Source: Opitutales bacterium (GTDB lineage Bacteria; Verrucomicrobiota; Verrucomicrobiia; Opitutales; UBA953). From it: a stretch of 64,000 nucleotides of DNA. The notes beneath the pieces were generated by a model. The model saw only the letters and a program-made list of their open reading frames with translations, did no database searches and had not been told where the DNA came from. Numbering within the stretch: the first letter of the stretch is position 1; each line of letters starts with the position of its first letter. Position numbers and translations under genes: made by a program. The stretch covers positions 1 to 64,000 of the forward strand of contig JBBAUX010000010.1 of NCBI GenBank assembly GCA_040398005.1. Direction: 5' to 3'. Positions 1 to 64,000 of this stretch are shown in pieces.

Positions 1-86
1 CCTGAAGCGATTCGGAATATGGCGGCGTAGCCGATATTACCAGCAGCACCCGTTACAGAAACACGAATAGGAGATTTTGAAGCCAT
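1..86 (-). CDS. mdh: malate dehydrogenase, N-terminal fragment (runs off window edge)
   Basis: Manual translation from ATG at 86: [29 protein letters not shown]; the VTGAAGxIGY dinucleotide-binding motif is typical of MDH. Confidence 0.9.
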   Translation of the reverse strand, partial: [28 protein letters not shown]

Positions 87-135
87 AGAGTAGATTATCT
101 AGATACTTATCGGGTGAAGTGTGAAGCGGAAATTT

Positions 136-816
136 TTATAAATCGAACTCTCCCTGCATACTGTCCTCACGAGCAGGTAAACTGAGACTATCTTGGACCA
201 GTTGTGATACCGTGAGTTGGGACCGACCCTCCCCGGCGCAAAGCGTCCTTAAAATAAGGGCCGAAGCGAGGGCATCATAAAGTGCACTGTGATACTTGCG
301 ACGCTGTGGCGGACAATAGCGCTCGGCTAAGACGTCTAACTGACCCTGTAACTTAAAAAGCTTAATCAGTGAGGCTAATTTATAGTCACCCAAGGTGGGC
401 AACCAAAGTCGGGCCAAACGACACGAGTCAATCCAAGGCCCCCACTCGGCGGTCTGTGTGCCTTCCTCCAGTGAAGGAACTGCCGAAGGCCTTGGCCAGG
501 TTAGCCGCAGTAACTGAGATTCCACTGTAGCATTATGGGCCACAAAGATTCCAGTACGACGGAGGGAAACCCAATAATCCCATTCACTTTCAAAAGGAGT
601 CTGATTAATTAAATCCCGATCACTCAATCCATGACATTGCGTATCCAGTGTGGATAGGTTCGCACGGGCACCCTGTATTTTGGTCGCCGTAGCAAAAATT
701 TCTTTCTTCAATAACGTAACCACACCGTACTCGATTACGCCTGTACGATTACTGCCTTCGAAATCGACGACATGAAGAGGCAAGTCCGACCAAAGTGTTT
801 TACCAGCAAACTGCAT
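136..816 (-). CDS. DEDDh 3'-5' exonuclease (DnaQ-like)
   Basis: Motifs VVDFEG, FVAHNA, WIDS and HSALYDA. Confidence 0.85.
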   Translation of the reverse strand: MQFAGKTLWSDLPLHVVDFEGSNRTGVIEYGVVTLLKKEIFATATKIQGARANLSTLDTQCHGLSDRDLINQTPFESEWDYWVSLRRTGIFVAHNATVESQLLRLTWPRPSAVPSLEEGTQTAEWGPWIDSCRLARLWLPTLGDYKLASLIKLFKLQGQLDVLAERYCPPQRRKYHSALYDALASALILRTLCAGEGRSQLTVSQLVQDSLSLPAREDSMQGEFDL

Positions 817-859
817 TAATAATTTTTATATCACCCGACCGATTTAGTCAAATGACCCT

Positions 860-3391
860 TTAGCGCCACTCGTGCTTGGGGTAACGACCTTTTAATTCCT
901 TTTTAACCAACTCATAAGACCCCTTCCAAAATGCGTCTAAATCTGTGGTACGTTGCTGGGTGCGACGAGCAGGCGACTGAATGCATATCACCATCGGCAC
1001 CCTACCTTGGCATACCTTAAGTTTAGAGCCGGGAACATCGTACAGTTCTTGCACTGTCGCCTCAATCAAAGCCTCACCGTCATTGGTATACTCAATTTTC
1101 GCAGGATGCTTCTTGCGGGGTAATAGTATTTTTTCAGGACAGTAGGAATCTAAAGCTAATAATTGCTCGTGGGTTAACCAGCCACGTACGACAGACATGA
1201 CCGGACGATCTCGAATATCGCGATAGGCAACGGCGCCCTGACAAATTTCTTCCACCACCATTCGTTTTCCCGATTCATCAAAGACGGGAATGCTTAATTC
1301 GGGACAGTGCTTCGCTAGAAAATTCAATCGGTTGATCCAAGCGTCTACCGTATTGTCCCACTTTTCTAATTCTAATCTTCCAGCCAGAACTTCGGTCGCC
1401 AGCAGCTGCGAAGCTTCATCGCTCGTGGCGCCCTCTCGTTCGCTCGACTCTAAAACTAAATCACGGAAGCGTCGCTCCACCCTTGTCACCGCTCTTCGCT
1501 GCGTCGCATCATACTTAACAAAATTCTGATTAAAGAATTCACTTGGGAATAATTCTTTTAACCATTCTTCTTTAATTTCCGTGGCTAGACTTAAAAATGT
1601 GGTCACTTCGCCTCGTGTTTGAATTTCATCAATCTCAGCAGCGACCAAAAGTTTGGCCGAGCGAACCATTGATTCACGTCTTAATTCACCACGGCGATTA
1701 TGCACTAAGGCACAGCGCAAAGTTCCCGCATCTAAGCGCACTGCTAATCGATCAATAAATCCAACTAAAATAGCTTTTTGAATTTGTTCGGGTAAGGCAG
1801 GCTCATTATTTATTTTGAAACCCTGGCCGTCGGCTATTCTTAAAAACTGTTGAGCCGCTTGGTCGGCTTGGCGAGCTGCCTGACCTTGAATACCCAACCT
1901 CTGACAAGCATCCGCGTCGAATTTTAGGTCTTTGGCTTTTTGTAATAATGCTATTCGTAAAAAAAAGTCGGAGCCTTCTGACGTTTTAATATTTTCACGG
2001 GCGCGCTCGGCAGACTCATCAACTTTTCTTAGTAAAATATCCCGCCCTTGGCTGAGTCCAGCAATCGTCGCCACTTCGCTCACACAATTAAGTTCAGCGG
2101 CTGCCATCAACATGTGCGCATAGCGTGGGTGCGCTGGGAATACCGCCATTTTTTTACCGAGCGGGCTTAAGAGATTATTTTTATCAATCGCCCCAATGTC
2201 TTTCAAAACTGTGAATGCCTGCGCGAGCGCTTGAGCATTCGGACTCTCATACCACGGGAAATTCTCAACATCACTCCAGCCCATTGATAAGAGCAATAAA
2301 ATGGTTTCTGTTAAATCCATCCGCTTGATCTCGGGAGTTTCGCGGAGCGGACGTGATTGATGGTCGGTATGTGACCACAGGCGAATGCAGCGACCCGGAC
2401 CCGTCCGACCAGCACGCCCCGCACGCTGTTCAGCTGAGGCCTGTGCAATAGGCTCAATCAATAAGGTATCAATTCCGCGAATAGGATCGTAGCGGGCAAT
2501 GCGAGCCAGTCCGGCATCTACCACCATGCGAACTCCTGGAATAGTTAAAGAAGTTTCCGCTACATTGGTTGCGACGATTACCTTACGCTGATTAGATTCC
2601 TGCACGGCATTATCCTGATCACTTACTGAAAGTTCTCCGTGCAAGGGTAAGACCTGCACGCCACCAGCTTCTTTTAAAAACCTAACTGCGTTAATCGTTT
2701 TCATAATTTCATACGCACCTGGCATGAAAACTAGAATGTCTCCCGTTGGCTCTTCACGTAATAATCGGGCTACTTGCTCAGCTACCCTGTCCCAAATAGG
2801 TTGAGTGGACGTTCGTATTGTCGGTGCGTATTCTACTGCCACAGGGTAAGTCCGTCCGTCGGATATTAAAGTCTCCGCCGGTTTAAGCCATTGTGAGACC
2901 CCGGCGGTATCCAGAGTAGCCGACATGACTACTAATAATAAATCCGGGCGGTGTTTCTCCTGAAGTTGACGAGCCAAACTCAATGCGACATCGGAATGGA
3001 TATTACGCTCATGAAATTCATCAAAAATAATCGCCCCAATACCACGCAAGGCGGGATCGCTCGCGATCTGTCGAAGTAATAAAGCCTCCGTAATAAATTT
3101 CATTTTAGTTTCGGCGGAGTCCACTTTTTCGAAACGAATTTGATAACCCACTTCGCCGCCTAATTTCACGCCACGTTCCTGAGCCACACGTCTGGCCAAC
3201 AAGCGAGCGGCCATACGACGTGGCTGGAGGATGAGGATTTGACCTTCCACACATTTCATATCCACCAACATTTGCGGGAGGCGTGTAGATTTTCCTGAGC
3301 CGGTGGGAGCACTTAAAACAATTCGACGCGAACGAGTACAGGCCGCCTGTAAATCCGGCTTTAATTTGTCGATAGGTAAATCTAAACTCAT
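860..3391 (-). CDS. hrpB: ATP-dependent RNA helicase HrpB
   Basis: APTGSGKST, DEFHER, MSAT, QRAGRAGR and the C-terminal ELKGRYPKHEW signature. Confidence 0.93.
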   Translation of the reverse strand: MSLDLPIDKLKPDLQAACTRSRRIVLSAPTGSGKSTRLPQMLVDMKCVEGQILILQPRRMAARLLARRVAQERGVKLGGEVGYQIRFEKVDSAETKMKFITEALLLRQIASDPALRGIGAIIFDEFHERNIHSDVALSLARQLQEKHRPDLLLVVMSATLDTAGVSQWLKPAETLISDGRTYPVAVEYAPTIRTSTQPIWDRVAEQVARLLREEPTGDILVFMPGAYEIMKTINAVRFLKEAGGVQVLPLHGELSVSDQDNAVQESNQRKVIVATNVAETSLTIPGVRMVVDAGLARIARYDPIRGIDTLLIEPIAQASAEQRAGRAGRTGPGRCIRLWSHTDHQSRPLRETPEIKRMDLTETILLLLSMGWSDVENFPWYESPNAQALAQAFTVLKDIGAIDKNNLLSPLGKKMAVFPAHPRYAHMLMAAAELNCVSEVATIAGLSQGRDILLRKVDESAERARENIKTSEGSDFFLRIALLQKAKDLKFDADACQRLGIQGQAARQADQAAQQFLRIADGQGFKINNEPALPEQIQKAILVGFIDRLAVRLDAGTLRCALVHNRRGELRRESMVRSAKLLVAAEIDEIQTRGEVTTFLSLATEIKEEWLKELFPSEFFNQNFVKYDATQRRAVTRVERRFRDLVLESSEREGATSDEASQLLATEVLAGRLELEKWDNTVDAWINRLNFLAKHCPELSIPVFDESGKRMVVEEICQGAVAYRDIRDRPVMSVVRGWLTHEQLLALDSYCPEKILLPRKKHPAKIEYTNDGEALIEATVQELYDVPGSKLKVCQGRVPMVICIQSPARRTQQRTTDLDAFWKGSYELVKKELKGRYPKHEWR

Positions 3392-3846
3392 TAAACGTTT
3401 AAGGTAATGATACGAGCGACGGGAGTTCCACTAGAAATGGTTAGTCGAGCTACCGTAACCGGAAGTTTAAAACGTTTGGGGCCCGCACTCCCTGGATTAA
3501 TCCGTAAAATATTTTCATCCTCTTCAATAAGAGGGATATGGGAATGTCCCGTGATAATAATATCAGGTTTAAAGAATTGTTCATCATGCGGTAGATGTCC
3601 GTGGTACATAAGTAATTTCTTACCTCCGTATTCAGCAGTAAAGTAATCAGGAAAGGTTTCTTCGATATCACAGTTCCCGCCAACCGCGAAGGTCGGTGAG
3701 AATTGCTGTAAAGTATCTATAATTAACGAACCTCCTACATCACCTGCATGCAGTATAACATCACAACCTTCTAGGGCTACGATGGCTTCGGGGCGAAGTA
3801 ATCCGTGGGTATCCGAAATCAAACCAATCTCGCAGACCGCTTTCAC
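3391..3846 (-). CDS. metallophosphoesterase, YfcE/MJ0936 family
   Basis: SDTH, HAGD, GNCD, GHSH and NPGS motifs. Confidence 0.88.
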   Translation of the reverse strand: MKAVCEIGLISDTHGLLRPEAIVALEGCDVILHAGDVGGSLIIDTLQQFSPTFAVGGNCDIEETFPDYFTAEYGGKKLLMYHGHLPHDEQFFKPDIIITGHSHIPLIEEDENILRINPGSAGPKRFKLPVTVARLTISSGTPVARIITLNV

Positions 3847-5357
3847 TAGGATTGCGGGCGATGTAGTTTATCTGCCGAAACGGAGCGCAGAGAGGTAAAC
3901 TCAGCTCCCAAGGTTTCTTTCAGTTTATCTTTTAGACCTTGGGGCATAGCTTTTACGGCAGCATCGAAATCCTTGTCGCCAGGGAATAATGGTTTGGCTG
4001 ATTCAACTGGGCGAGTCGCAGGGCCTGCAGGTATTTCGAATTTATAATCACTGATTTTTTCATCAATGATAATGCCCGACTCATCGCTCACCGAAAGTTC
4101 CGTGACAGTGGTTTGGTCTTCGTCGATATCCACTTCGGGCGAGACAGATTCCTGGACCACTACCTTGGCAGGTTCCGAGGGCGCCTCAACCGCGGGGGTG
4201 GGTTGCGAACTGTTTATTTTTTTTTGGCCAGGCTCCCGAGGAAGTCTGGCTGCAGCGGCGGCGACATCTTTGATGAGATGATCAATCGGTCGCGTCTTAC
4301 ACTGTTCTATCGCCTTAAGCAAAGTGACTTCAAAATTCGCTCTGGGTGAAAGTCCGTAGCGAATACCCTGCTCACTGGTCTGCAAGCATTCCAAAAAGCT
4401 GACGAGTTTCTCCGTAGTGAGTGGTGCGCCGAGATGGGCACTGTTGCCACCTTGTTTAACTGCATCGAGCACAGCGGAGCGGACTAATAATTGAAGATCA
4501 TTCATCACGCGCATTAAGTCACGACCTTCGGCGTGAAATTTATCGCATAGTGCGATGACTGACTTCGCATCGCTCTGGGCGATACCTTTTGCTAAATCAG
4601 AAATTTGTTGAGCCGAAGCTAGTCCGTAAATGGATAACACATCGACTTCGGTAACCTTTTTTCCGGAGAAAGAAATTACCTGGTCTAAAATAGACTGGGA
4701 GTCACGCATTCCGCCATTAGCGATACGAGCAATCGCATTAAGCGCTGCGGGCTCGGCTTGCACTCCATCAGCTTTAACAATGCGCGCTAATTGAGCCGCA
4801 ATAACTTCTTCGGCGATGGGATGAAATTCTAGGCGCTGACAACGTGAAGTGATGGTAGGAAGGACTTTGTCGGCTTCGGTGGTCGCTAAAATAAATTTTA
4901 CCCAAGCCGGTGGCTCTTCGAGAGTTTTTAATAAAGTATTAAAGGCGTCTTTGGTTAACTGGTGCACCTCATCGATGATAAAAATCTTGAAGCGGCAATT
5001 TACGGGAGGGTATTGGCACTCTTCGCGGATTTTTTTGGCATCATCGATTGAACGATTCGAGGCGGCATCGATTTCAATGACATCCAAGCAGTTGCCCTGT
5101 TCAATTTCTTGGCAAACCGGATCGTCGACCGAGAAATCTGGATTAGTCTCCTTACCGCAGTTTAATGCTTTTGCTAGAATACGAGCGGTGGTGGTTTTTC
5201 CCGTACCGCGAGGACCCACAAAAAGGTAGGCGTGGGCGAGTTGCTTAGTCTTTAGCGCATTACTCAATGTACGTACAATGTGTTCTTGGCCCACCAATTC
5301 GTCAAAGCGACGAGGGCGCCAGCGGCGGGCAATAACTTGAAAGACAGGCTCGGACAC
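3846..5357 (-). CDS. dnaX: DNA polymerase III subunit gamma/tau
   Basis: ARRWRP..F..LVGQEH, Walker A GPRGTGKT, IDEVH, TITSRC; GTG start. Confidence 0.95.
   Translation of the reverse strand: MSEPVFQVIARRWRPRRFDELVGQEHIVRTLSNALKTKQLAHAYLFVGPRGTGKTTTARILAKALNCGKETNPDFSVDDPVCQEIEQGNCLDVIEIDAASNRSIDDAKKIREECQYPPVNCRFKIFIIDEVHQLTKDAFNTLLKTLEEPPAWVKFILATTEADKVLPTITSRCQRLEFHPIAEEVIAAQLARIVKADGVQAEPAALNAIARIANGGMRDSQSILDQVISFSGKKVTEVDVLSIYGLASAQQISDLAKGIAQSDAKSVIALCDKFHAEGRDLMRVMNDLQLLVRSAVLDAVKQGGNSAHLGAPLTTEKLVSFLECLQTSEQGIRYGLSPRANFEVTLLKAIEQCKTRPIDHLIKDVAAAAARLPREPGQKKINSSQPTPAVEAPSEPAKVVVQESVSPEVDIDEDQTTVTELSVSDESGIIIDEKISDYKFEIPAGPATRPVESAKPLFPGDKDFDAAVKAMPQGLKDKLKETLGAEFTSLRSVSADKLHRPQS
4214..4226 (-). 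other. putative transcriptional slippage/frameshift site in dnaX (C-A9-TAA)
   Basis: Nine T on the plus strand at 4217-4225; coding strand reads CAA AAA AAA ATA A with an immediate TAA in the +1 frame. Confidence 0.65.
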
Positions 5358-5410
5358 AGGACTTAATCAAAACCCTAAGCGATAAAGTGTCAACGGGGCA
5401 AAGAGATTGC

Positions 5411-6964
5411 CTACTCCCACTCGATGGTAGCGGGGGGCTTTGACGAGACATCGTACACGACGCGATTGATGCCCTTAACTTCATTAATAATTCGGGTAGA
5501 GGCGCGTTGTAAAACATCGTAAGGCAAGCGTGCCCAATCCGCCGTCATAGCGTCGGATGAGGTAACGGCACGTAGCGCACAAACATTATCATAGGTGCGG
5601 CCATCACCCATCACACCCACGCTCCGCACGGGAAGAAAGACCGCGAAGGCCTGCCAAACTTTGCTGTAGTTTCCGGACGTTCTTAATTCATTGATAAAGA
5701 TATCATCCGCTTTACGAAGAATCTCTAGTCGCTCGGGAGTAATATCACCACAAATACGCACTGCTAAACCAGGGCCTGGGAAAGGATGACGCCAGACCAT
5801 CTCTTTAGGTAAGCCTAAGGCTTCACCGAGAGCTCGTACTTCATCCTTAAATAACTCACGCAGTGGCTCGAGAAGTTTTAATTTCATGCGCTTCGGTAGG
5901 CCGCCCACGTTGTGGTGACTCTTAATCGTCACCGCTGGACCGCCACCCGGTGAAATCGATTCAATGACATCGGGATAAAGTGTACCTTGCGCCAAGAACT
6001 CTACTTTACCTTTTTTAGCTAGGTCTTTTACCGAGCGATCAAAGACGGCAATAAACTCACGTCCGATAATTTTACGTTTCTTCTCAGGATCTCTCACGCC
6101 TTTTAATTTTTTCAAAAAGACAGCCGACGCATCGACCACGCGAAGATCCACTTTAAATTTTCCGCGGAACATTTTTTCGACCTGTTGACGTTCACCCAGG
6201 CGAAGTAAGCCGTTATCGACAAATACGCAGGTGAGTTGTTTGCCAATCGCCTTTTGAATGAGGGCGGCGGCGACGGATGAATCAACACCACCGGATAGAC
6301 CTAAAATGACATGAGAGTCCCCCACCCGATTGCGGATATCTTGAATAGCCGTTTCAACGTAATCACCCATCACCCAATTGGGCTTACATTTACAAATACG
6401 GAACAAAAAGTTTTTGATGATTTCTAGGCCACGCTCCGAGTGAGCTACTTCAGGGTGGAATTGAATTCCGTAAAATCTCCGGCGAGTATCTTCAACAACT
6501 GCATTCTTAGAATTCTCTGTACCCGCTACGGCGTGAAAGCCTTTGGGCAGGCGTGTCACTTTATCCCCGTGCGAATTCCAAACGCGTAAGGGCGATTTTA
6601 ATCCGTATAAGAGTTCGGACTTCTTCGGACGGAACGACAACAGGCCGTGGCCATACTCACGGTGTTGGCTACTGGCGACTTGGCCGCCCAGCATCTCACC
6701 CATTAGCTGCACGCCGTAACAAATACCGAGAATCGGTAATCCCATTTCAAAAATTTCTGATTGAGGGCGAGGTGATCCCTTAGCTTTAACACTCGAAGGT
6801 CCGCCTGAAAAAATAACGCCAATGACACCATCCGCACGGAGGGTTTCAGCCGAGACATCGAACGCATAAATGCGGGAGTGAACATTGCATTCACGTACGC
6901 GACGGGCGATGACCTTGGTGAGTTGTGAACCAAAATCAAGAATAGCGATGGACCGTTGATTCAT
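5411..6964 (-). CDS. guaA: GMP synthase (glutamine-hydrolysing)
   Basis: [42 protein letters not shown]. Confidence 0.97.
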
Positions 6965-6978
6965 AAAAATGATGGAGG

Positions 6979-7215
6979 TTAAAATTTAAGACGGGCGTTA
7001 TTCCAGCCACATTGCGGACAGGAGGCCTCTGCTCGACGACGCGGGCGTACATAGGTAAAACTGCAACGGGTGCAGGAAAAAACGGAGCTCAAGCGACGGT
7101 GATCCGAAAGCAAAGCATCGCGCCGGTCGTACCAAAATTGCAGAAAGAAAAGTGCCCCAATAACCGCGGCGACGAGACAGGCCAAAAAGACATCGAGGTC
7201 GATAGGCTGAAGCAT
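6979..7215 (-). CDS. small membrane protein with C-terminal CxxC...CxxC zinc ribbon
   Basis: Hydrophobic segment [20 protein letters not shown], then CTRC and CPQC; fills the gap between the terminator and guaA. Confidence 0.7.
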
Positions 7216-7239
7216 GGTTGAAAATTAGGGGTTTTGATT

Positions 7240-7280
7240 AAAAAAGCGAGACGCGTCACTAGGAACAATGACGCGTCTCG
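7240..7280 (-). terminator. intrinsic terminator of the ribosomal superoperon
   Basis: 12-bp stem CGAGACGCGTCA (7247-7258)/TGACGCGTCTCG (7269-7280), followed on the minus strand by a T run, just after rplQ. Confidence 0.85.
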
Positions 7281-7303
7281 TTAAGTTGATGTTTTGCTAG
7301 TAC

Positions 7304-7771
7304 TTACGCTTTAGCGGCCGCAGCTTCTTCCTTAGCAACCTTAGGCTTACGTGCAGTTTTAGCCTTAGGAGTTAAAGCAGGAGCTTTGTCATCTTTACCG
7401 ACTAACTCGATGAGTGCAGTTTCAGCAGCATCGCCCTTACGGACGTTGAGCTTGTAGATACGAGTGAAGCCACCATTGCGGGTCATGAACTGTTTAACAC
7501 GTTCTTTGAAAAGAAGGTTAGCAGCGGATTCATCGCGTAAGCGAGCCATGGCCAAACGATAGTAGTGCAACTTGACGCTCTTGTCGGCGGACTGTTCAGC
7601 CTTCTTAGCGAGCGTGATTAAACGTTCGGCGAAAGGACGGACAGCACGGGCGCGGGAGAGCGTGGTGGTGATACGAGCATTCTTGATGAGTGCTGCAGCC
7701 AAGTTGGCGACGAGGGAACGACGGTGGGCGGTTTTGACGCCGAGGACGTTATGGTGAGAGCGGTGACGCAT
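7304..7771 (-). CDS. rplQ: 50S ribosomal protein L17
   Basis: MRHR...HRRSL..NL..ALI...RITTT; GGFTRI; follows rpoA. Confidence 0.95.
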   Translation of the reverse strand: MRHRSHHNVLGVKTAHRRSLVANLAAALIKNARITTTLSRARAVRPFAERLITLAKKAEQSADKSVKLHYYRLAMARLRDESAANLLFKERVKQFMTRNGGFTRIYKLNVRKGDAAETALIELVGKDDKAPALTPKAKTARKPKVAKEEAAAAKA

Positions 7772-7786
7772 GTTCTGATTTCTCGA

Positions 7787-8803
7787 TTACGAGTTTACAC
7801 CTTTATCTAATAAGCGCTCATCAATTTTCTGTCCGAGAGACAGACCCAATTGCTCGAGCTTAGCTTTGATTTCGTTAAGAGACTTCTTACCGAAGTTGCG
7901 GTACTTGAGCATTTCTTGTTCAGACTTCATCGCGAGTTCACCAACGGTGTTGATGTTTGCGTTGTTCAAGCAGTTTGCGGCACGAACGGAAAGTTCGATT
8001 TCGTTAACCGACATGTTCAGTAATTTACGGAGGCGATTAGCTTCTTCGCTCACTTCAGATTTACCTGATTCGAATTCAACCGGATCGGTTGATACGGTAT
8101 CAAATACCGCGAGGTGGTGACGGAGGATAGCCGACGCTTCTTTTAAAGCTTCGTCTGGAGTAATACGACCATCGGTCGAAATCTCTAAAACGAGTTTATC
8201 GTAATCGGTCATTTGACCAACACGGGTGCTCTCCACTGCGTACTTTACTAAAGTTACAGGGGAGAAAAGTGAATCAACAGGAATGGAACCGATGGACTGT
8301 TCGGCTTTTTTGTTTTCTTCAGCGGATGCCCAGCTACGTCCGACGCTTACTTCTACTTCAGCAGTGAAAGTACGCTTACGGTCGATGGTGCAAATGACGG
8401 TGTCAGGATTGACCACTGAAACTGAACCAGTCTTGTTTTCGAAAACGATGTCCGAAGCTTTAACCACTCCGGTTTTGTTAACGTCGATACGACCTTTAAA
8501 AGATTCGCGCTTATTCGCTTCAGTGCGGATGCGAACTTTCTTAAGGTTGAGAACGATTTCGGTGACGTCTTCAACAACGCCATCGATAGGTTGAAACTCA
8601 TGCTGCACTCCTTCGATCATCACTGCGGAAATCGCAGCGCCCTCGATAGAGCTGAGGAGCACGCGACGCAGCGAGTTGCCAATCGTGTGGCCGAAACCGG
8701 CCTCGAATGGCTCTGCGAAGTAGCGAGCAAAAGTTGGGGTGGCTGAGGATTCCTCTTTTTTGAGGCCCTTGGGTAGTTCGAATTTTCCGAGGCGCTTGGT
8801 CAT
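7787..8803 (-). CDS. rpoA: RNA polymerase subunit alpha
   Basis: EPFEAGFGHTIGNSLRRVLLSS; ELSVRAANCL; start moved to ATG 8803 (MTKRLGK) to avoid overlap with rpsD. Confidence 0.96.
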   Translation of the reverse strand: MTKRLGKFELPKGLKKEESSATPTFARYFAEPFEAGFGHTIGNSLRRVLLSSIEGAAISAVMIEGVQHEFQPIDGVVEDVTEIVLNLKKVRIRTEANKRESFKGRIDVNKTGVVKASDIVFENKTGSVSVVNPDTVICTIDRKRTFTAEVEVSVGRSWASAEENKKAEQSIGSIPVDSLFSPVTLVKYAVESTRVGQMTDYDKLVLEISTDGRITPDEALKEASAILRHHLAVFDTVSTDPVEFESGKSEVSEEANRLRKLLNMSVNEIELSVRAANCLNNANINTVGELAMKSEQEMLKYRNFGKKSLNEIKAKLEQLGLSLGQKIDERLLDKGVNS

Positions 8804-8840
8804 GTCTTTTTGTAGTTGGTTGTTTTGGTTGGCGGTTGGA

Positions 8841-9449
8841 TCAGCGGCTGTAGAATTCAACGATGATCTGAACATTGATGTCGCGTGATAGTTCTTCCTT
8901 CGCTGGCTCACGGACCATTTGTCCTTTGAGTTGTTCAGCAACGGTGACTAACCAAGCAGGAACAACACGACCTTGGCCTTCTTCAATGGCACGGGTAGCG
9001 AGTTGTTTCGAAGAAGTACGATCACGAATCTCAATTTCGTGTCCAGGCGCTACGGTGAAGCTAGCCACGTCTACTTTACGGCCGTCGATGCGGACGTGTC
9101 CATGGGAGACGAGCTGACGAGCAGCGGAGCGGGAGTTGGCAAAACCAAGACGATAGACAACGTTGTCTAAACGGGTTTCGAGAATGCGGAGGAAATTATC
9201 ACCAGCAACACCACCCATACGCTTAGCGCGTTCGAAGGATAAGCGGAACTGTTTCTCAGTCAGGCCGTACATCATACGGAGTTTTTGTTTTTCATTCAGA
9301 CCAACACCATACTCCGAAACTTTTCGGCGGGTGGTCTTACCGTGGATACCGGGTGGGTATGGACGGCGTTCCTCACCTTTAGAGGTGGGGAAGATATTTT
9401 GGCCAAAGCGACGATTCAGCTTGGTCGTGGGTCCAGTGTAACGAGACAT
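8841..9449 (-). CDS. rpsD: 30S ribosomal protein S4
   Basis: MSRYTGP, EKQKLR, LETRLDNVVYR, IVEFYSR. Confidence 0.97.
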   Translation of the reverse strand: MSRYTGPTTKLNRRFGQNIFPTSKGEERRPYPPGIHGKTTRRKVSEYGVGLNEKQKLRMMYGLTEKQFRLSFERAKRMGGVAGDNFLRILETRLDNVVYRLGFANSRSAARQLVSHGHVRIDGRKVDVASFTVAPGHEIEIRDRTSSKQLATRAIEEGQGRVVPAWLVTVAEQLKGQMVREPAKEELSRDINVQIIVEFYSR

Positions 9450-9525
9450 GATTTATTATTTTTGGTATTTGTGGCGGATGATAGAACCCGCCCGGTTTGC
9501 CATAGCCGGACGGTAAGTCGAAAAA

Positions 9526-10077
9526 TTAAACGCGGCGACGCTTAGGAGGGCGGCAACCGTTATGAGGAATTGGAGTCGTATCGAGAATCGAAGTTACATT
9601 GAGTCCGAGAACTTGGAGCGCACGAATCGCACTGTCGCGACCCATACCTGGACCCTTAACACGAACCGAAACATCTTTTAAGCCGTGAGCCATCGCTAAC
9701 TTAGCGGCTTCTTGGCAAACTACTTGAGCGGCATACGCGGTAGATTTGCGGGAACCACGGAATTGGTGACGACCAGCCGAACCCCAAGAGATCACATTAC
9801 CACTGGCATCTGTAATGGTTACTTTGGTGTTATTGAAGGTAGCTAAAATATGGCAGATTCCCACGGTGATATTTTTGGAACCTTTGGCGCGACGAACTTT
9901 AATTTCGCCGATGTCTTCGCCTAATAATTCTTTCGCCGTAATTTCCTTACGCTCTGGTGGGGTGGCTTCCGCTGCAACAGGTGCAACTACGTCAGGAGCT
10001 ACCGCAGGGGCGGCCGCTTCTGGTGACGCAGCTTTAGGCTTACGTACTTTAGGAGTCTTGGGTGCTTCTTCGCTCAT
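9526..10077 (-). CDS. rpsK: 30S ribosomal protein S11 with Ala/Pro-rich N-terminal extension
   Basis: [33 protein letters not shown]. Confidence 0.96.
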
Positions 10078-10104
10078 CGTAAAATTATATTAGAGATTTA
10101 AAAA

Positions 10105-10485
10105 TTATTTGGAAGGAGCTGCCGCAACGCCGACAGTCTTACGCTTACCCTTACGTGTACGAGCGTTAGTACGTGTACGCTGACCACGAACAGGAAGTCC
10201 GCGGAAGTGGCGAAGGCCGCGGTAACATTTTACTGCTTGGAGACGCTTGAGATTTTGTGCGATGTCGCGACGTAAATCACCTTCACACTTGTAGCCCATA
10301 CGAACGATGTACTCGACGATCTTATTTAATTGCTCCTCCGAGAGATTCGAAGCGCGCATGGTGGGATCAAAGCCGAGAGCTTCGCAAATTTCTGTGGCAC
10401 GGCGTGGGCCGATACCATAGATGTAGCGAAGCGAGTACTCTACTTTTTTGTTGTTGGGTATATCTACTCCGAGGATTCGTGGCAT
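10105..10485 (-). CDS. rpsM: 30S ribosomal protein S13
   Basis: [34 protein letters not shown]; start moved to ATG 10485. Confidence 0.96.
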
Positions 10486-10563
10486 AGGGTCCGGGCTGTT
10501 TAGAAGGTGGGAAAGAGGTCGGAACTTGTGGGTTCTTGGGGGATTTGAAAGCAAAAAATTGAG

Positions 10564-11325
10564 TTAAGGTAAGGTTAGTATTTCCGCACCCTTTTCGGTC
10601 ACCATTACGGTGTGCTCAAAATGGGCAGAAACCTTGCCATCTGCGGTCCTAGCAGTCCATCCATCGGCCCCCATAATGATCTTATGCGAGCCTAGATTAA
10701 CCATGGGTTCGATTGCTAAACACATACCAACCAATAACTTAGCACCAGTACCAGCCTTGCCGAAGTTGGGAATCTGAGGCTCTTCGTGCATTTTACGGCC
10801 AACGCCATGGCCAACGAAGTCCCGGACGATGCCATACCCCCCTGGGCTGAGTGAGGCCTGGATGGCGGCCGAGATGTCCCCTACCCTATTTCCGGGTCGG
10901 ACGGCGGCAATCCCCGCATGAAGGGCTTTTTCGGTCTCAACACAGAGAGCTTTAGCCTCAGGGCTAACCTTACCGACGGTGATGGTTCGAGCGTTGTCGC
11001 CGATAAATCCATCGCGACGAACGACGACATCTAAAGAAACTAAATCACCGTCGCGAATAATTCGGCTGGGCGATCCGATACCGTGAACGACTTCATCGTT
11101 CAGCGAAATACAAACATATCCAGGATAAGTTAAACCGCCGACCACATAACCGTAGCAGGCGCTTTCACAGCCGTGGCGTAACATCAAACCGCGCGCCGCC
11201 GAATCTAAACCAGCAGTAGAAATTCCTGGAACCACGAGGCTGACTAAGTCCTGCAAAACACGAGCAGCGGCACTGCATGCAGCCCGCATTCGTTTTACTT
11301 CATCATCAGACTTTAGATCAATCAT
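10564..11325 (-). CDS. map: methionine aminopeptidase type I
   Basis: CISLNDEVVHGI, GHGVG..MHEEP, AIEPM, SAHFEHT. Confidence 0.95.
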   Translation of the reverse strand: MIDLKSDDEVKRMRAACSAAARVLQDLVSLVVPGISTAGLDSAARGLMLRHGCESACYGYVVGGLTYPGYVCISLNDEVVHGIGSPSRIIRDGDLVSLDVVVRRDGFIGDNARTITVGKVSPEAKALCVETEKALHAGIAAVRPGNRVGDISAAIQASLSPGGYGIVRDFVGHGVGRKMHEEPQIPNFGKAGTGAKLLVGMCLAIEPMVNLGSHKIIMGADGWTARTADGKVSAHFEHTVMVTEKGAEILTLP

Positions 11326-11334
11326 TCCAAAAAC

Positions 11335-12861
11335 TTACTTAACAAAAGATTCCCAGTGATTAGCTACCCATGCAGCGACACCGAGAAGGAAAAGTGTGAA
11401 ACAAATCTTGGGCGTCGAACCTAACGCAGATTCTTCTGCTCCATTACGTAAACCAGGTTGAGGGACAGGCAAGCTTCCGATGCGGCCCTTCTTTAAGAAT
11501 CCTTCATAATTACTTTGCAGAAGATACGTTTCGATTTGGCGCATGGTGTCCAACATCACACCCACGGTAATCAGTCCACCTGTACCACCTAAGAAACTCG
11601 CCAGACGCATTGGGAATCCTAATTGGAAGGTGAAGAGGTCGGGCATCAACGCGATGATGAGAAGGAATAACGAACCGGCCACGGTCAGACGGGTCATCAC
11701 GAAGTCGAGGAACTGCGCGGTATGTTCGCCGGGACGCACTCCAAGAATGTAACCATTATTCTTTTTCAAATCGTCCGCGATTTGCACCGGACGGAACATA
11801 ATAGAAATCCAGAAGTAGCTGAATCCGAAGATTAAGACAGCGTAGGAAATATAATGGAACCATCCTTGTGTTTGAAATACTCCTGCCCAGTCATGCAGAA
11901 AACCTAAAGTCGGTGTAAGAGTGCTTAACGGATTAAGCAACATCGGCGGGAAACTTAAAATTGCTCCTGCAAAAATCACCGGCATCACGCCCGCGTAATT
12001 TACTTTAAGAGGTAAATAGTTGGATTGGGCACCATACATTTTACGGCCGACCATGCGTTGGGCGTATTGAATAGAGATTTTGCGGACCGCTTGGTTAATG
12101 GCCACCATTGCCGCTGTCACCAGTGCGAATAAAATAATCATGCCGACGGCCTTTTCCCAGCCATGTCCGCTGGCTTCAGTGGCTCCAATCTTACCACCAA
12201 ACGCGACGCTCGCGAATGAGGTAATCGCACCTGGAATATCGGCTAAAATACCAATCGTAATTAAAACGGATGTACCATTACCGATACCACGTTGCGTGAT
12301 TTGTTCACCCAACCAAAGCATCACAATCGAACCAGCAGTTAAGAGGCAAATTCCGAGACAAACGAAAAGTGTTTTGCTTTCCATCACGACGATAGTACCT
12401 GTGAAATTTCCAAGTCCTAAGGCCTGTCCAACTTTTCCGGGATTACAGAATGCGCCGAGTAATAAGGCTGATTGAATTACCGCGATGGCGATGGTGAGAT
12501 AGCGAGAGTACTGCGCAATTTTTTGACGACCCACATCACCCTCTTGTTGTAAACGAGCAATGGAGGGAACGACGGCCGACATCAACTGCATGATAATCGA
12601 TGCACTGATATAAGGCATGATGCCTAAAGAGAAAATCGCACCTTTGAGTAACGCACCACCCGTGAACATATTATACATGGCCACCACTCCGCCCGATGCT
12701 TGATCGGCCATCGAGTGGTAGTAATCTAAAATATCTTTAGGATCGATACCCGGTAACGGAATATTCGCTCCAATTCGGGCAACGAAAATAAGGGCAACCG
12801 TCGCAATAAGACGGGCCCTTAGTTCAGGTATCCTCCAGCAATTGGCGAAGGCCGAAAACAT
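11335..12861 (-). CDS. secY: preprotein translocase subunit SecY
   Basis: LGIMPYISASII, WLGEQIT..GIGNG, AGVMPVIFA, GVRPG. Confidence 0.96.
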   Translation of the reverse strand: MFSAFANCWRIPELRARLIATVALIFVARIGANIPLPGIDPKDILDYYHSMADQASGGVVAMYNMFTGGALLKGAIFSLGIMPYISASIIMQLMSAVVPSIARLQQEGDVGRQKIAQYSRYLTIAIAVIQSALLLGAFCNPGKVGQALGLGNFTGTIVVMESKTLFVCLGICLLTAGSIVMLWLGEQITQRGIGNGTSVLITIGILADIPGAITSFASVAFGGKIGATEASGHGWEKAVGMIILFALVTAAMVAINQAVRKISIQYAQRMVGRKMYGAQSNYLPLKVNYAGVMPVIFAGAILSFPPMLLNPLSTLTPTLGFLHDWAGVFQTQGWFHYISYAVLIFGFSYFWISIMFRPVQIADDLKKNNGYILGVRPGEHTAQFLDFVMTRLTVAGSLFLLIIALMPDLFTFQLGFPMRLASFLGGTGGLITVGVMLDTMRQIETYLLQSNYEGFLKKGRIGSLPVPQPGLRNGAEESALGSTPKICFTLFLLGVAAWVANHWESFVK

Positions 12862-12878
12862 CGCGGAGGGTTGAGTGA

Positions 12879-13334
12879 TTATTCAGCTGCGGTAACCGCG
12901 AGCTCCACAACCTTACCACCAGCAGCTTCAATTTTCTTTTTAGCTGATTCGGAAAAACGGTGAGCGGAAACGGTGACTGCACGGGTAATTTCACCGGTGC
13001 CTAAAACTTTAAGCAACTCGATGTTTTTACGGATGACACGTTCAGCTTTAAGTGAAGCGATATCAATGGTGTTACCTTTGAGGTCTTCAATGTCGCGTAA
13101 GTTAATTACGGCGTACTCAATGCGATTAACATTTTTGAAACCGCGGTGAGGTAAACGACGGTAGAGAGGCATTTGACCGCCTTCAAAACCGGGACGGTGA
13201 CCGCCACCCGAACGGGCTTTCATACCTTTGTGACCGCGACCGGAGGTTTTACCGTGACCGGAACCGCGCCCACGACCGAGCACTTTGTGACGGTGGGTTG
13301 AACCTTTGATTTCTGGGAGAGAGTGAAGTTTCAT
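12879..13334 (-). CDS. rplO: 50S ribosomal protein L15
   Basis: GRGRGSGHGKTSGRGHKG, FEGGQMPL. Confidence 0.97.
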   Translation of the reverse strand: MKLHSLPEIKGSTHRHKVLGRGRGSGHGKTSGRGHKGMKARSGGGHRPGFEGGQMPLYRRLPHRGFKNVNRIEYAVINLRDIEDLKGNTIDIASLKAERVIRKNIELLKVLGTGEITRAVTVSAHRFSESAKKKIEAAGGKVVELAVTAAE

Positions 13335-13349
13335 AAGTATAATTTAAGC

Positions 13350-13979
13350 TTAGCTGCGAAGAGTTTTGATTTGAGCGAGAGTGCGGAGCTGGGAAAGACC
13401 ATCCAGTGTCGCTTTAACAATCGCTTGAGGATTATTGGATCCCATCGATTTCGAGAGAACGTCTTTTAATCCGACCACTTCGAGAACAGCACGGACACCA
13501 CCACCCGCGATTAAGCCGGTACCAGGAGCGGCTGGACGAAGCATAACCACGCCACCGTCAGCACGACCAATCACTTCATGAGGAATGGTGTTATTACGAA
13601 GATTGTAAGTAGCGAGAGCACGGTGAGCACGATCAGTACCCTTGCGAATAGCATCAGGAACTTCTTTGGCTTTACCATAACCTACGCCGACGCGACCTTT
13701 GCCGTCACCGGCAACCACGAGGGCTGCGAAATTAAAACGACGTCCACCCTTAACCACTTTTGAACAGCGGTTAACGTGTACGACTTTGTCATTGAATTCA
13801 GAAGCGGCGGCTTCGTTGCGATTATCGCGACGAGGTGGGCGACCTTGTCCACCGCCTTGGCCACCTTGGCCTCGACGATTTCCTTGTCCTGGCCCACGAC
13901 GATCGCCGCCTTGATTAGCAGGCGCATTAGTAGGGGCCGGCGCGGGTGCTGGCGCTGCTTTATTGGTTTCTTCGCTCAT
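13350..13979 (-). CDS. rpsE: 30S ribosomal protein S5 with Gly/Arg-rich N-terminal extension
   Basis: NRCSKVVKGGRRF, PAAPGTGLIAGG. Confidence 0.96.
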   Translation of the reverse strand: MSEETNKAAPAPAPAPTNAPANQGGDRRGPGQGNRRGQGGQGGGQGRPPRRDNRNEAAASEFNDKVVHVNRCSKVVKGGRRFNFAALVVAGDGKGRVGVGYGKAKEVPDAIRKGTDRAHRALATYNLRNNTIPHEVIGRADGGVVMLRPAAPGTGLIAGGGVRAVLEVVGLKDVLSKSMGSNNPQAIVKATLDGLSQLRTLAQIKTLRS

Positions 13980-13985
13980 GTAATT

Positions 13986-14348
13986 TTAGAAAATAAGTCC
14001 GGCTTTACGCACGGCGTCAGCAAATGATTTAACTGCTCCGTGGTAGCGACGACCAGCGCGGTCGAAGACCAGAGTGGTGAGTCCAGCAGCTTTCGCTTTT
14101 TCGCCGAAAGCAGCACCGAAATCCGCAGCACCAGCCACTGAAGGGCGGAGTTTTTTGCCACGTAAATCTTTGGAAGTGGTCGAAGTCGCAACGAGCGTTA
14201 CACCACGATCATCGTCAATCGCTTGAGCGTAGAGATGGAGGTGGGTTAACTTTAAAGCGAGGCGTGGACGGGCGGAGGTACCACGGACCGCTTTACGAAT
14301 GCGCCAGCGGCGCTTCTGCATGAGTAAATTCTTTTTGGAAAGTTTCAT
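13986..14348 (-). CDS. rplR: 50S ribosomal protein L18
   Basis: GTSARPRL, VFDRAG..YHG; spc operon position. Confidence 0.95.
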   Translation of the reverse strand: MKLSKKNLLMQKRRWRIRKAVRGTSARPRLALKLTHLHLYAQAIDDDRGVTLVATSTTSKDLRGKKLRPSVAGAADFGAAFGEKAKAAGLTTLVFDRAGRRYHGAVKSFADAVRKAGLIF

Positions 14349-14368
14349 AAATAAAAACGTTAAAGAAA

Positions 14369-14905
14369 TTAAGCAGTCTTCTTGCCTTCCTTACGGCGGA
14401 CGAATTCGCCTTCAACGCGAACACCCTTACCTTTGTAAGGCTCAACAGGTTTATAAAGTTTGATGGAAGCAGCGACTTGACCAACCATGTGGCGATCAGG
14501 ACCGCTGATGACGAGCTTAGTGCCATCGGTCACCACGACAGTAACGCCCGCTGGAACGGTGTAACGAATCGGGTGAGAATAGCCTAAAGCTAAATCTAAA
14601 ATATTACCCTTAAGGATGGCTTTGAAACCAACGCCTTCGATGAGTAAAGTTTTGGAGTAACCTTTTTCAACGCCTTCAACCATATTACGGATGATAGCGC
14701 GAGTGGTTCCGAAGAGAGCACCTGCTTCTTTTTTCTCACTCAGATCGGCAACTTGGACGACAGATTTGTCGACCGTAACTCCGATTTGAGAGGGAAATTT
14801 ATGTGTGAGTTTCCCTTTGGGACCTTCAACAGAAACGGTTTGTCCAGACACCGCTACTTTTACGTTAGCGGGGAAATTGACGGGTTGTTTACCAATGCGT
14901 GACAT
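14369..14905 (-). CDS. rplF: 50S ribosomal protein L6
   Basis: MSRIGKQPV, LGYSHP, EPYKGKGV; start moved to ATG 14905. Confidence 0.96.
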   Translation of the reverse strand: MSRIGKQPVNFPANVKVAVSGQTVSVEGPKGKLTHKFPSQIGVTVDKSVVQVADLSEKKEAGALFGTTRAIIRNMVEGVEKGYSKTLLIEGVGFKAILKGNILDLALGYSHPIRYTVPAGVTVVVTDGTKLVISGPDRHMVGQVAASIKLYKPVEPYKGKGVRVEGEFVRRKEGKKTA

Positions 14906-14930
14906 AGATTTAAGTATTGAGGGTTGAGGG

Positions 14931-15329
14931 TTACCAGACTTTGGCGAGGAGTTCGCCGCCCACTTTTTGGCGACGGGCTTCAGCATCAGTCATGACGCCG
15001 CGTGAGGTGGTGAGAATAGAAACTCCCATGCCACCAATCACTTTGGGCACAGATGAGTAACCGGCATAAACGCGGCGACCAGGAGTGGACACGCGTTCGA
15101 TGCTGGTGATTGCAGGTACGCCAGAGACGTACTTGAGAGTTAATTCAAGAGCAGGCTTTTCATCGCGCTCAACCTTACGGAAATGAGCGACGTAACCGGA
15201 CTCAGTAAGAATACGGGCAACACCCTCACGGAGACGTGACCATTGGATCACGACCGTAGGACGTTCAGCTTTTGAAGCGTTGCGAATGGAGGTAAGAAAA
15301 TCTCCGATTGTATCGTTGGATGCAGACAT
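14931..15329 (-). CDS. rpsH: 30S ribosomal protein S8
   Basis: DTIGDFLTSIRNA, STPGRRVY, VGGELLAKVW. Confidence 0.96.
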   Translation of the reverse strand: MSASNDTIGDFLTSIRNASKAERPTVVIQWSRLREGVARILTESGYVAHFRKVERDEKPALELTLKYVSGVPAITSIERVSTPGRRVYAGYSSVPKVIGGMGVSILTTSRGVMTDAEARRQKVGGELLAKVW

Positions 15330-15347
15330 GTTCGTAGTTTTCGTGGG

Positions 15348-15653
15348 TTACCAGGAGGCTTTAGTGACACCGGGAATTTGACCGCCAAGAGCCAATTCGC
15401 GGAAGGTGATACGGGAGAGGCCGAACTTGCGAATAAACGCACGGGGACGACCAGAAATTGCACAGCGGTTCTTGTGACGAACGCGAGAGGAGTTACGGGG
15501 CAACTTGGTCAACTTGCGTTGAGCTGCGTAAAACTCTTCTTCGGTAGTCTTCGGACTCGCGAGGATCTTTTTAAGCTCCGCACGTTGAGTTGCATATTTT
15601 GCAACTAAGCGTTGGCGCTTAAGGGAGCGTTGAATGACGGACTCTTTTGCCAT
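15348..15653 (-). CDS. rpsN: 30S ribosomal protein S14 (long, zinc-independent type)
   Basis: [24 protein letters not shown]; only one Cys. Confidence 0.95.
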
Positions 15654-15677
15654 ACTAGTATTTTTTTATGATAAAGG

Positions 15678-16262
15678 TTAGGCCTTCGCGGCGGTAGCGG
15701 CTGCTTCGGTGGCAGCGGAGGAACGACGGAATGGCATGCCGAGCATGCGCAAGAGTTCACGGCCTTCGTCATCGGTATTCGCCGTAGTCACGATGACTAC
15801 GTCCATACCAATGTTGGCGCGTTGAGATCCATCAGCCTGAGTTTCAGGGAAGATGGTGTGGTCGGTGATACCGAGAGAATAATTACCACGGCCGTCGAGA
15901 CGGTTAGAGGTACCACGGAAGTCACGAATCATTGGAAGGGCTACCGCTGTTAAGCGAAGGTAGAATTCCCACATGCGAGGTCCACGTAAAGTGACCATGC
16001 AACCGAGAGGCATGCCTTGACGAACTTTGAAATTCGCCACGCTCTTGCTCGCGCGGGTGATGACAGGCTTTTGACCTGAAAGTTTTGTTATCTCTTTGAC
16101 GACTTCAGCCATGTGGCCTTTGTCAGCTTCCGCTTTGAAAGCAGAGTTGAGAACGATCTTCGTCAAGTTAGGTACTTGGTGAACATTCTTGTAGCCGCGA
16201 GCTTTGAGGAGCTCAGGAACGACCTTCTCGAGATAAACCTTTTTTAGATAGGGCTTGGACAT
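15678..16262 (-). CDS. rplE: 50S ribosomal protein L5
   Basis: SGQKPVITRA..SVANFKVRQG, RDFRG, DGRGNYSLG. Confidence 0.96.
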   Translation of the reverse strand: MSKPYLKKVYLEKVVPELLKARGYKNVHQVPNLTKIVLNSAFKAEADKGHMAEVVKEITKLSGQKPVITRASKSVANFKVRQGMPLGCMVTLRGPRMWEFYLRLTAVALPMIRDFRGTSNRLDGRGNYSLGITDHTIFPETQADGSQRANIGMDVVIVTTANTDDEGRELLRMLGMPFRRSSAATEAAATAAKA

Positions 16263-16295
16263 TTGAGTGAAAATTTCTCGGGGGGTTTCGTAATA

Positions 16296-16577
16296 TTATT
16301 TAGTAGCCTTCGCTTTTTTAGCGGCAGGCTTTTTGCTTTGGCGAGCATCCCAGAGTGCGACCAGCATCACGTTAGAGCGATGAATGGTTGCTTCCTTCTC
16401 GGTGATACCCCCGGTACCATCTTGGGCACGCTTGAGGTGGCGCTTAACGAGGTTGAGGCCTTTTACAGTGACGCGCTCATCAGCACGATCGTAAGTAAGA
16501 ATTTCGCCGCGTTTGCCTTTTTCGGCACCGGCGATGATGACAACTTCGTCACCCCTTTTAATATCAGTCTTAGACAT
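16296..16577 (-). CDS. rplX: 50S ribosomal protein L24
   Basis: IKRGDEVVIIAG.EKGK.G KOW motif, EA.IH.SNV. Confidence 0.95.
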   Translation of the reverse strand: MSKTDIKRGDEVVIIAGAEKGKRGEILTYDRADERVTVKGLNLVKRHLKRAQDGTGGITEKEATIHRSNVMLVALWDARQSKKPAAKKAKATK

Positions 16578-16582
16578 GGTAA

Positions 16583-16948
16583 TTAGAGAACCTCGGGAGC
16601 GAGGGAAATGATTTTCATGAAGTTTTTGCCGCGGAGCTCGCGCGCAACAGGCCCGAAGATACGGGTACCTTTGGGATTACCATTGTCGTCGAGAATCACG
16701 ACGGCGTTGGTATCAAAACGTAAGTAGCTGCCGTCGTTACGACGAATCGGAGCCACTGTACGCACAATCACGGCGCGGACAACACTACCCTTTTTGCATT
16801 GAGCATCAGGGGTGGAGTCTTTGACGGAACAAATAATGACATCACCGATGCCGGCAGTGTCTTTGATTTGGCCGAGACGGCGAATCATCTGCACTTGGCG
16901 GGCACCTGTGTTGTCGGCTACGTCGAGCCTGGAAAGCATTTGAAGCAT
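16583..16948 (-). CDS. rplN: 50S ribosomal protein L14
   Basis: [28 protein letters not shown]. Confidence 0.97.
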
Positions 16949-16967
16949 ATTAAAAAATAGTAGAGGA

Positions 16968-17249
16968 TTATTCGGCTGATTGGATAGCGACTTTCGCAGC
17001 TTCGACGATGCGAACGATGCGCCAGCGCTTTAATTTGGAAAGGGGGCGAGTTTCCATGATTTCAACTTTATCGCCAACCTTGCACTCATTCTTTTCGTCA
17101 TGAGCGTGTAAGACGGTACGACGTTTTACTTCTTTGCCGTAGACAGGGTGAAGAACGGTAAATTGACAATTTACTTTCACGGACTTGTCGCCCGAACGGG
17201 TGGCAACAAAACCGATGAGGTTTTTACGATTGGAACGTGACTCAGACAT
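16968..17249 (-). CDS. rpsQ: 30S ribosomal protein S17
   Basis: [23 protein letters not shown]. Confidence 0.96.
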
Positions 17250-17261
17250 GGGATTTAAAAA

Positions 17262-17483
17262 TTATTTAGTGGTGGTTTTGGAATTCAAAAGCGTGAGGCA
17301 ACGTGCGATATCGGCACGGAGCACACGGAAACGAGCAGAGTTTTCAACTGCGCCAGTGGCCTTACGGAGGCGGAGTTGGAGAAGTTCTTCGCGAGCTTCA
17401 CGCACGCGCTTCTGTAACTCGGTAGGAGCCAGACTGCGGAGAGCCGAAGCAGCGGAGGGTTTATCTTTCTGATAGGTACGCAT
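17262..17483 (-). CDS. rpmC: 50S ribosomal protein L29
   Basis: EL..LRL..ATG.VEN..RF...RADIAR; lies between rplP and rpsQ. Confidence 0.92.
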   Translation of the reverse strand: MRTYQKDKPSAASALRSLAPTELQKRVREAREELLQLRLRKATGAVENSARFRVLRADIARCLTLLNSKTTTK

Positions 17484-17515
17484 CGAGAAAATGTATGAGT
17501 GGGTTAGTTTTAAGT

Positions 17516-17944
17516 TTAGTATTTTTCGAGTTCTTCACGGGCCAAGAAGCGGCAACGGACTTGAAGTTTAGTATCGGCCAAACGCATCGCTTCACGCGCT
17601 ACGGTGATGGGTACGCCACCTACTTCAAAAAGCATCGTGCCGGGTTTGATCACTGCCACATAGTACTCAACGCTACCTTTTCCAGAGCCCATGCGGACTT
17701 CGGCTGGTTTACGAGTTACCGGAGTGTGAGGAAAGATACGCATCCACATTTTTCCCTTACGCTTAAGAGCGCGAGAAATTGCAATACGAGCAGCCTCAAT
17801 TTGATTTGCAGGAATGCGAGCACGAGCGAGCGATTGGATACCGAAGTCACCAAAAGCGAGCGTGTTACAAGCGGTAGCATTGCCGCGAATTTTTCCTTTG
17901 CGGTGTTTGCGCCATTTGGTGCGAGCGGGTTGTAAATTTGCCAT
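17516..17944 (-). CDS. rplP: 50S ribosomal protein L16
   Basis: QIEAARIA, RIFP, RMGSGKG. Confidence 0.96.
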   Translation of the reverse strand: MANLQPARTKWRKHRKGKIRGNATACNTLAFGDFGIQSLARARIPANQIEAARIAISRALKRKGKMWMRIFPHTPVTRKPAEVRMGSGKGSVEYYVAVIKPGTMLFEVGGVPITVAREAMRLADTKLQVRCRFLAREELEKY

Positions 17945-17976
17945 GTTATGAAAAAGTTAGAGTGGTTTTTTAAGAA

Positions 17977-18618
17977 TTAAAACTCGGAGTCCTTTGCACA
18001 AATCCAGCACTTGATGCCGAGTTTGCCGTAAACGGTACGAGCTTCCGCAAATCCGTAGTCGATATTTTCGCGAAGAGTATGGAGAGGAACGCGACCGACA
18101 CGGGCGGATTCCACGCGGGCGATTTCGGCACCACCCAGACGACCACCGAGACGTAAACGAATGCCATCCGCACCATTTTGCATGGTTGATTGAATAGCTT
18201 TCTTCATCGCACGACGGAAAGAAATACGACGCTCTAATTGTAAGGCTACGTTTTCCGCAACCAATTGCGCCACGAGATCAGGGCGTTTGACTTCGTTCAC
18301 TTCGAGAATCACGTCCTCAAGCTTAGCCTTACCGGCGACTTTTTGGATTTCTTCACGGAGCTTCTTAAGTTCATCACCCTTACGGCCGATGACGACACCA
18401 GGACGAGCCGTCCAAATGCGCACACGGACTTTAGGACCAGCACGTTCGATAAAGATGCGAGGGACAGCAGCTTGGCGGAGCTTCTCTTTGAGGAACTCGC
18501 GGATGCGGTAGTCTTCAAGAATGAAGGAAGGGAAATCGCGCTTAGTGGCAAACCAGCGAGATTCCCAGTTACGACGAACGGCTAAACGGAAGCCGATTGG
18601 ATTTACTTTCTGTCCCAT
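17977..18618 (-). CDS. rpsC: 30S ribosomal protein S3
   Basis: MGQKVNPIGFRL, RPGVVIGRKG, GRLGGAEIAR, PLHTLR. Confidence 0.97.
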   Translation of the reverse strand: MGQKVNPIGFRLAVRRNWESRWFATKRDFPSFILEDYRIREFLKEKLRQAAVPRIFIERAGPKVRVRIWTARPGVVIGRKGDELKKLREEIQKVAGKAKLEDVILEVNEVKRPDLVAQLVAENVALQLERRISFRRAMKKAIQSTMQNGADGIRLRLGGRLGGAEIARVESARVGRVPLHTLRENIDYGFAEARTVYGKLGIKCWICAKDSEF

Positions 18619-18637
18619 TGTAGTCTGTTAAGTTGGT

Positions 18638-18976
18638 TTATTTGGTGGATGAACCGAGAGCGATACGGATATGGCTCATCGATTTATGAATAGGGTGGGC
18701 GGAACCACGAGCGGCAGGCATAGAGCGCTTGAGCACGGGACCTTGATTAACGGTGGCGGAAACCACAATGAGATCGTTGGATGATAATTGGTGATTGTTC
18801 TCCGCGTTGGCGATGGCACTGGCCAAAGTCTTCGCGAGTAAGCGCGCGGACTTACGAGGGATGAAGCGGAGAAGCTGGATGGCTTCTTCAGCGGGCAAAC
18901 CTTGGATTTGACGTGCAACTTCGCGCACCTTTTGAGGTGACATACGAGCGAAACGAGTAGAGGCGTGAACTTCCAT
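18638..18976 (-). CDS. rplV: 50S ribosomal protein L22
   Basis: RMSPQKVR.VA, SAIANAENN, GPVLKR. Confidence 0.96.
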   Translation of the reverse strand: MEVHASTRFARMSPQKVREVARQIQGLPAEEAIQLLRFIPRKSARLLAKTLASAIANAENNHQLSSNDLIVVSATVNQGPVLKRSMPAARGSAHPIHKSMSHIRIALGSSTK

Positions 18977-18999
18977 GACGTGATAAAGTGTTTAGAGAA

Positions 19000-19341
19000 T
19001 TAAATGCGTGGGTTAGGACGAAGGGTGATCGTGTCGCCCGACGTAATTTGCGTTGAAGAATCGAGTGAAAGGATGAGTGCGATAGCGCGTTGTTCGGTCG
19101 CTTCGGCCACAATCACCGAACCAAAAGCACGGCCTTCGTGGGTTACGGTGCAAACGGCACCAGGACGAAGACCACAATTATAACCACCGGACACGACGAC
19201 TAAGTCGGTGTTGTTTCCAGCAATCACTTGGGCTACCTTGGCTCGACCTTCAGCTTCAACTGAACCCAACATACGCGCTTCCGCTACAATGGTAAGAACC
19301 ATAGCAACGAACACCGCGAAGATTGAGTGACTGAAACGCAT
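19000..19341 (-). CDS. hypothetical exported protein inserted between rpsS and rplV
   Basis: 113-aa ORF exactly filling the gap; signal peptide MRFSHSIFAVFVAMVLTIVAEA; beta-rich mature part. Confidence 0.8.
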   Translation of the reverse strand: MRFSHSIFAVFVAMVLTIVAEARMLGSVEAEGRAKVAQVIAGNNTDLVVVSGGYNCGLRPGAVCTVTHEGRAFGSVIVAEATEQRAIALILSLDSSTQITSGDTITLRPNPRI

Positions 19342-19346
19342 AAAGA

Positions 19347-19625
19347 TTATTGGGCTTCCTTACGTGAAGGTTGAGTGTGTTGACGGAAGGTGCGCGTTGG
19401 AGCGAACTCACCGAGTTTATGTCCGACCATATTTTCTGTGATGTACACAGCAATGAAGGCCTTACCGTTATGGACCTCGAGATTGAGTCCAACGAATTCA
19501 GGAGTAACCGTCGAACGACGTGACCACGTTTTGATGGGCTTACGGTTGCTGATTTTTTGAGCAGCAGCGATCTTGTCCACTAAATGTGGGTCAACGAAGT
19601 ATCCTTTTTTACGAGAGCGTGACAT
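19347..19625 (-). CDS. rpsS: 30S ribosomal protein S19
   Basis: [27 protein letters not shown]. Confidence 0.97.
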
Positions 19626-19631
19626 GGTAAA

Positions 19632-20492
19632 TTATGCTTGTTTCACTTTGCGACCGTTACGGCGCACGATGATTTGATTGTTCGAGGCCTTAGCCTTGGT
19701 ACGTGTTGGGAAACCCTTAGCGAGCTGACCCCAAGGTGATTTAAGATGTTGGCGACCGCCTCCACCTTTAGATTTACCACCGCCACCACCGTTCGGGTGA
19801 TCCACAGGATTCATCGCCATACCACGAACACGTGGACGACGACCCATCCAGCGACTACGGCCGGCTTTACCGAGGCTAGCGTTTTGGTGTTCAAGATTTC
19901 CAACGATACCCACTGTCGCGCGACAATCGGCATTGATGTAACGTTGTTCACCAGAAGGCATACGTAAAATAGCGCGATTTAACTCGATACCCATCAACTG
20001 GGCAAAACCACCTGCGGAGCGGGCGATTTGAGCACCACGACCGGGTTCGATTTCGACACAGTGAATGAAAGTGGCAGGCGCAATTAAACGTAACGGCAAC
20101 GAGAGACCAGGAGTGAGCCGCTCTTGTGGCTTATTCGTGCTCACAATCACATCACCTTCTTTTAGACCATCGGGTGCTAAAATGTAGGTGTGAGTCTTGT
20201 CAGCGTACTCGAGTAAAGCGAGGTGAGCAGTGCGATTTGGATCGTATTCAATACGTAAGACAGTCGCTGGTTGATCTAAAACATCGCGACGGAAATCGAT
20301 AGTACGATAAAGTTTTTTATGACCTCCACCCCGACGGCGTGAAGTGATACGGCCATAGCAATTACGACCACGAGCGCGGTGATTGCTTTCGGTAAGCTGA
20401 CGCTCCGGACGACCCTTGTGGAGGTTTTCGGTCTTTACGCGAACCAAGAAACGTTGGCCGGGAGTAATAGGACGTGAAGAAATGATAGACAT
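19632..20492 (-). CDS. rplB: 50S ribosomal protein L2
   Basis: GGGHKKLYR.IDF, IEYDPNR, RGMAMNPVDHP. Confidence 0.97.
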   Translation of the reverse strand: MSIISSRPITPGQRFLVRVKTENLHKGRPERQLTESNHRARGRNCYGRITSRRRGGGHKKLYRTIDFRRDVLDQPATVLRIEYDPNRTAHLALLEYADKTHTYILAPDGLKEGDVIVSTNKPQERLTPGLSLPLRLIAPATFIHCVEIEPGRGAQIARSAGGFAQLMGIELNRAILRMPSGEQRYINADCRATVGIVGNLEHQNASLGKAGRSRWMGRRPRVRGMAMNPVDHPNGGGGGKSKGGGGRQHLKSPWGQLAKGFPTRTKAKASNNQIIVRRNGRKVKQA

Positions 20493-20505
20493 GGGAGGTG
20501 GCTAA

Positions 20506-20793
20506 TTAGGCGAGTGAGATAACGTCACCTTTTTGAAGGGTAACAATGGCACGGCGAGAAACCGTCTCGGTGTAGTTGGAACCTTCACCTAAACGGCTGC
20601 GGCGAGCTTTTCCTTTACGGATAAGAATGTTCACTTTGATGACAGTCACCTTGAAGTTTGCTTCGATCGCGGTCTTCACTTGGACGCGGTCAGCACCAGG
20701 AAGAATTTCGAAAACATACTTGTTAGCTTCGGCGAGGCCGGAAGCTTTTTCAGTGAGAATAGGGCGACTGATGATGTCGGAAGCGGGCTTCAT
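20506..20793 (-). CDS. rplW: 50S ribosomal protein L23
   Basis: PILTEKA, NKYVF, lies between rplD and rplB. Confidence 0.93.
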   Translation of the reverse strand: MKPASDIISRPILTEKASGLAEANKYVFEILPGADRVQVKTAIEANFKVTVIKVNILIRKGKARRSRLGEGSNYTETVSRRAIVTLQKGDVISLA

Positions 20794-20798
20794 AGTTT

Positions 20799-21425
20799 TT
20801 AGTTTTTGGTGCGTTCGAGCACTTTGGTTAAACCTTCGAGCGTAATCAGAACACGAGGTGTTTTGACTAAATCGAAAGCATTGAGATTAGAAGAGTTCGA
20901 GAAAATCGCACGGTTTAGATTGCGGCTCGCCTTAAGAACTGGCTCGGACCAACTGCAGTCGACCACGAGAAGACGTTTTCCTTCTGGGCTAACATTCTTG
21001 AGAACTTTAGCGAAGAGAGCAGTCTTAGGTTTAGCTAATTCAAAACGCTCGATGACGGCGAGGCCACCATCGGCAGCGAGATCGAAGAGTGCACGTTGGA
21101 GTGCAATTTTCTTGGCTTGAACGGTAATCGTCTTGGACCAATCGCGAGGGCGAGGACCGAAAACAATACCACCTTTGTAAAGTTGAGGAGCGCGCTTGTC
21201 GCCGTGACGAGATCCGCCCGAACCTTTTTGGGGCAGCATCTTCACACCAGAACCAGCGACTTCGCCGTAGTCCTTAGTCTTGGATGTACCTTGACGTTTG
21301 TTCGCTTGGTAAGAAACGATAACCTGCTTTAAGAGTGCAACGCCTTTGTCGCCCTCGAAGGAAGGAATATCGAATTCTTTCTCAGTGAAAGATGCACCGT
21401 CGGATTTATAAACTTTGAGCTTCAT
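20799..21425 (-). CDS. rplD: 50S ribosomal protein L4
   Basis: RQGT..TK...EVAGSG.K...QKG, GG.VFGPRPR. Confidence 0.95.
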   Translation of the reverse strand: MKLKVYKSDGASFTEKEFDIPSFEGDKGVALLKQVIVSYQANKRQGTSKTKDYGEVAGSGVKMLPQKGSGGSRHGDKRAPQLYKGGIVFGPRPRDWSKTITVQAKKIALQRALFDLAADGGLAVIERFELAKPKTALFAKVLKNVSPEGKRLLVVDCSWSEPVLKASRNLNRAIFSNSSNLNAFDLVKTPRVLITLEGLTKVLERTKN

Positions 21426-21448
21426 ATCAGCAAATAGTGGTTAGAGTT

Positions 21449-22081
21449 TTACTTGGATTTTTTGGCGGGGCGGACGAGCACAAGCTCGCCATTAGCACCA
21501 GGGAAACTTCCCTTGATAAGGAGGAGATTCTTCTCGGCGAGCACTTGCACGACGCGAAGGTTTTGCACAGTGCGACGCACTGCACCCATGTGACCAGGCA
21601 TACGCTTTCCCTTGAAAACGTGACCAGGGGTTTGACGCATACCGATCGAACCAATTCGGCGGTGCATCATGTGTCCGTGCGAATCAGGCTGACCCGACAT
21701 GTCGTGGCGCTTCATGACGCCTTGGAAACCACGGCCCTTAACGGTGCCGATAACGTCGACCATTTGGCCCGCGGTAAATTTTTCGACAGTGAAGACATCA
21801 CCGACTTTAACTTCCGTAGCAGCCGTGAGGCGAATTTCCTGTAAATGATTGTGGGCGGAGACGCCGGCCTTTTTCAAGTGGCCGATTTCGCCCGCAGAGA
21901 GACGACTCTCTTTGTTGGCACCGAAACCGATTTGCACGGCATGGTAGCCATCAGTTTCGACGGTCTTGACCTGGGTGACAGGACAAGGACCAGCTTGGAC
22001 GACCGTAACAGGGACGAGGTTATTCTCCGCGTCATAGACCTGGGTCATTCCGATTTTTTTACCGAGTAGTTGGTGTTTCAT
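21449..22081 (-). CDS. rplC: 50S ribosomal protein L3
   Basis: LGKKIGMTQV, KGRGFQGVMKRH, KGKRMPGHMG. Confidence 0.97.
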   Translation of the reverse strand: MKHQLLGKKIGMTQVYDAENNLVPVTVVQAGPCPVTQVKTVETDGYHAVQIGFGANKESRLSAGEIGHLKKAGVSAHNHLQEIRLTAATEVKVGDVFTVEKFTAGQMVDVIGTVKGRGFQGVMKRHDMSGQPDSHGHMMHRRIGSIGMRQTPGHVFKGKRMPGHMGAVRRTVQNLRVVQVLAEKNLLLIKGSFPGANGELVLVRPAKKSK

Positions 22082-22091
22082 TTTCTAAGAG

Positions 22092-22181
22092 GCAGGTGAC
22101 TTCGTGAGAAGTCGTTGGGTCAGTGATGACCTGCTTTAGGCTTTGGATGTCCTTACGGAATCTTTGGTCCTGTTGGCCTGC
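22092..22181 (-). promoter_or_regulatory. structured intercistronic RNA between rpsJ and rplC (candidate r-protein leader)
   Basis: Three short hairpins (22098-22113, 22118-22131, 22150-22159) plus GCAGG/CCTGC long-range pairing. Confidence 0.4.
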
Positions 22182-22209
22182 GTTTGAGGGTTGAGGTGAA
22201 GGTTAAGGG

Positions 22210-22521
22210 TTAAGCGATGATGTTGATATTCACGCCGGATGGCATGTTGAGCTTGCGCAACTCATCAACAGTTTGGGCATTGGGTTCGATGATTTCGATG
22301 AGACGCTTGTGCGTACGAATTTCGAATTGATCCATGGATTTTTTATCAACGTGCGGTGAGCGATTCACGGTCAGACGCTCAATCGAGGTAGGTAAAGGGA
22401 TCGGACCCGAAACACGGGCACCGGTACGCTTAGCAGTGTCGACGATCTCGGTAGCGGATTGATCCACCATGCGGTAATCGAAACCTTTAAGTTTGATACG
22501 AATTTTCATTATGCTGGCCAT
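22210..22521 (-). CDS. rpsJ: 30S ribosomal protein S10
   Basis: [31 protein letters not shown]. Confidence 0.97.
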
Positions 22522-22549
22522 CGATAAGAATTTTTTAGGGGTTGGTAAA

Positions 22550-24697
22550 TTAGGTTCGAGCAGGAGCGCGAGAAGAAGTCTCGACGACTTGCTTTAAAAT
22601 AGCGGCAGGAACTTGTGCAAAATTGCTTGGTTCCATGGTGTAAGAGGCGCGACCTTTAGAAAGGGAACGTACATCAGTGGCGTAACCAAACATTTCAGCA
22701 AGAGGAACGAGAGCGTTAATATTGCAAAGACCGTTCTTCGTTTCCATGCCTTGGATTTGGCCGCGACGACGATTTAAGTCACCCATGATATCGCCTTGAT
22801 ATTCTTCAGGAGTGACGACTTCGACCTTCATGATTGGCTCAAGTAAAATAGGCTTTGCATCTTTCATCGCTTCCTTGAACGCGAAGATACCAGCCATCTT
22901 GAAGGCCATTTCGTTCGAGTCGACTTCGTGGAAAGATCCAAAAATAATACGGGCTTTGAAATCGATTACTGGATAGCCAGCAACCGTTCCATTATTCGCA
23001 GCTTCGTTGATACCTTCGATGGTTGGCTTGATGTATTCTTTTGGAATTACACCACCAACGATTTCGTTAACAACTTCCTGACCCTTGCCCACGTTAGGCT
23101 CGAGTGTGATTTCGGCGTGACCGTATTGACCACGACCACCGGACTGACGAATAAATTTACCGACGCCTTCCGAGCTAAGCGTAATTGTTTCGCGATAAGA
23201 AATCTGTGGCTTGCCTGATTTCGCTTCGACTTTGAATTCGCGCTTCAAGCGATCGACGATGATTTCTAAGTGCAACTCGCCCATTCCGGAGATGAGGGTT
23301 TGGCCGGTTTCCGGATTAGAGGAAACTTTGAAAGTTGGATCTTCTTTAGCTAAGCGCTGTAAACCAATCGAGAGACGCTCTTGGTCGCCCTTTGAGTTTG
23401 GTTCGATTGACATCGAGATAACTGGATCTGCGAAAGTAGGTGGCTCGAGAACTAAATCGTCTTCGAGGGTGAGTGTATCACCAGTGATTACATCTTTTGG
23501 TCCGATAATCGCACAAATGTCGCCCGAGTAAGCGACGTCGATTTCTTCGCGATCCATCGCACGTAATAACACAATGCGCGAGATACGCTCATTGGAACGA
23601 GTGCGAGGATTATAAAGATTATCACCCTTCTTCAATTGTCCGCGGTAAACACGGAAGAAAACTAATTGGCCCACAAAGGGGTCAGCCCAAAGTTTGAAAC
23701 AGAGACCGGTAACTTTCTGACCATCGTCAGCATTAATTTTTATTTCGGAATCACCGTCGTCGGTAAAGGCACGTTGGCCGCCCATGTCGATAGGGGAAGG
23801 CAAGAAGTCGACAACGCAGTCGAGCAACATTTGGACGCCTTTATTTTTGAAAGCAGATCCAGGAATGACGCCGATGAAATTCATCGAGAGAGTTGCCTTA
23901 CGAATGCTGAAACGGACTTCTTCAATGCTGATTTCTTGTCCTTCTAAATATTTACCAGCTAAAACGTCATCAAAATCAGCGAGAGCTTCGAGTAAGCTAT
24001 CGCGCCATTTCTTGGCTTCATCTTTTTGTTTTTCAGGAATTTCGACGGTGTCGAACTTCATGCCGCGCGGGTCGGTCTCGTCGTACACGTAAGCGACGTT
24101 CTTGATCAAATCGATCATGCCCTTAAAGTCTTCGCCTTGACCGATCGGAATAAACAGAGGGTGGGCGTTACCTTTTAATTTTTGGCGAATGTCATCCACT
24201 GCACCAAAGAAATCTGCACCCGTACGGTCCATCTTATTAACGAAAGCAACACGGGGAACGTGGTACTTGTTCATCTGACGCCAAACAGTTTCCGATTGAG
24301 GCTGAACACCAGCCACCGCACAGAATACCGCCACGGCACCATCTAAAACACGGAGCGAACGCTCCACTTCAGCAGTAAAGTCAACGTGACCAGGAGTATC
24401 GATGATGTTGATACGGTGATCGATTTCGGCATAAGGACCTTCTTTAGTTTTCCAACCAGCAGAAATAGCAGCAGCGGTGATAGTGATACCGCGCTCACGC
24501 TCTTGTTCCATCCAGTCGGTTGTGGCAGTGCCATCATGAACCTCGCCCATCTTGTGTACGACACCCGTGTAGAAAAGAATACGCTCAGTGGTCGTTGTCT
24601 TTCCTGCGTCGATGTGAGCAGCAATGCCGATATTACGCGTATGTTCTAAAGGGAACTTACGGTTCGGAGAGTTGAGTTTGGAAAGAGTGGTGGACAT
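22550..24697 (-). CDS. fusA: elongation factor G
   Basis: [43 protein letters not shown]. Confidence 0.98.
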
Positions 24698-24745
24698 GGG
24701 TCGTAACTGGGAGTTCGGCCTAAAAAGTTAAATTTCGAGAATAGT

Positions 24746-25219
24746 TTACCAGCGAAGGTGAGCAAAGGCGCGATTAGCTTGGGCCATTTTGTGAGTTTCT
24801 TCGCGCTTCTTCACAACGTTACCAGTATTGTTATAGGCATCGACGATTTCCGCAGCGAGTGCTTCCGGCATCGAGGTTCCTTTGCGACCGGCAGCAGATT
24901 GAACTACCCAGCGAAGTGCGATACTGTTTTGGCGCTCGTGGCTGACTTCGACCGGAACTTGGTAAGTAGCACCACCCACGCGGCGGCTTTTTACTTCAAG
25001 CTTAGGACGGCAATTTTCTAAAGCACCCAAAAGTAATTCTACTGGGTTACCTTTAACTAATTTCTCAGAAACTTTTTCGATCGCGCCATAGACAATACTT
25101 TGGGCAATGGATTTCTTACCAGACTTCATCACGATGTTGATGAGTTGGCTGACCAAAGTGCTGCCGTAGCGAGCGTCTGGAAGGTGAATGCGTTTAACTG
25201 CTTTACGACGACGTGACAT
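24746..25219 (-). CDS. rpsG: 30S ribosomal protein S7
   Basis: EVKSRRVGGATYQVP, MAQANRAFAHLRW. Confidence 0.97.
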   Translation of the reverse strand: MSRRRKAVKRIHLPDARYGSTLVSQLINIVMKSGKKSIAQSIVYGAIEKVSEKLVKGNPVELLLGALENCRPKLEVKSRRVGGATYQVPVEVSHERQNSIALRWVVQSAAGRKGTSMPEALAAEIVDAYNNTGNVVKKREETHKMAQANRAFAHLRW

Positions 25220-25247
25220 GAGTAAGTGAGATTCTAAAGTTTAGGAA

Positions 25248-25631
25248 TTAGACTTTCTTTTCCTTCGGACGCTTAACGCCATATTTGGAACGTGAGCGAC
25301 GACGCTTCTCAACTCCCGAACAATCGAGAGGTCCGCGTACGATGTGATAACGAACACCAGGAAGATCTTTCACACGACCACCGCGTACTAAGACGACGGA
25401 GTGTTCTTGGAGCTTGTGGCCTTCATCTGGAATATAAGTAATCACTTCTTGTCCATTCGTCAGACGAACCTTCGCGACTTTGCGTTGCGCCGAATTTGGT
25501 TTCTTCGGAGTACGGATCATCACCTGAACACAGACGCCACGACGGAAGGGCGAGTTGTTCAAGGCGGGTGACTTGGACTTAGCCTTCGGTTGAAGGCGAG
25601 GTTTACGGACGAGCTGGTTGATGGTAGGCAT
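25248..25631 (-). CDS. rpsL: 30S ribosomal protein S12
   Basis: [28 protein letters not shown]. Confidence 0.98.
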
Positions 25632-25803
25632 GGACCTAAGAAATTAGGGAAAAGAGGGTTGAGGCATAGAAGTCCAAGACCCCCGTGCAAGCGGAAAGTG
25701 CTACGATTTTAAGATTTCTTCAGTCGGGGCCAATTTTTGGGCATTGCGACCGATTTTTTAGAGAGACAAATCCGCCGCGATTGGCAAGGATGAGGCCCCC
25801 AGC

Positions 25804-27636
25804 ATGTTTCGTCTCCTCTCCACACTTGTAATAGCTATTTTAACCCTATGTTCACAGGGTTTTGCCGCTAACGCCGAACCTGAAAAACAGGCTCCGAGTA
25901 ATACCCAAACGCCCACCGCTACCACCCCAAAGGGTACAGTAAAAACCGATAAAACTCTGAAAAATAGCTCCAAGGAGCAAACCGACGCCGAATTGATCCT
26001 CCTCTCCGGCCTGCCCCTCACCAAAGGAGTCGATGCCACTCAATCCTACGTCCGTATTTCGATAATTAAGTCGGACCTAATCGAAGATTCGACCCTTAAA
26101 CAATGGGTCAGACTCGCTTTATCAAAAATCTCAGACCACCCCGAAAGCGCCGCCGCCATCCGTGAAGAGCATCTCATTAGAGTAGGCGACTACTACCTGA
26201 CCCAGGCCCTCGAAGCCCAAAAATTAAATAAGATACCCGAGGCCTATAAAATGGCCCAAATTGCGGTCCGTATTAGCCCGGGTAACACTAAGGCTAAGTT
26301 GTTATTAGCCAATATTTTACATAATAATTATAACCGGACAGAAGATGCAGTGCAAACCCTGCGCCGCGGGCTGGATTATCTCAATATTACCGACACCTTG
26401 GGCAGGGATTATTTGGACCGCTACTTCCAACTTCTACAATCAGTAGAACGCGACGACGAGGTGATCGAACAAAGCCTCCTCATGCTGAAGAACGGAAAAG
26501 ATCTTCCGCAATCCACTCGCCAAACGATTTCTCTAGCCGCTGCCACTTCACTTTACTGGGTCGGTCGCTATGCTGAGTCAGTTAACATGATAAATCTAAA
26601 TGGTCTGGATGAAGAGGCGCGTGGATTACTTTTAAAAGCCCGTGCACTTTTCGACGGCGGCAAAACTACCGAGGCTATCAGTTACCTTGAATCGAAAACC
26701 TCTCAATTTTCCGGTAACGCCAAAGATGCAATCTACGCTCAGCTCGCGCGCTTTCATTTATTAATGGGAAAACCAAAAATTGCTCTCACGGTCACCAATG
26801 AACGGATTGGCTTAGATGAAAAGGCACCCTTCCCGCACTTGCAAAAATTATTAATTCTCGACCGACTCGGACTGAAAGATGACTACGAGAAAGAACTCCA
26901 ACTCATCGCCGAAAAATTTTCGGGAAATTCCGCAGCCATGCTCGCGCTCGCCAATTTTGCCGCGGAACGTGGCTATGAAGGACTGACTTCAACGTTAGCT
27001 AACGTCGCCGCCAATCGGGGCTTTGAACGGGCTACCTTTGTGGCACTCCATCTAGAATCTTTAATCAATGGCGGTCACCCCGATGAAACGATTGCTCAAT
27101 ATAAACAGGTCAATTCCACGGAAAAAGGTTTCTTCACCTCTAATCAATCTATCATCCAAGCACTCCTCGGCGTCGCCTATCATGCCCGTCCGAAAAAAGA
27201 TGATGTCGCAGCGAAGAGCGATCGAAACATTGGCGATCGTTATCTCACCGAATTTTTGAAAACGCCTAATCTCAGTCCCGAAGCTTATCGCTCAGTGGGG
27301 CGACAATTAAAAGCAGCACACGCGAGTGATGCCGCCGTGCGCGTTTTAGAAATAGGTGTGAAATTATATCCAAAATATTCCCAATTGAAGGCTGACTATA
27401 TCGGCGCGCGTATTCTCGCTGGCGCCGTCGATGCTTATGGAACCAGAAAATCTGTAGCCGATGAATTAGAAGAATTATTAAAAATGCGTCGCCCTTCCCC
27501 TCTCATTTGGCACGAAGCACTTTCGTGGTTACGGACGGAAGCAAAACTTTCTAAAGAGCAGGCTAACCGTCTCGAAAAATCTATCGCTCCCTTATCCCGC
27601 CCTGATTTAGATATGAAGGCCCTCGCCGGACGCTAG
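25804..27636 (+). CDS. exported tetratricopeptide-repeat-like helical protein
   Basis: Signal peptide ending GFAA; repeated TPR-like helices such as A..LLA..L...Y..TEDAV..L..GL. Confidence 0.65.
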   Translation: MFRLLSTLVIAILTLCSQGFAANAEPEKQAPSNTQTPTATTPKGTVKTDKTLKNSSKEQTDAELILLSGLPLTKGVDATQSYVRISIIKSDLIEDSTLKQWVRLALSKISDHPESAAAIREEHLIRVGDYYLTQALEAQKLNKIPEAYKMAQIAVRISPGNTKAKLLLANILHNNYNRTEDAVQTLRRGLDYLNITDTLGRDYLDRYFQLLQSVERDDEVIEQSLLMLKNGKDLPQSTRQTISLAAATSLYWVGRYAESVNMINLNGLDEEARGLLLKARALFDGGKTTEAISYLESKTSQFSGNAKDAIYAQLARFHLLMGKPKIALTVTNERIGLDEKAPFPHLQKLLILDRLGLKDDYEKELQLIAEKFSGNSAAMLALANFAAERGYEGLTSTLANVAANRGFERATFVALHLESLINGGHPDETIAQYKQVNSTEKGFFTSNQSIIQALLGVAYHARPKKDDVAAKSDRNIGDRYLTEFLKTPNLSPEAYRSVGRQLKAAHASDAAVRVLEIGVKLYPKYSQLKADYIGARILAGAVDAYGTRKSVADELEELLKMRRPSPLIWHEALSWLRTEAKLSKEQANRLEKSIAPLSRPDLDMKALAGR

Positions 27637-27639
27637 AGC

Positions 27640-28062
27640 ATGTCCAACCTTCAAGAAAAACGCGCGGCTCTCATCGCCGAACTAGAACCGTTCGCTGATC
27701 ACCACGAACGTTTTCAATATGTCATCGACCGAGCAAAATCAGCACCCGGTCTGCCCGCCAATCTAAGACTCGATGTCTTTCTAATCGAAGGATGCACCTC
27801 TAATCTTTGGCTTATCCCCACTACTAAAAATGGCCGCTGTCATTTTCAGTGCGATGCGGACTCCTTAATCACCAAAGGCATCGCCTCGCTGGTTTGTGAG
27901 TTCTATGAAGGCGCAACCACCGAAGAAGTGGCACAAACGGATGCCGACTTCTTAGCTGAAGTGGGCATCACGCAGCATCTTTCTCCGAATCGTCGCAACG
28001 GATTATCAAATTTAGTTTCTAAAATTCGTAATTTTGCCAAAGCCGTATTATCTAGTTCATAA
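27640..28062 (+). CDS. sufE: SufE family Fe-S cluster assembly sulfur acceptor
   Basis: IEGCTSNLW, DADSLITKG, HLSPNRRNGL. Confidence 0.9.
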   Translation: MSNLQEKRAALIAELEPFADHHERFQYVIDRAKSAPGLPANLRLDVFLIEGCTSNLWLIPTTKNGRCHFQCDADSLITKGIASLVCEFYEGATTEEVAQTDADFLAEVGITQHLSPNRRNGLSNLVSKIRNFAKAVLSSS

Positions 28063-28067
28063 TCACT

Positions 28068-28985
28068 ATGAAGGATTCACCGGCTTCGCTTCCTAATCCA
28101 TTTTTAAAATGGCTTTGCTTAAGCGCACTCGCATGGGCGGTGCTGGTTCTGCAAGCCGGTGGATTCACAACCAGCATTCGGGCCGGCATGGCCTTTCTCG
28201 ATTGGCCACTTTCCAACGGCTCACTCAATCCTCCTGGCTGGCTCACCGAAATAGATAAGTTCGCCGAACACTCCCATCGATTAGCAGCAACGGGTTTAGG
28301 TTTATTTTGTATCGCTACCGCCTGGACTCATCGTCGCTGGGAAAAACGACCGCTCATTCGTAAGGCTGCCTACCTACTTTTAGGACTAATTATTCTCCAA
28401 GGTTTACTGGGCGGATTGCGGGTGTTGCTCGATCAATTAAATATCGGTGGAGATGGAAATTTTAAAGCGGTAAGCTTCGCCATAGGCCACGCCGTGAACG
28501 CTCAACTCACCATCGCCGTCTTAGCCATCGTCGCAATGAGTCACACCCAGCTTTGGCAAAATAATTCAAACCACTCTACCCGTTTTGAAATAATCAGTGG
28601 AAGAATTAGTTTAGGACTTTTATTAAGCGTGATAATCATGGGAGCAGTCATGCGCCAAAATCATTTCACTCTTTGGGCAACCCAGCCAACCGCCTACGAA
28701 CTTTTTATCCCTAATGGTAGCGGACTACCCCAGGTGATTAATAGTTTACACCGCGGCGGAGCAATCATCGCCAGCATTCTCGTAATTATTTTTGCTTTGT
28801 CCGGACAACGCCCCGGCCACCGTTGGATTCCGCTATTAGTTCTTTTAACCCTACAAATCACGCTCGGGATTTTGAGCATACAATTACCATTAAATCCCCA
28901 TGTGCGAACGGTTCACCTTGTCATCGGCGCAGCGCTCTTCTCCACTCTCTGTGCCCAAGTTGCTCTGACGCATCGACGGAATTAA
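28068..28985 (+). CDS. ctaA: heme A synthase (COX15/CtaA family)
   Basis: GG.TT...AG.A..DWP, EHSHR, QG.LGG..V; about 8 TM segments; adjacent to heme O synthase. Confidence 0.85.
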   Translation: MKDSPASLPNPFLKWLCLSALAWAVLVLQAGGFTTSIRAGMAFLDWPLSNGSLNPPGWLTEIDKFAEHSHRLAATGLGLFCIATAWTHRRWEKRPLIRKAAYLLLGLIILQGLLGGLRVLLDQLNIGGDGNFKAVSFAIGHAVNAQLTIAVLAIVAMSHTQLWQNNSNHSTRFEIISGRISLGLLLSVIIMGAVMRQNHFTLWATQPTAYELFIPNGSGLPQVINSLHRGGAIIASILVIIFALSGQRPGHRWIPLLVLLTLQITLGILSIQLPLNPHVRTVHLVIGAALFSTLCAQVALTHRRN

Positions 28986-29020
28986 CTTTAACCTTTAATT
29001 AAAATCGCCACCACCAACGT

Positions 29021-29926
29021 ATGAGCTCCAAAGCTGGATCAATCCCCGCCGCCTATTGGGAGCTAACTAAACCACGTTTATCTTTTCTTTCAGTACTGAC
29101 CGCACTCACTGGATATTTCTGTAGTAATCCTCATCCCCAAGGCGGAGTTGACTCCAAGGGACTCGTATCACTCGCACTCGGCACCGCACTCGCCGCAGGA
29201 GGATGTGGGGCGCTTAATATGTGGATGGAACGGCAGGCCGACAGCCAAATGGATCGTACCAAGTTCCGTCCATTGCCCAGTGGTTTGATTAAACCACTCC
29301 ACGCCCTTATTTTTGGAACGTTTTTAAGTATCGTCGGGGTAGGTTTGGTTTGGAAAGGAGCCAACACCTTGGCCGGACTTCTCACCCTCGCGACAGTGGT
29401 CTCCTACTTACTCTTCTATACGCCGCTTAAAACAAAAACAACTTGGTGTACGCTGGTTGGCTCACTCCCAGGCGCGATTCCACCCATCATCGGCACAGCT
29501 ACAAAATTAGGCGCGGTTGACACGATGGGCTGGCTGCTTTTTGCCTTACTCTTCTTTTGGCAAGTTCCCCACTTCATGTCCCTCGCAGTCATGTGTCGGC
29601 AGGATTATGAACGCGGTGGATTTAAAATCGCTACTGTAGCCGATCCGTCTGGGCGGACTGCGGCACTGTGGTCGATTTCATTCATGATTCCGATGCTCTT
29701 CGTGGTAAGCGCCATCGCTCAGCACTTTTTTATCACTGACCCGTCCAGAGGATGGGTGAGCCCTTTTGTTTGGGTGTCTCTCATCGCGAGTGTCATCTTT
29801 TTAAAACTGAGCTTAGATTTTATGTTGCCGCATCGTCGCAATGAAGTCGCCAAACCCTTCTTCCTCGCCTCGATTCTTTATCTCCCAGTTATTTTGCTCA
29901 CCCTTACTCTTAATCGTCTGTTCTAA
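29021..29926 (+). CDS. ctaB: protoheme IX farnesyltransferase (heme O synthase)
   Basis: ELTKPR, D..M.RT..RPLPSG, YTPLK, WQVPHF. Confidence 0.93.
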   Translation: MSSKAGSIPAAYWELTKPRLSFLSVLTALTGYFCSNPHPQGGVDSKGLVSLALGTALAAGGCGALNMWMERQADSQMDRTKFRPLPSGLIKPLHALIFGTFLSIVGVGLVWKGANTLAGLLTLATVVSYLLFYTPLKTKTTWCTLVGSLPGAIPPIIGTATKLGAVDTMGWLLFALLFFWQVPHFMSLAVMCRQDYERGGFKIATVADPSGRTAALWSISFMIPMLFVVSAIAQHFFITDPSRGWVSPFVWVSLIASVIFLKLSLDFMLPHRRNEVAKPFFLASILYLPVILLTLTLNRLF

Positions 29927-29928
29927 CT

Positions 29929-30510
29929 ATGGATCCGCCGGAAGTAAAAGTACGCCTGCGCCAAGAGTTAATAAGTTCACGCGAGTCCCTCAATCCAGCC
30001 CAGCGCGAAGCGGCCGCGATTGCCGCTGAAGCGAAAATTATCCATCTACCCGAATGGCAAAAGGCAAAAGTGGTTTGCCTGTATGCGTCTTTCAAAGGCG
30101 AATTACCCACGACCCAACTTTTGCAAAATCTTTTGCGTTCCGCTAAGAGATGCGTGCTCCCTAAAGTCAATTCGGAGGGAATGCCTGAACTTTATGAGAT
30201 TAAAAGTTTTCAAGACTTAGAACTCTCGTCGTTAGAAATTCTTGAGCCGAAAATAAACTGCCCACGCATCAACCCGACTCAAATCGACTTTTTTCTCGTG
30301 CCTGGCATTGGTTTTGATCGCCGCGGAAATCGCCTGGGGCACGGCGCAGGTTTTTACGATCGGCTACTCGCTCAAGCTAACCCAAAGGCATTTCTTCTCG
30401 GGTATGGTTATGATTTTCAGGTGGTTGATGCTATTCCCCATGAAGCACATGATATTGTGATGCACGCGATAGCTACACCCTCTCAAATAATTTATATTAA
30501 ACCTGCGTAG
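29929..30510 (+). CDS. 5-formyltetrahydrofolate cyclo-ligase
   Basis: VPGIGFDRRGNRLGHGAGFYDR, HD motif. Confidence 0.92.
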   Translation: MDPPEVKVRLRQELISSRESLNPAQREAAAIAAEAKIIHLPEWQKAKVVCLYASFKGELPTTQLLQNLLRSAKRCVLPKVNSEGMPELYEIKSFQDLELSSLEILEPKINCPRINPTQIDFFLVPGIGFDRRGNRLGHGAGFYDRLLAQANPKAFLLGYGYDFQVVDAIPHEAHDIVMHAIATPSQIIYIKPA

Positions 30511-30553
30511 TCGGTTTGCTAAAAATCACTTATGCAGTCCGTTGAGCGGTCCG

Positions 30554-33500
30554 ATGACTACCAGTCGCCCCAACGCCATCCGACTCCGCGGAGTTCGCCA
30601 AAATAATCTCAAGGGGTTTGATATCGATATTCCAATTGGAAAGTTGATCGTCGTCACTGGACTCAGCGGAGCCGGCAAGTCGTCTCTCGTTTTTGATACC
30701 CTCCACGCCGAAGGCCAACGACGCTATGTTGAAACTTTTAGCCCATACGTCCGTCAGTTTTTAGAACTACTTCCTGCGCCCGCACTCGACTCCGCCGAAA
30801 ACATCCGCCCGTCGGTCGCTATCAAACAAGGCAACACGGTCCGTACCTCGCGCTCCAATGTCGGCACGATGACCGAGCTTTGCGATTGGTTTAAAGTTTG
30901 GTTTGCGCACCGCGCACAACTCATCGATCCCGCAAGCGGCGAACCGATCACCCCGCAAGGACCGGATACCGCCTGGGAAATCTGTCTGAAGAAATACCGT
31001 AACCAATCGGTGGTGATTACTTTTGCCTTACAAAAACCTGAAGGACTCACCTGGGAGGCCATCGCCGATGAATTTATTCGAGCAGGCTTTACCCGTACTT
31101 ATATCAAAAATAAAAGAATAAGTCTCGGTGATGATAAAATCCCCGAAGGTGAATCCGAAATCCTACTCATTCAAGATCGTGTTAAAATTGAACCCGCCGC
31201 GAATTCTCGCTTTCACGAAGCTACTTTAAGCGCCTTTCGCCTAGGGGGCGGAAGAATGCGATTAATCAATGAAGACGGCACCGAAATTGCCCGCTTCAGT
31301 GAAGTACTAGAGTCTCCCGTTAACGGTAAAAAATTCCGAGCCGCGACCCCTGCCCTCTTTTCTTTCAACTCCCCGATTGGGGCCTGTGCGTGCTGTCGCG
31401 GATTTGGAAGAGTCATCGGACTAGATTGGAAAAAAATTATTCCGCAGCAGGATACTACCTTGGCCGAGGGTGCTATCGCCCCTTTTCAAGGAGCCGTTTA
31501 CGGAGAAAGTCAGAAAGATATGCAACGGGCCTGTAAAAAGAAAAATATTCCGATGGATGTTCCTTGGAATAAATTATCGGCGAGCCACCGAAAATTTATC
31601 GAAGAGGGCGACCCCACATATGAATCTGGCGAATGGGAATCCAAATGGTACGGGGTCAGAGGTTTCTTTCGTTGGCTCGAGTCGAGCACATACAAAATGC
31701 ATGTACGGATGTATTTATCGCGTTGGCGGGCCTACGAAGAATGTCCGCAATGCCACGGAAAAAGATTTTGTGCGGAATCCTTATTCTGGAAATGGGAAAA
31801 TAAAACACTCGCTGATCTGTACGCCATTCCCGTTAAAGAACTCAAAGAACTACTACTGCCGCACGCGCCTAAAAATTCCCGCCATCCAGCAAACCACGCC
31901 CTTGAGGCTATTTTAGCACGCCTGGGTTACTTAGAAGCGGTCGGTTTAAATTATCTGACGCTTGATCGATTATCGCGGACCCTTTCTGGTGGGGAAATTC
32001 AACGTGTTAATCTGACCTCATGTCTCGGGGCCTGTTTAGCCGATACCATTTTCGTACTCGATGAGCCCAGCGTGGGCATGCACGCCCGCGACTTATCCAA
32101 GATGGTAACCATTTTAAGAAGTCTGGTCGACCAAGGTAATACCGTGGTCGTCGTGGAGCACGATGAATCTGTGATGCGGGCCGCCGATTGGTTAATTGAA
32201 ATTGGACCTCAGCCCGGTGCACAAGGTGGCTATTGCCTCTATCAGGGTAAGCCCGATGGCATTTTAAAAATTAAAGACTCCGCCACCGGTGCATGGCTCT
32301 CGGGTAAACGAAAAGTCGAACCACGTAAAATCAGACCCGTGACTAATGCCACTCCACGTCTGCGTATTGAAAATATCAGCATTAATAATTTAAATAATTT
32401 TTCTGGCACCCTGCCCCTAGGTAAACTCGTCGGACTCTGTGGCGTATCGGGTTCAGGGAAGTCGACCCTACTGCACCAAGTGATTGGACGTGGAAATTTA
32501 GAGGACGAAGACGCCAGCAATCCTCTACATGGAAAATTAATTTTCGACGTGGATCCCGCCGAAGTCGCCGTCATCGATCAGTCGCCAGCCGCGCGTACTT
32601 CACGCTCTAATCCCGCTCTTTATGTCGGAGCCTGGGATGCGATCAGAAATTTATTAGGCAACTCCGATGCAGCCAAAGTAGCGGGGCTCACCCCTTCACA
32701 TTTTTCTTTTAACGCCGGCGAAGGTCGATGTGAACGCTGCGGTGGAGCAGGCTGGGAAACGGTTGAGATGCAATTCGTGTCCGACGTCGCCCTGCCTTGC
32801 CCATCCTGTAACGGCAAACGCTTCCGCGATGAAATCTTAGCTTTCAAATTCGACGGCAAATCCGTGGCCGATTTATTGGCGATGTCGGTAACCGAAGCTC
32901 GTGTTTTTCTCGGTGGGCGAACTCCTGCCAGTAATCAACTCAGTGTATTAGAGGAAGTCGGACTGGGTTATCTTTCAATGGGACAACCTTTGACCACCTT
33001 ATCGGGTGGTGAAGCGCAGCGCTTAAAACTGGTGCGTTATTTATCGCGACTGGATCCATCAAAAACCGGTTCACTCTTACTGCTTGATGAACCCACCACC
33101 GGATTACACCGCGAAGATGTTTCTAAATTAATTAAGTTACTCCAACGACTCACCGACGCTGGCCACTCACTCATCGTCGTAGAACACCATCTTGATGTTT
33201 TAAAATCGTGCGATTGGCTTGTAGAAATAGGTCCTGAAGCCGGACCGCGGGGCGGAAAGCTAATTGCCGAGGGAACGCCTGAAGTGGTCGCCCAAGGAAA
33301 AACAACTACCGGGAAATATCTCGCTCTAGAAGACAAAGCCTTTGATGCGAAAATAAATTATGTCAGTGCTCCGCGACCTACCGCTATCACCCTCACGGGT
33401 GCGCGTGAACATAATCTTAAAAATATTTCGGTAAAAATTCCGCACGGTTCACTCTCAGTGATGACTGGTGTTTCGGGATCAGGAAAATCAACTCTGGCGT

Positions 33501-36064
33501 TTGATATCCTATTCGCGGAAGGACAGCGACGTTTCTTGGAATGTGTTTCCGCTTATGCCCGGCAGTTCGTAGAACAATTACCTAAGCCGGATATCGATTC
33601 ACTCTCGGGCTTACCGCCGACCGTAGCCATTGAACAACGCGTCACCCGCGGCTCCGCCAAATCCACCGTCGCGACCGTCACCGAAGTGGCTCAATTCCTC
33701 CGCGTGCTCTTTGCCCGGGCCGGGATTTTACACAGTCCGACGACGGGTGAGCCCTTAACCGAAATGACGGAAGATGCAGTCGTAAGAATTATATCTAAAA
33801 ATATTAAAAACCTGAAGCGGGGTAAAATATTAATCGGGGCACCCCTTGTCCGTTCACGCAAAGGACATCACCGCCCACTCGCGGAATGGGCCGAAGCACA
33901 TGGCTACACTCATTTACGCTGTGATAATCAAATCATGCCCGTCGATGGCTTTAGTGGACTCGATCGTTATAACGAACACGACGTCGATGTGATTTTAGCG
34001 ACCATTAATCACGATGGCATTATTTCGTACCCTGATGAAACCGAAGAAGATGGTGACGCCTCATTAAGAAATTTAATACGCAAGACTCTCACTACCGGTA
34101 AAGGTGCCTGTCTTTTAATTAATGAACAAGGGAAGCAGATCCTTTATCTTTCAACCTCAAGAAGTGATCCAGCGACGGGCGAATCCTTCCCCGAGGTTGA
34201 CCCAAAACACTTATCCTGGAATTCACCACGCGGATGGTGCCCTACTTGCCGAGGTCACGGACTAGAAGTTACGAAATTCTCTGCCGACGAAGAAGAAACT
34301 CTTAATGAAAATGCCCTCGGTGACCGCGTGGGTGATAGCGTTTGTCCGGATTGCCAAGGTCAACGGCTCGGACCCATCGGTCGAGCAGTTAAACTCATCG
34401 GAGCACAGGAACAAAAACTTTCGTTACCTCAACTTCTAAAGCTTCAACCAGACGAAGCTTTAAAATTCCTGAAAAGTCTGCAGGGCGAAGCGCGAGAAAA
34501 AGCCATCATACAAGCCCTGCTTCCTGAAATCTCGGCACGTTTAAAATTCTTAAGTTCCGTGGGCTTGGGCTATCTCTCACTCGATCGCGGTGCGGATACA
34601 CTCTCAGGTGGAGAGTCACAACGCATTCGCCTCGCCGCTCAACTCGGGTCCACCCTCTCCGGCGCACTCTATATATTAGACGAGCCGAGTATTGGATTAC
34701 ACCCTCGAGATAATGATCGACTGATTGAGTCACTCAAAGAACTGAGAAATCGAGGTAACACCGTACTCGTAGTTGAGCACGATGAAGATACCATGCGAGC
34801 AGCAGATAATATTATCGATATGGGGCCAGGGGCGGGCGTGCATGGTGGACAAATCATCGCGGAAGGAACGGCCGCCGTACTTGAAGCCAATAAAAAATCA
34901 GTTACTGGGCAGTCTCTCAAAACCGCCATCCTTCACCCATTACGCGGAAGTCGTCGATCCATCACCGAAAAGAATAATACGCTTGAATGGGTGAAATTAA
35001 AAAATGCCTGTCTGCGAAATCTAAAAGGGTTTGATGTAAAATTCCCCACTGGTCGACTCTCGGTAGTTTGCGGAGTCTCGGGTGCGGGCAAAAGTACTTT
35101 AATGACTGACCTCATTGCCCCCGCAGCAGGTTGGGCGATATCCAAAAAGAAAGACGGCATAACCGGTAAAGAGGCACTCGCATTAATTTCTAATCAGGGT
35201 GAAATTTCTTTCCAGTCTATCACGGGCTTAAAATCATTCCGTCAATTAGTCATCGTTGACCAAGAACCCATCGGCAAAACACCGCGATCCACCCCTGCCA
35301 CTTATATTGGAGCGTGGGATATCATTCGTGAGCGACTCGCCGCACTTCCCGAAGCTTCCATTCGCGGACATAATGCGAGTTTCTTTTCCTTCAATACATC
35401 GGGCGGACGCTGTGAAGCCTGCTCGGGTGCGGGTCGCATTAAACTAGAAATGAGTTTCCTGCCCGACACCTACGTGCCCTGCGAAGAATGTGGCAGTCAG
35501 CGCTATGGTAATGCCGCGCGGGCGATTCGCTGGAATGGAAAATCAGCAGGCGATTTATTAAATATGACTTTTGAAGAGGGAGCCGAATTTTTCTCCTTCG
35601 ATGTTAAATTAAAAGACCTCTGCGCCCTGATGACCAAAACGGGCTTGGGTTATTTAACCTTAGGTCAAAGCAGCCCGACTCTTTCAGGCGGTGAGGCCCA
35701 AAGATTAAAGTTGGTGAGCGAATTAGCCAAAGGCCTGCCCACGTTTAGAGAGCGCGCTCGCGGACAAATCCGTCCCAACTTATATTTATTAGAAGAGCCC
35801 ACAATTGGACTTCACCAATCTGATTGTAAAAAACTCATCGAGCTACTGCACGCCTTGGTCGATCAAGGCCATACCGTCATCGTGATCGAGCATCACCCCG
35901 ATGTGATTGCCGAAGCAGATTGGGTGGTAGAAATCGGACCCGAAGGCGGTCAGAACGGCGGACAGCTTTTACATGCCGGAGACCCCGAAGCACTCGCAAA
36001 ACGTAAAGATTCACCAACCGCTCCGGCGTTAGCTGCCACTTTAAAAAGAGGTAAGATAAAATAA
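30554..36064 (+). CDS. uvrA: excinuclease ABC subunit A, double-length (two fused UvrA units)
   Basis: Four Walker A motifs (GLSGAGKSS, GVSGSGKST twice, GVSGAGKST), four LSGGE signatures, several CxxC zinc fingers; ATG 30554 preferred over TTG 30542. Confidence 0.93.
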   Translation: MTTSRPNAIRLRGVRQNNLKGFDIDIPIGKLIVVTGLSGAGKSSLVFDTLHAEGQRRYVETFSPYVRQFLELLPAPALDSAENIRPSVAIKQGNTVRTSRSNVGTMTELCDWFKVWFAHRAQLIDPASGEPITPQGPDTAWEICLKKYRNQSVVITFALQKPEGLTWEAIADEFIRAGFTRTYIKNKRISLGDDKIPEGESEILLIQDRVKIEPAANSRFHEATLSAFRLGGGRMRLINEDGTEIARFSEVLESPVNGKKFRAATPALFSFNSPIGACACCRGFGRVIGLDWKKIIPQQDTTLAEGAIAPFQGAVYGESQKDMQRACKKKNIPMDVPWNKLSASHRKFIEEGDPTYESGEWESKWYGVRGFFRWLESSTYKMHVRMYLSRWRAYEECPQCHGKRFCAESLFWKWENKTLADLYAIPVKELKELLLPHAPKNSRHPANHALEAILARLGYLEAVGLNYLTLDRLSRTLSGGEIQRVNLTSCLGACLADTIFVLDEPSVGMHARDLSKMVTILRSLVDQGNTVVVVEHDESVMRAADWLIEIGPQPGAQGGYCLYQGKPDGILKIKDSATGAWLSGKRKVEPRKIRPVTNATPRLRIENISINNLNNFSGTLPLGKLVGLCGVSGSGKSTLLHQVIGRGNLEDEDASNPLHGKLIFDVDPAEVAVIDQSPAARTSRSNPALYVGAWDAIRNLLGNSDAAKVAGLTPSHFSFNAGEGRCERCGGAGWETVEMQFVSDVALPCPSCNGKRFRDEILAFKFDGKSVADLLAMSVTEARVFLGGRTPASNQLSVLEEVGLGYLSMGQPLTTLSGGEAQRLKLVRYLSRLDPSKTGSLLLLDEPTTGLHREDVSKLIKLLQRLTDAGHSLIVVEHHLDVLKSCDWLVEIGPEAGPRGGKLIAEGTPEVVAQGKTTTGKYLALEDKAFDAKINYVSAPRPTAITLTGAREHNLKNISVKIPHGSLSVMTGVSGSGKSTLAFDILFAEGQRRFLECVSAYARQFVEQLPKPDIDSLSGLPPTVAIEQRVTRGSAKSTVATVTEVAQFLRVLFARAGILHSPTTGEPLTEMTEDAVVRIISKNIKNLKRGKILIGAPLVRSRKGHHRPLAEWAEAHGYTHLRCDNQIMPVDGFSGLDRYNEHDVDVILATINHDGIISYPDETEEDGDASLRNLIRKTLTTGKGACLLINEQGKQILYLSTSRSDPATGESFPEVDPKHLSWNSPRGWCPTCRGHGLEVTKFSADEEETLNENALGDRVGDSVCPDCQGQRLGPIGRAVKLIGAQEQKLSLPQLLKLQPDEALKFLKSLQGEAREKAIIQALLPEISARLKFLSSVGLGYLSLDRGADTLSGGESQRIRLAAQLGSTLSGALYILDEPSIGLHPRDNDRLIESLKELRNRGNTVLVVEHDEDTMRAADNIIDMGPGAGVHGGQIIAEGTAAVLEANKKSVTGQSLKTAILHPLRGSRRSITEKNNTLEWVKLKNACLRNLKGFDVKFPTGRLSVVCGVSGAGKSTLMTDLIAPAAGWAISKKKDGITGKEALALISNQGEISFQSITGLKSFRQLVIVDQEPIGKTPRSTPATYIGAWDIIRERLAALPEASIRGHNASFFSFNTSGGRCEACSGAGRIKLEMSFLPDTYVPCEECGSQRYGNAARAIRWNGKSAGDLLNMTFEEGAEFFSFDVKLKDLCALMTKTGLGYLTLGQSSPTLSGGEAQRLKLVSELAKGLPTFRERARGQIRPNLYLLEEPTIGLHQSDCKKLIELLHALVDQGHTVIVIEHHPDVIAEADWVVEIGPEGGQNGGQLLHAGDPEALAKRKDSPTAPALAATLKRGKIK

Positions 36065-36106
36065 ATTGGCTTAATTCATTTAATTGAATGAAATGCTTAC
36101 AGGTTA

Positions 36107-36856
36107 ATGAATTCCAAACGTACCATTCTACTTGGGGTAAATATCGATCACGCCGCGACGCTGCGTCAGGCTCGATACCGTGGGGTGCATCAATCCATTC
36201 ACGCCGAACCGAGTCCAGTATCTTTTGCCCGCGAATCCCTTCTTGCTGGTGCAGATGGAATCACCGTGCACCTGCGTGAAGATCGTCGACACATTCAAGA
36301 AGAAGATGTCTACGCCATCGCACAACTTGCTGGTGTACGTTTAAATTTGGAAATGGCCTGCACTGCCGAAATGGTGGTCTTCGCCAAAAAACTGAAACCG
36401 GCTGCCGTGTGTCTGGTTCCCGAATCCAGAGAAGAAGTGACCACGGAAGGCGGCTTAGATGTAGTTAAGCAATTTGAACGAGTAAAGGAAACCGTACAGG
36501 CGCTTAAAGCAGCTGGATGCGAGGTATCACTTTTTATTGAAGCGAACGACAAACAGATTGAAGCAGCACATTCGACCGGAGCCCCCGTGGTCGAACTACA
36601 CACGGGTGCGTTTGCCAATGCTTGGAAAACTCCAGCCGCGGATAAGGAATTTGAACGTTTACGGCTCGGGTGCGAAAAAGCCAAACAGCTCGGCTTAATT
36701 GTGAACGCGGGTCATGGCATTAATTATGATAATATTAAAAAAATTATCACCCTGCCCCATCTAAATGAACTGAACATCGGACACACCATTGTCTCGCGTG
36801 CTTTAATGACTGGAGTCCGTCCCGCGGTGGCCGAACTGAAGGCCCTCATTTCATGA
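36107..36856 (+). CDS. pdxJ: pyridoxine 5'-phosphate synthase
   Basis: LGVNIDH.ATLRQAR, HLREDRRHI, TTEGGL, NAGHG, ELNIGH. Confidence 0.96.
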   Translation: MNSKRTILLGVNIDHAATLRQARYRGVHQSIHAEPSPVSFARESLLAGADGITVHLREDRRHIQEEDVYAIAQLAGVRLNLEMACTAEMVVFAKKLKPAAVCLVPESREEVTTEGGLDVVKQFERVKETVQALKAAGCEVSLFIEANDKQIEAAHSTGAPVVELHTGAFANAWKTPAADKEFERLRLGCEKAKQLGLIVNAGHGINYDNIKKIITLPHLNELNIGHTIVSRALMTGVRPAVAELKALIS

Positions 36857-37248
36857 ACCTCAACGGGGGCAATGTGATTGGGGTTGGCGTGGACCTCACT
36901 GAGATTTCGCGCATTCGCACGGCTCATCAAAAACACGGACAAGGTTTTCTCGATAAAATCTTCACCGCCGACGAACAGGCTTTTTGTCTAAGCAAAGCCG
37001 ATCCTTATCCATCACTCGCAGCGAGATTTGCCGCCAAAGAAGCAGTGAGCAAAGCACTTGGAACCGGCTTTAGTGAAAAATTTTTATTAACCAGTTGTAG
37101 TATTAAAACCGGAACTGACGGCGAGCCGACGGTTGTGCTCGACGAAAAAGCCAAAGCGCTCGTTCACGAAAAAGGGGCGACCCAAGTATTGGTTTCATTA
37201 ACCCACACTGATCAACTCGCCGAAGCCTTCGCTGTTTTAGTAAAATAA
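36853..37248 (+). CDS. acpS: holo-[acyl-carrier-protein] synthase
   Basis: GVGVD, AARFAAKEAVSKALGTG, SLTH; conserved pdxJ-acpS pairing. Confidence 0.94.
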   Translation: MNLNGGNVIGVGVDLTEISRIRTAHQKHGQGFLDKIFTADEQAFCLSKADPYPSLAARFAAKEAVSKALGTGFSEKFLLTSCSIKTGTDGEPTVVLDEKAKALVHEKGATQVLVSLTHTDQLAEAFAVLVK

Positions 37249-37370
37249 AATATTATCTGCGCACCGCTTTCCTGTTTTATCCTGCGCTGAGTCCGTAGCA
37301 GTTGAAGCAGTGAGTACTACCCAGATTCTGTCTGAGTTATCCAAGGTCTTGAAGTGAAATTCTTTTTGGC

Positions 37371-38465
37371 TTGGGTCGTGCGGTGCTTCCCTTGCCACAA
37401 GACTTTCGAACGCAGTGTCTGCTTCTAAACGGCTTATCCCAAGTCGGTCCAGTCACGGTCCGACGCCTGCGAGAAACTTTCGGTAATGACTTATCCGCAG
37501 CACTATCGGCTTCGGCTAATGAATTACGAAAAGTTAAAGGGCTGACCGAGCCCACGATTCGCTCTCTGCAGGAGAAAAATTTCGATTGGGTAAAAGAGTT
37601 AAGCGAAGTCGAAAAACAGGGTTTTAAAATTATCGATGAAACTTCAGCGGAGTGGCCGCAGTCCCTCCAACAATTATGGGATCCACCGCTGGTCCTCTAC
37701 GTGGATGGTCATACCTTACCCAATGAAAAATCTGTAGCGATTATTGGATCAAGACATTGTTCGCCCTATGGAACTTATTTAGCCCATCACTTCGCGCAGG
37801 AATTAGCGAAGTTGGGCTGGTGGATTGTGAGCGGGATGGCTCGAGGAATTGATTTCGCGGCGCACGAAGGCGCGCTGAGCGTCGACGGAAAAACGGCAGC
37901 CATCTTAGGTCATGGAGTCAATCTAACCTATCCGCCTGAAGCGCTTTCTCTCCGCAAAAAAATCGCCGAGAGTGGATGCATCCTTGCGGAATTTCCATTA
38001 GGCCGGCCGGCCGATCGCCAAAGCTTTCCACAACGTAATCGCCTGGTGGCTGGACTGGTTAAAGCGGTCATTATTATCGAAACAGATGTGGACGGAGGGA
38101 GTATGATTACCGCGCGATTTGCGGGAGACTTAGGAAAAACACTCTTGGTGGTGCCTGGTCGAATCGACAGTCCCACCAGTCGTGGATGTCATCAATTAAT
38201 ACGTGATGGGGCGACATTGGTGAGTTCGCTCGATGATATTTTATCAGAAATCGGAGAACAACGCGGACAGCTACAAATCTCGTTTGAACAAATGGACCCC
38301 GAAGATAGTCACTGGTTAAAACATTTTAAAGGCGGAACTATTCATGACGCAGAATCACTTTCGGTGGTGGCCAATTGCCCGCTCGCCGATGCCGCCAGTG
38401 CACTCACGCTTTTAGAAATACAAGGTAAGCTGCAACGGCGCAGCGATGGCCGTCACGAAAGATGA
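37371..38465 (+). CDS. dprA: DNA-processing protein DprA
   Basis: VAIIGSR, IVSGMARGID..AH, FPQRNR, GSMITA; start codon uncertain. Confidence 0.92.
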   Translation: MGRAVLPLPQDFRTQCLLLNGLSQVGPVTVRRLRETFGNDLSAALSASANELRKVKGLTEPTIRSLQEKNFDWVKELSEVEKQGFKIIDETSAEWPQSLQQLWDPPLVLYVDGHTLPNEKSVAIIGSRHCSPYGTYLAHHFAQELAKLGWWIVSGMARGIDFAAHEGALSVDGKTAAILGHGVNLTYPPEALSLRKKIAESGCILAEFPLGRPADRQSFPQRNRLVAGLVKAVIIIETDVDGGSMITARFAGDLGKTLLVVPGRIDSPTSRGCHQLIRDGATLVSSLDDILSEIGEQRGQLQISFEQMDPEDSHWLKHFKGGTIHDAESLSVVANCPLADAASALTLLEIQGKLQRRSDGRHER

Positions 38466-38468
38466 TGA

Positions 38469-39113
38469 TTAAGGATAAAGCTTATAACCATGAGCCACGT
38501 CTACCGTCGTAGTTGGCTTAGCACCCATAAGCCAATCAATCACCGCTTTAGGCTTAGCTAGAAAATCTCTTACGTAATTAAAATACGCGGTCGGCTCATG
38601 CCCAAAGTCAGCACTGTATGACATGGCTTTGTGTTGATTAGTCGAAAGTCGATCCGCGAGCCACAGTGCACGACCGCAATGCCAACCTTGGGAAACATAA
38701 ATAACAGGTTCGTCTAGAAAAACCGCGGCTGCACGTTTTACGGAATCGAGCGTTCTCCATCCATACGGATCCAAAACAATCGGTGTGGTGACTCCCGCTT
38801 CCCGAAGTCGATCAGCCATCGTGCGCGCTTGATTATTTAAACCCGACGTCACCACCAATTTAATTTTTCCGGTACGACAGAGTTGAGCGGCTGCCTCGAT
38901 TCTTAATTTAAAACACTCACTTAATTTTCCCGTCTTTTCGTCGCGCTCATCTAGACCCAATAAAACCAGAACGGCATCTTGAGGGATTTGCCCTGGGGTA
39001 TTTCTTAAATCACGACCCCATCCAGCGGACCAAATCCATAAATTGGAGATGATAAAGAAAGCGGATAACAGCCCAGAAACCCAGAGGAGTGTCCTTCTAA
39101 GTATCGGGCTCAT
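38469..39113 (-). CDS. SanA/YdcF (DUF218) family membrane-anchored protein
   Basis: N-terminal TM, R..AA..L...G, SG, D..G.RTLDS, SQ..H..RA. Confidence 0.75.
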   Translation of the reverse strand: MSPILRRTLLWVSGLLSAFFIISNLWIWSAGWGRDLRNTPGQIPQDAVLVLLGLDERDEKTGKLSECFKLRIEAAAQLCRTGKIKLVVTSGLNNQARTMADRLREAGVTTPIVLDPYGWRTLDSVKRAAAVFLDEPVIYVSQGWHCGRALWLADRLSTNQHKAMSYSADFGHEPTAYFNYVRDFLAKPKAVIDWLMGAKPTTTVDVAHGYKLYP

Positions 39114-39167
39114 ACCTAGACACTAACCCAGAATTTCGCCCCTAAAAGGGTAAATTTTACTTAAGTT

Positions 39168-39183
39168 TGCCTAAATTTAGGCA
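39168..39183. promoter_or_regulatory. perfect 16-bp palindrome, candidate enhancer-binding-protein site
   Basis: TGCCTAAATTTAGGCA, about 50 bp upstream of a sigma54 promoter. Confidence 0.55.
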
Positions 39184-39235
39184 GAATCGGTTGCCAATAG
39201 TAGGTTTAGAGACAATAAATCCACGGGTGTGCTTC

Positions 39236-39250
39236 TGGCACGCTTACTGC
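39236..39250 (+). promoter_or_regulatory. sigma54 (-24/-12) promoter
   Basis: TGGCACGCTTACTGC matches TGGCACG-N4-TTGC with one mismatch; GG-N10-GC spacing is exact. Confidence 0.75.
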
Positions 39251-39263
39251 CTACTTTTACTCA

Positions 39264-40763
39264 ATGAGTGCAACAATCAACAATGCTAAAGTTCTGATCA
39301 TCGATGATGACAAAGACCTACGCTATTCCCTTCGCCGTGCATTAGCCGGGCAAGGCCACAATGTTATAGAAGCGGATAGCGGCGAATCCGGTGTCGCTTT
39401 AGCGAAACGCGAGCAACCTGATGTCATTCTCCTAGATAATCGCATGAGCGGAATCTCGGGAATCGAAACCCTCCAGATGCTTCGTGGCGCACAGCCTCAA
39501 GCGATGGTCATTTTAATGACGGCGTTTGGAACAACCCAGACGGCCATCGAGGCGATGAAGTTCGGTGCTTACGATTACGTCATGAAACCTTTCGACCAAG
39601 CGAAGCTCATCGCACTCGTTGATCGAGCCCTGGGCGCACGACGCGATTTAAATTCAGCAACAAAAGCCGGACGTTCCTTAGTGAATCCCGCCGACTACAA
39701 AGAAGGCCTCGTGGGAAGTTCCGAGCCCATGCAGGAAGTGCTCAAATCCATTGGCCAAGTAGCCGCGAGCGATGCCACGGTATTAATCACGGGCGAAAGT
39801 GGTACGGGAAAAGAATTGGTAGCACGCTGTATCGCCCAACACTCACTCCGTGCCAAAGGCCCTTTCATCGCAGTGAATTGTGCCGCAATTCCCGAAAACT
39901 TAATTGAGTCAGAATTATTCGGACACGAGAAAGGTGCGTTCACGGGAGCGACCAATCAAAAGCCTGGAAAATTTGAGCTCTGTGATGGTGGTACGATTTT
40001 CCTCGATGAAATCGGAGATATGTCACTCCCCACGCAAACGAAAGTATTACGGGCAATTCAAGATGGTGAAATTCAACGCGTCGGTGGAACCACCACCTTA
40101 AAAGTCAGCGTGCGCTTAGTTGCGGCGACGAATAAAGATCTCGAAGCGATGGTCGCCTCCCGCCAATTCCGCGAAGACCTTTTCTACCGTCTCAATGTTT
40201 TCCGTATCCGCCTCCCCGCCCTGCGTGACAGAAAAGATGATATTCCTTTACTCGTTGATTACATGCTTCAACGCCAAGCCGCTGCCCGCAAAGGCAAACC
40301 GAAGCGCTTATCCAACGAAGCCCTCGAGAAACTCATTGCACATGATTGGCCTGGCAATGTGCGTGAACTCGAGAACGTAATTCAACGCGCTAATGTCATT
40401 GCGAAAGGCGAAACCATCTTAGCTAAAGATTTACCACCAGAGGTTACCAGTCCGCGCCGCTCAGCGCCAAAGCCAACCCTTACAGCAAGCCCTGCATCAA
40501 CCGTGCTGATTCAACCTGAAGTCAGTGTCGTCGTAGCGGCCGCTCCGTCATCGCAAACACTCTACGACGCCATCTATAAACAAAATCGCATCGATGACGG
40601 TAGAAATATTTTAAGCACCATTGAGATTGAACTGATCAAGCGAGCGATGGAAGAAACTCGAGGCAACCAGCTACGTTCTTCTGTTATTCTAGGCATCAAT
40701 CGATCCACCCTGAAGAAGCGTCTCCTCGAGATGCAACAGGCGGGTATCAAGTTCTTCACCTAA
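39264..40763 (+). CDS. sigma54-dependent response regulator, NtrC family (receiver-AAA+-Fis HTH)
   Basis: IIDDD/LLD receiver, [48 protein letters not shown]. Confidence 0.93.
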
Positions 40764-40804
40764 AAAGGTTTTACTCACTCAGTTTTTTGGTGTTAAAGAA
40801 TTCC

Positions 40805-41818
40805 ATGCGCCCCACCGTATGGATTGCTTTAATCCTTTCTCTGCTTGTCGCTGGATGTTCCACTACGCCCGACAGCGGACTTAATGTAAAATCGTTTAAT
40901 GATCGCGGCGTGATGATGTACGCTGACGTCACCCACGGGAAAGCTCCTTACGCCAAAGACCCAACGGTTATTAAGTTTAAGGGTAAATATTGGATGTATT
41001 ATTCCGTGCCCGAACTGGAAGGCATGCTCGGCTGGAGAATTGGTATAGCGAATAGCGATGACTTAATCGTCTGGAAAAAAGTGGGGATGATTCAACCCGA
41101 GCAAAAAGTAGAGGCTAATGGCTTCTGTGCTCCTGCCGCCATTATTCTTAACGGTAAAATAAATATTTTTTATCAAAGTTACGGAAATAAAAAACTCGAT
41201 GCCATTTGCCACGCCTGGTCCGAGGATGGCATTCATTTTACGCGCAATCCCGCTAACCCGATTTTTCGACCTCATGGCGATTGGACCTGTGGACGAGCGA
41301 TTGACGCCGAAGCCTTCGTTGATGACGATCGCCTCCTTCTCTATTTCGCCTCTCGCGATGTTGACTACAAAATCCAACTCATCGGCGTAGCCGCGGCACC
41401 TCTAAACTCTGATTTATCACCGAGTCAGTGGACGCAACTCGTGAATGCTCCGATTTTAAAGCCTACTTTAGACTGGGAAAAAAACTGTATCGAAGCGGCG
41501 AGTATCATCAAACGTGATAATATCTTTTATATGTTTTACGCAGGAGCTTATAATAATGAGCCGCAACAAATCGGGGTCGCGAAAAGCACCGATGGCGTTC
41601 AATGGGAACGCTTGAGTGATCAGCCTCTTTTAACCAATGGTAGACCGGGTAGTTGGAATTCTAGTGAATCGGGTCATCCAGGAATTTTCCATGATACCGA
41701 CGGACAGGATTATTTATTTTATCAAGGCAACAACGATAAAGGTAAAACCTGGTATCTTTCCTTCGTTAAAATCGGCTGGAAAGACGGCCGTCCGTTTGTC
41801 ATTGAGAGTTCGAAGTAA
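40805..41818 (+). CDS. lipoprotein glycoside hydrolase, five-bladed beta-propeller (GH43/32/130-like)
   Basis: Lipobox LVAG-C after ATG 40805; KDP, CAP, AIDAE, IEA, GHP blade motifs. Confidence 0.8.
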   Translation: MRPTVWIALILSLLVAGCSTTPDSGLNVKSFNDRGVMMYADVTHGKAPYAKDPTVIKFKGKYWMYYSVPELEGMLGWRIGIANSDDLIVWKKVGMIQPEQKVEANGFCAPAAIILNGKINIFYQSYGNKKLDAICHAWSEDGIHFTRNPANPIFRPHGDWTCGRAIDAEAFVDDDRLLLYFASRDVDYKIQLIGVAAAPLNSDLSPSQWTQLVNAPILKPTLDWEKNCIEAASIIKRDNIFYMFYAGAYNNEPQQIGVAKSTDGVQWERLSDQPLLTNGRPGSWNSSESGHPGIFHDTDGQDYLFYQGNNDKGKTWYLSFVKIGWKDGRPFVIESSK

Positions 41819-42689
41819 GCGCGCGATTTAAAACATCGACCAAACGCTTCCGAACTGGCTCAGCCAATTTCGCCAGGTGGCGTTGGGCCGATTCATATTC
41901 TGCCCGGCCCGCTTCGGTTTCGATGCAGATGGGCTCGAGGCCAACCGTCGAAAAATCATACGGCGATGCTCGCATATCGATAGACCGAGCCTCATGAGCC
42001 AGACGATAAGATTCGGTAGCTAAATCAGACGAAACCCAGGGCAATGATTTCATTGTCCATTTATATAAATCCATCGTCACGTGCACACACCCCGGTTGTT
42101 CGTTTTTAATGCGACCCGGTAAATCAGGTTCTGAATGGTTAAGCGGTTTGGCGGTAGGTGTAAAAAAACGGAAGGCATCATAGTGGGTGCAACATACTGG
42201 CATCGAGCGCACGACTTCATCAGTACCCTTCGCACCCAAGCGTAACGGCCATTGAGCATGTCGACGTTGATCTGCCTGTTCATAGACCATCGCCCATTCG
42301 TGCAAACCATAACATCTAAAAAAAGGTGGACGGGTGGTGATGGCTACAGACAAGTCGCGGATGAATGTTAAACGTCGGGCATCACCCTCGTTCATCGGAA
42401 TAACGCGGACTAATCCATCGGCACCTTTTTTAAAATGAGCATCCGTTAGAAGTTCATCACCCTCAGCACAGGCAAAGCCCACGCCAGGCGTCCAGCGACG
42501 CAGGGCACTTAATCTAAAGGGATAGTAGGTATAAAGAAAATCTTCGACCGGGTCCTGCTCACCGCGGGCCGCCCTTTGTTGACGGGCTTTAACTAAGGCA
42601 TCAGCGCGTGCTTCGTGACTCGCCCGTTTTTCTTTCCATTCTTCAGGCGTTAAAATAATTTCTGCTGTAATGGTATTATTCACACTCAC
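41799..42689 (-). CDS. conserved protein of the family often labelled '3-methyladenine DNA glycosylase' (function uncertain)
   Basis: DPVEDFL..YY, C.GLHEWAMVY, CTHYDAFRFF, EQPGC.H..MDLYKW, DMRASPYD. Confidence 0.65.
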   Translation of the reverse strand: MSVNNTITAEIILTPEEWKEKRASHEARADALVKARQQRAARGEQDPVEDFLYTYYPFRLSALRRWTPGVGFACAEGDELLTDAHFKKGADGLVRVIPMNEGDARRLTFIRDLSVAITTRPPFFRCYGLHEWAMVYEQADQRRHAQWPLRLGAKGTDEVVRSMPVCCTHYDAFRFFTPTAKPLNHSEPDLPGRIKNEQPGCVHVTMDLYKWTMKSLPWVSSDLATESYRLAHEARSIDMRASPYDFSTVGLEPICIETEAGRAEYESAQRHLAKLAEPVRKRLVDVLNRALTSNSQ

Positions 42690-43243
42690 TCGAATCGTTT
42701 GTGATGGGCCGAGACTTTAATATATTTTTCGGCCCAACCAGGCAGAGAATTTATTTCGTCGGCCGTTAATGGGCGCTTAACTTTGGCGGGCGAGCCGAGA
42801 ACTAATGAACCGGGAAGAATAAAAGTGTCTTTCGTAACCAACGCACCGGCACCGATAATACAATCGGCACCAATCACAGCGCCGTCTAAAATCGTGGCGT
42901 GCATTCCGATTAAACAACGATCACCAATCGTGCAGGCGTGAATCATGGCCAAGTGTCCGACGGTGACATAACTTCCGATGATAGCGGGAAGATCATCGGC
43001 GACGTGTACCACGGCACCGTCTTGAATGTTCGTACCTTCGCCAATTGAGATCGGAGCGATGTCGCCGCGCAGCACTGCACAGGGCCACACGCTGGCCTTG
43101 GCTGCAATAGTCACGTTACCAATCACCACCGAGCGAGCATGGACGTAGGCCGTGTGGTGAATCATGGGCCCTTTGGCCAAGTTGCGGGTGAGTTCCTCGG
43201 AAAGTTTCTCGTCGGCAGAATCTGAGTTTGAGGAATTTGACAC
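42686..43243 (-). CDS. gamma carbonic anhydrase family (hexapeptide repeat) protein
   Basis: VLRGD, NIQDG.VVH, TVGH.A.IH.C, GSPAK. Confidence 0.9.
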   Translation of the reverse strand: MSNSSNSDSADEKLSEELTRNLAKGPMIHHTAYVHARSVVIGNVTIAAKASVWPCAVLRGDIAPISIGEGTNIQDGAVVHVADDLPAIIGSYVTVGHLAMIHACTIGDRCLIGMHATILDGAVIGADCIIGAGALVTKDTFILPGSLVLGSPAKVKRPLTADEINSLPGWAEKYIKVSAHHKRFE

Positions 43244-43433
43244 CCGAACAAGGTGCCCCGTTGGAGACTTTCAGGGAAGCCCGAACTGCCTAATTTCTAA
43301 AAATTGCCATTTTTCGTCAATTTCGAGGGTTATTTCCCCAAGGCGGCTGGGAAAAAACCCTTAACCCCAAGTTAAAAAATAATTCCCCTTGCCAACCCCA
43401 AGTCTGTTCATTTGCTCCGACCTTCCGACAGCC

Positions 43434-43748
43434 ATGAAGGCCACATTTATCACATCCGGTCGCCAGTTCACAGTGAAGCAAGGCGACATTCTCATCGTTA
43501 ACCAGTATCCTGGTAAAAACGAAGGGGACGTACTCACCTTTGACCAAGTTCTCCTCGTCGGAGAAGGCGCAGCTGCCAAGATCGGCACCCCGACTGTTGC
43601 CGGTGCCAAAGTCACCGCGACTATCCTCGAGAACAAGCGCGGCGATAAGATCGACATCTTTAAACACCGTCGCCGTAAAGGTTACTACCGTCGTCGCGGT
43701 CACCGCCAAGAATTGTCGGTCATCAAAGTCGAAACCATTTCTGCTTAA
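43434..43748 (+). CDS. rplU: 50S ribosomal protein L21
   Basis: SGRQF.V..GD, IGTP.V, GHRQ; start moved to ATG 43434. Confidence 0.95.
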
Positions 43749-43767
43749 CCCTTAATCAAGTACTACC

Positions 43768-44034
43768 ATGGCAACCAAGAAAGGTGGCGGCACTTCCAGT
43801 AACGGCCGCGATTCACAATCCAAACGTCTCGGCGTTAAACTTTACAGCGGCGAATTCGCTACCGCTGGCTCCATCCTTATCCGTCAACGTGGCACCCAAA
43901 TGCGCGCGGGTCGTAATGTTGGTATGGGTCGCGATCACACGCTCTTCGCTAAAGCCGATGGCTTAGTTAAGTGGGATGCTGAACACCGTCGTGTTGAAGT
44001 GGTTCCTACCGCTGCCAACAGCTGCGCGATCTAA
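43768..44034 (+). CDS. rpmA: 50S ribosomal protein L27
   Basis: [34 protein letters not shown]. Confidence 0.97.
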
Positions 44035-44054
44035 TTTCGTTTTTAAAACGAATT

Positions 44055-44084
44055 AAAAAAGCCGACTGAACTGTCGGCTTTTTT
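44055..44084. terminator. bidirectional intrinsic terminator
   Basis: AAAAAAGCCGAC-TGAACT-GTCGGCTTTTTT between convergent rpmA and the 44154-44429 ORF. Confidence 0.88.
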
Positions 44085-44153
44085 GTTATACAGAGAATCC
44101 TGCCCGGTCTCGCTGGTTGGCGAAACTCGCAGGGCTCATCTTGCTGTCATCTT

Positions 44154-44429
44154 CTAGTTCTGACGACTGGTTAACTTCTCTAACTGCGAACGGAAAACCG
44201 CCCGCGTGGAATCTGCATAGATCGGATCATGGACCACATAATCGCAGACTTTTTCGAGGGCACGCGATTCATCCACGTTCACGAGATGCATCGAATCTAA
44301 TTCGGTGATTAATAACTTGAGGTGCTCGAACGACAACAACGCTAAATCGAGTTCGGTTGTATCACTGAAACCGTACTCGGGATCGTCAGCTTCCTGAGAC
44401 AGGAGCATAGTATTTTGAGGATGGTGCAT
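44154..44429 (-). CDS. hypothetical small acidic protein
   Basis: 91-aa ATG ORF in otherwise empty space, ending upstream of the bidirectional terminator; no motif recognised. Confidence 0.55.
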   Translation of the reverse strand: MHHPQNTMLLSQEADDPEYGFSDTTELDLALLSFEHLKLLITELDSMHLVNVDESRALEKVCDYVVHDPIYADSTRAVFRSQLEKLTSRQN

Positions 44430-44542
44430 TTGGGGTGCATCTAAAATACTATCCTAAAACCACGTTCTGGAAAGATAATCCGTGTTAAGAAACTATGGAT
44501 ACGGTGTGTCTTTTGCGTGACGAAACTCGTGGGATATAACAC

Positions 44543-45871
44543 CTAAATTCCCGAGTAGCGCGTCGAACGCCAAAACTTCCACGTCATCGCCAAGGCCACT
44601 AAAACAAGACCGAAGGCGAGCGCGATCCATATTCCTGCTGCACCTAAATGACACGGAAACGCCAATAGCAGGGCTAAAGGTAGAGTGATTAACCAATAGA
44701 CAATAAAGACCGCCCAAGAGGCCCAGGCGGCACAATTAATGGAGCGAAGTAAGTAGGCAGCGACAATCTGCACTCCATCAAACGGAGCCCACACGGCAGC
44801 GAAGATCAGTAAAACTGAGGCGAGCGTCGCCGTTTCCGTTCCAGCCACGCCATAAAGTTGGAGCAAGTTAGGACGCAATAAAACCATAGCAAAACCGTAG
44901 AGTGCCATAAAACAACCGCCCATCATAATAGCGCCCCAACCTACAGCATGCGCACGCTTGATATCTTTGGCACCATACGCTTCGCCCGTTCGGATGCCTG
45001 CAGCGATACCTAATCCGAGTGGCAACATGAAGGCAGCGGAGGCGGTGCTGATGGCCACTTGGTGGGCCGCTTGTGCGGTGGGCGAAATCCATCCAGCAAA
45101 AATCGGGACGACCGCAAAAATTCCGACTTCACTTAAGCTGTGTAAACCAGCGGGAAGTCCGGTCTTCAACAAACGCGCGAAAACTTTTTTCTGAAAACCT
45201 TCAGCCCAGTTTACCTCTCCGCGCCCTGGAGTGTACCAAAGGCCAATGAGGCACACCGCACGCGAAACCAAAGTCGCCCAGCCTGCTCCAGCTAATCCTA
45301 AATTGGGAAAACCCCAATTACCATACATCCAAAGCCAATTTAATAAAATATTGAGCAGTAATCCGACCGTTAACCAAACTAAAGAAATCCAAGGTTGGTG
45401 TTGCGTATCACGATGACAGCGCAGGGCATGAAATAATAAACCGGGCACCATCGCCCAAGCCATAATGACATAGAAGTCGTGCGCTTCCTTCGCGACTTCA
45501 GGCGCCGATCCTAAATGATTTAGAAAATAAGCGGATCCATGAGTTAGAACCGCGGCGATCGTGCTGAAAATAAGGGCCAAAGCCATGCCATGTCGGAGAA
45601 TAGCGGGTGCCGACTCTTCAACCCCTGCCCCATTGTCCTGCGATTGATAAACGGAAATCGCTCCGATGAGTCCGATACCAAAAACGTACGGAATGTAATT
45701 GAGATTCGCAGCGAGTGCCGACGCGGCTAAAGCGGTTTCGCCGAGGTGGCCCGCCATCGTGACATCAATCACAAACATCAAACCGTAGCCGAACATTCCC
45801 AGCATAATCGGTACGGCCAGCTTGAGCGTAAGAATAATTTCGTCTCTAATGCGCGCGGCCTTCATCTGCAC
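44543..45871 (-). CDS. MATE family efflux transporter
   Basis: LAVP..LG, D..MAGHLG..ALAA, G..GAGWAT, AAHQVA, GAAGIW; about 12 TM segments. Confidence 0.9.
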   Translation of the reverse strand: MQMKAARIRDEIILTLKLAVPIMLGMFGYGLMFVIDVTMAGHLGETALAASALAANLNYIPYVFGIGLIGAISVYQSQDNGAGVEESAPAILRHGMALALIFSTIAAVLTHGSAYFLNHLGSAPEVAKEAHDFYVIMAWAMVPGLLFHALRCHRDTQHQPWISLVWLTVGLLLNILLNWLWMYGNWGFPNLGLAGAGWATLVSRAVCLIGLWYTPGRGEVNWAEGFQKKVFARLLKTGLPAGLHSLSEVGIFAVVPIFAGWISPTAQAAHQVAISTASAAFMLPLGLGIAAGIRTGEAYGAKDIKRAHAVGWGAIMMGGCFMALYGFAMVLLRPNLLQLYGVAGTETATLASVLLIFAAVWAPFDGVQIVAAYLLRSINCAAWASWAVFIVYWLITLPLALLLAFPCHLGAAGIWIALAFGLVLVALAMTWKFWRSTRYSGI

Positions 45872-45911
45872 CCAGCAGTGGAGGTTTAATCTAAATTAGC
45901 GAGTTTAAGTT

Positions 45912-46982
45912 TTAATCGAGCAAACCCACCACATCTTCGGGCTCAACCCACGCATAAACGGTCGACTTTGAACCGACGCGCTGACGTGGATTAATTTCGG
46001 ATATTTTTAAGACCAATCCTTGAACGGTTGAAAAATCGTGCAGTGAAAAATCGCCCTGAAATAAAGTATCGGTCACACTGCCCTCAAAGGAATTTTCTTC
46101 GGGGGCCATAATATCTAAGTGTAAACATTCGGGACGAATACAAAGCGTGAGCGCCTGGCCGACCGCGGGGGGATGTTCAACATCAGATAAAGCCCCGTGG
46201 AGTTCGCCGAAATCTGTTTGGGCAATAAACTCGCCCGCCGCTTGGTGAATGAGTTTTCCCTTAATTAAATTAGCGGAGCCTAAAAAAGTCGCAATCCAGC
46301 TATTCAGAGGGCGGCGATAAACATCGAGCGGATTACCTGATTGGATGATTTTTCCATCACACATCACGCCCAGTTGATCAGCCATCGCAAAGGCATCTTT
46401 CTGATCATGCAATACACAGACAATGGTTATGGAACGCTCGCGGACTAGTTTACGCAGACGATCACGCAGCTCAATGCGACCCGCGGTATCTAAATTACTA
46501 AAGGGCTCATCGAGTAATAATAACTTAGGGTTGGACATGAGCGCGCGGGCCAGAGCGATGCGTTGTTGCTGACCGCCCGAAAGTTCGTAAGGACGACGGA
46601 GCGCCCAAGATTTGGCGTCGACCGAATGCAACGCTTGGTATGCGCGTTCTTTTACTTCAATCGGCGACAGGCCTGAATCGCTTAAATCCAGAGCTACATT
46701 TTCCCAAACGGTTAAGTGCGGAAACAAGGCGTAGTTTTGAAAAACCATGGCGGTGGCCCGCGACGTCGAAGTTTTTTCTTTTAGGTTTTTACCCTCTAAT
46801 TTTACGGATCCCGTATAGCCCTCAATCAATCCGGCTAGAATTTTTAACAGCGTCGTTTTACCGCTACCCGAGGGACCGACGAGGCAATACAAGGAGGCCG
46901 ATTCTACCTGGAGATTAACCCCGTTTAAAATTGGGTGTGAATCAATTTGGTAATGCAAATCTTGGATATTAATTGCGAACAC
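45912..46982 (-). CDS. ABC transporter ATP-binding subunit (PotA/FbpC-like, with TOBE domain)
   Basis: GPSGSGKTT, VFQNYALFPHL, LSGGQQQR, LLDEPFSNLD, IRPE. Confidence 0.9.
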   Translation of the reverse strand: MFAINIQDLHYQIDSHPILNGVNLQVESASLYCLVGPSGSGKTTLLKILAGLIEGYTGSVKLEGKNLKEKTSTSRATAMVFQNYALFPHLTVWENVALDLSDSGLSPIEVKERAYQALHSVDAKSWALRRPYELSGGQQQRIALARALMSNPKLLLLDEPFSNLDTAGRIELRDRLRKLVRERSITIVCVLHDQKDAFAMADQLGVMCDGKIIQSGNPLDVYRRPLNSWIATFLGSANLIKGKLIHQAAGEFIAQTDFGELHGALSDVEHPPAVGQALTLCIRPECLHLDIMAPEENSFEGSVTDTLFQGDFSLHDFSTVQGLVLKISEINPRQRVGSKSTVYAWVEPEDVVGLLD

Positions 46983-47055
46983 GAATGAAATTTAACCTTT
47001 CTGATAAAGAGGTGCAAGGATGGGTCGCTCACAATTTTAATAAATTAGCCGAGCG

Positions 47056-47703
47056 ATGCTTGCCACCGCCCGTCTTTTCCCCAAGGTTATGGGTCCTATG
47101 GCTAACGACGACGAAGAAGAAGAGAAAACCCCTGAGGCACCTAAAGAGGCTGCACCGAGCGCCCTGCTCATCCAGAAAAAATTTCTCGAACAACGTAAGC
47201 TCTTCCTCTGGGGCGCCGTCGATGATGCTTCGGCGAAAGACATCGTAGAAAAACTCCTGTATCTCGAAACTTCTGATCCCGGAAAAGAGATCACTTTTTA
47301 TATCAATACTCCCGGTGGTTCAATTACGGCAGGCATGGCGGTCTACGATACCATCCGCTTAATTACCTCACCCGTTAAAGTAGTCGTCACCGGTATGGCT
47401 GCGTCCATGGGATCTATCTTACTGCAAGCGCCGAAACAAAAAGGGGGGCGCCTCGTCTTCCCTCACGCTCGGGTGATGATTCACCAACCACTCATCATGG
47501 GTCGCATTCAAGCCCCTGCCGTCGATATTCATATTCAAGCCCTCGAGATGGAACGTCTGCGCGCTGAGCTGAATGAAATTCTCGCGAAGGCCTCAGGACA
47601 AAAACTCGAGAAAGTGGTTAAAGATACTGATCGAGATTTTTACATGACCGCCGAAGAAGCCATTGAATATGGTTTGGCAGATGCGATAGTTAAAAAACTC
47701 TAA
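47056..47703 (+). CDS. clpP: ATP-dependent Clp protease proteolytic subunit
   Basis: INTPGGS, GMAASMG, MIHQP, DTDRDFYM.AEEA.EYG; start may be ATG 47089 or 47098. Confidence 0.94.
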   Translation: MLATARLFPKVMGPMANDDEEEEKTPEAPKEAAPSALLIQKKFLEQRKLFLWGAVDDASAKDIVEKLLYLETSDPGKEITFYINTPGGSITAGMAVYDTIRLITSPVKVVVTGMAASMGSILLQAPKQKGGRLVFPHARVMIHQPLIMGRIQAPAVDIHIQALEMERLRAELNEILAKASGQKLEKVVKDTDRDFYMTAEEAIEYGLADAIVKKL

Positions 47704-47714
47704 TCGACAGATAA

Positions 47715-48608
47715 ATGGGCATCGGCGATCGAGCCTATATGCGAAATACGATTCCCTTTCGCTCAGGGATATCGGCCAGCGCTATCGTGCTGTGTTTGAT
47801 TGTTGGATTCTATCTGGTTAATCTCGTCCAAGACTCGACGCGCATCGACTTAACCACTTGGGCAACCCTGCCTGAAGTTAATTCCGCCCCCTGGCAGTGG
47901 CTGACCTACGCCTTTATTCATTATAGTTTTTGGCACCTCTTGGGCAATGCACTGGGCCTTTGGTGGCTGGGAAAAGTTGTCGAAGATCACTACGGCGAAA
48001 AAGTATTTTACCTAACACTCAGCGGCGGAATTATTCTAGGGGCATTTTGCTGGTGGCTGACGGGCGTGAGTGGAGGGCGTTCAGAAAATCGTATCTTAAT
48101 AGGAATCTCCGGCGGCGTCTATGCACTCATGGTCGTGGCCCTACTGGATCGACTAGACCAAGTCATCACCTTGCTTCTTTTCTTTTTTATTCCGGTAAAT
48201 ATTAAAGCACGCTGGCTTCTGGCTATTCTCTTAGTCATCACGCTTTTAGGTTGGGGCTTTGCCGAATTACCTAGTCGACATACCTGGACAAGTTGGAAAC
48301 CCGCACTCGATTGGGCGATGGGCACGAGCCTCGCTCATTCCGCTCACCTCGGGGGATTTTTGTTTGGGTGGCTGATGTGGAAATATCAAAATCAAACAAA
48401 TCTGTCAGGTAGTGGCGCTCTATCTACAATGGGCACCCCTTTCGACGATGATCATTCAACAACTCTTCAGCCGAAAAATAGCCAAAAAATCAGCCAAGTC
48501 CGTGCGGAATTAGACGCCCTACTCGATAAAATTTCCGTCAAGGGTTTCGGCTCGCTCACGGAGTCCGAAAAACGCAGACTCGCCGAACTCAGCGATCAAT
48601 TGAAATAA
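47715..48608 (+). CDS. rhomboid family intramembrane serine protease
   Basis: WQWLTY.F.H, HL.GN, GISG (Ser), AHLGG (His); C-terminal LD.LLDKI...G..SL...EK domain. Confidence 0.9.
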   Translation: MGIGDRAYMRNTIPFRSGISASAIVLCLIVGFYLVNLVQDSTRIDLTTWATLPEVNSAPWQWLTYAFIHYSFWHLLGNALGLWWLGKVVEDHYGEKVFYLTLSGGIILGAFCWWLTGVSGGRSENRILIGISGGVYALMVVALLDRLDQVITLLLFFFIPVNIKARWLLAILLVITLLGWGFAELPSRHTWTSWKPALDWAMGTSLAHSAHLGGFLFGWLMWKYQNQTNLSGSGALSTMGTPFDDDHSTTLQPKNSQKISQVRAELDALLDKISVKGFGSLTESEKRRLAELSDQLK

Positions 48609-48614
48609 AATTCC

Positions 48615-50819
48615 ATGACCCTTCGCAACTTCCTACTTTTTCTTTTCGCTTTTCAATTAAGTTACGGTGAAACAGAGAAATTCACGACGACCGAGTTAAT
48701 GCAAAATGAAACACGGGCCACCGTCGCATTACTCGAGCGCCTCCATATCAGCAAAAAGCAGATGCCGGAAGTGGACACGAAAGAAGTGATCATTACCTAC
48801 TGCGAAAATTTAGACCCTGCGAAAATGTACTTCATTCAACCGGAAGTGGATGAATTTGTGAATCGTTACGGACGGAGCTTAGACTTGTATTTAACTCGCG
48901 GAAATCTCACCCCTGCTTTCGAAATCTATCAAGCATTCCGCAAACATGTTCAAGAACGCACGGCGAGTTCTATCCAATCTTTAGATCAAAAAATTGATTT
49001 AACTCAAGCGGGCTTCTTTCCTACTGACCGAAAGAAAGGCAACTGGCCGAGCGATAGTAAAGAAGCCGATGATTTATGGAGTCGCCGTTTAAGGTTGGAT
49101 ATTTTGGGTGAACTATTGGGCGATGACCGCACGGCCAATAACAACCGCAATGGGCCTAAACAAAAGCCCACCCACGAAACTAAGGCGCCCGAAATCACTC
49201 CCGAAAAAATCAAAGAAGCGGTCACCCGTTTAAAAAAGCGTTACGAAAAAATTAAAGTCTATTTAAATTTTGACCCCCAAGAAGTCGAGGAGCTGTTCCT
49301 CAATTCCTATTCTACCCAATACGATCCACACTCTATTTTCTTCTCTCAACAATCCCTTGAAGAGTTTGAAATCGGTATGCGTAATTCGCTCTGCGGAATC
49401 GGCGCCACGCTTAGCGACGAAGAAGGCTATTGTACGATCAAAGAAATCTTACCCGGTGGCCCTCTCTTTCTTTCCGACAAAGCTAAATCGGGAGATAAAA
49501 TTATTGCCGTCGGCCAAGGTAAAGACGGTGAGATGGATGATATCGTGGGGCTACGCCTCCAGAAAACGATTAATCGAATTCGCGGAAAACAAAATACTGT
49601 CGTTAGACTTTTAGTAGAATCAGGCGATGGCAGCGGTCGTAAAACTATCAGCATCGTGCGTGATCAAATTAAGTTATTCAATCAAATGGCCTCAGCTCGT
49701 TGCTTCGAAGGCCGAAATGGAAATCTCGGTGTCGTCGAACTGCCCGCCTTCTACGGAAAAAATCCTGATGGAACTGGCTCGAGTCCAACCAAGGATGTTG
49801 AGCAACTGATTGTTAAACTCAAAACCATGGGAATCCGGGCGCTGATTGTCGATTTACGTAAAAATGGCGGTGGCCTGCTCAATGAAGCCGTCGATTTATC
49901 CGGACTGTTTATTCCAACAGGCTCAATTTTGCAAGTGCGCGACAGCCAGGGACGCATTGATAATTACCGGGATGAGAATGCTAAAGTCGCTTGGGATGGA
50001 CCACTCATCGTTCTCACTTCAAAACTTTCCGCTTCAGCCTCGGAGATTTTCGCAGGTGCGCTGAAAGACCACCGCCGCGCCTTAGTCGTAGGTGATAACA
50101 CGACGCACGGCAAAGGATCAGTCCAAAACATCATTGAACTCAACCGCGTGTTTAAAGAGTTAGATATTAAATCAGCGCTTAAAGTGACCATCCAAAAATG
50201 GTACGCGCCCAGCGGTTCATCGATTCAACTCAAAGGCGTCCCAGCTGATATCATTGTACCTTCCGTATTCTCCGTTCTACCCGTAGCCGAGTCAGACTTA
50301 GACCATCCCCTGCCTTGGGATTCTATTCCGGCTTCACTGACCAAGCCTGATGAAGGTCCGTGGTTAAAGGCGCCGCTCTCCGATAATTTAGTTAATATTC
50401 TCAAAGAAGCATCCGCCAAACGCCAAGCTGAGCTTCCTGAATTTTCTACGCTCAATCACTCTATCGAATGGACGCGCAGTCGCACCAATCGCAAAGAGGT
50501 CTCCATCTCACTCGAACAACGTCGCCAAGAACGCACCGATGATCTCACCTTCCGCGAGCAAGTTCGTAATGAACTCAACCAATTCTCCAAAAATTCGTTC
50601 AAGGCAACGGATGTAAAATTAGATGCGGCGCTAGAACAGGAAAAGAAGGAAGGCGCTGAATACACGAATAAATCTAAGCACCAGTCGCGCATCCGCGAGC
50701 CACTCGAAGATGAGGATTGGCCCGACTACGATATTCAATTGCAAGAAGCCGTCCGCATCGCCGACGACTGGAGCAAGTTAGTAGCTGATAAAACTTCTGC
50801 TACTGCACCTACTCGTTAA
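48615..50819 (+). CDS. prc: carboxy-terminal processing protease (Prc/Tsp, S41A) with PDZ domain
   Basis: Signal peptide, YDPHS, GIGA PDZ, DLRKNGGGLL, SASASEIFA, GKGSVQ. Confidence 0.9.
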   Translation: MTLRNFLLFLFAFQLSYGETEKFTTTELMQNETRATVALLERLHISKKQMPEVDTKEVIITYCENLDPAKMYFIQPEVDEFVNRYGRSLDLYLTRGNLTPAFEIYQAFRKHVQERTASSIQSLDQKIDLTQAGFFPTDRKKGNWPSDSKEADDLWSRRLRLDILGELLGDDRTANNNRNGPKQKPTHETKAPEITPEKIKEAVTRLKKRYEKIKVYLNFDPQEVEELFLNSYSTQYDPHSIFFSQQSLEEFEIGMRNSLCGIGATLSDEEGYCTIKEILPGGPLFLSDKAKSGDKIIAVGQGKDGEMDDIVGLRLQKTINRIRGKQNTVVRLLVESGDGSGRKTISIVRDQIKLFNQMASARCFEGRNGNLGVVELPAFYGKNPDGTGSSPTKDVEQLIVKLKTMGIRALIVDLRKNGGGLLNEAVDLSGLFIPTGSILQVRDSQGRIDNYRDENAKVAWDGPLIVLTSKLSASASEIFAGALKDHRRALVVGDNTTHGKGSVQNIIELNRVFKELDIKSALKVTIQKWYAPSGSSIQLKGVPADIIVPSVFSVLPVAESDLDHPLPWDSIPASLTKPDEGPWLKAPLSDNLVNILKEASAKRQAELPEFSTLNHSIEWTRSRTNRKEVSISLEQRRQERTDDLTFREQVRNELNQFSKNSFKATDVKLDAALEQEKKEGAEYTNKSKHQSRIREPLEDEDWPDYDIQLQEAVRIADDWSKLVADKTSATAPTR

Positions 50820-52160
50820 TTAGCGAGCGCGGTACAGACCGTGGGGATCGTAAATCCACCAAGCGTCGAACGGATTAGATAATGAAGGGAGCTCGTAATA
50901 GGGCTTACCGCTTGCGTCGGCTTTAATCGAAACGCCGGAGTATTCCGATTGGGCCGACTTAGGTAATGCAGCCGTGGGCGCAGGCACTGGCGCAAGCATG
51001 TCGAGCACCGCCGTCTCTTCGATGCGGTCCACGACGACATCAATCCATTTAAGTTGTTTAGCTTTCTCACCAAAGGCCTGCCAGTCGCCCGTGGAGTCAT
51101 TCTCGTACATCTTCTTAACAAAGTCATCCAGCGAGATGCCCATCTTCTTTGCCACTGGAGTAGCCATGCGTTCAAACCATAACTTAGTGAACTCAATCTG
51201 CTCTTTCAACACAGTCATATTACCTTTGACGCTATTGGAAACCTGGTGATGTAGAATAATGGTATTAGGATAGCAGAAGGATTTTTCGGCGCACGTGGCA
51301 ATCACCGCAGTCATCGACGCGGCAAACCCCTTGACCACCACATAGACAGGGGCCTTCGACGCCGTCATCGCCTTCTGGATGAGGTATCCAGCGGAAACGG
51401 ATCCACCTGGGCTGTTATCGACCACAATGAAAATCGGAAACTCACTCGATTGATTATTATAAAAATTAATACGCTGACAAATGTAGTCGGCCAATTGATC
51501 GGTAACCGCACCATTAAAGGTGATACGACGATCGGTGATATATAAAACCCCATCTAGGTAGGGGTCTTTTAAATATTTCGGTTTAACATTGGCGGCAATT
51601 TTTCGGGCTTCGTCTTCTTTTTGAAAACGATTAATTTCATTGGTTAGGCGGGTCACCGTATTGCTCGCTTCTAATTGTAATTGTTTAGCATCCGCTTCGA
51701 GTTCACGAATTTTATTATTCTTTTCAATCAAGCGAGCATTGGAACGAGCTAGCTCTAGAGCGGACTGGCGCTCGAGTTTAGTGCGTTCCTCTTCTAAAGC
51801 AGAGGCTTCGGCTGAGGCTTTGGCCAAACGGAGTGAGCGCTCAGCGGACAGCTTCATCGCTTCGGAATTTAAGGGTGCGATCTCTTCCATGCGCTTGGCT
51901 TCTTGCAGAGCAAGTTGGGCATCAATTAAAGCCTTCTCCACGCGCATGCGGTCCACTTCCTTCATCTTCTCTTTCTGCTCAGGTGTTAAATCTTCGCGAG
52001 CGATGGCCGGACCCGGTGCTACCGTGGTAGGCAGCGAGGCGTTAGAAGAAGAAGGTGCATTTGCGGTGTCGCCATTCGTTGTCTTAACGGGCGTTGCTTG
52101 GGCAAAAAGAATAGGCCCAACCAACAAGCTGAAGATTTTCAAGGGAGTATGTTTAGACAT
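50820..52160 (-). CDS. exported coiled-coil + ClpP-family (S14-like) protease, paralog B
   Basis: ATG 52160 MSKHTPLKIFSLLVGPILFAQA signal peptide; long heptad-rich region; SPGGSV, GFAASM, ILHHQ, TGDW. Confidence 0.8.
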   Translation of the reverse strand: MSKHTPLKIFSLLVGPILFAQATPVKTTNGDTANAPSSSNASLPTTVAPGPAIAREDLTPEQKEKMKEVDRMRVEKALIDAQLALQEAKRMEEIAPLNSEAMKLSAERSLRLAKASAEASALEEERTKLERQSALELARSNARLIEKNNKIRELEADAKQLQLEASNTVTRLTNEINRFQKEDEARKIAANVKPKYLKDPYLDGVLYITDRRITFNGAVTDQLADYICQRINFYNNQSSEFPIFIVVDNSPGGSVSAGYLIQKAMTASKAPVYVVVKGFAASMTAVIATCAEKSFCYPNTIILHHQVSNSVKGNMTVLKEQIEFTKLWFERMATPVAKKMGISLDDFVKKMYENDSTGDWQAFGEKAKQLKWIDVVVDRIEETAVLDMLAPVPAPTAALPKSAQSEYSGVSIKADASGKPYYELPSLSNPFDAWWIYDPHGLYRAR

Positions 52161-52176
52161 GTTTTTGTTTTTAAAA

Positions 52177-53340
52177 TTAGCGGTAAATGAATTCGGTAGA
52201 AGGATCGTAAATCCACCAAATATCAAAAGGGGTTAAAGGATTTAAAGCGGTAGCGCCGTTGAGACCATCGGGTTTTATTACACCCAGCGCAGGAACGGCA
52301 GCAGTATTATTTACGCCTTCTTCAGTCATACGATCAACCACATGCGTAACCCATTTTAATTTAACCGCCTCGGTTCCTAAAACTTTCCAATCGCCCGTGG
52401 AAACGGCGGCGTACATTTGGGCGACAAATTCATCGACTGTAATATCCATTTTATTCGCCACTTTTACAAAAATTCTTTCGCACCAAATTTTGGTCCATTT
52501 TAATTGCTGCTCTAACTGGGTCTGATTTCCGGAAAGCGAAGTGCTCGCTTGGTGATGCAAGACAACCGTCTGCGGATAAACGTAGGAACGCTTAGCCATC
52601 GTGGTGATAATTGCGGCCATGGATGCGGCATAACCTTTAACGACCACGTAAACCGGAGCCTGCGATGACTCCATCGCTTGTAAGATTTGGTAACCCGACA
52701 TCACCGAGCCGCCCGGCGAACGTTCTATCACAATAAAGATGGGGGCTGTTTTATCTAAGGCATTATAAAAAGCGATGCGGTTACACACAAACTTTTCTAA
52801 AGTCTCATCGACTATTCCGTTAAAAGGAATTCTGCGGTCAGAAATACGCAAAACGCCTTCGGCAAGAGGTTCCAGAGGATACTCGATTTTCCCGCTCGTG
52901 GTTTCGACTACTTTTTTCTGCAGGCGGGCAATCTCCCCCAATTTTTCTAAGCGTGCGTATTCAACGGTGGCCTGCACATTGGCGAGTTTCACATCCGCTT
53001 CAAATTCTGCACGGCGGGCTTCTTTTTCGCCTGAAGCCAGGGAGGCCTTAATGTTGGCAATAGAAGTCTTCAAGTTGAGCTGGGATTTTTCGGCATCGTC
53101 CATCGCTCCGGCGGCATCGGTCTTGAGTTGGCGGATTCGACTTTCTACCTCGAGTTTTTTAATCTCTAGATCGGACGCTTGTTTGGCCTGGCGGCGTTGC
53201 GATTCTACTAAATCTAAACGTGTGCGGACAATCTCCGCTTCCACTTCGGTTTGAATCGTTTCCGGGGTTTTTTCGATACGACGAGGCTGGGCCTGCAATG
53301 CAGTTACAAAAAGCGTAAAAATAAGGGCCAAACGGGTCAT
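52177..53340 (-). CDS. exported coiled-coil + ClpP-family (S14-like) protease, paralog A
   Basis: MTRLALIFTLFVTALQA signal peptide; coiled coil; SPGGSV, GYAASM, VLHHQ, TGDW. Confidence 0.8.
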   Translation of the reverse strand: MTRLALIFTLFVTALQAQPRRIEKTPETIQTEVEAEIVRTRLDLVESQRRQAKQASDLEIKKLEVESRIRQLKTDAAGAMDDAEKSQLNLKTSIANIKASLASGEKEARRAEFEADVKLANVQATVEYARLEKLGEIARLQKKVVETTSGKIEYPLEPLAEGVLRISDRRIPFNGIVDETLEKFVCNRIAFYNALDKTAPIFIVIERSPGGSVMSGYQILQAMESSQAPVYVVVKGYAASMAAIITTMAKRSYVYPQTVVLHHQASTSLSGNQTQLEQQLKWTKIWCERIFVKVANKMDITVDEFVAQMYAAVSTGDWKVLGTEAVKLKWVTHVVDRMTEEGVNNTAAVPALGVIKPDGLNGATALNPLTPFDIWWIYDPSTEFIYR

Positions 53341-53408
53341 CGGAGGGTGACTCGTAAATTGTCAGATAAATGGTTCCCTTACACTCAAAAATTCGCAAAT
53401 CTTACGGC

Positions 53409-54314
53409 ATGCAGCCGAATGACCCCATAACCTTCAAGAATCGCCATACGGGTCGGATTGAAACCGAACAGGTCTACGGCGAAGCTTGGCTACAAAGAAT
53501 CTACGGTAACCCCCTGGGCAAGGTCGCCCTGCACGCCCTAGTGAAACGTTCAATATTCTCCAAAATTTATGGCTGGGGCATGGACCGTCCCAACAGCGCG
53601 CAGCGGATTGCACCCTTTATTAAAACCTACCAATTAGATTCATCGGAGTTCGCTGATGAAAATATTAGTTCATATAAAAGTTTTAATGATTTCTTTTATC
53701 GCAAATTAAAACCCGCAGCACGTCCGATCGACGGACAAACGGATTGTGCGGTTTTACCGGCCGACGGTAGACATTTAGGCTTTCAAGATATTTCCAAAAT
53801 CAGCGGCGTTTTTGCCAAGGGACAGACCTTCGACATAAATAATTTTCTCGGCGATCAGTCTTTAGCGGAACGCTATAAGAATGGCGTCTTAGTGTGTTCG
53901 CGCCTTTGTCCGGTAGATTATCACCGTTTTCATTTTCCTGTGTCGGGCATTCCGACTAAGCCTACCTTAATCAACGGCTCGCTCTTTTCGGTAAACCCTT
54001 ATGCGTTGCGACGTGAGGTGAGTTATCTTTGGCAAAATAAACGTCAGAGAGTTTCGATTGAGGCGGGACCGTTTGGACTCGTCACCGTTGTAGCAATCGG
54101 CGCCACCAATGTAGGCACCATTGTGGAAACCTATTCTCCCAATTCTCCTATTACTAAAGGAGAAGAAAAAGGGTATTTCCGATTTGGTGGATCGTACATC
54201 GCTACCCTCTTTGAGCCCAATCGAATTCGTCTGGAGAATGATTTAATTACAGCGGGTGAAACCCAACAAGAGCTTTACGCCAAAATGGGGTCACGTTTGG
54301 GTCGTTTAATTTAA
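53409..54314 (+). CDS. psd: phosphatidylserine decarboxylase proenzyme
   Basis: SFNDFFYRKLK..ARPI, PADG, RLCP.DYHRFHFP, GATNVG, FGGS self-cleavage site; ATG 53409 preferred over 53370. Confidence 0.92.
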   Translation: MQPNDPITFKNRHTGRIETEQVYGEAWLQRIYGNPLGKVALHALVKRSIFSKIYGWGMDRPNSAQRIAPFIKTYQLDSSEFADENISSYKSFNDFFYRKLKPAARPIDGQTDCAVLPADGRHLGFQDISKISGVFAKGQTFDINNFLGDQSLAERYKNGVLVCSRLCPVDYHRFHFPVSGIPTKPTLINGSLFSVNPYALRREVSYLWQNKRQRVSIEAGPFGLVTVVAIGATNVGTIVETYSPNSPITKGEEKGYFRFGGSYIATLFEPNRIRLENDLITAGETQQELYAKMGSRLGRLI

Positions 54315-54377
54315 AAGACTAAATCGCAAAGCGCTTGCCAGAAGGCCGTGAGCAGTAAAATGTTTTAGGTACAGGTC

Positions 54378-54458
54378 GCTCGGGTGGTGGAATGGCAGAC
54401 ACACCAGATTTAGGTTCTGGCGCCGAAAGGTATGCGGGTTCGACTCCCGCCCCGAGCA
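54378..54458 (+). tRNA. tRNA-Leu(TAG)
   Basis: Acceptor stem GCTCGGG/CCCGAGC, D-loop TGG, anticodon arm CCAGA-TTTAGGT-TCTGG, long variable arm, GGTTCGACTCC; CCA not encoded. Confidence 0.95.
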
Positions 54459-54472
54459 CTTGGTTTTAATTC

Positions 54473-54580
54473 AGGGGACAGGGGTAAATTTGTGGAGGTA
54501 ATTACATCACCCCTTGTCACCGTGTCACCGTGTCACCTTGCCCACTTGTCACCTTAACTTGTCCCCTTGCCCTTTTGCCT
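54473..54580. repeat. degenerate octamer tandem repeat (consensus CTTGTCAC) with an inverted copy upstream
   Basis: CTTGTCAC CGTGTCAC CGTGTCAC CTTGCCCA CTTGTCAC cttaa CTTGTCCC CTTGCCCT from 54513; GGGGACAGGGG at 54474-54484. Confidence 0.8.
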
Positions 54581-54601
54581 TAATTCTGACTAACATGACC
54601 C

Positions 54602-55171
54602 ATGTTTGAATGGTTGCGCAAAATCCTAGGCCTCCAGCCCAAGCCGTCTGAAGAAATCGACCTATCTAAGGCGCCCGATGAACCGGTGCCCGAGGAACGT
54701 GTCCCAGAAACGAGACCTGACCCTAATAGCCCTTGGGTAGGTGTAGATTTAGACGGAACACTCGCCGAGGCGGGTCGCTGGTTAAGTATGTCACACATTG
54801 GACCACCCGTACCACTCATGATGCGGAGAGTGCAGGCCTGGCTCGCCAAGGGAGTTCGCATTAAAATTTTGACCGCCCGGGCCGGTAATGAAGAAGGTCT
54901 GGCTGCCACCAAAAAATGGTTAGCAGAAAACGGACTGCCCGACCTAGAAGTAACCGACAAAAAAGATTTTGATATGATCGAACTCTGGGACGATCGCGCC
55001 ATCCAAGTCGTCCACAACACGGGCATGTGCTTCTTAGGGACATCGTGGTTTGCTCGACCTAAAGCACCGATTCTCTCGAACGAAATTCCTGATCGGACTT
55101 TTATACTCGTTGGACAAACTCCACCCACCGAGCCCGCTAAGTCTGAAAATACCACCGAAAAATCTTCATGA
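54602..55171 (+). CDS. HAD-superfamily-like protein
   Basis: VGVDLDGTLA (motif I), ILTAR (motif II), K and WDDRA (motifs III/IV). Confidence 0.75.
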   Translation: MFEWLRKILGLQPKPSEEIDLSKAPDEPVPEERVPETRPDPNSPWVGVDLDGTLAEAGRWLSMSHIGPPVPLMMRRVQAWLAKGVRIKILTARAGNEEGLAATKKWLAENGLPDLEVTDKKDFDMIELWDDRAIQVVHNTGMCFLGTSWFARPKAPILSNEIPDRTFILVGQTPPTEPAKSENTTEKSS

Positions 55172-55581
55172 AAGCCTCTCTCAAACTTGAATACTCCTTG
55201 CGCGTGTTGGCCCAATTAGCTCGTCGCAATAAAGGCAATACGGTGACTCGCATTGAGGAGCTCGCGAAACTCGAAGCCATTCCCCAAAACTATTTAGTTC
55301 AATTATTAAACGAATTACGCGAGGGTGGCTTGGTAGATTCTCGTCGCGGCAAAGCGGGGGGCTATCGTCTGGCTCGAAATGCTGAAGATATTTCAATTAA
55401 GCAGGTACTCGAAGTGGTGGAACCCGATTTAATTTCGACGAAAATCACCCTAAAAGGTAATTCCGGGCCCCAAGTAGCCAGTCTTTGGCGGGAGCTTTCG
55501 AAACGGTTTGAAAAATCGATGAATGGTTTCACAGTAGCACAACTCGCCCAGTCCGAAGCCAGTGGAGATTGGGAAATCTAA
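55168..55581 (+). CDS. Rrf2 family transcriptional regulator (no Cys ligands)
   Basis: YSLR.L..LA, IPQNYL.QLL..L...GLV.S.RG..GGY.LA. Confidence 0.92.
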   Translation: MKASLKLEYSLRVLAQLARRNKGNTVTRIEELAKLEAIPQNYLVQLLNELREGGLVDSRRGKAGGYRLARNAEDISIKQVLEVVEPDLISTKITLKGNSGPQVASLWRELSKRFEKSMNGFTVAQLAQSEASGDWEI

Positions 55582-55593
55582 CTTTTTACACCT

Positions 55594-56181
55594 ATGATCG
55601 ACGAACCACAAAACACACCCACCCCACCGCGCGCGTCCAACCCTCAAGGGGTTATCATTTCCATCGTCGTTGTGCTCTTCATCGCACTCGCAGTGGTAAT
55701 TTTGTGGAAAGGGTTACAGTGGAAAGAAACCATAGAAACACAGAAAGTACGCATCGACATTTTAGAGGGTCAAGTCGCTAACTTAAAAAAACTCAATCAG
55801 GAACAAGAGAAAACTTTAGCTGATAACATCATAGCCATCGCCAATAAAGATGCCGAAATCAAAAAACTTGGCGGAGATTTAGCGCAAATGAAAAAAATGT
55901 ATGAAGCCAACCTTAATGAGAAAAACGAACTAGCCGACACCTTAACTAAAGCTGAAAAGACGCTCAAGGAAACCAATGAAAAAGTGGTACAACTTGAAAC
56001 TCAAAATGCGGAAACAGCCAAAGCCTTACAGGTCTCTGAAGACTTTGGTAAAAGCTCTTTAGCGCAGGTCAATGAAGTGAATAGTCGTATCGAAAAGCAA
56101 AATACGGTAATCAGAGATCTCAACGAACAGATTAAAATTCTCGTCATAAAGGTTAATACTCCTGCTCCCGAAAAAAAGTAA
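55594..56181 (+). CDS. single-pass membrane coiled-coil protein
   Basis: TM VIISIVVVLFIALAVVILW followed by about 140 aa of heptad-like sequence. Confidence 0.75.
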   Translation: MIDEPQNTPTPPRASNPQGVIISIVVVLFIALAVVILWKGLQWKETIETQKVRIDILEGQVANLKKLNQEQEKTLADNIIAIANKDAEIKKLGGDLAQMKKMYEANLNEKNELADTLTKAEKTLKETNEKVVQLETQNAETAKALQVSEDFGKSSLAQVNEVNSRIEKQNTVIRDLNEQIKILVIKVNTPAPEKK

Positions 56182-56193
56182 TCACTGAATACG

Positions 56194-56613
56194 ATGTCAC
56201 TTAAAGAAGAATTTAAGAAATTTGCCCTTCGTGGTAATGTGGCTGACCTCGCAGTCGGGGTGATTATCGGCGCTTCCTTTGGTGCCATCGTCAAATCACT
56301 CGTCGAGGACATCATCATGCCCCCCTTGGGCTTTGTGCTCGGGAACGTAGATTTCTCTCATCTTTATTTCATTCTCAAACAAGGTGCTAAAGCAGCGGGA
56401 CCTTATGCTACCATGGCCGATGCCGAAGCTGCCGGCGCCGTGATTATCAAATATGGCGCCTTCACTAATACGGTCATTAGCTTCTTAATCGTTTCTTTCA
56501 CGATATTTTTGCTCATCCGTCAGATTAATAAATTAAAAGATCCGGTGGTCGCCGCTGGACCGAGTGCCGAAGTTAAACTGCTGACTGAGATTCGCGACTC
56601 GCTCAAAAAGTAA
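56194..56613 (+). CDS. mscL: large-conductance mechanosensitive channel
   Basis: EFKKFALRGNV.DLAVGVIIG..FG.IV.SLV.DIIMP, LLTEIRD. Confidence 0.96.
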   Translation: MSLKEEFKKFALRGNVADLAVGVIIGASFGAIVKSLVEDIIMPPLGFVLGNVDFSHLYFILKQGAKAAGPYATMADAEAAGAVIIKYGAFTNTVISFLIVSFTIFLLIRQINKLKDPVVAAGPSAEVKLLTEIRDSLKK

Positions 56614-56615
56614 GT

Positions 56616-57695
56616 CTACAGAATCAACATCGCGTCACCGTAACTAAAAAAGCGGTACTCCCGACGAATCGCTTCTGCGTAAATTTCTTTAAGCCAAGGG
56701 AGTCCGGCTTCATCTCCAGGCGTTAAGAATGCCGCAACCAGACAGAGTAATGTCGACTTAGGCAGGTGAAAATTAGTGAGGAGATGCTCGCAGCAGTGAA
56801 TGGTGTCACCCGGTTTGATAAACAAACTCGAGCTACCTTGATAATCACCCGTGGGGAGATTTTTAAAGTCGGGAAATTTTCGGATAAAATCCTCCGCTGA
56901 TCGCACTGTAGTTGTACCCACGGCTAGGCGTGGACGGCGACAACGCAGAGCCTCGATCGTATTTACCGAAATAACATAGTCTTCACTGTGCATCACGTGG
57001 TTATTTAAATCGGGCGCTTGAATGGGTTGAAAAGTTCCCGCGCCGACATCCAAAATAAGGTTAAAGCTTTCGTGTCCTTGTTTGGACAATTTCTCGAGGA
57101 GCTCCGTAGTGAAATGTAATCCAGCGGTAGGTGCAGCCACCGCACGGGTGGCCGATGGTTCGGCATAAACCGTTTGATAACGTTCCTCGTCAGCGAAATC
57201 TTTTAGCCCTAACTTTTCCCGAGAATCGACGATGTAAGGTGGAAGCGGAAGTTCGCCGTGCTGTTGAGCAAGTTGTTCGACGCTTAATCCAGCGGGTAAA
57301 TTAAAGCGCACGATATAATCTCCACCTTGGCCTACGGATACGACCACGGCGTGATGACCATCGATATAAAAACCGGCTTCATCCGAGGCACGCTTTCCGG
57401 GTCGCAACATACAGTGCCACTCCAGGGGCTGGGCAGCGGGACGAAGTAAAAGGCATTCAACCTTTCCACCTGTGGGACGAACGCCAAAAAGTCGGGCCTT
57501 TAAAACTCGTACACTATTCCTGAAAAAAGTCGTCGAAGGCGGAATTAAATCAGGGAGCTCCCTAAAATAATGATGCGAAATTTTTTTTGTCGCACGATTC
57601 ACCACGAGCAGTCGCGATTCGTCACGTCGCTCCGAGGGCACGGCCGCAATCCGTTCAGGAGGCAGATCAAAGTCCAACTCCTGCAACGTAATCAT
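56616..57695 (-). CDS. queA: S-adenosylmethionine:tRNA ribosyltransferase-isomerase
   Basis: [46 protein letters not shown]. Confidence 0.96.
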
Positions 57696-58684
57696 TATTT
57701 AGTTTTCGGAGGAGTAATGAGCAACTGACCATCAATCGCCTTTAGGGGCATAAACTCAACACCTGGAGGCGCCTTACGGAGTTCCTCTTCAATCGCTGAA
57801 AGTTTTGCATCCAAGTCATCAATCCGCGCCACGAAAACCGCTTCAGGGGTCGAGGGGGTCTGACACGCACCGTACTCACGCATCGTGTGGTGACTGAGCA
57901 ACACGTGCTCGACGCGTTCACGCAATGAGACTTCAAGTTGTACCTTAGCCGAATGCTCTCTCACGATAAAAGCTCCTAAGACTAAATGACCGTGTAAATT
58001 TCCTGCGCGGGTGAAACCGGCGCGTGGCATACCAGGCTCGAGTTTAGTGTATTCCTGAATTTTACCTACGTCGTGCAGAATAATACTCGAGACCGCGAGA
58101 GAATGATCCACTTTGGGATAAAGAGGCAGTAAGGCTTCAGCACAACGCGCCATGCGCAGTGTGTGTTCGAGGAGGCCGTGACGGTAGGCGTGGTGCATGC
58201 CTGTCGCGGCGACTGAATCGTAGAAGCGCTCTCCGTGTTCTTCTAAAATCGATTCCACCAGGGCGCGCAAGGTCGCGTGAGGAATGCGTTTAATAATAGC
58301 GCCGAGTTCTTCGCGCATTTTTAGGGGATCTTGTTGAGACACGGGAGTAAGGCGACCCATGATAGCAGGGTCAGATTTTTCGGCATCAGCCAGAGCTGCG
58401 AGAGCATCGACACGGAATTCCGGGCGACCAGCAAACTCACCCATCGTCCCGCCCACCTTCACAGGTGTCCCAGGCTTTAATGTAGTGAGCACTGTTTTTA
58501 GAGGTGAATCAGAAAAGACACGTACTTTTACTTCGTCTGAAGCGTCCCCTAAAACAAATTCAAAATAAGTGGATCCATTTTTTGCGGACTTGGTATTAAT
58601 ATCGCCCAATCCACAAATAGCCAAAAAACGATTACCCGTCGGTAATGCTTTGCACTCTCTTAATGACTGGGGCGATTCGGCCAT
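57695..58684 (-). CDS. OB-fold/HD-domain protein, YhaM/Cbf1-like 3'-5' exoribonuclease
   Basis: N-terminal OB fold, HHAY..GLLEH, LHDVGK, GHL..G, SHH, DDLDAK. Confidence 0.88.
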
Positions 58685-58829
58685 GCACGCAAAGTGAGTA
58701 AAATAGGCGAGGGAGCAAATAATAATAATTTAAAACAGTCTAAATTAAGCTAATCGGTTAAATTATCCAACTAGACCCTTCATTGAACGAGGTTGTCTTC
58801 ATCTAAGTCGCGTATAATATCATAAACCA

Positions 58830-59909
58830 ATGAAGCGGTATCTATTAATAGGAGTAGTCGTATCCGTCGGAGCGCTCGCTGTATTATGGATCAACCATGA
58901 CCGCGGATTAAATGAACCCAAAAACGAAGCCGCGGTTCCCCCAAATAGTCCGCGACCTATAACCGGACTCATCCAAGAGCCGAACAAGATTATCACCAGT
59001 GAATCACAGGTCAAAGAGACCATCATGCAATTGAGTCAAAAGGGTCTGCCCGCTTTAACCGATCAACAGATTCAGGGCTATCTCACCTCTAACGACCGCG
59101 ATGCCACCTGCCTCGTTATTGGGAGTCGTTTAAGTAAAAATCCTGAATTACTCCGCGAAGCAGTAGCACGCTTCGGCAATAACCCCGTCGTGCAATTAGA
59201 GATGGCATTACGCGGACCCACCCCAGAAGAACGACAAGCGGCACTCAATGCATTCAAAACACATGATCCGCAAAACCCGCTCTGTGATTATCTCGATTCT
59301 CTTTCGGCATTCGAACGAGGAGATTTTTCCAAGGCAGCAGGCGGGTTAATCCAATCACTCGATAGCGGTACACTGCAAGACTACTCCCTGACCTTAGCTT
59401 CCGGAACGGAGGCTGCCTATCTGTCCACAGGATATACCAGCACCGAGGCTCAACTCTTCGCGCTCTTTGACTCCGCCCAACGCAACCAAGACACGACCAG
59501 TAAAGTAGGTGCAGTCGCTGATAAATTAGGCGAACTGCGCGATCAGTATATTAAAAATAATGATATGGATGCGGCTGAGCCCACGGTATCTATCGGTCTA
59601 GACATCGGACAAAAAATTCAGTCTCAAGAAAAACCGAGTTTCCTCAGCAGTTTAGTCGGCATCGATATTGAATCGAAGATTTTAAATCAACTGGATCCCT
59701 TAACGCCGATTAATTCCGCGGGGCAAACCGCCGATGCGCGTTTAAAAGAATTAAATCAGCAAAAAAACCAACTGCAGAGTCTGGTCGAAAAGGCTCAAGA
59801 CCTGCCCATGAGCAAGATGTCGGATGAACAAATGAAAGACTATACGCAGAGACTACGAAGTCAGGGTGAAGTGAATGCTACCCAGTGGTGGCTAGACCAA
59901 AATAAGTAG
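58830..59909 (+). CDS. hypothetical membrane-anchored helical protein
   Basis: N-terminal hydrophobic anchor, then a helical TPR-like soluble domain; 359-aa ORF. Confidence 0.7.
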   Translation: MKRYLLIGVVVSVGALAVLWINHDRGLNEPKNEAAVPPNSPRPITGLIQEPNKIITSESQVKETIMQLSQKGLPALTDQQIQGYLTSNDRDATCLVIGSRLSKNPELLREAVARFGNNPVVQLEMALRGPTPEERQAALNAFKTHDPQNPLCDYLDSLSAFERGDFSKAAGGLIQSLDSGTLQDYSLTLASGTEAAYLSTGYTSTEAQLFALFDSAQRNQDTTSKVGAVADKLGELRDQYIKNNDMDAAEPTVSIGLDIGQKIQSQEKPSFLSSLVGIDIESKILNQLDPLTPINSAGQTADARLKELNQQKNQLQSLVEKAQDLPMSKMSDEQMKDYTQRLRSQGEVNATQWWLDQNK

Positions 59910-59974
59910 GTTTCTGATAAAGCCTTATCAAAAACAGTGTTTATCTCAGGAGCCAAAATCTCTAGTATTTATCT

Positions 59975-60763
59975 ATGAGAATGGATAAAGAGCTTCAGGA
60001 AAAATTAAAAGTTTGGGATTGGTCAGTTCTCGTCGTCTCGGTTATCTCCTTAGTTTTAATTATTTGGGAAACTTTCGTCACCCTTCCCCCTGACACCCAA
60101 AATCAGTTTATTTTAATCGATCGTTATGCGTGTGTCATTTTCATGGTCGACGTTTTGGTTCGCTGGCGACGCATGGACTGGAGCAGGAAATACTGGAAGT
60201 GGGGTTGGCTGGATGTTGTCGCGGCTATTCCACTCGATGCTGCTTTTCGTGCGATGCAGGCGATTCGCATCTATCGATTCGTCCGCCTTGCCCGAATTAT
60301 TTATAAATTCAAAGGAGTAACATCGGGCACTACGTTGAATGAAAAAATTCTGGCGATGCCAGGAATCGCTCTCGTGATGATTCTTTTTAGCACGACACTC
60401 ATCGTTGAAGTTGAGCGAAAATCTCCCGAGTCGCTGATTAAAAGCGGGGGCGATGCAGTATGGTGGGCACTTTCCACCGTTACTACCGTGGGTTATGGCG
60501 ACATCTACCCCGTAACCGTAGAGGGAAGATTTATCGCTGCTGGACTTATGATCGTCGGTGTTGCCCTCTTTGGTTCGATTTCTGCATACATCACCTCGAA
60601 ATTAATTCTTCCCAAAGAAGACCGTGATCACGAAAATGAATTGCGAGAAATTCGTGCCCTCCACAAGGAAGTTAAAGAACTACGACAGACCTTAATGGAG
60701 CATAATAATCATGCTTCCAAAAAGGCCGAAGTGCCGCCAAGCACCGATATTAAAGGACTATAA
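59975..60763 (+). CDS. voltage-gated-type potassium channel (6TM)
   Basis: Selectivity filter TTVGYGD, WWAL pore helix, S4-like RAMQAIRIYRFVRLAR. Confidence 0.92.
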   Translation: MRMDKELQEKLKVWDWSVLVVSVISLVLIIWETFVTLPPDTQNQFILIDRYACVIFMVDVLVRWRRMDWSRKYWKWGWLDVVAAIPLDAAFRAMQAIRIYRFVRLARIIYKFKGVTSGTTLNEKILAMPGIALVMILFSTTLIVEVERKSPESLIKSGGDAVWWALSTVTTVGYGDIYPVTVEGRFIAAGLMIVGVALFGSISAYITSKLILPKEDRDHENELREIRALHKEVKELRQTLMEHNNHASKKAEVPPSTDIKGL

Positions 60764-62203
60764 TTAGTACCTGTAACTATCGGTCTTAAAGGGTCCGTTA
60801 GGCTTCACCCCAATGTAGTCTGCCTGAGCTTTAGTTAACTGGGTGAGTTTAGCTCCAATTCTTTCTAAGTGTAAGCGAGCCACTTCTTCGTCGAGGTGTT
60901 TAGGTAAGACACAAACACCAGGCTTAGCGGTTTGACGAGTTTCCCATAAGTGAATTTGGGCAAGGACCTGATTCGAGAACGAAGTCGACATCACATAGCT
61001 AGGGTGACCAGTGGCGCAGCCAAGGTTTACTAAGCGTCCCTCTGCTAACATATAAATCTGTTTTCCTTTAGGGAAGGTATAACGATCAACCTGCGGTTTA
61101 ATCATTTCTTTCTTCACGCCTTTGGCGTCATTCAAACGAGTGACTTGAATTTCGTTATCAAAGTGTCCGATGTTACAAACAATCGCTTGGTCTCTCATCT
61201 TCTGCATGTGTTCAAGCGTGATGATGTCGCGATTACCGGTAGCCGTTACATAAATATCGGTATTACCTAGAGTGTCTTCGATGCGAACAACGCGATAGCC
61301 TTCCATCGCCGCTTGCAGCGCACAAATCGGATCCACTTCAGCAATCTGTACCGTCGCGCCTAATCCACGCAGAGATTGCGCAGAGCCTTTACCCACGTCG
61401 CCATAACCAATGACGAGGGCAAGTTTACCAGCGACCATCACATCGGTAGCACGCTTAATGCCATCGACCAACGACTCGCGGCAGCCGTATAAATTATCGA
61501 ACTTCGATTTCGTAGCCGTGTCATTCACATTAACGGTCGGCACTAAAAGTTCTCCGGCTTCTAGCATGGTATAAAGACGTTTTACACCGGTGGTGGTTTC
61601 TTCCGAAACACCCTTCCACGCAGCGACTACTTTGTGCCAATGGCCGGGGCGCTCTTTAGCTACTTTCTTGAGCAAGTTTTTGATAACCTGTTCTTCATGT
61701 GATTCGGATTTGGTGTTAACCCATTTGGAACCGTTTTCTAATTCATAACCTTTGTGAATTAAAAGTGTCGCGTCGCCACCGTCGTCGACGATGAGTTCAG
61801 GGCCACTACCGTTAGGCCAGGTCAGGGCTTCCATGGTGCACTCCCAATATTCTTCTAAGGTTTCACCCTTCCAGGCGAATACTGGATAGCCCGCTTTAGC
61901 GATGGCCGCAGCGGCGTGATCCTGGGTTGAAAAGATATTACAAGAAGCCCAGCGCACATCGGCACCAAGGGCTGCTAAGGTTTCGATAAGGACCGCAGTC
62001 TGAATCGTCATGTGCAACGAGCCAGTAATGCGAACACCCTTTAAAGGTTTGGTTTTCGCATACTTGGCGCGCAGCGACATCAGGCCGGGCATTTCGTGCT
62101 CAGCGACTTGGAGTTCTTTACGACCCCAATCGGCGAGACTGAGATCAGCTACTTTGAAATCTGCTTTTGCGGATTTTGTGCGGGAGGGTTTGGGTGAGTA
62201 CAT
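60764..62203 (-). CDS. ahcY: adenosylhomocysteinase
   Basis: [48 protein letters not shown]. Confidence 0.97.
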
Positions 62204-62208
62204 GGTGA

Positions 62209-63396
62209 TTAAGATTGTTGGTGAAGGGCTTTAACAAATTTAGCGAGGTGCTTGGTTTCTTCCCACGGTAAACCATTTTTACCGAAGTGACCATAATGCG
62301 TACTAGCACGATAAATGGGACGACGCAAATCGAGCTGCTTAATAATCTCGGCGGGATTAAACAGAAAAACTTCTTTCACCGCAGCCAAGATGGAGGCATC
62401 GGACATATTGCCCGAACCAAAAGTATCGAGGTGAATGCTCGTCGGTTCAGGGTGACCAATCGCGTAGGCGACTTGTAATTCACAACGGTCAGCAACTCCT
62501 GAGTCAACAATGTGCTTAGCGACCCAGCGAGCCATATAGGCAGCGGAACGATCGACTTTAGTTGGGTCTTTTCCGGAAAATGCACCACCACCGTGACGAC
62601 CCATGCCGCCGTAAGAATCGACGATGATTTTACGTCCAGTTAAACCGCAGTCCCCTTGGGGGCCACCGATGACAAAGCGTCCGGTAGGATTGATTAAAAA
62701 CTCAGTTTTCTTACCGATTAAATTCTTGGGTAAAACCTTATGGATAATCTGATTGATACAGAATTTTTCAATTTGGCTGTGGGTAACATCAGCCGTGTGT
62801 TGGGTCGAAATAACCACGTTGGTGATTTCTTTTAATTTTCCGTTTTCATATCGTACCGCGACTTGTGATTTACAGTCGGGGCGAATCCATTCTGTTCCAC
62901 GCGCACCTGATTTACGTAATCGGGCCAATTCGCGATTTAGACGGTGCGCAAACATCACGGGAGCAGGCATCAGCTCTTCGGTCTCATTGGAGGCGTAACC
63001 AAACATAATCCCTTGGTCACCGGCACCCATCTGGGCATGCTTTTTTCCAGAGGCTTTACGCTCATCAACCCCTTGGGCGATATCGGGAGATTGTTTCGTT
63101 AAAAGATTAGTGAAGAAAACTTTGTCAGCATGAAAGATGTCGTCGTCATTCACATAGCCAATTTCACGAATGGCGGCACGCACGACTTCTTCGAAATTAA
63201 CTTTGGCCTTGGTCGTTAATTCACCCGCGATGACGACGTGATTACTCTTCACCAACGTTTCGCACGCAACGCGCGAGAACTTATCTTGAGCGAAAACCGC
63301 GTCCAAGACAGAATCGGAAATAGAGTCAGCCACCTTATCGGGGTGACCTTCGCCCACTGATTCAGAGGAAAAGATGTAGGAGTCTTTGTGATCCAT
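62209..63396 (-). CDS. metK: S-adenosylmethionine synthetase
   Basis: [39 protein letters not shown]; start moved to ATG 63396. Confidence 0.97.
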
Positions 63397-63437
63397 AGGC
63401 GGATAATGAAATAGAAAAGGGAGAGGTGGCAAGTTCA

Positions 63438-63455
63438 CATCAATGTATCTTGATG
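63438..63455. promoter_or_regulatory. palindromic operator upstream of metK-ahcY (SahR-like)
   Basis: CATCAA-tgtatc-TTGATG, lying immediately downstream of a possible minus-strand promoter TGGACA-N18-TATCTT (63487-63458). Confidence 0.65.
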
Positions 63456-63544
63456 GAAAGATACGTCATATTATCACTTTTTGTCCAATTATCCACCTCG
63501 AGGTGAGGGCTTGCCCGAAAGGACTAAGTTTGTAGGGTTATTTC

Positions 63545-64000
63545 ATGCGTGCACAACTGCCACAGCTCTTTCCCCGCCCACGGGAATTGAGTCTACGTGG
63601 AGGTTTCTTACCTATCCCCGAGGCACCGCACCCGACCGCCTTATTTTTAAAAAATCTCCCCCAGACGATTGCCGAAGCTGAATCGGCCCTCGATGCGAAG
63701 CAAACTACGCCGTGTCGAATCGAATACACCGAGGCCGTGGGATCCGAGTCTTACTATTTAGAAATCGCGACTAGCGGTATTCACTTAAAGGCGCGTGATG
63801 CGGCTGGCGTGTTTTATGGAGCGCACACCCTCCGACAAATCTTCGAACAAAATCCTAAAGCCCTACCCTGTTGTGAAGTTTTAGATAGTCCGGACTTACC
63901 GATTCGCGGATTCATGTTGGATATTTCGCGCTGTAAAATTCCCACGCAAAGTGAATTTCGCCAACTCATCCGCGCGTTAGCGCGTCTACGGGTTAATCAG
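63545..64000 (+). CDS. glycoside hydrolase family 20 (beta-N-acetylhexosaminidase-like), N-terminal fragment
   Basis: Manual translation: MRAQLPQLFPRPREL...ESYYLEI...GVFYGAHTLRQ...DSPDLPIRGFMLDISRCKIP...NQ; open to the window edge. Confidence 0.85.
   Translation, partial: MRAQLPQLFPRPRELSLRGGFLPIPEAPHPTALFLKNLPQTIAEAESALDAKQTTPCRIEYTEAVGSESYYLEIATSGIHLKARDAAGVFYGAHTLRQIFEQNPKALPCCEVLDSPDLPIRGFMLDISRCKIPTQSEFRQLIRALARLRVNQ

Follow-up and report, generated by a model that had tools for sequence, protein, structure and literature searches.

Two adjacent genes of an Opitutales bacterium, here called A and B, belong to a family of predicted exported, stalked proteins that carry a ClpP-type protease core; the family is widespread and unstudied. 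They were analysed in a window of 64 000 nt, the whole of the stretch considered (contig JBBAUX010000010.1, positions 1 to 64 000). The reading favoured here, with moderate confidence, is that A and B are catalytically competent enzymes exported by Sec, from an S14-type clade still uncharacterised, and that they act in the cell envelope without an AAA+ unfoldase or ATP. Work outside the cytoplasm without ATP is probable for the family as a whole. In databases its members are named only 'ATP-dependent Clp protease proteolytic subunit' or hypothetical, and the former label is probably wrong except for the fold. The earlier note on this DNA, made from the sequence, knew of no characterised example; full-text literature searches, whose coverage stops short of subscription journals, likewise found none, nor any ClpP described as exported, periplasmic or secreted.

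The gene pair and its genome

The host is a small freshwater member of the Opitutae (Verrucomicrobiota) with a genome of 1.44 Mb (93.9% complete), in which both A and B are kept along with two ordinary ClpPs. A canonical ClpP is encoded in the same window (47056..47703). As the earlier note had described, the ORF list gave two genes in the same orientation on the minus strand, 16 nt apart, and their products were paralogous (41% identity across ~390 residues, E 4e-90). The start of gene B was set at the ATG at 52160, in agreement with the starts of its orthologs. No terminator-like site was found in the 16-nt spacer, and from this layout A and B are probably co-transcribed. The coordinates of the genes and of the parts of their products are collected in Table 1.

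A 172-nt contig identical to positions 52716-52887 of gene A was found in RNA library X18, and contigs from relatives (~93% identity) spanning parts of A and B in libraries X19 and X20; in each case this records presence in the library and is not proof of transcription. Library X22 held no contig matching A or B. The genome also encodes a Trypsin_2 gene (HtrA-type protease) and Prc, so envelope proteolysis has no obvious gap to fill, and the idea that A and B stand in for a missing HtrA/DegP was rejected.

Table 1. Features of the gene pair and of the two predicted proteins (window coordinates)
Feature	Coordinates	Strand	Basis
Gene A, upstream paralog, predicted exported ClpP-like protease, 387 aa	52177..53340	-	ORF; PF00574 68.2 bits; AF2 pLDDT 86.3; A-type orthologs in 56 loci
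A signal peptide, residues 1-17, MTRLALIFTLFVTALQA, predicted cleavage after LQA	53290..53340	-	Heuristic; similar N-terminus in 55/56 A-type orthologs
A helical stalk, residues 26-146, ~five 25-residue repeats	52903..53265	-	AF2 helix, pLDDT mostly >90; 25-residue periodicity; no Pfam family
A ClpP-fold core, residues 155-340	52321..52878	-	Foldseek; VIA; catalytic codons checked
A catalytic residues S240, H263, D317	52621-52623, 52552-52554, 52390-52392	-	Codons read directly
A C-terminal tail, residues 341-387, ending in the conserved aromatic motif PFDIWWIYDPSTEFIYR	52180..52320	-	AF2; family-wide motif; no Pfam family
A-B spacer, 16 nt	52161..52176	-	Sequence; tandem A then B in 56/78 related loci
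Gene B, downstream paralog, predicted exported ClpP-like protease, 446 aa	50820..52160	-	ORF; PF00574 79.2 bits; AF2 pLDDT 83.1; B-type orthologs in 56 loci
B signal peptide, residues 1-22, MSKHTPLKIFSLLVGPILFAQA, predicted cleavage after AQA	52095..52160	-	Heuristic; similar N-terminus in 51/56 B-type orthologs
B linker, low-complexity, T/S/P/A-rich, residues 23-61	51978..52094	-	pLDDT <50, no secondary structure
B helical stalk, residues 62-189	51594..51977	-	AF2 helix; 25-residue repeat
B ClpP-fold core, residues 197-385	51006..51572	-	PF00574 at residues 209-352; PDB ClpPs E 5e-17, aligned residues 208-378
B catalytic residues S282, H305, D359	51315-51317, 51246-51248, 51084-51086	-	Codons read directly
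B C-terminal tail, residues 386-446, ending in NPFDAWWIYDPHGLYRAR	50823..51005	-	AF2; conserved motif

Fold and catalytic triad

Both proteins passed the gathering cut-off of the Pfam profile CLP_protease (PF00574; 68.2 bits for A and 79.2 for B vs 20.2), matching profile positions 15-155/159 of 182, with Ser-His-Asp at the canonical positions. In a sequence search of the PDB the top matches were all ClpPs (best E 5e-17). Structural comparison was made with AF2 models, which are predicted monomers and not solved structures. The model of A matched ClpPs in Foldseek with E ~2e-13, a target-normalised TM of 0.75-0.89 and an rmsd of 1.5-2.2 A over ~170 residues, and VIA superposed the AF2 model on ClpPs of the PDB with Z 22.9 and an rmsd of 2.6 A over 173 residues, model residues 142-339 falling on ClpP residues 3-193. 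Since the alignment reaches ClpP residues 3-193, the handle is included in the core, and on these models A and B can confidently be assigned the ClpP alpha/beta fold with its handle region. The likeness to ClpP (MEROPS S14, PF00574) thus covers the fold including the handle helix, the Ser-His-Asp positions and the PGG/AASM motifs.

Alignment with the canonical ClpP at 47056..47703 placed the Ser of AASM, the His of HQ and the Asp of (G)D(W) in invariant columns, which, with the codons and the family counts, bears out at the level of sequence the earlier observation that the triad appears intact in both proteins. Among 150 family representatives plus A and B, Ser was found in 145/150 and His in 145/151; of 147 third positions, 119 were Asp, 18 Asn and 9 Glu. 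The variable third position (Asn or Glu in 27/147) and the few members without both Ser and His count against the favoured reading. An Asp-to-Asn change at this position is also found in Listeria ClpP1. When the 78 related loci were counted with hmmalign, Ser-His-Asp was present in 56/56 A-type, 53/56 B-type (the other three genes are cut by contig ends) and 22/22 single-copy genes. SPGGS, the oxyanion-hole motif, and AASM were nearly invariant in the family (MAFFT, faster mode). Intact triads in all complete copies together with these near-invariant motifs argue for selection for catalysis. A mainly structural or scaffolding role in the envelope, with the ClpP-like domain serving as an oligomerisation module and not as an enzyme, would accommodate the 5/150 representatives without both Ser and His, four of which are lipoprotein-like; it is nevertheless very unlikely, as every complete A-type, B-type and single-copy gene of the 78 loci keeps its triad and SPGGS and AASM hardly vary.

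Two further motifs pointed out in the earlier note, Y..(D/E)P...GVL.I(S/T)DRRI.FNG and PFD.WWIYDP, were present in A and B and conserved family-wide. The segment round the catalytic Asp, 'DxDRD' in ClpP, reads 'STGDW' in A and B. An Asp/Arg ring-ring sensor, as described in S. aureus ClpP, is therefore not conserved here. Pfam detected no extra domain in eight longer family members or in five catalytically dead ones.

Comparison of PF00574 with the S49/NfeD profiles assigned A and B to the ClpP family. The SppA profiles (TIGR00706, 21.6 and 23.5 vs 155.45 bits; TIGR00705, 26.7 vs 311.45), NfeD1b_N (PF25145, A 28.6 and B 21.8 vs 40) and the models of the SDH-type ClpP-like serine proteinase (PF01972, 19.8 and 17.9 vs 31.3; NF047768, 23.2 and 19.3 vs 250) all stayed below their cut-offs, with scores of 16-29 bits overall. 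SppA and NfeD are Ser-Lys dyad enzymes, membrane-associated processing peptidases outside the cytoplasm. A and B resemble SppA (S49) and NfeD/STOPP in having a ClpP fold and, if the proposed location is right, in acting without ATP either at the cytoplasmic membrane or outside it; they differ in that their family keeps the His and has neither a polytopic membrane anchor nor an OB-fold domain.

ClpP-like head-maturation proteases of phages are often fused to coiled-coil scaffolds, and the NCBIfam model Clp_rel_HeadMat (NF045542) gave 57.9 bits for A and 55.3 for B, near the scores of the cellular ClpP models. These values are under its cut-off of 120, however, and none of the 273 matching phage records covered at least 80% of B, the matches being confined to the core at ~30-34% identity. 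In A and B the helix precedes the protease, a signal peptide is present, and chromosomal synteny with housekeeping genes is stable across the Opitutae. The chance that the pair is a domesticated prohead protease fused to its scaffold is accordingly minimal.

Export signals

The N-termini were assessed with our own heuristic (basic n-region, hydrophobic core, AxA site). That of A has a single basic residue, then an uncharged hydrophobic core of 14 residues and the AxA site LQA followed by Q; that of B has a basic n-region, an uncharged hydrophobic core (11-14 residues across A and B) and the site AQA followed by T. Sec-signal-like N-termini were called in 124/147 of the representatives starting with Met, 19 of them with a lipobox-like motif, and in 55/56 A-type, 51/56 B-type and 19/22 single-copy genes. 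No lipobox was found by the heuristic in A or B of this window. At three loci (L062, L073, L074) a predicted lipoprotein B-type copy (..AGC) adjoins a soluble A-type copy. The Sec-type signal peptides reported for both proteins in the earlier note thus held up by this heuristic, and their conservation in the family adds to it. A non-cytoplasmic location is predicted from them; export itself we infer.

Could A and B be ordinary cytoplasmic, ATP-dependent ClpP paralogs comparable to ClpP1P2, their hydrophobic N-termini being no export signals at all? The source annotation 'ATP-dependent Clp protease proteolytic subunit' and the match to PF00574 would suit this, and hetero-complexes of ClpP paralogs are known (e.g. 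PDB 4ryf, 4u0g). Against it, all NCBIfam ClpP equivalog and subfamily cut-offs were missed widely (A and B, respectively: TIGR00493, 39.8 and 56.2 vs 308.6; PRK00277, 52.8 and 67.3 vs 249; PRK12553, 61.9 and 74.6 vs 228), the N-terminal loops for gating and unfoldase contact are missing, signal-peptide-like N-termini and lipoboxes are kept across phyla, and two canonical ClpPs already exist in the genome. We consider it highly improbable. ClpP itself is cytoplasmic or organellar and works with a Clp ATPase, whereas A and B have a signal peptide and some of their relatives a lipobox.

Stalk and tail

Between signal peptide and core, AF2 predicted a helical stalk of 121 residues in A and 128 in B, which would be ~18-19 nm long if the helix is continuous. 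The earlier note had proposed a heptad-rich coiled coil; the long helix was recovered in the prediction, but the heptads were not. The family-wide stalk spectrum had power peaks at 25/5, 25/8 and 25/11, that is, a 25-residue repeat, and no dominant 3.5-residue periodicity was found in it. The repeat shows hydrophobic residues on more than one face, and in some orthologs prolines stand at the repeat boundaries. From the lack of a dominant 3.5-residue peak and the boundary prolines, the stalk may fall into segments and be neither a single rod nor a classical coiled coil. The N-terminal length ahead of the DRR motif had a median of 229 residues across the family (range 31-407). Across 53 pairs the stalk lengths of A and B gave no informative covariation (r = 0.13), as they hardly vary within the Opitutae. 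When stalks and tails alone were searched against Pfam at E<=5, only sub-threshold noise was returned.

PF00574 positions 1-14 had no match in A and B, and in the VIA superposition ClpP residues 2-24 were matched by model residues 142-165, where the long helix ends and the linker follows. By profile and model, the predicted helical stalk occupies the place of the N-terminal axial gate loops of ClpP, which A and B do not have. Where ClpP has gate loops, A and B thus have a helix of 120-130 residues built of 25-residue repeats. They differ from ClpP also in an added C-terminal tail of 45-60 residues with an aromatic motif and a predicted beta-hairpin. The AF2 strands of the tail were 364-366, 375-377 and 384-386 in A (pLDDT 83-91 across the last three 10-residue blocks) and 412-414, 420-424 and 443-445 in B (pLDDT ~88).

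These features bear on a different reading, in which the proteins are stalked proteases for site-specific processing instead of a degradation chamber. The helices would pair or trimerise into a rod, or form a bundle of segments, and would set one to three ClpP-fold domains at a fixed distance from a membrane or the cell wall. There they would clip specific substrates of the envelope, in the way that NfeD acts on stomatin and SppA on signal peptides, with no closure into a barrel. The lipobox variants and the P/A/T-rich linkers after the signal peptide suit tethering, stalk length varies widely, the longer members have no extra domain, and SppA and NfeD offer a precedent as membrane-associated processing enzymes. 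On the other side, A and B keep the full core with the handle helix that mediates ring stacking, have the Ser-His-Asp triad of chambered ClpPs, score under the cut-offs of the SppA, NfeD and SDH profiles, and are themselves without a lipobox. On balance we hold this reading to be rather unlikely.

Distribution and gene neighbourhood

The family comprised 194 representative clusters at E<=1e-30; at E<=1e-3 there were 3320, which include ordinary ClpPs. The stalked layout was found in Verrucomicrobiota, Planctomycetota, Pseudobdellovibrionaceae and Poribacteria. Matches in the ESM Atlas were the family's own clusters only, named as Clp protease. In the tree the family stood apart from canonical ClpPs, with A-type and B-type sequences as separate clades. 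The tree was built from every third A-type, B-type and representative sequence, without the outgroup ClpP_L001 and with no support values printed, and being so thinned it is good for coarse statements only. At that resolution, the predicted exported, stalked layout is a distinct clade of ClpP-fold proteins.

The spread of the family is patchy (5/201 sampled genomes of the phylum, the present genome, G000, included), so it is not a core envelope function. Genes in tandem, A then B, were found in 56/78 related loci, and the remaining 22 were single-copy. Isolate genome records with the family include Luteolibacter sp. Populi (L072) and Haloferula sp. BvORR071 (L077).

Among 93 neighbouring ORFs from 16 loci there was no AAA+ gene linked to the pair, in keeping with the ATPase-free system supposed earlier and different from ClpP, and no neighbour gene conserved family-wide. 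Psd upstream and Prc, rhomboid and ClpP downstream were seen in close relatives only (L008, L055; Psd also in L053). In other Opitutae a cytochrome-c/PA14 gene and DUF7133 lie downstream of the pair; the neighbours in Planctomycetota and Verrucomicrobiae differ.

Proposed mode of action

What we infer for A and B is how they assemble, that they form heteromers and need no ATP, what they act on, and what stalk and tail do. In the favoured reading of an ATP-independent envelope protease, each mature protein would consist of the helical stalk, a full ClpP core with its handle helix and the aromatic C-terminal beta-hairpin tail. The cores would form ClpP-like rings, and A and B, as paralogs that are probably co-transcribed, may co-assemble. 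The stalks would bundle over the axial entrance and there serve for spacing or tethering, perhaps also for capturing substrates, and the enzyme would need no ATP to degrade peptides or unfolded proteins of the envelope. ClpP1P2 of Listeria and Mycobacterium likewise has two paralogous ClpP-type subunits that are encoded together; those hetero-complexes are cytoplasmic and AAA+-dependent, and for A and B co-assembly is a proposal.

A more elaborate version can be imagined as a self-contained, ATP-independent extracytoplasmic Clp machine. Here A and B would make a mixed ring or double ring; the aromatic hairpin (PFDxWWIYDP...YR) would bind, on its own subunit or the adjacent one, in the hydrophobic pockets that normally take ClpX IGF loops or ADEP and hold the pore open; and the helices would form a multi-helix stalk or an alpha-helical barrel of ~19 nm over the pore, capturing unfolded envelope proteins or tethering the chamber across the periplasm. 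In this full form the proposal is speculative, and we think it distinctly unlikely.

Significance

In the textbook view ClpP cannot do without an ATP-driven unfoldase and works only in the cytoplasm or organelle matrix. ADEP-type antibiotics build on the way in which it is gated, by N-terminal loops and by hydrophobic-pocket ligands. An exported S14 core that keeps the handle, has no gate loops and has gained a long helical stalk and an aromatic tail would reveal a way of opening and feeding a chambered ClpP that needs no ATP. The family, which is accessible to experiment, would be a new class beside the few envelope proteases listed so far (HtrA/DegP, Prc/Tsp, SppA).

Gene pair and neighbourhood

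The genes designated A and B were found in the ORF listing to be co-oriented and separated by a 16-nt spacer (TTTTAAAAACAAAAAC, from the TAA of A to the ATG of B). No terminator-like site was found between them. A longer, TTG-initiated frame that overlaps the end of A is available for B; B orthologs elsewhere start at the same MSKH... or at an equivalent Met, which matches the ATG retained in the table. The two proteins share 41% identity over ~390 residues (E 4e-90). The tandem paralogs described in the earlier note were thereby recovered, and the observation of the pair is real and well beyond chance.

Positions of the gene pair, its predicted parts and the adjoining genes
Feature	Position	Strand	Description
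ClpP paralog	47056..47703	plus	acidic N-terminal extension
Rhomboid protease	47715..48608	plus	C-terminal DUF6576; directly after the ClpP gene
Prc/Tsp tail-specific protease	48615..50819	plus	after the rhomboid gene
Gene B	50820..52160	minus	446 aa counted from ATG 52160 (ORF listing)
B helical stalk	51594..51977	minus	residues 62-189; predicted single long helix
B linker		minus	~39 residues after signal peptide; disordered, T/S/P/A-rich
Gene A	52177..53340	minus	387 aa (ORF listing)
A helical stalk	52903..53265	minus	residues 26-146; predicted single long helix
A-psd gap	53341..53369		29 nt, A start 53340 (minus) to psd start 53370 (plus), first-start ORF calls

B is convergent with prc, the ORF end of which adjoins the stop of B, and A is divergent from psd. 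The prc-B-A-psd arrangement was seen again in close relatives only. The A-psd gap yielded no sigma-70-like site; either psd starts at a downstream Met (residue 14), or both promoters overlap coding sequence. Four to five protease genes lie within 6.3 kb, and the ClpP-rhomboid adjacency was found again in two related loci (L008 and L055). Besides A and B, the source genome (1.44 Mb, 93.9% complete) has genes for two ordinary ClpPs (267 and 211 bits), an HtrA-type protease and Prc. Among 93 neighbouring ORFs from 16 loci, neither a conserved partner gene nor an AAA+ gene was found: this is a co-oriented pair without a linked ATPase. In five loci from other Opitutae (L020, L033, L036, L051 and L053), a conserved two-gene unit lies ~1.4-5 kb downstream of the B-type gene. 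Its first gene encodes a protein of ~525-558 aa with cytochrome-c (CBB3-type) and PA14 domains, and its second a protein of ~500 aa that carries DUF7133 in L020, L051 and L053 and is Pfam-negative in L033 and L036.

Family assignment and catalytic core

Both proteins passed the Pfam CLP_protease model (A 68.2 bits, B 79.2 bits; gathering score 20.2), with profile coverage from position 15 to position 155 or 159 of 182. The HMM comparison proposed in the earlier note thus came out in favour of ClpP. NfeD1b_N, SDH_protease and SppA were rejected as identities, their model scores being under the respective cut-offs. Every NCBIfam ClpP equivalog and subfamily cut-off was missed by a wide margin. 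Taken together, the CLP_protease and NCBIfam results place A and B, by their sequences, in the ClpP family but not among orthologs of the housekeeping ClpP. Top matches in a PDB sequence search were exclusively ClpPs (E as low as 5e-17).

Confident AlphaFold2 models of A and B were computed from an alignment of 73 family sequences (mean pLDDT 86.3 and 83.1, respectively). With Foldseek, the core of model A was matched to solved ClpPs (E ~2e-13, target-normalised TM 0.75-0.89) and superposed with an rmsd of 1.5-2.2 Å across ~170 residues. With VIA (Z 22.9), residues 142-339 of model A were matched to ClpP residues 3-193, a span that takes in the long handle helix (A 273-297). When A and B were aligned with the ClpP paralog of the window, the AASM Ser, the HQ His and the GDW Asp all fell in invariant columns, and the predicted triad codons were confirmed by direct reading of both genes. 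The Ser-His-Asp triad that had been aligned by eye is therefore upheld as a prediction for both proteins, and the core counts as genuinely S14-type, its putative triad being conserved.

Export signals

Signal peptides and lipoboxes were called with our own heuristic rather than SignalP. Sec signal peptides were predicted for A (MTRLALIFTLFVTALQA|QP) and B (MSKHTPLKIFSLLVGPILFAQA|TP), in agreement with the first sequence reading. Both N-termini show a basic n-region, an uncharged hydrophobic core, shorter than a membrane span needs, and an AxA site; the heuristic found a lipobox in neither. A signal peptide was predicted for 124 of the 147 Met-starting representatives listed, with a lipobox-like motif in 19 of the 124. 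Many of the 23 that failed resemble truncated or mis-started calls. As predicted by this heuristic, export signals are conserved across the family.

Stalk and C-terminal tail

The region before the core had been read as a heptad-rich coiled coil. The long predicted helix was retained (~18-19 nm in the models of A and B, if continuous); the heptads were replaced by another periodicity. Spectral analysis of 111 family members gave peaks at periods of 5.0, 3.15 and 2.28, i.e. 25/5, 25/8 and 25/11, and the stalks, laid out in rows of 25 residues, display a 25-residue repeat with alternating Leu-x-Leu-x-Leu stretches. In some orthologs prolines stand exactly at the repeat boundaries. The repeats and boundary prolines point to a helical stalk built of repeats, which may be kinked or pack via more than one face; the periodicity gives no support for classical two-stranded heptad pairing. 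The end of the stalk coincides with the position of the ClpP N-terminal gate loops. Positions 1-14 of the Pfam profile have no match, and residues 142-165 of model A align to ClpP residues 2-24. The unfoldase-facing N-terminus of ClpP is lost in A and B.

After the core, a low-confidence linker is followed by a confidently modelled aromatic beta-hairpin tail (A ...PFDIWWIYDPSTEFIYR; B ...PFDAWWIYDPHGLYRAR). The family end motif is LPRLxPFDxY(F/Y)(L/I)YNPDxYYR, and the motif Asp is present in 140 of 145 aligned rows. No Pfam family was matched by stalk or tail; both are family-specific modules. The C-terminus of ClpP lies near the apical hydrophobic pockets, so on a bolder reading, compatible with the data, the aromatic tail could occupy them and stand in, within the protein itself, for the ClpX IGF loop or ADEP.

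Family size and conservation

An exhaustive HMMER search of 1.84 billion representatives with B as query gave 194 matches at E<=1e-30; relaxing the threshold to E<=1e-10 and then to E<=1e-3 raised the number to 353 and 3320. Judged by these matches, the family is a discrete group standing above the ordinary-ClpP background. The 150 members listed range from 116 to 694 aa; a few are fragments and the majority have a common layout. In long members the stalk or linker is lengthened, and extra domains were not found. Members are named only 'ATP-dependent Clp protease proteolytic subunit' or 'hypothetical protein' in their sources.

Conservation was counted over 152 aligned rows. The catalytic Ser is present in 145/150 and the His in 145/151; of 147 rows, 119 have Asp at the third triad position, 18 Asn and 9 Glu, and the Trp after that position is present in 148/148. 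Five of 150 representatives (P0135, P0166, P0209, P0234 and P0262) have neither Ser nor His, and in four of the five the N-terminus is lipoprotein-like. ClpR offers an analogy: these proteins may be inactive partner subunits with a membrane-anchoring role.

Conservation of the pair

An A-type gene followed by a B-type gene was found in 56 of 78 related loci. The 22 single-gene loci belong to non-Opitutae lineages or have a contig end beside the gene. By a hmmalign-based count, S-H-D is present in 56/56 A-type copies, 53/56 B-type copies (the other three being truncated at contig ends) and 22/22 single genes. In a coarse FastTree phylogeny, made from subsampled sequences without support values and without one outgroup record, the family stands apart from canonical ClpPs, A-type and B-type form separate clades, and single-copy lineages group with B-type. 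The separate clades indicate that the duplication is ancient, and the predicted triad is intact in both copies. In L062, L073 and L074 the B-type copy is a predicted lipoprotein and the A-type copy is predicted to be soluble, as expected if the two formed a single membrane-tethered complex.

Distribution

A scan of one genome per species (185,579 species) yielded 606 matching stretches. Of these, 554 were confirmed, and the whole collection is estimated to contain ~810. By record title, carriers are mostly lake or river Opitutae/Opitutales MAGs and Puniceicoccales, with two Verrucomicrobiae isolates (Luteolibacter sp. Populi and Haloferula sp. BvORR071), Phycisphaerae and other Planctomycetota, and one Poribacteria MAG; Pseudobdellovibrionaceae were added by cluster look-up. 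Its occurrence within the phylum is patchy: the family was present in 5 of 201 genomes sampled (the source genome included), all at least 90% complete. DNA runs holding the window stretch all carried aquatic, freshwater or lake metagenome labels or were unlabelled, and RNA-library contigs gave only weak hints of expression. Five MAG records (L015, L047, L066, L073 and L074) are titled Akkermansia muciniphila, Klebsiella sp., Enterobacteriaceae, Sphaerochaetaceae or Bacteroidaceae. All of these loci look Opitutae-like, either with the tandem pair and 52-56% identity to A or in the Puniceicoccales-like form, and the records are probably mislabelled or mis-binned.

Proposed mechanism

No exported, periplasmic or secreted ClpP was found in full-text searches of the non-subscription literature, and none of the phage records has the A/B architecture. 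Within that literature, the combination of an S14 triad, a 25-residue-repeat stalk replacing the gate, an aromatic tail and conserved paralog pairs is undescribed. The strongest rival to a ClpP-like assembly is a processing protease that is tethered and site-specific and has no closed chamber. In the assembly proposed here, A and B would act in the envelope without ATP, would oligomerise via the ring and handle surfaces kept from ClpP and would co-assemble. Because the stalks replace the pore-lining N-terminus, they would emerge around the axial entrance, where they may serve as a spacer or tether and possibly also as a device for substrate capture.
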